A DNA stretch of 56,422 bases, the filler included, from Sphacelaria rigidula (lineage: Eukaryota), in assembly GCA_964200075.2 (NCBI GenBank). It is 7 parts of 7 records of this genome, joined end to end, with 100 filler letters (N's around TTAATTAATTAA, not from the genome) between each part and the next. Parts side by side here need not be neighbours in the genome. Positions count along the whole stretch, not along the records: positions 48,449 to 56,422 come from CAXNAA020012785.1; 6 more parts are not named here. One strand, written 5' to 3'. A program made the translations under genes and the position numbers. Below the pieces are notes generated by a model. The model saw only the letters and a program-made list of their open reading frames with translations, was not told the DNA's origin and did not search any database. Below, one piece after another: positions 1-56,422 of the stretch; position 1 is the stretch's first letter; every line of letters begins with the position of its first letter.

Positions 1-129
1 AGTTAAGGTTCTCCATATGGTGGAGGCAGATGCCCCTGAGGTTTATACGCCGTGCCGAGCAAGACGCGGCCGCACAACGCAGCCAAGGAGATGAGTGTCT
101 TCAGTCAAGGACCACTGCGGACCTGCTCG

Positions 130-715
130 AGCAGGGCGCAACTTCCCCTCCCTCACAGTGCCAGACTTAGCGTGGGCGTTACCACGACGGTCTGAAAATG
201 ACAGGGGCAGTTTCTGTAGTTTTCTTCTCTCATAATCAATCAGATATTCTTCCGTGGTGTGCTCCCACGTAAATATATTTACCCTTCTCTGGCAGGCGCG
301 TGATCGCCCTCGTGCAGAGTTTTCACTTGGTTTCAGAATAGGACAGAGTACGAGTTGCAATTGGATTTTTTTTCACGAATGGACCGCGGGTATTCTAGCC
401 CAGTGGAGGCGTGGCTCGCATCGTACAGGCAGTACTACGGTACTCGTTGTACTGGCACTAGGAACACACAGTGTCAACTTCGTCGGGTATTACCGTGCGC
501 GGATACATATCGTGCAGTATACGCCTTCTGCATTCGTAGTGATATGCATCCTTTCCCATCCGGCTGTCAAACGCGCAAAAGCTGGTCTGTAGCGCGAGGG
601 ATCCGTTCTGATGTGGAGACCTCTCTTCCAAGGACGTCTGCCCCTCTAGTCTCACCATATTTTAGGCCTTAGAGTATGACCGTCTCCAATTGACGCCGCG
701 GATAAGGAATTATAA
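130..715. repeat. Dispersed repeat, inverted copy of ~6985-7575
   Basis: 608-715 (ctgatgtggagacctctcttccaaggacgtc...gagtatgaccgt) matches the reverse complement of 6985-7095. ORF translations 43..360(-) and 7339..7662(+) are clearly homologous. Confidence 0.85.
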
Positions 716-1889
716 TTTCAGTACAATGCCCCCATAATATTGAACAGGAACAACACTGTTGTGTATGCCACGGTTGCACGGCAGGTGGTAAAATTATGTA
801 TGCTACGTTCAAGTCTCTGTTATTAGTCGTGGGAACAGCATCCTCTCGTAATAGTCGACTCGAAAGCATGCGGCACGACACATAAATATGTCAAAAGTTC
901 TGGAAACGTTGCCGTGATTGTTGCAAGACCCGCATTTGTTGGAACAGATTATGCCAGCATGAATGCATACAAAACTGTGACTTCCTTTCTTCTTTCTTTA
1001 GCGACACCATCTCACGAAATTCTCATTTGCCGCTTCTATATGTGTCACTGCGTGCAATATGCTGACCTTGAGAAATTGCCCCTCGACACAGCTGTCGGAA
1101 GGCGGGCACTGCCCACGCGGGCACCAGGTGATCATCAATGAATCATCTACAGTTGCTTGATGCCATTTTTATGCCGGTTGGAAGTATACAGTCAAGTCAC
1201 AGTAGTACTAGTGTATACCTCTGGTGTCACTCAGCAACACGTACAACTCGTGGTACACTTTACTTGATCGACAAACGGAACACTATCGGGTTCACGTCTT
1301 TGCGGTCTCGCTACTATAACACCTACCCTAAAGTAATTTTCCAGCGGTCACCTTGATTGAAAAGTCATCATCCAACGGCCAAGTTCTCTTCCCTGAGGCC
1401 GCCAGAACAACTGATATGCCCAAACTCCTCGGTTTTGGGCTGCTCGGGTACAGGCCAGCACCGTGGTGGTGGAGGTACCGTTCAATTCCGTATTCTGGCG
1501 AAGAAACGAAGAAAAAAGTTTTTGAACACCATTTTTCGATTTTCCTCATTATCGATCGCCTCTGTGGGGGTGGGGTGGGGTGGAGGGGGGGGGCGGTGTG
1601 TAACGTATTCCAGTCTGTAAGGCCCCTTGGTGCACTCCGCCATTTCTAGTTTCGTGCAGCGCATTCGAATGCGCCCCACCTCACCGCCTCTTCGTACCCA
1701 GCCGTAATGTTGAATGGTCATGGAGAGGTCCGGTGTACGGGCAGGCACCAAGGTGGGGGTGCACCCCCACCCAGGAAGCCAAGGACTTGAAAATATCCCT
1801 AGGGCCTTTCTCACCGAGGAAAGTTCCTTTATTGTCCCCCAGCTCGGTTCTGTACGCTAGTCACCCTACCCGTATGAACATAGCCGATC

Positions 1890-2075
1890 GCCCCGGTGGT
1901 TCAGTTGGTAACCTCGAAACCCTCTGACGGCTGGGTCGTGGGTTCGAATCTCGGAGTGATCTGGGATTTTTTCTCACTCAATGCCCAACAGTGGAGAGCG
2001 ACTATATCGTGGGTACACAAAATCCGACTTAACGGTCCACGAGGGAAAGGGGCTGCTGAACCCCTTTCGCGATAA
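1890..2075 (+). mobile_element. tRNA-derived SINE family 1
   Basis: Head GCCCCGGTGGTTCAGTTGG (A box) ... GGTTCGAATC (B box), then a non-tRNA body (cccaacagtggagagcg) shared with the copies at 7813 and 28170. Confidence 0.8.
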
Positions 2076-2293
2076 GAAAGAAAGGGAAGCACCGCAGAAG
2101 AGAGGTGGACAATGAAATGAACAAGGAAAAAACTCCTGTGCTGACTTCCCTCTTATGTTACCGCCACCGGTGTGCCCACATAAACCGAAAGGTGTCCAGA
2201 CCCTACAGTCTAGTGTGTGCAGCGCTAGTATGTGTGCTCTATGCCTCCGCTGGATACAAGGGCAAGAAACAGTCAGCGTGTCATCGCTCTCCA

Positions 2294-2625
2294 CACACAC
2301 GGCCATTTGGCTACCCCCCAAAATGCCTCCGGAGGGATACGCGGCCCTCCCGAGGGAAAACAAGCCTCCGGAGGCCTTTAATCCCTCTGGAGGAAATCAA
2401 ACACTACCGACCTGGAGGGCTGCGCATCCCTCCGGAGGAATTTAGGGGTATGCGCGGCCCTCCAGAGGCAAAAATAAGCCTCCGGAGGCGTTTATTCCCT
2501 CTGGAGGAAACAAAAAAATCTCCTCTCGAGGGCCGCGCACCCCTCCGGAGGCGTTTGATTCCACTGGAGGCTCGAAAAGTTTATCCACGTGGAGGAATTT
2601 GGAGGTAGCCAAATCGCCGCGTGTG
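2294..2625. mobile_element. MITE with CAC termini and an internal CCTCCGGAGG palindrome array (CMC/CACTA-like)
   Basis: TIRs cacacacggccatttggctacc / ggtagccaaatcgccgcgtgtg. CA dinucleotide on both flanks (putative 2-bp TSD). About 12 copies of a CCTCCGGAGG-like 10-mer inside. Confidence 0.75.
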
Positions 2626-2807
2626 CACTCATCGCAATCTACCGTATGCTGCTGATGCCTCTCCTTAGTGTTTTACAACAACACCACATTGTGAAGCCAA
2701 TGCTGGCACACAACATGGAACAGGTAGGCGGCACAGACCACGAACAGAGTACAAAACACAGTATTTGTGCCTATGAAATCTATGGTTGATATCGTGGTTG
2801 TGTTCTC

Positions 2808-3336
2808 TAAGGTACGGGTATGTTCTGTAGGGTATGACATTCCTTACAGGACTTACAGAAATATCGGGTACCGGTATGAAAGTCTTACAGAAGTTACAAT
2901 ACTATCGGGTACCGGTTTGAAAGTCTTATTGTACAGAAATTACAAAACTTGTCGGGTACGTTATGCGAGGCTTACAGAAAAGCCGTACCGGCAGTCGGGT
3001 ATTTTTTCAAGAGCATACCCACGCACCGGGTACGGGTAAACATTCTGTACAGAACTCACAGAACTGTTAGGTGAGGGTATGAGAGGTTGCACAAAAAACG
3101 TACCCGCAATCGGGTATATTACCAAGAGCATACGCGTGCTCCCCGGTGCCGGTACGGGAGGCTTACAGAACTCACAGAACTATCGGGTAAGGGTATGATA
3201 GTCTTACAGAGATGAAAGAACTGCCGGGTATCGGTATGAAAGTCTTACAGAAGTCACGGAACTATTGGGTACGGTAAAATACCCGGGAAACTACACCGGG
3301 TATACAGAAAACCGTATCCTACAAAGACGACCTTGG
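2808..3336. repeat. Non-autonomous DNA-transposon-like array of cttacagaa / tcgggta subrepeats (copy 1)
   Basis: ~35-40-nt degenerate units. Ends accgtatcctacaaagacgaccttgg, homologous to the end of the 4000-4550 copy. Confidence 0.7.
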
Positions 3337-3999
3337 TATTATCATCACCCCTGTAGTAGGACCTACGTCACTACGGTGACGAACTACAGATGACAGTTTA
3401 CTCAAACTCTGAACGGCTTCACGGGGTTGATAGAGACAGACTACACGAACACTCGCAGTCGTATATGTGTACGGAATCGTCAACGTCTACGGCTTCACGT
3501 ACACTCCCAGAGAGCACATGAAGGTGCGCATTCACAGCTGCCTGCTCTCTGGAAGCTCTTCGGCACGACAAAATCGTCGACGGCCTTGACGACTTCCGGT
3601 GGCAGCTCATACTCTTTGCTGTGCATATCGATAAAGGCTTGGGTTTTGATGACCACGACACAACCGCCATCAACGTCGATGACGTGCGTCTTGCTACTTG
3701 TTCCCCCGATGGCGCAGATGAACCGCCCCCGCTCGAGCCACCACTCGAGTCTACAGGGGTGATCCATCCTGACGGTCTGCAGTGCTACTCATGTTTCGTG
3801 TTTCCTCTCAGCAGTAGTACTTCGTATCCCGTCGGATTCCCACCGAAGAAACTTTCCAACATCGAATTTTTGTTGGTGTGTGCAATGTTGAATGAAGGAG
3901 TGGGGTGGGTTGATCGATGAGAGGTACGACGTGTTAAGATCATGAGGTTGTGTTTTCACTGAGCCTTCATCCATACCTCCCCGATGTATATACCTGTGC

Positions 4000-4550
4000 T
4001 CGTACCTGCAATCGGGTATATCTACAACGGTATACCCTAACCCCGGGTAGGGGTATGGGAGGCTTACAGAGCTCACAGAACTGTCGGGTACAGATTTGAA
4101 AGCCTCACAGAAATTACAGAACTTGTCGGGTACGGTATGGGAGGCTTACAGAAGAACCGTACCGGCAGTCGGGTATTTCTTCAAGAGCATACCCACGCTC
4201 CGGTTACGGGTAAACATTCTGTACAGAACTCACAGAACTGTCAGGTAAGGGTATGAGAGACTTCCAGAACTCACAGAAACTGTTGGGTAGAGTAAAGAGT
4301 TTGCACAGAAAACCGTACCCGCAACCGGGTATCTCATCAAGAGCATACGCGTGCCCCCCGGTAACGGTACGGGAGGCTTACAAAACTCACAGAACTATCG
4401 GAGAAGGGTATGATGGTCTTACGATGATGACAAAACTGTCGGGTACTGGTATGAAAGTCTTACAGAGTTTACAGAATTGTCGGGTACGGGAAATACCCGG
4501 GGAAATACCCGGGGTATACAGAAAACCGTATCCTACAGAACACAACCCTG
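4000..4550. repeat. Same subrepeat element (copy 2), hAT-like CAGGG terminus on the minus strand
   Basis: Colinear with 2860-3336. Ends accgtatcctacagaacacaaccctg. Confidence 0.7.
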
Positions 4551-6078
4551 AAATCGTCAGAACAGATCAACCCTAGAAAGAAGGGTAGACAGCGAAGTAG
4601 TCCAGCTGTTGTCCTCGTGTATGAGGAACAAAGTGGCCATTTTGATGGCCGTGGTTGGTCAGAATGGTTACTCCGCCTCTCTCGGGCCTTTTCCTGGCTT
4701 ACAACGTTCGGTGGAAAACTTCCACACATGGTTGACATGGTGAGCTCTTCGGTTGTTCTGCGAACAGGAACCTACCCCCTGTCAAAACCCAACCCCGCGC
4801 CCCCTGGGCTACTGTCAGCCTCTGAAACTGCTCCGAGGCGACGCTCGCCGTCTAAGGGAGGGCCCTCTTGAGAGCGGAGCAGACTAACCGCGGGGGTGAG
4901 TGCAGATTCTGAATCGGCATCATTTTCACTTCAAAACGACTGAGAATGATGCCGAATTAAAATGGATCCTACATGCAGACCAGCTTCTCACCCCAGCCAG
5001 TGGGATTCCAGTCCCAAAAGGGCTACCTTGTACTGGATAAATGTCACAATGAGAACAAAATAGTTTACTCTTGGACTCTGCGCGGTAATGCTCTGCGCTA
5101 GATGGTTGTCCGCAATGTTTCACACACGTGGTAAGCTAGTCTGTACGCAGTGGAGCTTTCATGGACGATAAATACATACGCTATCCTAGTGGACATTGCA
5201 AACTCTGTGGAAACTCGGGCATGCTTCAACTTGGTCTCCGCGGTTATTTAGAAACACCTCGCGGAAGTAACAGCAATCCCTGATAAAATGCTTCTGGGCC
5301 AATCAGGGGCCTTCAAATTGTTCTGGAATTAAAAAATGCGAATTCCCGACTGAACTTGTACCCAATCTCACCACGAATCAAAGCTTAGTAACTGCCATCA
5401 GCTAGGGAATCTAACGTAGAAAACAGATTCCAAAACAGTTTGTACGGGATCGAGTCTTCCCCCAAAACCTCGTGTTTCGGTGATGTGGGGTTTTGGCGAC
5501 GTAGGATTTTCACTGATGATATGCATCGAAAAACCAAAAAGCCGCTTGACGTTCTCCCTTGTAACTTTCGTAGAAGAGCTCTGGTCATCCTCAAACTTGG
5601 CAGCTGGGTAGATATGTGTGCCATGAATAGAAATCGCTGAAGAATATATCAAAGTATATCCGCTTTCTACCGGCTCCCGGGGGTCCCAGCGTGAAGACTC
5701 ACAGAATCCGGTACAGTTTGTTCAAAATCAGAATTCATGTTCGACTCGTCTCGAGGTAGTTTGAGTAACGTCCGTACAAAGTTTCGTTCCGTAACTCACA
5801 GAGCTATGGTCGATTTAAGCTCAAGTGCACAAGGAAAACGTCGGTGGCATTCTATGATAAAATAGTTAAGGGGATTCCGCGTACACTTGTATACTGTAAC
5901 GCACACACGGGCGATTGTTAACGCCGTTTTTTCGAGTTGAACCGTGAAATCTTGCACGCAGGTGCTCTGAGACATTTAGAACGGCTCTGTGAATGGGACC
6001 TTTCGTTTCTGTTGTTTTCGTCAGATATCCGGGGTCCCAGGAGACGGTGTCATCGTGTGCAAAATTTCAGGGTCTTGA

Positions 6079-6196
6079 CCCTTTTGGAACCCACTGACGA
6101 TTCTTGTTTTTGAAAATCGGCATCATTTTCCGACATTTTCGAGTCAAAAGGTTGCCGATTCACAAAAACAAGAATCGTCAGTGGGTTCCAAAAGGG
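6079..6196. mobile_element. 118-bp hairpin MITE with perfect 34-bp TIRs, piggyBac-like CCC termini
   Basis: cccttttggaacccactgacgattcttgtttttg and its exact reverse complement. A related end at ~40138 reads TTAA|CCCTTTTGGA. Confidence 0.75.
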
Positions 6197-6984
6197 CTGA
6201 CTTAAAATTACGGCTTAAAATATCGCTGGGGGGTAAATTCCGGACGTTCACCCTGAACTAGCTTGTAAACACAACAGAAACTTTCGCTGTTGATATGGGA
6301 AAACCCGAGAAAGGGAAAAGACTCCATAGCGAAAGTAAAAAAAGACAGAACAACGGATTAAATTGAACAAAAACCAGGGGTCGAGCACACAAAACAGAAT
6401 ACCAAATAGGAGAGGAAAGGAAAGAGGAAGAGAATGATAAGAACGTAAATTGATATATTATTCCTGATGAAAAAAAGTGAAAATGACGACAGAAAAAAAC
6501 TAAATAATGGATGAATGGATGATAAATAACACTGGTCATGTGAGCAAGCACCCCGCTGTCCACGCTTACAACGCACCCCAAGCACGGCTTGTTTTGTACG
6601 TTGCGGCATTTTGCCACACTCAAATTAACCGCGGGGGGCTGTGTTGTGCTGTGTTCTCCACTTGCAGCACCATCAGCCAAACCGAGAGCCAGTTTCTGTT
6701 TAGTAGGTTGAACTGCGAGTGATATGTATATAGGGATTTTTGCAAGATAATGCTCTGTAGGGGGTATACCCGAAAGTGGGGGATGTTTGGTTGGCATACC
6801 AAGCCATACCGGAATGTGTACCGTACAATACGATGTGACCTGGCAGGGTGTCGAGCCGTGCTCCGAACAATCCGGTATCGTTTGGAAGGGTACTTACACC
6901 GATATAATACATTTTTTATTCTTATGTAAATACCCAATTTTTCAGTGTTGTTCGTTTTCAATAATATGGAGGCATTTTTACAGT

Positions 6985-7575
6985 GATTATAATTAATTAT
7001 CCCCGGCGTCAGTTGGAAACGGTCATACTCTGAGGCCTCAAATATGCTGAGACAAGAGGGGCCGACGTCCTTGGAAGAGAGGTCTCCACATCAGCACAGA
7101 TACTTGACGCTACAGATCAGCTTTCGCGTTTGACAGCCGGATGGGAAAGGATGCGTACCACCGCGAAAGGGGGAAGGGTTTATTGCACGATACGTATCTC
7201 GTCCCGGCGATACCCGACGAAGTTGACTCTGTTGTTCCTAGTGGCAGTGCAACGAGTAGTGTAGCACTGACTGTACGATGCGAACCACGCCTGGGCACGA
7301 GTAGAATACCCGCGATCTTCCCGTGAATAAATTTCAAATTGCAACTCGCACTCTGTCCTGTTCTGGAACTGGGTGAAAACTCCGCACAATACGGGCGATC
7401 ACGCGCTTGTCGGAGAAAGGTAGAAATCTTCACGTGGGAGCACGTCACCGAAGAATGTCCGGTTGAATCTGATAAAAGAAAACCAAAGCAACCACCCCTG
7501 TCATTCTTAGACCGTCGTGGTAACAGCCATACTCCATCTAAACGTGGGAAGACACGGTTCTTGCCCTCACCACAG
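6985..7575. repeat. Dispersed repeat, inverted copy of ~130-715
   Basis: Diverged reverse-complement match to the contig start. Stops and frameshifts differ between the copies. Confidence 0.85.
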
Positions 7576-7812
7576 TATGGACGATGGATAACCCCCATCG
7601 TTGAAACCGGAACCTGCTACTTTTGTCGTTTGCTAGACGCGGCGCAGCCGTCATGCTACTAAAACAGGTATGATGAGTAGGAATGGGAGGCCTAATCACC
7701 AAAAGAACGTTCTCCGAACAAAATAAAAAGTGCTAGGCCTTTGCTTTTTACGTGCATTTTTTTTTTTTGTATGCGCCGTGCTTGGGGCGCGTTGACCTTC
7801 AAAACAAAACAA

Positions 7813-7976
7813 GCCCCGGTGGCTCAGTTGGTAACCCCGAAACCCTCTGGCGGTTGGGTTGTGGGTTCAAATGTCGGAGCGATCTGGGATTTTTTCTCAC
7901 ACCTTGCCCAACAGTGGAGAGCGACTATGTCATGGGTACACAAAATTCGACTTCATGGTCGACGAGGGAAAGGGAC
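7813..7976 (+). mobile_element. tRNA-derived SINE family 1 (cut by contig end)
   Basis: Colinear with 1890-2055. Confidence 0.8.
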
Positions 7977-8076
7977 NNNNNNNNNNNNNNNNNNNNNNNN
8001 NNNNNNNNNNNNNNNNNNNNTTAATTAATTAANNNNNNNNNNNNNNNNNNNNNNNNNNNNNNNNNNNNNNNNNNNN
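7977..8076. other. Artificial contig linker (N44-TTAATTAATTAA-N44)
   Basis: 100-nt N spacer with a central six-frame-stop 12-mer, repeated identically six times in the window. Confidence 0.98.
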
Positions 8077-8610
8077 TGAGATGTCATACCTACGATGCCT
8101 ACGCATACCACGGTATGGGATACCCCGGTAAACACCGGGGGTACGTTCGGTACGGTACTTTACCTACGGTGCCTGTGAAAACTTCAACTGCCCAACTTGC
8201 ACCCAGATCTGAAACGCTCCGCACTCCCAGATGACAGTTTTGAATTCGGTATAGAGGGTAAGGCAGGTACCCGGTACCGGTATTTGGACATCTCATACCC
8301 TACCAATACCGACCCAATCCGGTATTTTCGAAGCTCATACCTACAATACCTACGATACCAGGGTATTTCGAGATTTCAATACCTACCGTACCTGCCAACT
8401 CCGGTATTTTCATAACTCATATCTACGATACATACGATACCAGGGTATTTCGAGATTTCAATACCCACCATACCGGCTCAATCCGGTATTTTGAAATGTC
8501 ATACCTACGATACCTACGCATACCACGGTATGGGATACCCCGGTAAATACCGGGGTTTACGCTCGGTACGATACCTACGGTGCCTGTGGACCTCTGTACG
8601 ACCCGACCCG
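8077..8610. repeat. ccggtatt / catacctacgatacc subrepeat array, transposon subterminal type
   Basis: 8077-8175 is duplicated at 8492-8587, with ~70-nt internal tandem units. Confidence 0.65.
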
Positions 8611-10096
8611 CTTACTAATAACCCCGGGCTAGTCAACCCAGACCATCTTCCCGGGTCTGTTACCCTGGGACTGCCATCATCCAATCCCCCAGTCTGGGAG
8701 CGTCATTCTCCCTTATCTGGATGATCCCTCGTCGGCGCATCCCCTACTCTGTCATTCTGTACCTCAACCCAAACCGACTTGCAAAGTCCGTCTGTTCAAG
8801 TCCACGTTGCGGCTCCGCACACTCCGTACCCTTTCACCGAGTGAAAAGCTACAACCTACACACACTCACCGTCCGGGTAGAATAAGTCACACTCACTGTC
8901 CGACCGTGTCTTATATTGGCGTCGACGGCAGGATTGGTAATGGTTACATGAAAAATCTAGATGATGGCTTCAAACTACTGTTTACCATTACCGGCTTATA
9001 AGCCGTTACCGGCTACATATGCTACATGCAGCCCTAGAAGTTGGCCCAAATTTGACATATTTTTTAGCTCTTGTGAAACCAATTCGCGTACAAACGTGCC
9101 TCCGGTAACGAATCTCGATTCTTTTGTGACCCCGGTTTTGAAAAAAATCCGGGGACGCAAATTGGTGGACTCAAAATCGGGGGCACCGTTTTATGGCACA
9201 GACAGTACAGTATCACAGATTTGTGAAACGGTTCCGTACACAGACGGCCATTTTCTGCGTGAGTGTGTTACTGCGTTCTCGTGCAAGAGGCCGAAGAGCA
9301 GGCAGGCGGTAAACAATCCTTCGAGTACAGTGTCGTACCTTGATACCCTAGGATGAGCAGTGCGGGACACTACATCAGCACAGTACATGATAATGCCGTG
9401 TGGTAGTACATGATGGCACAGTCGGTATTGCGAGAACGGAGAACAAACAGTGCGCGAGCAGAGTTCAGTAGTGCAGTGCCGTACATCACCCGCCAAGTAC
9501 AGCGACAACGGCTAGGAGAGTACAGTAGCGTTCGTTATAGTCATACTTACGGCAGCGCAGCGCTGCATAAAATATTACTATCGCCGCAGGGTACGGCGTC
9601 AGCACTTATTATCCGCTTGTCAATCCCCGTGTGAAGTTGCTTCGGCAGCTGGAGCGAGCAGTAGGCACGCCCTGTGTCGTTACGAAACTTATTTTTTTGC
9701 CGTGCGGAAACGTTGAACGCCTCATACTCTAGCATTGTACGTCAATGCACGTACATCACCTCTAAAAAATCGGGGGAAACCGTTCTGCGATCGTGACTCC
9801 CCGACTTTTTCGCCCCCGTTTTGGCCCAAATTCGTGTCCACGAAATGCGTTCCCCGATTTTTTTCTCCCGGGGCTCGTAACTATCGAGATTCGTACTTGC
9901 CATAAAAATGGGTCCAAGACACGGCCTCGTCATAGTTGATAATTTTTAATTAATTTTCGTGCGAACGGAGGAACAATCTAGTGACACTGCGATAGAGAAC
10001 GTGAAATGATTACCCCACGTGGGCTGTTGGTCGCTATCATCATCATTCTCACGATCAGACCATTATGTGTCTTGCCTAAGCAAGGCCGTGTTTCAC

Positions 10097-10259
10097 CACA
10101 TCATTTTTAGATGGAAAAAGTGCGGTGGAAAAGAAAAGTTCCGATCTGATAGGTCGTGATTTCAACCATTTTCGAAATAAACTACGATGGTTGAAATCTC
10201 GACTTGTCTGATGGGAGCTTTCCTTTTCCACGGCACATTTTCGATCGAAAAATCATGTG
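10097..10259. mobile_element. ~160-bp palindromic MITE (same family as 48778-48938)
   Basis: Shares ccgatctgataggtcgtgattt and atggttgaaat with the other copy. Arms are imperfect reverse complements. Confidence 0.75.
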
Positions 10260-12965
10260 CGAAGTCACGCCCTCAGACGGGGGCCTCATCCGCCGGAACA
10301 CCGGCCTGAACTCGCGCCCCCCAGGAGGCAGGTCAGTATGTACACAAGCTCACGTCACAATCGGAGAAACGAACATCACGCCAGCCCGAGGAAGGGCTAG
10401 ATAAGTATCAGAAAACCGATAAGCACGGCAATTTCTGCCTGGAGTACACCGTCTCACCCCGAGCGATTGGTGGTGGCATCGTACGCAATAGGCATGGCGG
10501 CCATATTTCCGTAACGGTTATACCAGTAGCTATTCTTGGCGCATGCGAGAATATGTTTCTTTCCACCCGCACGCCGCATGCTGTATTTTTTCAGAGGCAA
10601 ACAAGCGGCCGATCTGTTGGTAAGAGTCGTTATGAGGGGTCCTTCTCACAGCCTAGCACAATCAGAGGTGAACCTGTGGAACTTGGTGGCCCCGCAAACC
10701 AAAAACACACTGCTCGAGCCCTAGCTGCTCATCAGCTGTGCACGTTGTGCGTGACCTTGCTCAAATCTGTTACGAATTCATTGAAGAACGATGATTGGTT
10801 TGAGACGTGCGCACAGTACACGCTTATAAAACGGTCAGCAACGACACATTTTCGGTTGTTTAGTGACACGCACGCAGCCGCCATTCGTCCAATACACAAC
10901 GGATTTCCGTCAAACAAAGACTGCCGTGTGTAGATTAGGAAGGGCTAGCAGTGAAACTAGTGCGCATGGGTGGTGAGTGTCTGTGCGTGTTTTTTCGGGG
11001 CTGTGTGTGTGATTTTTGTGTTGCCTTGTTGCGTTTTGTCTGCAGCGTTAGACAGACCTTAGACTAACGACCACTTCCAGACCCGCCGCATTTCTGAACC
11101 TGCGTGCAGATCTCTAATCTGTACAAAACTGCTTCTCGATACAAGTAGGACTCAGGACTGGTCGTTATTGGGCCGATCCCCTGGCGAAAAAGGATTGTGA
11201 AAAGGGGATAATCCCTTTCGTTAAGAAGGGCCCTCAACCGGGCTATTTGTTTGGGCGTTTCAGACTTTGTCGAGGAAAAACACGAAACTAAAAACCCTCC
11301 CCAAAAGATTTCATAGTAGATCTATCAACGAGAACAAGCGAGTAGATCAATTTGAGGCTGCTTACATCTCACTTGGAAATCTAGCGATGGATATTCGTGC
11401 CGGATTTTTTTTTTCCCCAAAAAACTGAGGAAGAATCCAGAAAAAGTCGAAAAAGTCTCAAGAAAGAAGTCCCGTCAACCCTGAAACCCACGACGGTAGT
11501 CTATCTGGATCATGCATGCTTTTCTCGAGTGAAATGAATGCCGATTCAACAGATGACCTACTCTCGCGGTCGAAGGGTTAGTAACGACCCTAAGCACACA
11601 TGCCCATCGATGAGAAGCGTGCCTTGGCTGCCTACCCAGGCCGTCCTGGGCTGTGTGGTGAACACATGACACGGTAGCTATGTGGCACTGTCACCGCGGA
11701 AACGTTGCTTGCTGTGGGCTGCGTGATCCTCATACCCTCTTGTGTTGCATCACTGCTGCTACCCTGGCGCCGACTCTAGCCGAGACGAAACATACTTCAC
11801 CCGGAGCCTCTCGTGTATCCCTGTGCCCGAGGGTGTTGAGGTCGGGATTATCCTTCTGGCTTGTTGAAAGATGAAGTATGTGTCAATCGTTGCTTATTTT
11901 CGCCGAAGTGGACTAAACCCGCCTTATCACACTGTGTCGTGTGATTGATCCACCGAAAAGTTCACAAACCAAATATCAAGTCGGGACAAATTGCTTGCTC
12001 ATGACTTCCCATGGGGTGGCCTTTGAACAGCTAACGACCGCCCTCGACTGGGCCTTCTTGACTGAGGCCCCTCACCACGCGGATCGGGTAAGGGGTGCTG
12101 AAGAGGGCGGCGTTGTTGTTAGGACTGCTTTAATCGATGAGGGGTACGGTGCAAAATCCCGAGCACCCTCTCGACTTCATCAGTTTTGGGGGGGAAATGC
12201 TGAAAGTATTTTACGCGACAAAATTGAGGACGGGGGAGGAAGGGTGGGGGCAGCAGCATGGAACGATGGTTTAGCGCAGTACAACAGCAGTACTCTCCGT
12301 TTCTGCAATGTCGAACATCAATATCTCTAGCTTCTTCCTCTGGACTATCCGGCGTTAATTTCCCTAGCTGGCTCCCTCTGGTCCATGGTGCGAAAGACGC
12401 CCCCCACAGTGCTTGAGCATACTACACAAACTGTGCTGAACCTAGTATTTTATTAAGGATATACCCCGGCGATCCTGGACGCCCCGTGACGCTGTTGCTT
12501 GTCACTATAAGAGCAACGACTGACCCCTCGAGCGCCGCAGATGAACACCCACGTCTTCAATTCATTGTTGAGGAGGTGAACATGATGGCGCTGATTGAAG
12601 AAATGCACGCATCTTGAGGCGCCTTGGGATGGTCGGTACTAGGGGTGCTTTGCTTGTTCTCCATCTATTGGCGGTGTGCATTATGTATGCGCCACCCACT
12701 GGGACCCTAGGCGGCGGGTAATTTTTTGTCTTGATTATCCTCCCCGTCCTCCGTGCCCACGTATTTTTCCTTCCTATTCTCTTTTTTTTCGTGTGTTTCC
12801 ACCGCAGGTTTGGCAACGGTTGCCAAATAAACCGTGTCACATCACGAGAGAACGCAGGGCAGCAGCACCTCCGATACGAAGGGCAGACTCAGAAGCGTCG
12901 AGCTCGAGTGAGGAATCCTGCTCCTTGTTTGTGTGCTTAGCTCGAGAACGATCGGTCGTTCCACC

Positions 12966-13174
12966 ATGGCCGAGGGAACGACCAGGTGGATAGATAACAA
13001 TGTCAAGCTCAGGGGCGAGCCGATGTGCGCCAAGGGGAGCGACGGTGGCGAGGGTCGCTGGCGGGCAGAGCAGCAAGCAATGATTGATGCCCTGAGCTCC
13101 GAGCTTCTCGACGTGCAAATGTCCGTCCGTGACTACGAGGAGAGGTTGGCTGAGCTGTACGGGACGGAGGATCG
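12966..13174 (+). CDS. Probable coding exon of a coiled-coil protein (3' boundary uncertain)
   Basis: ccaccATGG start context. MAEGTTRW...EQQAMIDALSSELLDVQMSVRDYEERLAELYG is heptad-like. An upstream pyrimidine tract and acceptor lie at ~12806. Confidence 0.45.
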
Positions 13175-15068
13175 GTCAATGTGGACGGGAACGCCGTCGC
13201 TACTGGTGAAAAGAAGCCTTGTTTGTGTCCGAATGGTGGCGGGGAGGGGGTGGCAACGCAAGTGACCCACGTATTGCACGCTTTTTGTGTTTTTCTATGC
13301 AGCACTTTTTTTTTTTTACATCGTTTTGTTGTTCTTTCTTTTAATTGCTCTGTACTTTCCTCTTCGTTTCCTTCTTGTTTCAGGTCGGCTATTTTTTTCT
13401 GTTCTTTGCTTGTGTTGACTTTTTTATCACCTTTTTTTTTGGTTACGACTTAGTCTGCTATGTCGTTCTGTTCGACCCCCCCCTTTTTTTTTTTTTGTTC
13501 CTTTTTTTTCTCACAGCGTGTTTCAGTTTCGTTTTTCTTGGGGGTCGGTTAAAGTGCGACAATCAATCAATCAATTGATCAATCAGCACCGTGTTCCTGT
13601 AGAGCTTGTCCCGAAGGTGATTCTATTCAAGGTACGGGTGTGCAAAGGCATACGGCATACTCAATTCAAAATGTCCTAAATAAAGTATCAAGTATGCCTA
13701 TAGTTCATGTAGTACAAGTACTACTTTTTTTTCTTGTCCTTGGAGGAGGACATCTCACCTAACGGTTACCCCGCAAACGGATTCGTGTGCCGGTTACCCC
13801 AAGGCTCGGTTAAACCGCCTCACGGCAGTCATGTGACGTGGTCGCCTCGAGCGTTCGGAAAGCTTTGCTCAAGGTAGTGTGGGAGTTGAACACACTAAAA
13901 AATCCCTGCACGGGAAGGAAGTGGAAGTAAGCGTCCTGTGGGTGAGGTATAATTGTTCTTCATGTGTCATTGTACCCCGACGCGTGCTTCCCTGATGGTG
14001 TATGAGAACTTTTACGGTGCCCGTTAATATGCCCCAATTCTACAGGAAGAACCCACGAGAAACGCACGCACGAAGCCATGTAATGCTATGATCGTACTCG
14101 TTAGACACAGTATGTTGGTGGAAAATACCCACAGCTATTTCACGTGCGGGGTAGGCTGCTACGTGACCATTTTCGAACCGGGCGGCAGAAGAGAAAATAT
14201 CCTACGTGAGCTGTTGAGTGTTCGTATTGTGAACCGGATGGCAAAAGTGAAAATTGCCACGTGACTTTGAATTGGTTCAGGAATATTGACAAATGAAAAA
14301 TACGCGTTTTTCTTACACGGGTCTTGTGGAGAGCCTATTCGCAAATATCACGGAAGAGAATAACTGACTGACTGCAATGTCGCCGAGAAGGAACAGGCGA
14401 AGTTGGGCAAAATAGACACCTGTCACCATTGTTCAACTCTTTCATTTTGTGAGCAACGCGCCGCAATACAAGACTACTTCTGCACGAATAACTCGTGTCT
14501 GGCCCTAAGTAAACTCAGCAGGATCAAAGAAGGACGTGACAACCTCAGCCTCCCGGCTTGCGTAGGTCGCGTGCGCGTCGGGAAAAGCTATCCAGGCAGC
14601 AGTAGTTACGTACAAAACCGCAGATCCTGACATTTTCTTTCATATTTTTGTTGGTATCTGTGTGGATTGTTTCTGGGTCCGAGTTATTTTATGATTTTCT
14701 TTTACCCTACCTTGGGGTTGTCAGCCTGTGACCACGGAAGGCGTCCGCATCAGATGCCCAGTACAGAGTACTGCGCAGATATCTGCGCTGTTTTTTATGT
14801 GGAGACAACAACAGGAACTCGACCTGACCCCCCAGGGGTCCAGCCGTGATCATATGATGGACATACTCGAGACGAAACAAAAGTGACACACTCGCTGAAG
14901 AAAAGTGAAAAAGGTATAAGAGAAGTTGCAACAGGAGAGCATAAAATACTAAGAAGGAAGAAAAAGGGGGTGGAACATGAAACAAAAATAGAAAGCGAGA
15001 GGTGCAAGCTTTTCTGACCTACCTCTCTTGCCTGCCTCTTCTTTTCTTTTTCCCTGTCATACGAACAG

Positions 15069-15269
15069 GCTGATCTTCAATCCGCTGGGGGGCAAGTAGA
15101 TAGCTTGGAGAACGAGGTGGCTCATTTGCGACAGCGACTTCACGCCGTCAGAGAGATCGATGACTCCTTCGAACGCCGTGGCGACAACAGCAGCTCTAGT
15201 CCCTGTGGTGGAGAGGGGGGCGGCATGGTGGCATCGTGGGTTGGAGAATCTCCGCTCAGCCGACAGAAG
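15069..15269 (+). CDS. Internal exon, coiled-coil protein
   Basis: Long polypyrimidine tract + cag| acceptor, AAG|gt donor, 201 nt open in phase 0: ADLQSAGGQVDSLENEVAHLRQRLHAVRE... Confidence 0.6.
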
Positions 15270-15574
15270 GTGCTATTTACGATTGGTTGCTCCTGTGCTG
15301 GGCATGTGTGCTCCTTTCCAGTTGGCCGTGGGGATGCAAGTTGTGCGTGCGTGTGGTCTTGTGCAGTCTGTAAATTGTAAACTTCGCTGTATTTTTTTTA
15401 TGGAGGGGGGAGAGGGGGGGCGTTGTTACCTTTTGCGTGTTTGGGGTAAGAAACGCTGTGCGGTCAAGAACTGTGGTGTCGCCTGAGTGTGAACGAGTAT
15501 GTGCGCTTGTGGAATATTGAGCCACCTCATGCTGTGGAGGGAGTGTACTCATGGTCTTGCATATCATGCTGTGG

Positions 15575-16045
15575 AGGGGGGGGGGTGTACTCATTTGTTG
15601 GTTGCCTTGGCCATTTCAGGAGGTTTCAGGAGCATCGCTTTCCCGGCAGTGTATTTGACCATGACCACGCATTCCTTTCGAGACGGAGCGCGTTCCTACT
15701 CGTGATGGAGACGCTGTGGAGAGGGCGAGGGGGCGGGGGACGCCCTCATTTGTTGCTCCCCTAAGTCATTTGACCATTGACCACATTTCTTTCGAGGCGC
15801 GGCACCGTTACTGTGGAGGCGGGGGGGCAGTACAGCACAGCACGATATGCTGTTTCTCACGTGTTGATGGAACTTGAACGTGACTTCACTCGTTCATCAA
15901 TTTCATGCATGCACGGGGGAATCCTTGCTACCTCTACTCTGTTGCGGAGTCATCCTACGATAGGGGGGGGGGGGGGGGGGCCTCACGTGTTGTTTGCCTT
16001 GGTGGTTTGGCCTTTGACCCAGCACCCCTTTCGAGGCGGGGGAAG
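15575..16045 (-). mobile_element. Cluster of three degenerate copies of the poly(C)-tailed ~65-nt element
   Basis: G-run + ctcatttgttg...tttgaccattgaccac...tttcgag at ~15575, ~15735 and ~15963. Confidence 0.7.
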
Positions 16046-16051
16046 GAGCAA

Positions 16052-16151
16052 NNNNNNNNNNNNNNNNNNNNNNNNNNNNNNNNNNNNNNNNNNNNTTAAT
16101 TAATTAANNNNNNNNNNNNNNNNNNNNNNNNNNNNNNNNNNNNNNNNNNNN
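16052..16151. other. Artificial contig linker
   Basis: Same N44-TTAATTAATTAA-N44 spacer. Confidence 0.98.
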
Positions 16152-16427
16152 GGGTGCCTCACCATTTAAACACGACGTGGTACGGTCATCCCCGTTGTGC
16201 GGAGTGGAGTTCTTCCACGCCGCACAACATGATCTAGCTCGACTGCCATCATGGTTACCGCAAAAAATTCGCGCCGAAAAAACAGTAACCTGGTTGCCAA
16301 GCGTACGCAGTGAGTGGCGTGTTTTATAGCGTCATCGCCAAGCGACGCAAACCCCATCGGGGGTCCGCCCCTACAAAGCCGGGACGGAGCACGCCGGGTT
16401 CTCGCCGGACCAGGTTACGCTACGCCA

Positions 16428-16503
16428 GGGGGGGGGGAGCATACTCAATTGTTGCTTGCCTTAGTCGTTTGACCATTGACCACGCATCGCTTTCGAGACG
16501 GAG
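16428..16503 (-). mobile_element. Poly(C)-tailed ~65-nt element
   Basis: G-run + catactcaattgttgcttgccttagtcgtttgaccattgaccacgcatcgctttcgagacggag. Confidence 0.8.
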
Positions 16504-16880
16504 CATCGTTGCTACTCCACATAGAGACACCTCCAGCATTTGGGCGCTCATTAGGTTTCTTCCATAATCACACATTTTCTTTTTTTATATCTCATCCCGT
16601 GCCTGTTTCGCCGTCTGTGACCACCACTTACCTATAGCAATCGTTTTCTCGCTACTACATAATGATCTAACATACCGAACGGTTTCATACCACCGTCGTT
16701 TAGTTCCTTCCTGACTGCGGCGGCTGGAGTGGGGGAGTGAGCTTTAAAGGGGACCACAAGTTGTATTTCTGGGTGACTAACAACAACAAGACTTGATTGA
16801 AAAGGGGCTTTACGTTGACAGTTTTGCCCGCTGAACGCGGTGGATGATGTGGTACGATGCCCCCCCTTGCCGTTGATCAC

Positions 16881-17057
16881 CTTAAAGCTGTACTTTCCCG
16901 GCACGCAGAAAAGGAATACGCCCGTTCGTACCACGTGCTCCGCTTGGTGTCGCTTCCTATCCTTTGCCATCACCATATTTTCGCAGCCCTCCCACACACA
17001 GTGCATCAGTCGGTGGTCACACAGCTCGTGCTCGTGCTCTATCCGTTCCTCTTCTGA
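16881..17057 (-). CDS. TRAF-type zinc-finger protein, exon 6 of those visible
   Basis: cgcag| ... AAG|gtgatc, 177 nt in phase 0: SEEERIEHEHELCDHRLMHCVWEGCENMVMAKDRKRHQAEH...PGKYSFK. Confidence 0.85.
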
Positions 17058-17869
17058 CTGCGGGAACGAACAAACAGGAAGAAAATCGAGGACAAGATTG
17101 ACTTATTTTCGATCCGATGAATGCGCACGGGGTGAAGCATATTCGCTACAACTATCAAGCATCTACACGACTCTTTGGGATCTCCCACGTGCATCAGCGA
17201 CGAGGACGACATCTTAAAGACAATCGGGAACGCATGCTTACCAAACAGGGTGACGCCGCAACCGCTGAAGAAGAGACTTCACAGTGCGCGCTTGCAGTTT
17301 AACGAAGCAGAGGTTTTGTCGCTGCAGTATTAAACGATAGCTACGTTAGTTGTGTTTTGCCCTTTGTTGCATTCCGTTCATATACTCCGACATCGCCTTT
17401 ACTAACTCGTAAGCTACTTGTGGACTGTTCGTAAACGGGAGTTATTCTCACTTTCCCGTTATCCCGTTCTTCAACTCGTGGCCGTCCGCTTTTGCTCGTC
17501 CGGGTAACAAGGATGCCCACCCAATGATGACAACCCCTCCCCGCGATTCGCTCCCAATGTACTACCTCAACGATGCTCCTAATGTGATCACAATCACTCT
17601 GGATTAGGAACAGGCAATGAGTACCTGAATTCCGTACGTCTATAACAACATGTCGGTTCAAACTACTCGCACTGTTTTGAGTCGCTTGGTTGACCACTTC
17701 GAGTTCATGAGGACAGATAGATGTGCACCACCTGCGTTTTGGACGTGATGTTGGTATCTACGTACGAATAGACTAGGTCACAGTAGTGGTTTATCATCAA
17801 GTCATGGCAACAAGTAACAGTAAACTAACTGCAGGCCAGCTTTTTTTGTCGTTTTATTCAACACCGCAC

Positions 17870-18005
17870 CTGCAGCATTCGATGAAGGCCTCCATAGAAC
17901 TCTTCTCCGCAGCCAAGCCGGCACAATATGGGAGGAAACGGCCGCTTGACGCAGAGAACCTTCATGTGGTGCACTAGCTCTTCAAACGGCAACCACTCTC
18001 CGCAT
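17870..18005 (-). CDS. TRAF-type zinc-finger protein, exon 5
   Basis: ctgaag| ... CAG|gtgcgg, phase 2 to 0: CGEWLPFEELVHHMKVLCVKRPFPPILCRLGCGEEFYGGLHRMLQ. Confidence 0.85.
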
Positions 18006-19529
18006 CTTCAGAGAACACAAGCACAAAAAAACGAAATATAGCAAAAACAAATACACGTGCGTTACTGTGGATTCCCGTAGAGAGTCGGTCAGGAGAGCGT
18101 CGATGACATTTCCGGTCTTCGCCTTTCGACTCTTTCTTCACAAGATTTAAGAAACCGATTCAATTTCTCACCCTAATCGGTCAACAAAACAAAGTAAAAG
18201 GCCAACTGGGTTCTGTCGACCCTATTGTGAAAGAGCGACTGGGTCTCCGTATATCTAGGACAGGGCATCGTACAGTCGTATTCCGGGATTTTTTTATTTT
18301 ATTTATATGAATGTTTACCAGGGTTGGGCGTCGAGATAAGGCGCACCTCGTGTTTGATGATGCCGAAACTTGAAGGGTATGTTGGCCGGTACCCCAGCCA
18401 GGTGTCGAAGTATCAGTTTCAGTGGTGCAAGGCGCTGAGGGCGCGGTGTACGTATAACGGTAGATACCACCATTGCGCATATATTGTTTCTGGTCAGCAT
18501 TTGCTGTATGATGAAAGTAATAGGGGACACGATATCAAACGGGCACGCCGGTAGCAGCGCATTCTGCCAGCCGTGTCATGAATCTCCGCCCGGTTGAAGG
18601 ATGAACGCTCGAAGAAACACAGCTACGAAGCGCTCCTTCGACTCAGTTTTATATCTGAGGGTCAGGGTCTGAACGTTCCCACTCCAAGTTGCATGACAGC
18701 TCTAGGCTAATCTCCTCTCGCAAGATTAGCGGGCTCTGCCAAGGGCCTTTGCCGGCCTTCCTGGCAACGGGGCAACGTTCCCTTGCAGACAGTACGAGAA
18801 CTTCTGGACTGGGCGTGCTGACAGTCTGGTAGCCACGGGGGTGGGTGTTGTCGTATCATTCCCCCGGTATCAATTTAGAATGAAGAATGGGGCCGTTCCG
18901 GTTACGTGAATATTTTGGTACTAGACAAACTTCAAGTTCGCCCAGGTCTTGCGGAGTATTTTTTCTTCCAAAACATGTTCTCCTCTTGGCAAAGTGACTA
19001 GTTATGTAATGGATGTGTAAGCCTAGTTCAACGGCAGACACGGTCAGCAACAGTAATCCTTTGCACAGAGTGGTGTCTTGGGCTCTGAAAACGCAGTACT
19101 AATTTAGCCATTAAGTCCCGAACAGGGGCAGGTTTTGAGTAGCAACTACTTGCGATCTGTGCGGTAAAGTTTGTCCTTCGTCATGTTGATACCTCTGTCG
19201 CTGATCCAAGCCTGCTGTGCCAGCTGTCCGTGCCGATTGTGATGACCTCTCTTTCAACGATGCTTTCTCCTCTGGGCTCAATATAGTTGGTACTGTGGAA
19301 CATGACTACTTCATCTCCAGCACGACAGTCGGTGTCACGTCCTCAGCACACAGACCTACACGTTTCTCGGGGGAGCTATCGCGGGATCACTCTAAGATAC
19401 TCACAAGAGATCTGGCGTTGTCCACCAAATGGCTTTCCCTCATGTACTCAGTAAATCGCATATTTGTGGACCCGGGTCTTCAACATATAGTTAGACACAG
19501 GGAGCGATCCCACGATCGGGGTACCGGAG

Positions 19530-19618
19530 TGGGGGGGGTAGGGGGGGGGCGTACGCATTTGTTGCTTGCCTTAGTCGTTTGATCATTGACCACGCATCGC
19601 ATCCCTGTCGAGACGGAG
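19530..19618 (-). mobile_element. Poly(C)-tailed ~65-nt element (intronic)
   Basis: G-run + cgtacgcatttgttgcttgccttagtcgtttgatcattgaccacgcatc...gagacggag. Confidence 0.8.
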
Positions 19619-19969
19619 CACCACACTCCGGGAGAGAACTCAGTGCATCGCGATACGCACTGGTTGGTGGAACATGACATAACTGAGCCTTGTTGGTCGA
19701 CTTTAACCACACGACAAGAGGTATAGAGCCAGTCCCCCGCACACAGCACCCCCGTGAACATCAGCAGGAACGCTTAGTATGTACTTGAACTCAGGCACCC
19801 TACTACACAGTCTCGACAGCCTGATGAGGTCCGTAGGGCGCGACGTGGCTGTATCCTGCAAGTCGGAAATGGAGGTGTTTATCTCAATTGCAATTGGTAT
19901 GGTGGGCAATAAGACCGGGTTCCACACGTGAGCATTTCACACGAACATATTTAGTCATCCGTAATATCA

Positions 19970-20066
19970 CGGGGGAGAGATGGGCTAACCCCTTGAGACC
20001 ACGGACTCGTCCCGAGTAAGGGGAAGGGCTCAAAAGTGCGACAACATATGTATATATATATATATA
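19970..20066 (+). mobile_element. 3' fragment of SINE family 2 with (TA)n tail
   Basis: ggggagaga...cccttgagaccacggactcg...aaagtgcga matches 51163-51234. Confidence 0.65.
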
Positions 20067-20297
20067 GTTACAGTGCGACAATGAAAAAAAATCAAATCAT
20101 ATATATACATGTACCGCACGGCGCAGATCGACCAGCGTGTGCAACCATTCGAATCGTAAAAATTAGATGGGCACGCCTCCGCACGTGATGCACAGCCAGA
20201 CCGACCGGAACGTCTCCTCCATGAGCCACCCCAACGTGGGATGACTCCCGGACCAAGTACACATGCGTGTGAAAAATGCGGAAACTACCGTCCTTAC

Positions 20298-20494
20298 CTC
20301 TGGCCGCAGGGAACTAATCTTCTGGGACATTCCTGCTCCTCATGATGCTGCTGTGTGGGCACAGCGGGGTTCGGCAAACTGGGGCTCAGCCACTCCTCGT
20401 CTCTCATCCTTTTGCCGCATCCCAGCTCGCAAGGTAGTATGCGTTTCACACATTGCTCAGTCTCGTGGAAGAATTTCTCTTGTCCCAGCCGGAC
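20298..20494 (-). CDS. TRAF-type zinc-finger protein, exon 4
   Basis: cccag| ... AG|gtaagg, phase 0 to 2: VRLGQEKFFHETEQCVKRILPCELGCGKRM...HHEEQECPRRLVPCGQ. Confidence 0.85.
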
Positions 20495-22170
20495 CTGGGT
20501 AGGTACGTGCGTTCGTTCAAACAAGATCACGTGCGTCCCTGTTTGCTTGTGCGTAAGGCCGTGCAAGTCCGTCGTCCTTCATTGTTCATTTTCAAGGCTA
20601 TCTATGTTTCCCATCTGTAACGCCGCATGCTGTTTTTTTGCCGCAGTGTTTTTTTCGTGTTTCGCGAGGAGTTAAATACCTCTCAAAAGCAGTGCATCAT
20701 CACCCCCCTACTCCCGTCGTGCAGTTCCAAAAGGGGCGGGAGGTAACCTCCATCCAGGCAATTAAGCTGTCAGACGCAGTCAGACGTCGAATATGACTCC
20801 GGCTCATTTGATGAGAGTCTATGATTGGACTCGAAGTGAGAATATCTACCGGTAGAATAGTGACAAGTGTTGACCTTGGGTCAGGGAACCGATTTGATGT
20901 CTCGGTCGATGAAAAGAGGTCTGCTGAGTCACGGAGTTGCTCGGAGGCCGCCTTACACCTCAGATCATGCCGCGGCAGGGGCTGCACGTTTGGGTCCTGG
21001 TCATTCTCATTGAGGGGCTGCTTATCTTAGGAGCTACACAAGAATACGGGTCAGGACATTCCCGTTTGAACATTCATTCGCGATATTCCTAGCCCATTGG
21101 AGTGCTAACCGTTACAGGCTCTCACATATTTCATAAGTCGCTTTTTGGACGAAAGAGAGGGCTCCTAACAATTCAAACGTGAGAAATATTTTGTACAAAC
21201 CTACTGTGGCATCACTTTCCCATAGAATATGACTCAGGTCACTACTGAATCCCTATGCGCATCTCTCTAGCGAGTGTCCCGACTGTTCAATTTGGGTAGG
21301 TCTATCTTGTGACCACAGCTTGATAGTGACTTGCGGCGGATCATTAATGCTGACGTACGGCGACCAACAAACCAATGCCATCATTCAATCAATCAAGCGG
21401 GTCACTCACGCATGCAGCTCCGGTATTTAGATGTAGAGTGTATTTAAACTGTTTTTCGGTGGCATACCAAGTAGGATACATAGCATGTGTCCAGGGACAC
21501 GTCATGCAGACACCGAGTGCGGGTAATTTTATGCACATGCGGCACACAGTAGACGTCATTATTCCACTTGAAGGGGGGGAATGGGGGGGGGGGGGGGGGG
21601 GCTGCGATATGACTAACTCTTGAATATTTATCAATAAAATACCTAAATTGTGGTGCCATCAGAGGCCCTTTCCCCTCAAAAATGTACATAGAGGCATGGT
21701 GATTCCGTTGACGGCTCAGTGATGGTATATTCTACTGAATAATTTCTCCTTAAAGGAGCGCATAGCGTTTGATGAATCCTCTAGATAATTACGGACGCAC
21801 GCTGCGGTAAACCGCAGAAAATGACACGCGGTTATGAACAAACAACACCACAGAGATAAGGACAACATAGTTTCGGCGATATGCAATACTAAGTAGAACC
21901 GTACGAAATGTGTTCAACATACACGCCTGGCTGCCGTCATTGTTGTAAAAGCTGCAAGCATCTCGACAACACCGACGCTGTACGGACAAAGCACAACATG
22001 TGTCTCCACCAAACGTTCTCGCGCAAGATAGGTCGAGCGACACGTCGTTCATGTGGCCGGCAGCACCGCATGTGTCGAGATCCTCACGGATACAAACGCG
22101 CCCGGATCCCGCTAAAATCCGGTGTTGATAAACAGCATCTTGCGGCAGTACATTCAAAATACGGCCTTAC

Positions 22171-22267
22171 CCATGCCCGACAGCCCCACTCGCAAGCCAC
22201 GAATCCGTCCGCCTGTCGGGTCATGGCCATGTGCAACATGCGGATCAATCGACGCCGATGCGCTGTT
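22171..22267 (-). CDS. TRAF-type zinc-finger protein, exon 3
   Basis: ctaatag| ... TGG|gtaagg, phase 2 to 0: TAHRRRLIRMLHMAMTRQADGFVACEWGCRAW, completing a C-x3-C...H...C finger with the next exon. Confidence 0.8.
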
Positions 22268-22391
22268 CTATTAGAAAAAAGTAAACCACATGCGGCAGGC
22301 GTGGAAGGGAGAGGAATGCGGCGATACGTATGGCGTAGTATAAGGACCTTGCTGAGAAATTTCGCTCTGAATGAATCCTATTATAGTATAG

Positions 22392-22422
<31 letters not shown>
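22392..22422. repeat. (AGT)n microsatellite
   Basis: About 10 direct units. Confidence 0.95.
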
Positions 22423-22783
22423 GTGGCTTTAGTCGCATCTATACGCGCGCGGCTGCTCCTGGCCATTCACTGACTTCCAAATGCTACACATGTGGAGATA
22501 CTTACAAAAGAAGGAAACGCACTTTCCACAATCGTATCATACAACGAAGTTCACGCCTGAAGTTTTCTACCACAAAGATAAATTTGAAGTCTGTATACAG
22601 CTGACAGTACATCCGCATTCTGAACTGAGGCAAGTAATAACACACTTTCAGTATTTTGGGCGACGCCCGCTTCGAGAAATCTGTAGCGTCCTTTACCATA
22701 AAAAACCATTGAGTATGTCTGCAGCGTTCTGGAATATGATCAATTCAGGTACATCTGCGATGATCCGGTTTACGGCTATGGAC

Positions 22784-22881
22784 CTGGGTGATGTCATCCC
22801 GTCTTCCCTGGCCTTGAGGCTCCTAGCCAGCACCTCTGCACGAAGGGAAACTTTGTTCTGCGCTCGCCGCCTCAGGGGCTC
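22784..22881 (-). CDS. TRAF-type zinc-finger protein, exon 2
   Basis: ctgcag| ... AG|gtccat, phase 0 to 2 matching the next exon: EPLRRRAQNKVSLRAEVLARSLKAREDGMTSP. Confidence 0.7.
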
Positions 22882-23754
22882 CTGCAGAACATGATATTCA
22901 ATAGAGCAAAACATAGCAGTATCAGATATATGGATGCGCATGAGGAAATGTGCACCACGTTTTGTCTCTCCACCTACTCGTGCTATCAAGGTGGCTATTG
23001 ATGGTGTTAATATACGCCGCTAGACCACTATTCGCTTCACTCCCTCCCCCTTGACCCTCTTGGAAAGATGAACTATCATTGGGTTAGTTTACACCTCTTG
23101 CCGGCGTGGACAACGTTGGCATTAGTTTTCGGCTCTCTATCGAGCGGGGTATTCCATGCCGTCTCCCTATTCATGCCGTTTTCTCGTGTGTTAGTGTCGT
23201 GTATCCTAGTGTAGTGATATCTGATGCTCTACCATGTGCAGAGCTGTGTCTCCCAATACACGAACGTCTAGGGCCGAATCTATCAAGAGTAGGGCGGCCC
23301 GTGCACTGCGCCAAATTGACGAGAGGTTTTGGTGCGTCTGACCCCCCACACTACCTTGAGTAAAGCTGGCCAACGCCTGAGGCGCCTAACCCACATGACT
23401 GCCGCGAGGCAGTCTAGCCGAGCCTCCGGGTAATTGGCACACGAACCCGCTTGCGGGGTTACAGTAGTGTTGGGTCAGGTCTCCTCCTTCCTTCAAAGAA
23501 AAAAAAATGAAGGTCGTGTTTCCTGATGCACTTGCGTCGAGTCTCCCAGTGCACCAATGTCGAGCATTCGAGTGCCCTAATACCGTATGTCCTACTTCCC
23601 GGATAAAAAATGTCGAATTCCTAAAATAAGTGTATCAATGTTGTATTATACTTCCTTTGTGTGGAAACATGCGGGTGTTAACGCGGGAGGTACTGTTGGT
23701 GTTCGTGATTGGTGTCGCATTCTCCACACTAGAATTCAATCCAAAAATACTCGC

Positions 23755-24093
23755 CGGTTCTTCGTCCTTCTCCGGCACCGATCTCATGTCTTTGGCATCG
23801 TTTCCACTTCCTGTCGCCAAAACGCCCCCCTTTTCTGCAAAATTCTGGTCGCCCCACTCAGCAGTCACGGTTTCCTCTGCAGTAGGTCCAGACTGTTGCC
23901 GTGTTCTTCCTTCACCGTCGGTGGAAGGGGCGTTTTCCAGGGCGGGGGCGTTTCTACTCTGTCCCCTGGTTTCGGAAGTTGGACTATCCGTGGCTTGCAA
24001 TTTCTTGAGATTTCTGTCGTGCTTTCCGCGTTTTTTGTCCCTTTTATTTTTCACTCTAGCAGCCAACTTTGTAGCTTGTATCTCTTGGCTGAC
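23755..24093 (-). CDS. TRAF-type zinc-finger protein, first visible exon (donor uncertain, possibly GC)
   Basis: tggcag| VSQEIQATKLAARVKNKRDKKRGKHDRNLKK...KDEEP, 339 nt, candidate donor CCG|gcgagt. Confidence 0.6.
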
Positions 24094-24126
24094 CTGCCAA
24101 ATTATGCCGAAACGTAAGTGCGCCAT

Positions 24127-24226
24127 NNNNNNNNNNNNNNNNNNNNNNNNNNNNNNNNNNNNNNNNNNNNTTAATTAATTAANNNNNNNNNNNNNNNNNN
24201 NNNNNNNNNNNNNNNNNNNNNNNNNN
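24127..24226. other. Artificial contig linker
   Basis: Same spacer. Confidence 0.98.
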
Positions 24227-24294
24227 GGGAATCGAACCCCCCAACTCAACCATCAGAAGGTTACGAGGTCACCAACTGAGCCACCGGGGCGACC
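24227..24294 (-). mobile_element. tRNA-derived SINE family 1 head (cut by contig start)
   Basis: Reverse complement gccccggtggctcagttggtgacctcgtaaccttctgatggttgagttggggggttcgattccc. Confidence 0.75.
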
Positions 24295-25910
24295 GGCAGT
24301 GACAACAATTACACGTCATATAAATTTGGACCTTGATAAACGACATGTTGGGGTCCTAGTTGAAGAAACAATTTTGGGGAATTCAGGTGATCCGATCGCT
24401 CCCCAAATTGTTTTTTCATCTAGGACACCAACATCTCGGTTGCCGAAATCCAAATTCGTATGGCGTGTAGCAATTGTCAATAGTTACAAGCAAGGAAAGA
24501 AATGGAACCATATTTCGAAGATTTGGTGCGGATAGGAAGATTTCAATTTTCCGGGTTCTCATCCTCAATGAAAAATTCATGCAGAATTTGTAAAATTCCG
24601 TGTTTATGATCTTTTTTTATTAACGAACGCACCTGTTTGATAACATGCATGACTACGAGAGGGTTTTTGCTCAGATGATTGCTTCCGGACTGCTTTGCAT
24701 GAGTTCGCCCAGTGATACACCAGTTAAGGGAGGGCATTCTTGTGAACTGTGAACAGGGTCTACGGTGCTGGATCTACGATAAAGCGGTGAAGCATTTGTG
24801 TTCTGTGTTTTGACCGTAACACGAAGTGGGATATACTACCATAGTTGGCGTCTTTAGGACCAACTTACGCATAGTCTTGATGGTCGGCCGTGAGGCTCTG
24901 CCCACTCGATCACTCCCTTCTCTTTTCCTGCCTCGCTGCACAATGCCACACTTCTACACCATCCTGATCGACTGACAGCCGTCTCCTCTGATCGACTATA
25001 CCAGTCGTGTCCATCGAACTGACCCACGAAACACAACCCGACTAGAACGTTGGTCTGCGAGCCCATAGTATACATCTGGTGGACACTTCCGCGAGCCTTC
25101 CGCACTCCTGATCCTGACTTGAGCTAAATACGGTGCCCAAGCTCGGAATGCTCACGGGAAACACCGTGGTCGCCACATGCACGCCCAAGCGTACCAGTGG
25201 GGAAAACATTCACGACCACTACAATCTCTCGGTGCACTCATTCCCTAGACCATCATTTCACGCTGACACCGGCCATCATTCGTATTTACACATGTCTTCG
25301 TAATAACTGCTGGTGTGCTGCCGAAACGGAACCTTCACTACAGTAAAGTATGCCGCCGGTACAAAATGTACTTCCGAGCTAATCAAGACTTGAGTTAGCG
25401 GTCGCCGAGGGTCACTCCCAGAAGAGATTGGCGTGGCGCAAGAATTACTGCAGGCACTGATCGTGGCATGCACAGCCATGAGTTGCTGTCTGCTATTGCC
25501 TCCACGCACGCCAGAACAAAGACAAAGCCCTGGACTCACCGCTTGGACTCTGCTACGCGCTGAGGATACATAATCGAACAACACAAAGTAGACGCTGAAA
25601 ATTGACGACTATCTCCACAACAGCAGTCCCCATCATTCTATGCCTTTCAAACTCCTCAGACAAGCGATTCTCTACCCAGGGTACGGCTTCCTAGTGCCCG
25701 GCACACTACTTCACGACCTGTACTGCCATTCCTCTCCTTGTGACGGTGGAAGTGCTCCTCACTTACCACCTCAGCTCAGGCAGAAGAGGTGGATATTCTT
25801 CAAAATTGAAGGGGCAACAAAGGCGAACCCCATGCATGCCGGTGCACATCATCACTCTTAAGTGAACTTACGATCGCCAGAACATGAAGACTACCGGTGC
25901 TACAACAGAT

Positions 25911-25964
25911 TCACTTGATCTTATGCTCAGCGAAGATGACATGTTGTCGCACGACAGGGTCATA
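25911..25964 (-). CDS. rpl33: Mitochondrial-type ribosomal protein L33 (bL33m), last exon
   Basis: tgatag| YDPVVRQHVIFAEHKIK*, the canonical bL33 C-terminus, in phase with the upstream exon. Confidence 0.92.
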   Translation of the reverse strand, partial: YDPVVRQHVIFAEHKIK

Positions 25965-26792
25965 CTATCACACAGCGCCAACCACAGCAAAGCGCAAGAG
26001 ACAGAGAGACAATGCGCGGGGGCAGGAGGGAGGGGGACAGCAGAGGAGAAAAGGAGGGCAACCCACAATTAAGAGACGGTATGGGTCCGACGCGTACTAG
26101 TGCATATTCACGGTGGATAAAACTACACCGTGCCAAGATATGGAAGGCACGGTGAAAAATGCAACGCGCGGCTGACGTGAAGAGATTTGAGACTACGCCT
26201 GGCAACCACGGCGCCTGGGAAATACTCGCACGAAACGCGTCAGTTCGACGAAACCCCATGTTTTAATACAAGCTCGTGGCGCTATCTTCACCTCCAGAAG
26301 AGTAAAGAGGCTAGAGATAGATGCAATTATCGATGCACAAGGTAAACTACGTTCAAGCTTGATTACCGCGGCATTATACACACCTAGAGTGCATGCATGA
26401 GCAAATGTTGAGTAAATTTCGTCTTACTTGGTGACAATCTACCCACTGGCCCAACACCAAGCGAGCAAGAACGTACAATAGGCCATCGACGGCATTCATG
26501 GGAAACCCTCAGCCACACGTCATGACACACAGGCGACAGTGCGCGTGACTGACGAACGCAACTCCCCATCAACAAGTCAACCACTGCCGCATGCACCTTC
26601 AAGGTACAACTTGTGTGTTTCGCACTGAAGCATACATTCAGCGCTCGCGTCGCTGGCACCTTACAAGTGAACGGAGAGGCTTCTGAACGCTGCTTTGCCC
26701 CTGTTTCCCGTGAGCAACGCCCCTGAAGTATTATGTATTGCACTACAACGGGCGCGAGCTTTACAAGCTGATTGCATCTGAGCGGGATTCAC

Positions 26793-26917
26793 CTTTCTGA
26801 GTGCCAATTTGGCAGTGCTCTTCCGTACGTTCTTGGAGGTTGTGTAGAAAAATCCTGTTCCTGCCGTGCTGAGCAGCTTGATAACAATGCGGCCTGCCTT
26901 TTTCTTCTCTCGCCCAT
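26793..26917 (-). CDS. rpl33: Mitochondrial-type ribosomal protein L33 (bL33m), main exon (start unresolved)
   Basis: [40 protein letters not shown]|gtgaat, with the LxSxAGTGFFY motif. The nearest ATG (26917) is 1 nt out of frame. Confidence 0.9.
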
Positions 26918-28169
26918 TCCAAGCACCCACGTCGTACCAATTCCGATTCCGAATACACAGCGAAACAGCACAGAGTGTACGAAGAGTAATCACAACACGG
27001 TTGAACAGGAAAACAAAACTCTGGATAAAGAATCGGTCTCTACTAGCTTGCAGAGGCGCAATCAGCGACCAATAAATCGTGCTTGATTGTCGAACTCGTG
27101 ATGCAGGATGTTGGCTTTAGCCGAGACTGGTTTCGAAAATAGGGCAGATGCTTCCCGTTGTTGCAAACTCAAATTTCTTCCCTCGACTTCACCATCAAAT
27201 CGCCGCGAGAAGAATTGATACAGTCAGGAGTACTTCCGGGTCGAACATATAGAAGACTAAGCCCTCCTAATCCCCTTCTGCGCGTGGTTTTGTGAAGACA
27301 AGCGGTGTTTTTCATGACCGTATTTTAAAAGTGAGCTCTATTGGTGGCGAGGCACGTCCTAGGTGCCGCATGAACTGAACTTTTAATTGTCAAGGAAACG
27401 TGTATGCGATGAAGAAATGTGTTCAGTGTGAAAATGGCACTACATAAACCCATGTATCTGGTTCGCGGTTACCTTACTCCGAAACTGAGTTCATCCTGCC
27501 TGCGGTGACTTCACATTTGTTCACGACCACCAGGTGTAGTTCACGCCAAACTGTAGCCAAATATTATATATATATATATATATATACATACAAGAGTTTC
27601 GGCGGCCATCGCCGCCACGCTCAATGGATCGACAGCCAAGATACTTGGGCACCGGTGATGATACTCATGTGCGTTGCATAACGGTACATGGCACAATTTG
27701 GCAAAGCCGTGGTGGCAGCTAGCTCATGAGCTGAGCACGTTGTCCGAGGCCTTGCGCAAACCTTCATCAGAATTCCACGATAGACGATGATTTGGGCGAG
27801 ACGCACGTTCACCACAAAGAAAACGCGTCAGCCCCCGATGAGCGGATGCCGATTCAAATTTGAAAAAGAAGGGTTTGGTTTTACCTCCGCCTCGAGCGTT
27901 TAGTGGAGAAGGACGGCACGCTGCCGTTCCATACTTTTCTCAAGTGATCATGATGCCGATTTCAAAAATATAGAGTTTGCCTCGTTTCTAGCCAGAAGAG
28001 GAACAACCGAGGTGTCCCGATGAAAGAGGCCCATGCAAAGGCTTGACACGTGACAAACAACCCAACACAATCAGCGGTGAACGCGAGGAACTCATTGCCC
28101 CCGCAAAAACGACAGGGCAGCTTGATTGAACGCGGGGATCTCATTGCCCCCGCAAACCAAAAAAACACG

Positions 28170-28321
28170 GGTTATCGAATTTTATCTACCCCCACGACAT
28201 GGCCGCTCTCCACTGTTGGGCATGGTGTGAGATAAATCCTAGATCGTGTGACTGCACTGGGATTCGAACCCACGATCCTACCGTCAGAAGGTTCCGAGGT
28301 TACCAACGGAGTCACCGGGGC
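28170..28321 (-). mobile_element. tRNA-derived SINE family 1
   Basis: Reverse-complement match to head (gccccggtgactccgttggtaacctcgg...ggttcgaatccc) and body (cccaacagtggagagcg). Confidence 0.75.
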
Positions 28322-29177
28322 AACCAGCTGCTGACTCAAATCTGAAATAGAAGCCGTTGTCTGTTGTTTTTAGCGCCTCATGACGAAAAACACGCATGTA
28401 CGGTGGAGCAGCAGCACCAGCTACAACAGCAGTCCAGAGGCAGTACAAGGGGAGTACAGTCGAGACGATGCGACATGCGGGCAAGATCACAACATGCTCT
28501 CGGTGTGCCCCGAGATCGAACGGAGAGTGGTTCCGCACAGCCGATCCAACTGAGCATGATACCGATTCAATTTTCAAGTGAAAACGACACCGGTTCCACC
28601 AATGAATGTGGGCCCTGTGTACGGTGAGAGGTGGCATCTCCGACGGTCAAAGGGTCCACAGCCCATCGAGGAAATGCATCAAACGTCAAGACGCCATGGA
28701 GAACATAGCGCGGAAAGCGTATGCACTCCAAACCTAAGCAGGACGGGAACGCACCCTAATGCCCAGCGAAATGCAAGGTAACAGGCTGATAAGTAAAATC
28801 AGCAAAACATCTTACTCAAAAATCAAGTGAAAAATAAATCTTGGCTTCTCAGAGGTTCATAGAACGGACTGGCCCCGAAACATATGCACTCTAAAATCAA
28901 GTGAAGAATACAGCAAGAATGCGCCTGTCTGGAGGGCTTGAAAATGAGCCGAAATGTAACTCCTACATGTGCATGTATTATTTCACCGTGTTCACCACTC
29001 TTACCGAGTTTTCTCTGGCGGCAAGGCATGTTTTCCCACGCTTTCTTTTGCAGCGCACAGAGAAGGCTCAGCGGTACATTACCGTTTAGGTTTGGGTGTC
29101 ATCTGATACCTGTGGCGCATGTTCTGGCCACCGAAAGTCGTTCAAACCGGCCCTTTTTTGCGGGGTGACGATCCCAG

Positions 29178-29275
29178 ATCACACAAGCCTTTTTGAGACC
29201 ATGGAAAACTTGAGACAAGAAACCGAACCACAAAAAAGCCTGTTGAAGATCATGGAAATCTTCGAACAGGGACAG
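29178..29275 (+). CDS. Possible exon, unknown protein
   Basis: cccag| ... CAG|gtattt, reads HTSLFETMENLRQETEPQKSLLKIMEIFEQGQ. No partner exons identified. Confidence 0.3.
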
Positions 29276-30084
29276 GTATTTTTCCCCCGTGTTCCTCTTT
29301 GTCGCGTTCTCGTTCATTTGTGAGCACGAACACACCGGTTACGCCGCCAATGTCACGAGAACATGAAAGCATGCAGTTGAAAACAATCAAAACATTGCTC
29401 TGGCCTTAGTCAGCAGCGAACACAAGACCGTGCAATGGGCCGTTGGCGAGTTGAACAAGGCACACGGGACGGCAGCACAGGAGTGTATTGCCGCAAAAAC
29501 AATCACCCTGTTTCAGAAAAAGTCCCAGTGATGTGGAAGCTATAGTGATGTACGAGGAACATGCCAAGAATGCTCCACGCATTCCAATTTTTTGGGAGTG
29601 CCTCCCGCTGTCATGTCTTTGTGGCACGAGAGCTACTTCGTACTCTGGCACCTCGGCAATACCACACAGACATGTCCTACGCCAGCGGTTCCGCCATCGG
29701 CCTCCGTCCGGATTCCCATATTTTCCGAACGACCTCCGATCACACATGCGATGTTTTGTACAGCCACGATCACCATACTGTACATTGAGATACAACGGCC
29801 TCTCTTGGCCATATATTTTCGACGTGTGTGCCCCCGGGAGGCCCGTACCAACCGAAGGGGAACCTTGTATTATGTACAACTGCACCGTACACAAATTATT
29901 GTCGGATTCACACTGGCTATTAGAACACCTCATCCCCCTATTCTCGCTTGTTTTCCAGCTTTTGAGAATAGCCCTCCTGTTCTAAAAACAAAAATCCACC
30001 ACCCTTGCCATCGCATCGCCGTTTTTACAAAGCCATCCGAATGGGTTCCAAAATTTCCACTCTGAGCAAGATCACAGATCATAC

Positions 30085-30279
30085 CGTTAGGGATGCGAAT
30101 CGCTCAAAAAAACATATAGAGAAAAATTCTAATAGGCGTCCCGGCCCTTCCTGATGAAAAAACCGAGCTACCCCGTCAGAAACGAAGGATTCATCCGGTC
30201 GGTCCGGATTGAACTCTAGGAGGCCTTCTGCACACATCAGGCACACACTACCTTGCTGACTCGCTTGCGGTAGTACTGT
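30085..30279 (-). CDS. Possible exon, unknown protein
   Basis: gtgcag| ... ACG|gtatga, 195 nt open: TVLPQASQQGSVCLMCAEGLLEFNPDRPDESFVSDGVARFFHQEGPGRLLEFF... Confidence 0.35.
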
Positions 30280-30399
30280 CTGCACATCATCATTCCTTTC
30301 TCAAGTTGAAATTATGCCAGCGCAACAGATGGCACACCCTGGGGGTGACTGTCCGTACGGATAGACGAAGCTGAGCTACAACGCGCAACACGGCACAAT

Positions 30400-31290
30400 G
30401 CAGTGCAGTGCAGTGCAGTGCAGTGCAGTACAGTACAGTGTTATCTTCTGCCCCCCCGTCCTCTGCTACGATCCTTTCTATTGTCTATGGGTATCACCAA
30501 GGATCCGATTACACCAACTTTCTGGAGACAATAAACTCGTCATGCCGCCAACTCTAAAATTGAAGCCTTAGACTGCCAGGGTGGTTCATCTGGGGTCTTG
30601 CAGTTGTGTTTAAAGTGGAAATAATGCCAATGCAACAGGATCCACCCTGGCGGTGACTGCTGTCTGTATAGACATTGTGGACGGACCTCAACGAAAATGG
30701 AGGCGACCTTTGGCCTTGGGCCAAAATCTATGGTACATTTTTCCGAACAAGCTAACCGTAACACCGACCCTAACCCTAACCTCGACTCAATGCCTATGGG
30801 AAACCTCGGGCAAGGGGGGTGCAGTGGTTCTCCTGGGCAAAGTGTGCGTTGGCAGGTCTCAATTCGACGCCGCCGATATCGATCTGGACAAAAACACGTT
30901 TTGGACGAGCTGGGTCCACTACTCACCTGCCCCTAACAAAAGAAAACAGAACTTTCTTCCCTCTAAAATCAAGTAGTCATCCTGTCAACGATAGAAATTC
31001 CGCTCAAAGCAAAAGCTTCACTGCAAAAATGCACGGTACAGTATAATACAGTACAAGGCAGTAGAGAACAGCAGAGTGCTGTCTTCCCTCTCCCCCACTC
31101 TGCGTCTCTCCCCTTCGTCTATAGGTATCAACAAAGGTCAGATTACACCAAAGTTTTGGACAGCGTCACCTCTTCCTACCGCCAGCTCCAAAGTGAGTCC
31201 TTCGACCATCACGGTGGATCATTTGAGTCCTATTTTCATGTTCAAGTGAAGAATATAGTCATGCAACCTATGGACCACCCTGTTTGTTAC
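30400..31290 (+). repeat. Two diverged direct copies (~30400-30650 and ~31035-31285) of a ~250-bp repeat with a (CAGTR)n-like head
   Basis: Shared gtctat-ggtatca-caa, gattacaccaa, ggtgg-tcat and atgcaac...ccaccctg blocks. Confidence 0.6.
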
Positions 31291-32200
31291 ACTTGCTCCA
31301 CGTTTTCAGAAACACAAGGCTGGCGCTTCGTCGCAGCGGACGGCTGTTCTACAAAAGGTACGTCGCGCATGGCGCTTACGATAAAATCAACACAACCAAC
31401 ACACAGAGCCGCATAATACAGCGTTGGCCGTTCCAGTACACACCACATTCTCCACCTTGGGTTAACTGTACAACTGGGTACACAAGCGGCAGCGCTCATC
31501 TCTTCATAATTTGTCGAAGTGCACCAAACATGAAGACACGTACGCACCGAAACAACGCTTATCCGACTCAGATATCTCTTACAACGTTTCCCCCCTCTGT
31601 GCCTTTTTCTTCGTCTGCTTTAGTTGAGGACGGCAGGTTGGTCGGGGATCTTCGAGCGGCCGACTTCGGCACCCCAGTTCTCTTCATCGACGTGTGCGAT
31701 TCGAGGATTTTTTGTGTTGATTGGTGAATTGATTGATTGATTGATTGATTTATTGTCGCACTTTCATGAACCCCAGGGATCCAGCCGTTGTCACATGACA
31801 GACGTACCTGAGAAACAAAACGGAAACACTCCCTTGAGAAAAGTGAGTGTTTTTTTGCGTCGTGTGCTTCAAATTCGAATGCAGAAGGGGGTGAGATCCT
31901 TGTCAGGAAAGGTCCCGTGCTCAGCAACCCTCCCCGGGAAGTGGCTGCCTTGTGCAGTTTTTGAGGGTAGGGTACGCTTCAAGAGACTAAAAAACAGCCC
32001 TCTCTGTGTCAGCGGTATGGAGGTGGATGTAACGTCTGAATAGCAAGGGCGCCGCGTGGACGCACGATATCTCCAGCAAAATTATGTAGTACATCATCAA
32101 GTGTATCCATATGGGGAGGACGGGAAAGAAGATAAGTTGTCTATGGTCGGAAAAAATGTCGTAGAACAACCCGGACTCTTTTTGGAGGCACCCCCCCCCC

Positions 32201-32300
32201 NNNNNNNNNNNNNNNNNNNNNNNNNNNNNNNNNNNNNNNNNNNNTTAATTAATTAANNNNNNNNNNNNNNNNNNNNNNNNNNNNNNNNNNNNNNNNNNNN
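32201..32300. other. Artificial contig linker
   Basis: Same spacer. Confidence 0.98.
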
Positions 32301-32741
32301 CACAGGCCTTCACATTTCCGGCTCCGATGTGGTTCTCAATTCAACTCGAGACGTAAGTCTACATGAATTGAAGACTTTGGATTTCAAGATTTTAATTGAA
32401 CAGCTTTCGATCGTCGCTCTTTCGTGCAGCTTTCAAGCAACCGCAACAATGTTGCACCCGTTTACACGACAGGTGTTCATCTACACGCCACAAACTTCTC
32501 CCACTAAATCTGTCCTCCTTCTTTCCAACATCACCGTCACTCTTCGTAACATTTCTCACCAGTCTCAACGTCATGAGACTACAGTAGTACACCAAAGGAC
32601 GCGGGGGCCTCCTGCCAAGTCTGTCCTTCTTTCCAACATCACCGTCACTCTTGGTAACATTTCTCGCAAGTCTAAACGTCATGACACCACAGTACACCGA
32701 AGGACGAGGGGGCCGTAGGCCCCCGCGTCCGAAGCCCTTGT
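32301..32741 (+). mobile_element. Non-autonomous Helitron/Helentron-like element with duplicated 3' segment
   Basis: ~110-nt tandem duplication (32507-32615 / 32616-32715). GC hairpin ggacgagggggccgtaggcccccgcgtcc ends a few nt before CTTG|T. Confidence 0.5.
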
Positions 32742-33325
32742 ATAATAGTATTATTATATTTGTGATCGAGTACTTCACCTTCTTTCTGCGGTGGTTGAAT
32801 TATTTTTTTCATCGCGAAAAGGGTTTGGCAGTCAACAGTTTTTTTTCTTCCGACCCCAATTGTTTGTCGCCAATCGTAAAACGTGCAAACGCATATCACA
32901 CGACAACTTCCCAGGTTTCTAGGATCAGACCGATTCAAGCATATCTCTGTGAACTGCAGATCAATATGGTCATGCACGTCTTGCCCACCCCCCCCCCAAA
33001 AAAAAACAAAATATACTGCATAATATATGCTACAAGGGCGTGTCTTCGCGCTTTTTCTCCCAATCGAAAACGTGCGGTCGATTTTTTTGTAGCAATGGCC
33101 TAGAAGAGGTATACCTTCTCGTTTTTTGCCCAAGAAAGGTACGAAAAATGGCCAGACACGCGAAAACAGCCAAACACGCCATTTTGACCGTTTTCGCTCC
33201 GAATTTTTTCAAGCACATCATTTGAGGGGGCAATTGGCACCCGGGCCTCGAAAAAAACGAGAAAAAAACGTGTTGCTCGAGAGATATGGCCACGCGAAAA
33301 CGGACGTCTCGCCTTCAGAAACCCC

Positions 33326-33404
33326 CCTCCGTCTCGAAAGGGATGCGTGGTCAATGGTCAGACGACTAAGGCAAGCAACACATGAGAACGCCCCCCACCC
33401 CCCC
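33326..33404 (+). mobile_element. Poly(C)-tailed ~65-nt element
   Basis: ctccgtctcgaaagggatgcgtggtcaatggtcagacgactaaggcaagcaacacatgagaacg + C-run. Confidence 0.8.
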
Positions 33405-33785
33405 GAGCCTTGGGGCCTTTATTATCGAACACATAAAAAAGATGGGAGAAGGTCTGAAATTTCGGCATTCGACTAGGGCTGGTTATTATCTAGATCTACT
33501 GTTGCCGTTAGATATCCCACTATAGATGGTGCTGATCTCGTCGTTTGCTTGCCTTCACCGGCAAAGTAAAGGACAGGGTTATGCTACCTGCCGGTGTATG
33601 GCGTTCATAACTGTGGTAAACATATTCATCACAACCTCTCCGTGACACGGAGGGGCAGTCGGACAGGCTAGGATGTCATCGAGCGGCTCTCTCGGGATGC
33701 TGCAGCAGCACACATGAGTAAAACTACCGACTGTAGAAAGCCCCGTGCATAGATTGCGGCATGCTTGCTTTCTGTGAGTTGTATG

Positions 33786-33980
33786 GACTAATGCCGAGAT
33801 AGCCTCCCCACGAACCGGCGAAAAAAGTGCACGGAGGACACGATCAAAAGTGCTGTTCGAGCCGGTTTCGTGAAGCACGAACCGACTCATGTGGGCATTA
33901 TATCTGTTTTCGGACTGCTATACGGCTCTCATGTGGGCGAAATTGCTGCAAACGATCCCAATAGTGTATTCGCAGCCTTG
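33786..33980 (+). mobile_element. Partial copy of the 46745-46993 MITE family
   Basis: gactaatgccgagatagcc end plus shared catgtgggcgaaattgctgcaaacga. Confidence 0.65.
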
Positions 33981-34561
33981 CTCCATTCTACCGCCTCTGG
34001 CAATTCTGGTGGGATGTCCAAAACGTCTGCCATCCGGAAACCAGCATGATATAGTGATACTAGCCCGCAAGACAGTAAATCCGAGCCACTACACGGCCCC
34101 CGATACATATGCCTGAAGCCGATGCGAGCTGCGGTGAATTAGTCGCAACCGAGTAAGACCGTTCATGCCGGTTACATGGGGTTGCGTGGGCTACGTATTT
34201 AAGATTATAATTGAGAGGCAACACCACATCCTGAAAGCGCCATGTCCACGTCACGTAATCATGTCCTAGCTAACCCTTGTCAAATGTCCAAAATTGTACA
34301 GTACATATATGCATCCTGCAAACCGAAACCCCGAGGCGTGCTGGGACGTCTCGTGAAACGAAGCAGCCTTGCTTCGTATCTTCTGCCGTGCTATTCGATT
34401 GCAGTATATAGTGGAGGAAACTTCCTACTCGGCGGGTGCCGTGGTGTAAAACGCCAACCGGTTCCTGCGGGGGAATGAACCCCATGTGCCCCCCCCCCCC
34501 CCCCCCCCATAAAATCGGCTTGGAGATGCCGACACGCGACATCTGCGGCAACAACGCCTAC

Positions 34562-37500
34562 TCAGCACTGGCCGGCCCAGCTCCCTCCTCGAGTCGTTCG
34601 TCTACTCTCTAGACCTTCCCTCTTGTTGCGCCACATAACGGCATCCGCGTCGGTAGTTGGGAACTTTGATCTTCCATCCCTAACTAGTTGGAGTCGGGAT
34701 CCATCCCCGTCCCCGGGGGAAAAAATGTACTGTCTTGATACGTTGTCCTCGAAATCGGATGACGACAGCCTACTTGCACCCACCCTCTTCTGGGGCATGG
34801 TCCAGTAAGGGGCGAAGATGTATGCAGTAGAAAACTCGTATTCATCCGGCCGAATGCGGTCACCGATGTTCAAGTTGCGAACAAGCGGACGTTCGTGGCG
34901 TCTTGTGCAATCGTCACGTTCCGCTACGTCGCGCATGTCAGAGGACACTGCGTTCCATACATCCGCCTCCTTCTCGGGAATCAATCCCTGCGAGATCTTG
35001 GTGTGGGTATCATCTATGACCTGTCGTATCTTGTCGATAACACTGCGATCCAAACGTTGGGGTGTAGACGAAGAACACCGGGATCATGAAGTGTTTGGTG
35101 TCAGACCGCGTACATAGTTGATCCACGCAGAAAAAGAGATGGTTAAGGATATTAATTTAGGGAAACTTGATGGCGCCGAGTCGGTTTCAGAAACCGCATG
35201 CGTTACCTCTCTCGAAGGTTTCTAGCAGGACGGGCACCGCTGTATGTCACTACGTGACTCATCTGCACATGCGTTTGGGGTATATTTTCGACGTTCTTCC
35301 ATGAATTACATTCCCATGAATGTGCGCACTGTAACATACCCTCACCCTTCAGGAGGGTGCACGGGACTTTCACCAACCAAAGCGCCGCCAGAGTCTAGTG
35401 CAACAGGAATTCCTGTCCTGCCATCTTTGGCGACGTTGATGGCTCTCTCGACTTCCGATTTCGGTGACGGGCCTGATTCATCGAAACTGCTGTCTCCTCC
35501 ACCATCGGACAAAAACACAACACAAGTGTTGGGTGTTCCGTGTATGGCAACCAGAGCGCCGTCCTCCTCAGGATCACCATCGCAGTCCTTCTCGTCACGG
35601 TTACCGTCACCGCCGCGATCCTTGTCGGGGAGACCGCCTCCGCCAGGTGCTTCTTGTCTTCTGCGTCGAGTTCCCCCACATCCTGCACCGCCGGTATTGT
35701 TGCTGCTGTTGTCGATATTCCCACGATCGGCACCATCATATTCGACAGGATTTCGTCCGAGAACTCACGATTCCGTGATTGTGGAGGAGGCGCGTACGAA
35801 GACTTATTTTTCCGAGATACGGGGGTCTTTTGGCGTGTGCCCTCCTTCCTCCGCTTAGGGTCACTTGAGCATACCCCTTTGCCGCTTCTCTTGGCGTCGG
35901 CATGTCCGCTCACCGATCGACCGCTGCCGGAATGCACATGGCTGGTGTATACCCCTCCCCCCTTCCCCTGTTCTCCTGCCGTAATTGGTCGGGTCGTCCA
36001 TGCATCAACGGCATCGCTGCCCTAGCCGTTGTCCATGGCACGGTTGTTGTGATACTTCACCGGCTCGCTCCCGCCGCCTGGGTCCGTATCGGGGGGGGGG
36101 AAGCGCGTTATTTTTCCCTTTTCCCTTCTGCATCGAGTTGGAGGAGGTGGACGGGTTCCTGCCGGCGTGACAGACGACGTGGGGGCGGCTGTGACTTTGG
36201 GCGTATTCGTTGTGGGTGGTGCAGTGGTTAGTAAGCTCTCGAGGTGCATGTTTCACTGTCGCCTGCGTCATATACAGCTGCTGTGCATACCACATCACGC
36301 CCCGAACAATAATTGCAATAGGTAGGGTTAGGGTTAGCCATCAGCGCTCACATATTCGCGTGAATATCCCATTCCATAAATAGAGACACGTTTGTTCGAT
36401 TGACAACCCCCCCCCCCCCAAGTCCAGATGCGTACAGTCACGTTTGACGTGCGCATGTCGATTGTCCGTGTGCAGGGGGGATTGGGGGGGGGTAGGGTCA
36501 GTGGTGCTGCAAATCGAACTCACCGCTGGGTGTTACTTGTCTTCGTGGTGACGTGTATCATACCGTCGGACCCGCCCATGACCTGCTCTAGTGCCTCGCA
36601 TATGTAGTGGGGCACTTGTATCATCTTCGGCGCGTTGTCATCGTCGCCGCTCCAGACTGCAACCGAGCGCGTATCGATGTTAATATCTGTGCAACATTAT
36701 CGGGAATACAGAAGTGTGTGAGTGTTCTTCTCGATGAAATATCGAGCGATCGCGTGCGGGTCACATTATGGCATATAATGAACGATCGCCCCACAATAAC
36801 GGGCGAGCATTTCCGTTCTCGACCTTCTGCGATCGCTCTGTGCGTGGGTGTGAGCATGACATCTTATGTCCAACAATTCATTATGGTAGCCCGTGGGTAT
36901 TGAGCACACGCTTTCTCGGTTGCAGAAACCGGTGGTTGTTTGACATTTATCCAGGGTGAATGCTGTGTAACAGACATGGGTGTAACGAGGAAGACAATCA
37001 AACGATGCGATGTAAGGTCACCGTTGCCGGTTGGACTCTTGGATACGAAGTGGGTACAGTTTTCGAGCATGCTCATTACTCACAGCGTGAGTATCCACAC
37101 GCATGCAGCACATGCATCAGGGCCATCGTGAAGGGTTCGGTGCCTTTTTCTTCTCAGTGTGAGACATCGACCGCTTGTGTCACGCGCCGTAAGAAATACT
37201 CGTCCGGGTATGTTATCCTCCGTGGAGGGGGATCGTGCCAACTCACCGGGTTGGGCGACTGCTGGTCCGCTGACAGGAGCAACATCTTCCGGCGTCGCTA
37301 CTGGGTCGTTAACATTGAGAAATATGGTGCCCTTGATGTATGCCCTTTCCATATCTGACAGGAAATATGGCCCGTTATCAGAGGTCCGACGCTTGGGTGC
37401 ATCACTTACGAGAAGCTTCTGGAATGCGAGAGATTTCTCGCCCTTGAGGTGATCGACGACGGCTCGGAAATCGTCGCAGACCATGACAGACTTATCTGCC

Positions 37501-39655
37501 ATGTGTTGCGCGTGCAACAACCCCAGCAGTGAAAAGATCACGAGGAGTTTACGCCGGATTGCTACCTACATGCCATCCACGTTTTTCTTTTGATCCTTTC
37601 CCACCGTTACTTTTATTCCTTCTGTCACCTGCTCGATAGCGTGGGGTGTGTAAGAGAAATGACAGACGTATAACCAGTCCATAAATTAGATTATTTGAAC
37701 GGTGGGTATGAGGTGGGCGTGCGTGTATCATGTGATATATATTTCATTGAGGCTTCGTGCGATGAGTTCGTGTGTAAGGATGTAGTGGCGGTTATACACC
37801 TGGCATTTCTGATCCTATTGGTGTATTGGTTTGGGTTAGATACACCAATCCCTACATCCTTCATTCGAAGGGTTGAACAGATCGGCACAAGTACAGAGTC
37901 ACCTCGCGTGTCGAGGTGATAATCGTCTTCGGAGCTGGAGTGACGCAGAGATCGAATTTCGACTAGCAGCCGGGTCGAGCACGCAGGTCGGTCATGCCGT
38001 GTCTGGTGTTATATTTCCGAATCCCGTTTTGTTTGGAGTGATCTATTGTGATCCTTACTCGGTGTGTACGACTGTGGTTGGTAATAGCTCATCTGAATTC
38101 AGAGGGGCCGTACTCCCTGTTAATCGGCCATTCATGTGGTCCTGTCGTATACTCACAAACTCGTAGATGGAGATGTCGTCGAAAGTGTACGGGTGCGCCC
38201 ACACAGACACACGGGGCACTTCTCCGACCCCCGTCGTGAACGAGGTCTTATTGCTGTAGAGTGGGCTTATCTTCACCAGCCTGCCCTGGGCTTTGGCCAA
38301 AGATACGGACGTGACCCCGTTCAGTACGCCCTTGAAGACTCGGTGGTACGCAGCGTCCATCTGATCGAAGATACCCGCAGCCGCTCCATTCCGTCCTCCC
38401 GACGGGTCGGGGTCGATGTCGGCGTAGGTGCATCTGTGAATGGCATCTCGGCTGCCCTTGTCAGTTATCCACGTCTTGGACGCCGTGGCACACTCATACT
38501 GACGTTCCTTGTATCTAAGGATCGCTAATTCTAGTTCGTCCGTCGAGTTTCGCACCGCGTCATTTCCGTCTTGCGCTATCTCAAGCCGCATCCGCAGGTC
38601 CGTGTTAATTTTCCCTAAGTAGTCCTCGTTACCAGGGTCGACGTGTTTTCCGTTACAGAAGGTGGAGATCATATCATGCACGGGATGCAAGGGCTTCAAT
38701 TCTCGGCAGCAGTTCATGACCGGCTTGCTCACGCCATGATCGTCGATCAGGGAGTTCAAGCGGCTATCGCTCAAACAGCGTTTGTTGAGACCGAAGAGGA
38801 ATGAGTGAGCTTGAAGATTGCCCAATGACGACCCTGGGGTATGCTGTGGGATTTGGCAAGCAGGAGACGGAGGGGGCGACACAATATAATATGGGAATGT
38901 GTCGTGCGTAATCGACTGTAGATGATACAGTCATTGGGACATACATCGATGAACAGACCACGACCGCCACATCACACGAATATCTTGCATTAGTGCAGTC
39001 GCCCATCACGTCGACCACAAGGGCGGGGGGTATCTCCGGTGTGGACGACAGAAAGGCCATGAAGTAATATGCGCATTTGTGCAATCATGCGACATATCGC
39101 CCACTATTCTTCGTCTAAATTTTACGGACAACACTCACCGGCTTGATCTCTTCCTCCTCCTCGTGGGCGAAGCGCTCCAAGAGAACGTCTTTCAGTGGCC
39201 ACTCACTGTCGCAAAGAGCCATGGCGAACACCAGCGTGACGAGGAGCGACAACTTGGGCGGATCGTTCTGCGTACGCTCACCCCCTGGCGGTGCTAGGAC
39301 GTACTTAGTCAGATATCGTTTCGTATACTCGTTAAGAATCTTCCACATAATGTTCGCGTTCTTAGCATCCGTTTTGCTGTCCTTATCCGCCGCCCACAGG
39401 ATGTTCCGCCAGTAGCGCCCCAATATGGCATCCATCTGAGCAGGTGTGCTGACGTCTGCTCTGCCACAGGCTTGTTGGATTATGGGTACCAGGACCCCAA
39501 CGGCTGAGCTCATGCACGGTTTCTGCATTTGAAGACGGGCGCCCAATACGTAGCCCGCCCGGCTTGTGATGTCGGTATAGCCGAAATGGGTTAGCCATAT
39601 GCCGCCAGTTGTTTCGCATGGCGAACGATTTCACCCCGGGGTTTCGCGGCGTACT
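34562..39655 (-). pseudogene. Multi-exon, partly decayed gene of unknown family, possibly transposon-borne
   Basis: Long same-strand open blocks. In-phase splice join EIKP|HTPG across the GT-AG intron 38844-39138. Exon from 37628 has an in-frame TAG at 37568. Apparent frameshift near 39600. Confidence 0.5.
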
Positions 39656-40137
39656 GTGTATTGGAAGGTGCCACCGGTATCACAAGCATACGCGAATGTG
39701 TCGCCTGTGTCTGTGGGCTGAAAATCCGAAAGCGTTACGGTTCCGGTAAATTCGGTGTGTGACAATGGGTGTCATCATTTCACCGTGTTGCGGTGTGATA
39801 TAGAAAATATGCCGTTATGTGCACGCCGGTGGTATGAACCGTCATCACTATGGTCAAAATGAGCTGGTTTTCAAAATCGGCCCATGTGTGTCACGAGTTG
39901 AATTCCTTTCCGAAGCCGGTTGCGTCGAACAGTGATTGCGTGGAGCTGGTTTTGAGAACCGGTCGATCTTGGTCACGAGTTGAGTCCCGTCACGAAGCCT
40001 ATGGCGTAATTGGAGCGCTTATGGGTAGGTGGGTCTGAAGGAGGTCCTATGTGTGTTGTAAAATCAACCCCGCCACGAATACGGTATTATGGTGTAGCGC
40101 TCATGACGAGCTGATTTGGAAACCGACTCCGAGTGTG

Positions 40138-40200
40138 TTAACCCTTTTGGAGTCCATTGACGAAGTCTGTTTATGTGAATCGGCATCATCTTCAGTCATC
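40138..40200 (+). mobile_element. piggyBac-like MITE end (family of 6079-6196)
   Basis: TTAA followed by cccttttggagtccattgacga...gtgaatcggcatcat. Confidence 0.55.
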
Positions 40201-40274
40201 TTCAAGTCAAACTGATTCGATTCGTAAGAACAAAAAACAGCCGATCCTAATTTCTGGGGTTGAAACAAAATATG

Positions 40275-40374
40275 NNNNNNNNNNNNNNNNNNNNNNNNNN
40301 NNNNNNNNNNNNNNNNNNTTAATTAATTAANNNNNNNNNNNNNNNNNNNNNNNNNNNNNNNNNNNNNNNNNNNN
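40275..40374. other. Artificial contig linker
   Basis: Same spacer. Confidence 0.98.
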
Positions 40375-40375
40375 C

Positions 40376-40427
40376 TATGGTCAAACGACTAAGGCAAGCA
40401 ACAAATGAGTACGCCCCCCACCCCCCC
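40376..40427 (+). mobile_element. Poly(C)-tailed element, 3' part (cut by contig start)
   Basis: atggtcaaacgactaaggcaagcaacaaatgagtacg + C-run. Confidence 0.8.
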
Positions 40428-41439
40428 CAAAACCAGCTCAAAACTGAAACGGAAGAAATAGTCATACAGCGCCTGATCTTCTGTTCCACGCTATACGACG
40501 CGCCACATATGGGCGACAAGGACGAGAACAACCCCAAGCTTTGAAATTCCTAGCCGCTAATTGTGCCCGGCGTTTTTCATCTCGATTTACGTCTAGATTT
40601 TGCCTCCTCAAACCATTCACGTTTTGTGGGGGAGCTATCGTAGAAAGTGTCCCCTGCGCTTCCCCCCCCCCCCCCGTTTTTTTCGCCCTTTTCCTGTAAT
40701 CTGCGCCCCCTCCCTTTTTTTCCGCCCCTAATGTTGTTTTCCGGGCCTCATATTATTTCTAAAATATGCAGTATTTTCTGTTATTCTGCAACAAATCCTG
40801 CTTTTCCTGCTCTTTCTTTTTTTCGCAGCCGTGTCTCCGCGCCAAAAAAGCGGAATCCGGCGTTTTCCGCATTTCATGCTTTTTCTGTCATCGCAGGTGA
40901 AACAGAGACCTAGAAATCGAAATCTGCGATGTCCTATCGGAAATTTGCGCCAGGCATGTCTGCAATCCTAATTATGCTCTATCATCTATAAAATCTGCTG
41001 TATTCTCTGAAATCCTGCGACATGTATTTCTTTTCCTGCTGTTTTTTTCGCGGCCGTTGCCCTGCGCGAAAAAACGGATTTCTGCATCTTCCGCATTTTC
41101 TGCTCCTTCGGCGATCGCAGATAGAGTGGAGGCCTATATGTAGGCTGGCGTTCAAGGTAGCTACTGCATCATGTGTATAAACTCGCGCGATTTGAACTAG
41201 AAGTACGAAGAGTACGGAAGGTTGTCAACGGTTATGATGTGTAGCTCAGTGAGTATGTTGTCTACCCCATGCTCACTAGCTCGTGTGCTCGATTCCCCGC
41301 CCCACATCACAAACCCCTTTTTTCCCGGCAGAACGTTGCCCGCAGCTGCACGTGAAGGGTAGCGTTTGTGGGTAGGCACACTGCACAGTATTGCCAGCAG
41401 CGATGAACTCTTCATGGGGCACCGGAACCCTGTGATGCG

Positions 41440-41639
41440 TCCTGTAAACTTCACAAAACACTGTACCGTACACGTCCTGACAGAAAACTGCACAATACTC
41501 ATGTCTACTGTAAAAAATCCCTGTGAAGCATCCTGTGCTACGCTGGAAAACACCGTGCATGGAATTCCCGCCAGAAACACTGCACAGGGTACGTAAACCC
41601 TGTAGACCCCCTTCACAGGGTGCTATCTGTCCACGTGTG
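41440..41639. mobile_element. Right end of CAC-terminated element (family of 44574-46695)
   Basis: ccctgtgaagc / aaacactgcacag subrepeats ending cagggtgctatctgtccacgtgtg. Confidence 0.65.
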
Positions 41640-41673
41640 AAGTGAGTCTCTATGTTTATATTTTACATATAAC

Positions 41674-42048
41674 TAGAGATGTGCCCCGCTCCGTCCCCTC
41701 CGGATATACGCTCCGTTTGACTCCAATTCTAACTCGCTCCGCTCGGAAAACAAAGCCACGGATTATTCTCTCTATATATATATATCGGACTTTGCGATGG
41801 GGCCTGCTCTGATCATGAGCAAGAACCCGCTCAAGTGGTGGGCGCTCAATGCGCACAAGTACCCACTCATTGCGCATGTCGCTTGGAACGCCCTGGCTGT
41901 TCCGGCATCGTCAGATCCCTCAGAGCGAGTGTTCTCGCGAGGTGGGCTCATTATGACGCAACGAAGAGACAGACTCAAGCCGGAACGGCTTGAGACGCCG
42001 ATCTTTCTAAACGGTTCTCGGGAGGCGGCAGAGAAATTTACTCGATAA
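41674..42048 (+). mobile_element. hAT transposon remnant: terminus plus C-terminal dimerization domain
   Basis: TAGAGATGTGCC hAT-type end with cgctcc subrepeats. 41797-42048 encodes NPLKWW...YPLIAHVAWNALAVPASSDPSERVFSRGGLIMTQRRDRLKPE (hATC domain pattern). Confidence 0.88.
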
Positions 42049-44780
42049 CCACTCAATTGAAAAGAATCCGACAGGGTAATCCTGGCCACTATCACTCGCT
42101 CAGAAATATACGTGGGTGACTGGCACCTTCTGTAACACGTGACAACGCATCTGTGAACCGATATTGAGGGGCGGGGATAGAGCACATCGCAGAGGCACTT
42201 GCTGAGGACGGAACACAAGCATCGAAGGCTAGAAAATATGGAGTGGCACGCCATGCCAGCATCGTGTTCTTTGAAGCAATGTGGGATAAAATCGTCACCA
42301 TGTACTCTTCAGAACATGGCGCCAGCATGGAGATCGCCAACAACGAAGTCGCAGCGGGTGCCGCCGCTGGAGCACCGGCCTCCGCCACAGCAGCAGCATC
42401 GGGCCACGCTCAAACATCAATACGACCACACGGAACGACAACACCACCACACGTGCCACAGATTGTCGCCCGTAAAGTGCAAAGTACGGGCGCCGCCGCA
42501 CTATCGCCTCTGCGGAAGGAGAGTACAGCAGCGCCTACACTCGGCGTCGGACCGGCGGCGCCCTCCACCACCATATAGCAAGGCCAGGTGGTGCGGGGGC
42601 GACAAAGGGTGTCGGGCGCAGGTCAGCAGTCAAGTCGACCGCGAAGCCTCCCGTCTCCAAACCTTGTTGCCGTGGCATGTCCACGGTGGACTTTAACGGC
42701 ACGTATGGAGCGTCGAGCCGAAAAGAAAGACTCACCACAACGGTGATGGGAAATCGGTGAGCAGGGGGAAGGCGGAGCTTACACCGGACAACATAGATGT
42801 GTACTTGTCAGCCACACGTCCTTTGGTATTTCCGGGAACGTGCGAACCCTCAGATGTTCACCCAAGCCGGAAAAGGCGGCGCGAAGAGGTCATCGGTGCG
42901 AAAATTGCAGGCGTGTAGGGAACTGCACCTGGAGCTACGGTTGCCAGGTTCAATCAATTTTGCCGTCCCCTCCTTCCCCAGCGACCGGCGCGACTCTAAC
43001 CGGTGATACCGCCGGAGGAAATGTCGGTGGACGCCGCTGATCTCATTATGGGAGGGGCGGACCCATGACGAATCATGGAAGGGGCGGGTCAGCGGCGAAT
43101 CATGGAGGGGGCGAGGCGAATGAGGCGAGGAAGGCGTCGGGGGGCAGCTGTTAACAGGGGTCATGCCGGGCAGTCGTGCTTGCGCGAGGGCGAAAGGGTG
43201 GTGGGAGGGGGGTCGAGTCTGGGAATAGATCCTACGAGTCTCACTTGTTGCGACGGCTGGTCAAATGGATCCATCAGCCGCGGGTCGAAGTTTTCAGTCG
43301 GGATCTCTCTGGAGATTCACATTTGTAGTGCAGCGGTTCGGCGAGAAAGGACTTGGCATCGGAAGCTGGCAACGGCCGTGATAACTTCGCGTTTTGATTA
43401 AACATGTTGAGGATTTCGGAGACATATTTCCTGTAGATGCGTTGCACGCATACGTATGTAAACTGAAGATTGTCCTCACCGGTAAGTAGTCATGAACCGT
43501 GCGTCCCGTGGATAGTGAAGTGTGTAATGCTTGGCGCGGTATACCGTTGGGTGCACAGATTTATGGCGGGTAACTCGGCGACGCCCTTGGGCGTATGGCC
43601 AGTTGTGCGTGAGGACAAATATTGATATTGATTGAACGAGTGTATCGACGCAAAACACAAGCCAGGAGCATACCGTGGTCTTGAACTGGACCTTCTTGGA
43701 TGCTGTGCAGCAGCACACGACCACCGCACGCGCATCGACTCCGGTCGTTAGGTGGTGTCGATGGCGTTCTGCACAGCGAGCGAACTGCTCGAACTCGTTG
43801 GTATATGCGATGTGGGAAACGCTACAGGAACAGCGTCGGATTATGTTCTTCCTTCTCTTCTTGATACCATTCTTCCCATTGAAGTTTCACCTGCATCGAA
43901 GAGGACAGAAGATGCGACCACCTGTCCTTCGAAGCACACATCGGCGCCATTTTCGCAGAATCGACATTTTGATTCCAAGAGGTTGTGGTGCCGCTGATGA
44001 CAGAACTAGTCGGCAAAACGTGTTCGTGTGTGCCACGTGACAAGAGTTGCAGTTGCTGAATTATTTCTGGTATGACCAGCGGGTACGGGCAATGTATATC
44101 TTGGGCGAATATTTGGGCGGAATCTGGATCAATCCCAGCCAGCTGAAACGTTTTGCAAAATACGAACGTCGCTGGTCGCCATCTTGTTTGATAACGTGGA
44201 ATTGTAACTCTTGAAGAGTATATTATGTCCGTAACTGGCAGCTTGCCTGAAGTAGGATCGTTAGAGATGATTTATGACCTAAGTGAAGACACGTCTTGGG
44301 GGCGAAGGACAGGTCGTTTGCACAAGCCCCCAGCTGACACTTGGACGCCGGTTTAAGGATTCTCAACAAGCACAGTAGAGGACGATCAATCTTTTCGTCC
44401 AGCATCTGATACGTCTTCAGTTGTCCCCTTGTTCGGTGCCTGAGCCTCCAGAAACGAGACTACTTTATAAGTTCCCGGGGTGTACAATGCTGCATTCTTC
44501 GTTGAGGCTGTTATCTGCCCTCGCACCTGTTCCTAGATAACAGACCGCTGCACATACATCACACTTTTGCCTTCACACGTGGAAATATAATACCCTGTAG
44601 GACTTGCTGCACAGGGTACTTCACCGTCTGTTGTGAGAAACCCTGCATTACACTTGCAAACACTAGTACCTCTACCAGCATTTTGCATAGCGTTATTGTC
44701 GAAACCCTGCGAGCGACCCTGTGGAGAGGCCCTCCCAATTTTGAAATTTCCGAATTATTTTGGTACAAAACCTGTAATTT

Positions 44781-44886
44781 GTTTTTGGATAGCTTCTCCT
44801 GCTGTCCGAGATGAACTCTCTTTTTGCCCGATTTGAATCGGGCAAAAAGGAATTTACCTCGGACAGCAGGAGAAGCTATTCAAAAC
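44781..44886. repeat. Near-perfect ~50-bp-stem hairpin
   Basis: atagcttctcctgctgtccgag...tttttgcccgatt pairs with aatcgggcaaaaag...ctcggacagcaggagaagctat around a 2-nt spacer. Confidence 0.9.
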
Positions 44887-45034
44887 AGATCTTTTCTCGC
44901 CTAACTCAATTGGGCAAAAAAAGGATTTATTTCGAACAGCCTTTTCTGCTGTACGAAAACCATGCACACTGGCAGATTCGGAATTCGAACAACAGCAGAA
45001 GAAGCTCGAATATAAATCTTCACTTTGCCCGCCA

Positions 45035-45035
45035 G

Positions 45036-45078
<43 letters not shown>
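45035..45078. repeat. (GTT)n microsatellite
   Basis: About 14 direct units. Confidence 0.95.
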
Positions 45079-46744
45079 CTTCACATTAAAAAACCGTTCC
45101 GATATCTGCGCGGTACATTGGTGCTGGGCATCTTATGCGGACGCCTTCCGTGGTCACATGCCAGTTCATCCGGGAAATGGGCAAAAATAGTTGTATTGGG
45201 AACAGCATCAGCTGCGCAGATCCCGCATACTGCACCGTTGTCAGCGTATGGGACCCAAGACGCAGAAACAATTGTTTCAAGTAATTTATCCTCTTACCCC
45301 CCAGTTCATGTACCAATTGGGCTAAAGGATGAATTCTCAACGGCTTTTGCTGAATAGAGATCCCACGCACTGCTTACGAGTGCATGTCCACATGCCTGGT
45401 AAAGATGTTGCTTTGACGGTATATACCTCGTATATGAATCCACATAGCTTATAAAAAACCCGCCGTCCAGTATCTACCAACACAAACCAAATGATTTTTA
45501 GCAAAAACGCGAAGCGAAATCGATCGCGGCATATGCGCTACGTATAGCTATGCAATGTGGATATATGCTGCAGCTTATATTTCGATATACGGGGGTGTTA
45601 CATACCGTCAGGAGTATAGCTACAGAGTTCACGCAGGACGCGCACGGAAGAGCAGCACGCAGTAAGCAGGGCATCGAAAGGAAGCAGGGAAAGTACAATA
45701 CAGACAGCGCAGGACTATATGTGTTCTCTACCTAAACTGCGACGTGAAAAGGATTGGAACAACGTGCAGCTTTGTACTGACGATGCCTGCACCCATGCAT
45801 CAACTATATGCGGTGAGTACGTGCTACTCGTATATATACCCCGCGCGTGCATATGGCGGTTCGACCTGTCGCCATGCGATGCTGCGCGGCCATGAAAGAA
45901 GACGCTTAAGTTTCCATGCACAAGAAATACCTCATATTTAACCACGGCAGTGTGTATCTATATCCCTGTGCCCAACTCGTGCTCCTTGCTACAGACAGTA
46001 TATAGGGTTGTGCGGTGTATAGCTGAGAACGAAATTGTTGTGGTTATGGGTAATTTGCGTGGATCTCGGGCCTTGGTCAATACTACATAATATACAAGTA
46101 CTTCGAAATACAAAGTTGCTGGGGTCCCAAAGGTGAAACTCCAGAGGTAAATTACACCCGGGAAAGCGCTTTTCCCCCAAAGTTGCCAACAGGCAACCAT
46201 TTTAAACTTACACAATAAGGATGCCCACGTTTTCGTTTCTGAAGTTATTTTGCGTGATATATCCATTAGAAGCCCAAAACTAATGTCCACGCTAACAACA
46301 AGTTATGGGTGGTTCAATGCTCGGTGCGTTCTCCTCCCTACCACTGGAGTCCGAGTCCGATACCCACCCCTGTCACAAGTGAACTGCTTTTTCGCCAATA
46401 CTGCGCCCACGCTGCAAGGTCGAGCATATTGTATGTGCGTAAAAATAATGTACAGCATACTAACAGCAATGAACACTACACGGAGTGACGAAACCCTGTG
46501 AAGCGTCCTGTGTGGCGCAAAATAATATCCTTCAGTCAAATCCCCGCGAGAAACACTGCACAGTTTCCCTGAAACCCTGTGAAGCGTCCTGTAAGGCGCA
46601 AAAAACACGCTACGGCCAAATCCCCGCGAGAAACACTGCACAGTTTCCCTGAACCCTGTAGACATGCTCCACAGGGTGCTATTTGTTCACGTATGTTGAG
46701 CAGCTAGGGTGACATTCATTATTCACTTGACAATTTGAGCTTCA

Positions 46745-46993
46745 GACTGCTGCCGAGATAGCCCCCCCCTGAACCGGCCAAAAATGTGCACGGAGGCGAT
46801 GGTCATCGATGCCGTTAAAGCTGGTTTCGTGCTGTACGACGCGACTCATTTGGGTATCATCGCTGATTTCAGACTGCTACACGTCTCGCATGTGGGCGAA
46901 ATTGCTGCAAACGAGCCGAATATTGGGATCGCAGCCGATTTGTCGGACGGTTTCCGGTGCACTTTTTGTGGGGGGGCTATCTCGGCATTAGTC
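46745..46993. mobile_element. ~250-bp MITE with TIRs and TSD
   Basis: gactgctgccgagatagcccccc / ggggggctatctcggcattagtc, flanked by TTCA (or CTTCAG if the ends are shifted by one base). Confidence 0.8.
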
Positions 46994-48348
46994 TTCAGCT
47001 GGGACCTACCGTCGACGCCAACTGTCATTATGATGGGGTATAGCTAACGCGCTGGCTGGGATCGGTCAGTATGAGTGCCAAGGGATACCATGGTTCCAGC
47101 TCACCAAGACCCAACGTAGGCACAATCATACAGACCTTAGCTATCCATCAAGCACACAATATAGTAGGTTCTTTTTTGTATACTGCTGGTTTGAGACTCA
47201 CATGTTGATAGCACTATGTTATACCTACAAGCAGCTCTCTGACTCAGTACAGCCGGGGCAGCCACAGGAGCAGAGCGTAGTGATGGTGCCAGGGTAGCAG
47301 CAGTAACTAGGGCAGTGACCAAGGCAAGCCAGCGAGTGTCAAACGTGGGACGTGCGACTTGTAGCCACGCCCCAACAACTCACAATACAAAAACAAACGC
47401 GATCAACGCGTCACGGAACCAGGGCCTACGAGCAGACCCGCACATCGTGATATCTTGCAACGTCACTGCGCTTCATCGCATGTGTACGTTATACCTTGCG
47501 TGGCGATCCCACAAGCATGCTTCACGCGCCATCCCAGCGACAGCAGCATGCACACGGTTGTAATGTCTTCCCTGCTGGCGGGCAATGCTGATTGTTTCAT
47601 ATTTGACTACGGGAGAAGATGTCCCCAAGACTAAAAGAGTGATACTACGGAATAGGGGTTTACAGATACTTTCTGGGGTTCGAAATGTCAGGAGCTCTCT
47701 ATTTCATCCGAAAAACGACCCATAACAATGTTTTCGTGAGATCGAGAGTCTAGCGTTGATTAACAGCGGGTCTCATTACTCGTTCTAAGTGACCAATCTT
47801 TTATTCGGTGTGCGCTTTTCCTTTCCCTGGAACATCGTCGTGTCCTTACAGCTTCACGTCGATATCCTACTCAGCGACATCAAAGACTTCAGTGGCGAGC
47901 TACTACAGAAAGCGTATCGGTCCTCGTATAAGGCTCGGAGGAGCATTTCGGAACTGAAACTATTCCATTCATGAATGAATCCTTTTGGGACCGATCTGCC
48001 ACTAACACAGAGTCAGTTGACCCTGCGTTAGTGAAATAATAAAAACGAGTCAGGGAGCGACCAATAACGGCGAGGAGAAAACTATCGGCCAGACCCGAAC
48101 GACCAGCGCGGGGACTGTTGGCGAGTGTGATGCCACTACAAAGATCGTGTAGGGGCCCTCTTCCTGGCCCAGATAAGCCTTCCCAGGGTTTTATGGATCT
48201 CTGTCACTCAAGATCAGATCGCCATGTGTGGACTTCTCCCATCACGGGCACATGGACTTCGGCAGCTTTAGTTATTCATGTATTAACCCTCAGCATAGTA
48301 AACGAAAGCAGGAACATAGCGTCTCTCCACCAGAGTAGAAAAAACAAG

Positions 48349-48448
48349 NNNNNNNNNNNNNNNNNNNNNNNNNNNNNNNNNNNNNNNNNNNNTTAATTAA
48401 TTAANNNNNNNNNNNNNNNNNNNNNNNNNNNNNNNNNNNNNNNNNNNN
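48349..48448. other. Artificial contig linker
   Basis: Same spacer. Confidence 0.98.
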
Positions 48449-48519
48449 GTCTTCCGTGCAAGAGAGAAATGCCACTTCAACCCCATATTTTGTATGAACC
48501 TCAAAATTTACAATCGGCT

Positions 48520-48770
48520 GTTAGGTGATGAAAATTTCTCCCTTTTTGTTGATCGCTCGACCGTTTCTTGTTGAAAATCCGTGTTTGGCCAAAAATAAAA
48601 GTGCGGCCAGCGGGAAATGCAAAAACTGCCCTGGAACGGTCTCAATGAGTAGAGCAAGTCATTCCAACGCGTCAATATCCGCCTAGCCCTTTTGTCAGGC
48701 GAGAAACAACGGAGAAGGACCAAAAAGGCTGTTTTAATGAAGAATTTTGAACGGCTCCCATTAGAGTAGG
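48520..48770. mobile_element. Half copy of the ~470-bp fold-back element family
   Basis: aaagtgcggccagcgggaaatg...gagtagagcaagtc...ttttgaacggctcccattagagt, as in 50394-50861. Confidence 0.75.
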
Positions 48771-48777
48771 TATTAGA

Positions 48778-48938
48778 ACATTGGTTTTCGATCGAAAATG
48801 TGCGGTTGAAAAAACAAATCCCGATCTGATAGGTCGTGATTTGAATCATCTTCACAATTTTTGACAATGGTTGAAATTACGATCTATCAAATCGGGATTT
48901 TTGTTCTCCAACGCATATTTTAGATCGAAAACCAATGT
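48778..48938. mobile_element. ~160-bp palindromic MITE
   Basis: acattggttttcgatc...gatcgaaaaccaatgt with ~70-bp imperfect arms. Second copy at 10097-10259. Confidence 0.8.
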
Positions 48939-50393
48939 ACTACAGGCTGGTTCACGCTTATCACCCGAAAAGCACTCATCGGCAAAACTTCACGCCGTTG
49001 CAAGGCGTTAACCCCTGAAACTTTGCACGAATGTTGGATCATTACGCAACTCTGCAGGGACGTTTTTTTTTTTTTAACTTTTTTCAACGTTTCCCGGGGG
49101 TCCCAGTTTTTAGGGGGAACCTCGACCCAATCGGGCCCCCGTGAAACGGTAACAAAGGAAATAAAAATAAAAATTTCTACAAAGTTGCATAATGTCCCAA
49201 AGCACAGTTGTACAAAATTTCAGGGTCTAATTTCTTTAAACGGCGTGAATTTTTTGGCCTTTGTGCGATGAAGTTTGCCGTACGGCGGTAAAACCGGAGA
49301 ATACTTGATTTTAGCACCAAAACGGCATTTTTTGGCCTCCTTTGACGTGAACATGGAAATTCAAGCATCAGTTGATCGAGTTTTGCGACGAAAAATTGTG
49401 GAGCTCATCCTTGGGTTATGCGGAGGCGGATAGTTTGCGAAGAAAGGAAAAAAATAAAACGTAGTGCCGTTCTTCTGGGGTCCCAGAAGGGAGACTACGT
49501 CGAAAAACGACTTCGATCCCGTTGGACCCCCGAAAAACGGTGAAAAACTCAAGAAAATTACAAAAAACATCGTCCGTAGAAAGTTGCGGAATGGTACATG
49601 GCATATTCATGCGAAGTTTCAGGATCTAACTCCTAATGAAATTGTGAAAGTTTACGCGTTTGTAGAGGACCTGGGCTTTAAACGTGCAACTCCTGACTAC
49701 TTGGGTTTAGTATGGAAACGTCTTTTGGGGTGAAAACAACGTCAAGGCAAAAAAATCTGTATGAGGTTTTCGAGTTTCTCCACCAAACTTTGCACATGTG
49801 TTCCTTGGACTCTCCCGGGACGCATCATTTCATAATTTTTCTTTTAGGGCATTCTGTACCGCCTTCCGGGGGTCTGCATGCTGGGACCTTCGGAAGCCGG
49901 TAGAGAACGGAGAAGACATTATACATTGTCAATAATACATTTTTTCTATTTTGAGCATCAATACCTCCGTAACTGCCGAGTTCGAGGGCGATCCAAGCTC
50001 TTCTACTGTACAACAGATATTGGACACCGTCACGAGGCTCCCTGGGTCTTTCGTGCGTATCATCAGTGGAAATTAGACGACGCCAACACCCGACGTCACC
50101 GAAACATCACGGTTTCGGGTATAATTCGACCTCNNNNNNNNNNGGAAATTGGGCTTGGTATTCGTAATTTAGATCTCGGTACAGTTTGAAGGGCACTGAT
50201 TGGCTGAGACACGTTTTCGTCCATAGCGCCACCGCTACGACCTTAAACAAAACTCCGGCTAAGTCACCCTCTACGTCTCTTCAATGCGGTCAGTATGCCA
50301 TATATGCGACTATTGGGTGCGTATTGCGGAAGGCATTTGCTGATGACACAATTTTGGGTGATCACCGTGAACCAGCCTGTAAGACACGCGCTA

Positions 50394-51711
50394 AGACCAA
50401 CTCTAATGGGAGTCGTTCACAATTCCTCTCGAAAACTGCCTTTGGGGTCCTTCTCCGTCGTTTTTCGCCTCGAAAGACGGCTAAGGGGATGTTGACGATT
50501 TGACATGACTTGCTCTACTCGTTGAAACCGTTCTAAGGCAACTGTGCATTTCCCGCTGGCCCCACTTTTGTTTTTGGCCAAATCAGGCCAAACACGTATT
50601 TTCAGCAAAAAATGGTCAGGTGATCAAAATTTCCACCTGTTTTTTTGTCGCTTGACCGTCTCTCATTGAAAATCCGTGATCGGCCAAAAGTCAAAGTGCG
50701 GCCAGCGGGAAATGTGAAGTTGCTCTGGTCTCATTGAGTAGAGCAAGTCGTTCCAAGGCGTCAATATCCGCCTAGCCCTCTTTCAGGCGTAAAAAGACGA
50801 TGAAGGGCCAAAAAGGCAGGTTTCGACAGAAATTTTGAACGGCTCCCATTTGAGTCGGTCTAAGACCGACTCTAATGGGGGCGTATAAAATTTCTGTTGA
50901 AAACTGCTTTCTTGGCCTAGACCGACTCCAATGGTGCCGCGCCCCGGTGGTGTAATGGTCCGACCAACGCCATTGGGGTGGAGAGAACGGGGGTTCGATC
51001 TCCGATGCGTTGGGCTTTTCCTTCGTAATGTTGTATGATTTCCACCGTGGAAAGCGTGAGAACGTGAGTGAAGAAAGTAGTCGACTGGGTTTGTGTGACG
51101 TAAGTTGACGCCGTGCGGGAGTGCTGACCCAATCCGCGAGACCAAAATGAAAGATGCGTACCAGGGGAGAGACGGGTCGATCCCTTGAGACCACGGACTC
51201 GAATCCCGAGGAAGGAGAGGGGTTCAAAGTGTGAGAAAAAACAAAAATGGCAACCGTTTAAAATTTCTTTTCAAAACTGCCTTTTTTCTTGGCCCTCCCC
51301 CGTCGTTTTTCGCCTGAAAGAAGGCTAGGCAGATATTGACGCCTTGGAATGACTTGCTCCACTCATTGAGGCCGTTCCAGGGCAACTTTGCAATTCCCGC
51401 TGGTGGCACTTTCATTTTTGGCCAACCACTGATTTTCAACAAAAAACGGTCAAGCGATCAAAAAACAGGGGGGAATTTTGATCACCTGACCATTTTATAC
51501 TGAACATCCGTGTTTGGCCTCATTTGGCCAAAAACAAAAGTGCGGCTAGCAGGGAATGCAAAGTTGATCTAGAACGGTCTCAACGAGTAGAGCAAGTCAT
51601 TCCAAGGCATCAACATGCGTCTAGCCCTCTTTTCGGGCGTAAATTAACGGAGAAGGGCCCAAAAGGTAGTTTCAAACAGGAATTTTGAACGGCTACCATT
51701 AGAGTTGGCCT
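50394..51711. mobile_element. Tandem array of fold-back (long-TIR) elements
   Basis: Full palindromic copy 50394-50861, short end fragment 50862-50916, and third copy ~50919-51711 interrupted by a SINE. Termini AGACC(A/G)ACTCTAATGG. Confidence 0.8.
50940..51245 (+). mobile_element. tRNA-derived SINE family 2
   Basis: GCCCCGGTGGTGTAATGG (A box), GGTTCGATCTCC (B box), A-rich tail, imperfect TSD aatggtgccg / aatggcaaccg. Confidence 0.75.
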
Positions 51712-51907
51712 ACGACACGCCCTGAAAAGGTAAAAAATTGCGCGAACGAACGGATCAAACATTACGCCCGTGCCGGATCTTCTATATCATACTCATCACA
51801 TATAACATGATCTAATAAGCTATGCAGATATCCAATCTTTGGCTCAACCTCTGGGTAGGAGCCATTGCCTTTACCATCTCCTATTGAATGAATCCCTTTC
51901 CACGCCT

Positions 51908-52105
51908 ATCGTGGAGGACGGGGCCGCCGAGGCGGCCCCGTCCGATCCTTGTATATTTTACAATATTTTTATATATTATATAACTTTATATATGAAGATT
52001 CATCAAGAGGCAGTATATACTACATTTTATAATTGTATATTCATATATATGCTATATAATATGTATATGATCCTTATATTATATTATACAAGGATCATCC
52101 ACGAA
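51908..52105. repeat. GC hairpin + CTTGT end, AT-rich spacer and inverted ACAAGGATC start (Helitron/Helentron-like junction)
   Basis: ggacggggccgcc-ga-ggcggccccgtcc then gatccttgtata. Downstream tatacaaggatcatccacg is the inverted copy lacking the hairpin. Confidence 0.5.
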
Positions 52106-52125
52106 ATGCGTGGAAAGGACTTAAT

Positions 52126-55100
52126 TTGAATTGGGAGAGAGTGGAAGACAATAGCCATGTCAGTGTCATGGTAGACAGTGATGCGTCGGGACATTACTTC
52201 GACGATACCCTCATCCCGGGGCTACGGTATAAGCTCCACAGCTACCAAGAACTGGCGACCCCGCGTACGATCACCACCGTAGGGGGGCATCACCTGGCAA
52301 GGGTTGGTAAAGGACTGCTCCGCGGCCACATCCAAGACGGCGAAGGGGTCAAACACCGGGTTCAGATTTCGTGTTTCGTCGTGCCTGGCTTGGGGCGGGA
52401 CTTGTTCTCCGTCAAACAAGCGACACGAAATGGTGTTGTGTCTATTTTCGACATGAACAACCCAAGACTGGAGACAGACAACTTCATCGTTCCGCTCCAG
52501 GAACTGGAGAGTGACCTGTATTTCTTGTCTCTGGAACTAAGCAGCGGCAACGACGCATCTAGACTGGCTTTGCAAGCTGCAGACGCCGCCACGCTGTGGC
52601 ATCGGAGGATGGGACACCTGAACAGCAATAGTTTGAATCTCTCAAAAACGTCGGAAGCAACGGAGTGGATTTCGGTGGAGTCGTTCTGGATTGCAATATT
52701 TGTGCCGTTGGGAAAAGTCATCAACTGGCCCACCCGAAGACAGCCAACAACAAAGTGCAACGCGCTTTTCAACTAGTCATGACTTATTTGACGGGACCGA
52801 TCATGCCGGAAGCGCTGGGAGGCTTCAAGTACGTCTGCAAGATCTCCGATGAGTGTACCAGATGGACAGAGGTTTACCTTCAAAAACCTAAGGACGGCAC
52901 TCTTAATGCATTTCAGTTCTACGTACAGTCAATGGCCATTCCTGGCGGTGTTCGGGTCGAACGACTAAGGGCGGATAAAGGCGGTGAGTTCATCGGCAAC
53001 GAGTTCAAGTCGTACGGCCGACAGACATACATATTGCTAGAGTTTGCAAGCACCAATACACCACAACAAATCGGCCTGTCAGAACGCGTGGGAAGGATGC
53101 TTGCAGCCATGGTCCGGTGCATGCTTGCTGAAAGTGGTTTGCCGACTTTTCTCTGGGGGGGGGGGGCGTACTCATTTGTTGCTTGCCTTAGTCATTTGAC
53201 CATTGACCACGCATCCCTTTCGAGACGGAGCGACTTTTCTCTGGGGGGAATTAATGTTTACAGCGGCCTATCTTGCAAACAGATCACCGCATTCGGCGCT
53301 TGACATGTAGTCGCCTCATCAGATGCTGAAGGGGACAGAACCGGATATCAAACACCTTCGAGTCGTCGGAGCCAGGGCTTTCGTACATATCGAGCGGCGT
53401 ACTTCGAAACTTGCTCTCAAAGCAGTTGAAGGACGACTAGTTAGGTACAGCACTGACAGTAAGAGCTACCGAGTCACAACCCGGCCACGCGACGTATCAT
53501 TGAGAGAAGGAACGTCGTCTTCATCGAGACTCCAACACACCTTACCCCGACGGGAGAGCAACAACTTCGGATACACCCATTTTCACTTGGTGACCAGAAA
53601 TGCAACAACAGAGAGGGCCACAATTACGTCACCGACGACGACTTCTTCCGTGATCTTCGCGACCACACCTCCGTACTAGCTCAACCGGCTCACACCTCCG
53701 TTGATGATATCACTGCCAGCGGGATCTCTAACGATCCACAGGTGGCCGAGCTTCTGGAGAGAATCAGCGCCATCACCGAGCGGGACATGCTGCACGACGA
53801 TGACACACCTCGTGAAGAGACGTCGCCAGCAGCATCACCGAAGAGCCGTGCGCCGCTGGAACAACCTGCACCCCCTTCTCGGGACGAAGTTAGCCAGTCC
53901 ACATCATCAGCCGCATCACCACTGCTCAACCGCTCTCGACACTCTCGCCATCAAGTAACTCCCACTGTGACGCGTGCAGGTACTGCAGCGCGCTCGTTCA
54001 GGGAACGCACCACCAGCAACGACGGCGCAGCTCCTGCGCACCTTTCAGCCACTGTGGACGACAAAATGCTCTCCGAGCTACGGTGACTGCAAATACACAC
54101 CAACGCGCTCCTACCAGATGTCGTGCACCAGACGTTTGGGACGGAATCAGTCGTAGAATACGCCTACACAACTACCAACCTCTCGAGCTGTCCAGTGGGG
54201 GAGAAAACCGAAAGAATCCCAAACATGTTCAATGAGGCCATCAGTCTCCCCGAAAAGGAACAATGGAAGGCGGCATCAGATGAGGAGATGGATAGCCTAA
54301 GAATAAATAACGTATATACTCTAGTGCCGTCAGGCTCCGTCCCAACTGGACACAGGTTAATCGGGTCCCGATGGGTGTACAAGAAGAAAGCGGATTCCTC
54401 GCACAAGGCCCGAGTCGTCGTGCTGGGTTGGGGAAAAGTGCCTGGCGTTGACTGTGGCAGCACTTTCGCACCGGTCTGCAGGATCCAAAGCATCCGCATG
54501 GTATTAGCTGTAGCGGCGGAGTACGACTTGGAGTGTCGATAACTGGACTACAACACCGCCTTTCTGAACGCCGAACACAAGGAAGAAGTTTACGTCAAGA
54601 TGGCGCCAGGATACGAGGAGTTTGACGCCAATGGAACTCCGATGGTAATGCGGCTTCACAAAAGTCTCTATGGCCTCCGTCAAAGTCCAAACTGCTGGTG
54701 GGGAACGGTCGACACACACCTGGCAGAGATTGGATTCAAGAGCCTTAAGTCGGACCCTTGCGTGTACATATACCAAGAGAGCGGCGACGTCTACATTTTG
54801 ACTTTATTCATCGATGACGTCCTACTGCTTGGGAAATATGTGAAAGTTCTGGGGAGGACCAAGCATAAACTGATGGGACGTTTCTCTATGACGGACATGG
54901 GAGATGGATCGTTAGTGCTGGGAATGGAGGTTGTTCGCGATCGCGTTAGGAAGACAGTCACCATCAGCCAGAAAAGTTACACCAAGTCCCTCCTGGAACG
55001 ATACGGAATGGCGGATCGCAACCCAGCATACACTCCTGGTGTGGGACAAGAACTGTCACTGAACCAGCCGAGGGAGAAATCTTTGAACGAGGAGGACAAA

Positions 55101-55768
55101 AAACGTTTCCAGGCCATTACGGGCAGTGTGATGTATCTCGCTCACGTGACACGCTACGACATTGGATACGCAGTGAATCAACTGGCGCGGGCGATGTCCA
55201 ATCCGTCGAAGGCGCATATGGCAGCTGCAAAACACTTGCTTCGATATTTGGCCGCCACTACAGATCATGTCATAACCTACAACCAGGGCGGTTTCCAATT
55301 GACGGCGTTCTCAGATGCGAACTGGGGTAACAACCCAGACAACGGGAAATCCACATCATCATATCTCATCTTTCTCTCGAATGGCCCCATCGTTTTAAGG
55401 TAGGACTACAAGGACTCACCGCGCAATCAACGATGGAAGCAGAACTCGTGGCCGCTGCACTCACCATAAAGGAAGGCATCTTTTGCTCGAATATGATGCG
55501 GGAGATGGGATTTGGCACACGCTTCGACTCCGTCCCTTTCTACATCAACAACACTTCAACTCTCCACGTCGCAGGGAACCGAACTTACAGCTCGAGAGTC
55601 AAGCACGTAGCTCTACGGTACCTCTTCATTCAGGAATTAGTCAAGGAGGGAAGGATCGACATTTGTTACGTCAAGACCGAAGACCAACTCGCAGACATAG
55701 GGACCGAGTGCCTCAGCAAACACAGGCACCGCCACCTCGTCAAGCTGATCAGCACATTCAAAATATGA
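52126..55768 (+). pseudogene. pol: Degenerate Ty1/copia pol polyprotein (protease, GAG-pre-integrase, integrase, RT, RNase H)
   Basis: VDSDASGHY; LWHRRMGH; CNICAVGK; LRADKGGEF...TPQQIGLSER; RWVYKKK..HKARVV; KSLYGLRQS; LFIDDVL; FSDANW; MEAELVA; QLADIGT. Several frameshifts and stops. Confidence 0.96.
53155..53230 (-). mobile_element. Poly(C)-tailed ~65-nt element inserted in the copia integrase
   Basis: Flanked by direct repeat CGACTTTTCTCT(GGGGGG) at 53143 and 53231. Removal restores LPTFLWGELMFTAAYLANRSP. Confidence 0.9.
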
Positions 55769-55909
55769 GTAAGTCTGGTCGTAGCTTTGAGTTCTTATTT
55801 CGCCCTTGAGTGCCGGGACTGTTGTACTGATGTAGGTGTTTGGAACTAGTGCGTATTGCACTAAGGGGAAGTGTGAAGGGTTGAGAGTTATACTTGCGTT
55901 GAGGGGGAG

Positions 55910-56118
55910 TGTTAGAAAATGAGGCTATGGAGCCATGCTCTTCAACGCTTCGTATGGTATTGACTTTATATACATGTAGTGTTGGGATCGCAGGTACCTG
56001 TCACGAGGATTTGGTCTGATGTGGGGGCGTATAATGTGGGATAGTAGCTGTTATACATGAAGTGCTGTTCTCTTTGACCGTGTACCCCGGTGGGTTGTTT
56101 GTATCTGTCTTGCCCACA
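55910..56118 (+). repeat. Putative 3' LTR (3' end uncertain)
   Basis: Starts TGTTAG directly after the PPT. Candidate CA end at 56118. No second LTR available to confirm. Confidence 0.55.
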
Positions 56119-56126
56119 AGCGGCAC

Positions 56127-56236
56127 CTTGAACACTATCTTCTGTCTACACTCCGAAGCAGCCTGTCTGCTTGCTTGGCTCAACTGCCATTGCACCAACT
56201 CTAGCGACCACGACAAAGGGGTTCTGAGTGCATCCT
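56127..56236 (-). CDS. Possible host exon
   Basis: gctag| ... AAG|gtgccg, reads DALRTPLSWSLELVQWQLSQASRQAASECRQKIVFK. Confidence 0.3.
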
Positions 56237-56422
56237 CTAGCATTGAAATAGTATAACGTGAAGTGTAGCACACATTAGCATATGCGGAACGAAATCACAT
56301 ATGTTCGGTCAGTATGATGGACATCTTCTACGATAGCCCCTCCCAAAAACCAGCTAAAAGTGTCACGAAAAAAATAGCCATACAACACCTGATGCTCGGG
56401 TTCAGGCTGCATGAAGCGCCTC

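Follow-up and report, generated by a model that had tools for sequence, protein, structure and literature searches.

Within a copia integrase of the brown alga Sphacelaria rigidula lies a 64-nt sequence that ends in a run of cytosines and recurs elsewhere in the same stretch of DNA. What is this repeat, and how does it come to lie at runs of G and C? The first-pass annotation had taken it for a non-autonomous retroposon in its own right, primed by C:G pairing, which would imply either a partner LINE that ends in poly(C) or a C-tailed small RNA.

A repeat with a C tail

The window, by which we mean the whole stretch of 56,422 nucleotides that was analysed, consists of seven chunks of about 7,975 nt each with N spacers between them. 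Searching the window with blastn-short placed the 64-nt core at eight loci in chunks 2, 3, 5, 6 and 7 of the seven (Table 1), in agreement with the at least eight copies in five of seven contigs that had been reported, and this amounts to about one copy per 7 kb of the window. When up to three mismatches were allowed, a 28-mer of the core matched the window four times and a 24-mer from the 5′ part of the core five times, compared with no match in 100 shuffles in either case. The statement that the copies always end in a C-run also holds, as a C-rich run directly follows eight of the eight. The tails comprise 12, 10, 6+7, 9+8, 6+8, 5+5 (interrupted), 10 and 18 C (loci 53167, 16442, 33327, 19550, 40377, 15745, 15587 and 15988, in this order). 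Three of the eight are bipartite, with two C-runs split by one or two other bases (C6 A C7, C6 A C8 and C9 TA C8).

Table 1. Copies of the repeat and associated features in the window, with the extent of the blastn-short core match where it was recorded separately.
Feature	Position	Strand	Core match
64-nt 5′-truncated LINE 3′ end (last 20 codons, stop and 5 nt), within copia integrase	53167..53230	-	
Oligo(C) tail, 6 C past the duplicated C6 (plus strand reads G)	53161..53166	-	
18-bp target-site duplication, tail-side copy, CGACTTTTCTCTGGGGGG	53143..53160	.	
18-bp target-site duplication, 5′-side copy, CGACTTTTCTCTGGGGGG	53231..53248	.	
LINE 3′ fragment of ~252 nt, ~75 codons of the ORF end; duplication not found	16442..16693	-	16442-16503(-)
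C10 tail of the 16.5-kb copy	16428..16437	-	
LINE 3′ end of ~68-73 nt, probably longer with deletions; duplication not found	19550..19622	-	19550-19618(-)
Bipartite tail C9, TA, C8	19531..19549	-	
Truncated copy of 64 nt with 6-7-bp duplication ACCCCC(C)	33327..33390	+	33327-33386(+)
Bipartite tail C6, A, C7	33391..33404	+	
Last 37 nt of a copy cut by chunk start; tail C6, A, C8	40377..40428	+	40377-40413(+)
Head-to-tail serial insertions at one C-run, target copies TCCACAG... around each	15527..15827	-	
Array member of ~74 nt	15745-15812	-	15745-15784
Array member of ~89 nt with 38-nt internal insert	15587-15712	-	15587-15688
Array mini copy of ~20 nt	15539-15560	-	
Diverged copy with C18 tail, 5′ side cut by chunk end	15963..16039	-	15988-16035

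An insertion with an empty counterpart

The copy at 53167-53230 (minus strand) offers the clearest view of an insertion. It sits in a copia element with rve and RVT_2 matches and is flanked by an 18-bp duplication that starts in a G6 run, as the first-pass annotation had noted of a direct repeat with a G6 edge. Contigs of two public runs join position 53142 to 53231, the 18 letters fitting either side of the joint; these contigs represent a paralogous copia without the insert, in which the 18-mer, with its G6 run, is present once. The claim that excision restores the integrase reading frame was likewise borne out: the frame continues once the 88 nt of 53143-53230 are left out, though other stops remain in the copia element. 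Read along the plus strand, 53143-53230 presents the target, G6, six more G and the complement of the LINE end described below, in this order.

The host element itself (52060-55403, plus strand) is an inactive copy: apart from the insertion, several stops interrupt its frame, and the frame shifts at least once more between integrase and reverse transcriptase.

The core encodes the C-terminus of a LINE protein

The 64-nt repeat is, with a probability of roughly 0.85, the 3′ terminus of an autonomous LINE that encodes an AP-endonuclease, a reverse transcriptase and a CCHC motif, and whose lineage is so far known from brown algae only. A 24-mer scan of metagenome contigs returned a single locus (L001), in which the core ends a 209-codon open frame. 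This frame holds a CCHC motif, CPCGKAIESRTHIVAEC, and closes with ...NGAPSRKRCVVNGQTTKASNK (...TKASNK), followed by the stop codon, 5 nt and C10. A search for longer relatives returned nine proteins, among them P0003 with 1360 aa and P0006 with 1328 aa, giving the LINE protein a length of about 1,330-1,360 aa with domains for AP-endonuclease and reverse transcriptase as well as the CCHC motif. RVT_1 was matched with E = 9.8e-31 in P0003 and 1.7e-32 in P0006, and Exo_endo_phos, N-terminal to the reverse transcriptase, with E = 3.4e-12 and 8.1e-15, respectively. The C-terminal 20-21 or so residues of both proteins are those encoded by the core.

Conservation of this end extends across the family. 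The C-terminus reads ...TKASNK or ...TTASNK in six of the eight relatives from the first search that were read or aligned; the last residues of P0008 diverge, and P0009 is cut short. The last 21 residues form the best-conserved block of the last 209, with a mean pairwise identity of 0.79 compared with 0.46-0.73 in the other blocks. P0011, an Ectocarpus protein from a second search that is 47% identical, keeps the motif and ends in NNAPSSRGRVVNGLTAK. All named relatives of the LINE protein come from Ectocarpus sp. and Sphacelaria rigidula, both brown algae; an Atlas search returned unnamed clusters only, and viral scans for the core returned 0 loci.

Within the window, tblastn placed the C-terminus of P0003 on three copies, and the protein matched there only in C-terminal pieces of at most 75 codons. 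A full-length DNA copy was not found among the related loci, every one of which is 5′-truncated, and the link from endonuclease and reverse transcriptase to the tail accordingly runs through protein sequences and not through one DNA molecule.

This LINE has almost no 3′ UTR, its stop codon standing 5 nt before the oligo(C) tail. Because the core reads in the coding direction of the LINE ORF and the stop codon precedes the C-run by 5 nt, the C-run is the 3′ tail; the polarity that had been proposed, a C tail and not a G head, is thereby settled by the coding strand and the stop codon. A poly(C)-ended partner LINE, as had been postulated, also exists: the end of the L001 ORF is followed by C10 and its relatives carry endonuclease and reverse transcriptase.

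The copies form a 5′-truncation series

Measured against the 3′ end of L001, the window copies comprise the last 252, 89 (plus a 38-nt insert), 74, 68, 65 and 64 nt, and two further copies are cut by chunk borders. Along its full length, the 64-65-nt unit aligns colinearly with the LINE, and a foreign 5′ head is absent. ARAGORN found 0 tRNA-like genes in the unit and Rfam gave 0 matches, and therefore there is no sign of a small-RNA origin that carries a Pol III promoter. A head derived from tRNA, 7SL, 5S or snRNA with such a promoter, as expected of a SINE, is thus lacking (ARAGORN 0, Rfam 0, colinearity with the LINE), while the other property expected of a SINE, a 3′ end in common with a partner LINE, is trivially present because the unit is itself the LINE 3′ end. 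Both a tRNA-derived SINE (ARAGORN, 0 genes) and a hammerhead or other Rfam RNA (0 matches) were rejected as candidates. By contrast, the properties expected of a LINE were all found, namely reverse transcriptase, AP-endonuclease, variable duplications together with 5′ truncation, and a 3′ homopolymer tail. On this point we depart from the first-pass annotation: instead of a separate non-autonomous retroposon, the unit is LINE-colinear without a foreign head, and its copies form a 5′-truncation series.

The 38-nt insert of the copy at 15587-15712 (minus strand) partly repeats the adjoining LINE sequence (GGGAAAGCGATGC...) and may reflect a template switch during reverse transcription.

Target sites and a proposed route of insertion

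Target-site duplications could be sought in seven copies, that is, in six of the eight loci and in the ~20-nt mini copy (15539-15560). Five of the seven show one, of 18, 12, 9, about 8 (imperfect) and 6-7 bp; in the other two a duplication was not found. All five have a C-run at their tail-side edge: four begin in the C-run, and the 12-bp duplication has C's directly before it on both sides. At 15527-15827, three copies lie head to tail, each bracketed by its own TCCACAG... target copy, and these shared brackets fit repeated insertion at one C-run.

Retroposition by target-primed reverse transcription, as had been suggested, is thus upheld by variable-length duplications, 5′ truncation and an empty site. 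Duplication lengths range from 6 to 18 bp at C/G runs, as anticipated, a fixed short duplication was not seen, and terminal inverted repeats are absent, again as stated earlier. The mechanism is ordinary target-primed reverse transcription; what is unusual is the oligo(C) tail and the G-run target.

In the route that we propose, the endonuclease would nick at the 3′ side of a G-run, and the 3′ end of the G-run would anneal to the oligo(C) terminus of the RNA to prime cDNA synthesis, which would usually abort or switch about 65 nt in. At the copia site, the second nick would have fallen 18 nt away from the first. Each new C tail would then offer a fresh target, from which arrays could grow. The plus-strand layout at 53143-53230 is the one expected from a nick after G6, G:C priming and cDNA extension. 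Three features lie outside this scheme. The bipartite tails (three of eight) are not predicted by simple G:C annealing; additional nucleotides on the RNA terminus, or nucleotides added without a template, are possible causes. Random truncation would not ordinarily yield 5′ ends as sharp as the one at -65, which the priming scheme does not explain. Lastly, the predicted folding of the 3′ 97 nt does not exceed that of shuffled sequence (z = -0.64).

Abundant head-to-tail copies and what they may mean

Public runs yielded between 2,256 and 64,767 contigs on the element per run, counts behind which some of the runs are metagenomes. In run X1, the summed depth reached 4.1-4.4 million on the core compared with about 1,000-28,000 on the flanks, figures that do not represent copy number. 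The copies are very abundant and often lie head to tail. Among the joints listed, head-to-tail joints occur in at least 57 contigs of X1, at least 142 of X2 and at least 113 of X4, with periods of 70-78 nt, and 50 of the 57, 122 of the 142 and 104 of the 113 start at position 53231, which is 65 nt before the 3′ end (-65). Among the loose ends listed, other copies extend into LINE sequence, and these ends point to another favoured start site 12-13 nt to the 5′ side.

A scan of genome contigs returned one locus, within a MAG labelled Verrucomicrobiales bacterium (G001). This MAG holds seven matches at 72-91% identity on eukaryote-like contigs. All of these copies are 5′-truncated, a C-rich tract lies directly 3′ of five of the six visible 3′ ends, and in a head-to-tail tandem pair the second copy begins at CTCTGTCTCG again. 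Repeating the search of the MAG with the 65-nt core did not find new copies. The contigs C61, C201, C222, C234 and C287 of this assembly (loci L003-L011) bear brown-alga-type LINE ends; they are probably eukaryotic and were binned by mistake.

The recurrent start invites the reading that the 65-nt unit, along with a 77-nt form, is a minimal self-standing retroposon, present as a discrete short RNA whose 5′ end is defined, moved by the LINE enzyme in trans and multiplied by template jumping, and not a truncation that was dead on arrival. In its favour are the clustering of the listed joints at 53231, the same start base in two window copies, the same start again in a copy from another species and the second start indicated by the loose ends. 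Against it, the unit is LINE-colinear throughout and without a head of its own, neither a tRNA-like gene nor an Rfam family was found in it, other copies measure 68, 74, 89 and 252 nt, and the shares of joints apply to those listed and not to the genome as a whole. We consider a self-standing 65-nt retroposon rather unlikely.

The head-to-tail copies could also be a satellite, amplified as DNA by unequal crossing-over or replication slippage, in favour of which are the many tandem joints with periods of 70-78 nt. However, the period follows the length of the C-run (70, 73, 74, 77 and 78), the units of the window array are unequal (about 74, 89+38 and 20 nt), and each unit is surrounded by its own TCCACAG... 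target copy, which makes amplification as DNA improbable.

Two-colour sequencers can yield poly-G, and the first-pass annotation had itself noted an ambiguity of polarity; nothing else spoke for a G head, a DNA transposon or an artefact. The last group of explanations is scarcely credible: a reversed polarity with a G head conflicts with the direction set by coding strand and stop codon, a DNA transposon was rejected on the lack of terminal inverted repeats and on duplications whose length varies from 6 to 18 bp, and a homopolymer (poly-G) sequencing artefact was rejected as the same tail recurs across independent sources, namely an independent metagenome contig, a second genome record and the runs of three studies.

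Returning to the LINE 3′ end as the preferred reading, a wider proposal can be made, which we put forward as speculative and rather doubtful in its full extent. A brown-algal LINE lineage may have swapped A:T for C:G priming and come to seed its own targets, producing satellite-like arrays and a large part of the surplus G/C homopolymers; its 65-nt unit would be a discrete RNA, the shortest known retroposition template, and would be copied with template jumps.

Other homopolymer runs in the window

The window contains 18 G/C runs of at least 8 nt, compared with about 1.3 expected for equal and independent bases, and seven of the 18 are tails of the element. Among the sequences upstream of the remaining C/G runs, none was common to them that would indicate a second C-tailed family. 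Long C-runs of 20, 13, 14 and 10 lie at 34489-34508, 36407-36419, 40662-40675 and 32988-32997, and neither a recognisable upstream repeat nor a common family was found for these four.

On the minus strand, further bipartite C-runs were observed at 21573-21601 (C19 ATT C7), 36475-36492 (C9 AAT C6) and 15405-15420 (C7 TCT C6). An intact LINE end does not precede any of the three, and the run at 15405-15420 follows sequence that resembles a decayed copy; each of the three could be the tail of another copy or of a very short one. Separately, an inverted repeat at 46747-46986 comprises GCCGAGATAG with C8 and G7 with CTATCTCGGC, its arms about 200 nt apart. It may represent a hairpin, or else a small inverted-repeat element with a terminal homopolymer.

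Consequences for genome annotation

Copies of 64 nt are small enough to evade repeat masking, and gene models of Ectocarpus and Sphacelaria already fuse the LINE end to host ORFs. In P0005 and P0007 (gene models from Sphacelaria and Ectocarpus), the C-terminal part of the LINE is fused to a lipase-like ORF (PF01764) and a gypsy polyprotein; these fusions are probably annotation artefacts from truncated LINE ends. A comparable arrangement was observed in the window at 16632-17102 (minus strand), where a Cys/His-rich, host-like part of a 156-codon open frame without Pfam match runs directly into the LINE fragment, and gene prediction would probably merge them into one model.

Beyond annotation, a C-tailed LINE may account for many of the G/C homopolymers, and for short arrays of tandem copies, that brown-algal genomes contain. 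With tail and target shifted together from A/T to C/G, the element allows a test, set up by nature, of the extent to which pairing between primer and template governs the target choice of LINEs.

Comparison with known LINEs

The element belongs to a known kind, the LINEs that encode an AP-endonuclease and transpose by target-primed reverse transcription. For Ectocarpus, passages of PMC12477816 describe LINEs of CRE, RTE, RTE-X and Unknown families with thousands of often 5′-truncated copies, RTE-X being the most abundant group, as well as very short and abundant derivatives such as RTEX-N1_Ec32 that have the LINE 3′ end. As far as these passages go, the present LINE resembles the Ectocarpus families in being brown-algal, abundant and 5′-truncated and in having very short derivatives with the LINE 3′ end. 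These main-text passages make no mention of a C tail or a G-run target, and its supplements may describe the tail. Literature searches found no relevant description of a LINE tail of poly-C or oligo-C or of a G-run target, the one passage on 'poly G' being unrelated.

Non-poly(A) tails as such are familiar. According to the part of PMC3747384 that treats them, UnaL2 ends in (TGTAA)n, the I element in (TAA)n and green-algal RTEX in (CA)n or (CAA)n, and the tail table of that source (Table 3) gives (A)n and several short repeats and no (C)n. Like the LINEs of the 'stringent' type, the present element combines a 3′ end conserved in all copies with a non-poly(A) tail, which by analogy probably serves template positioning or slippage. 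Unlike in those LINEs, the conserved 3′ end is coding sequence and not UTR.

In a PDB search with the reverse transcriptase region, human L1 ORF2p was matched with E = 6.6e-21 and an R2 protein almost equally well, with E = 8.8e-20. In mammalian LINE-1, the nick falls at TTTT/AA and the tail is poly(A). The present LINE shares with L1 a protein with AP-endonuclease and reverse transcriptase, frequent 5′ truncation and variable duplications, and for L1 as for the present LINE, the tail and the tail-side duplication edge consist of the same homopolymer, so that they merge. It differs from L1 in a stop codon that stands 5 nt before the tail, in a conserved 3′ terminal sequence as in 'stringent' LINEs and, above all, in the pairing on which insertion would depend, with a C tail and a G-run primer here where L1 has an A tail and a T-run primer.
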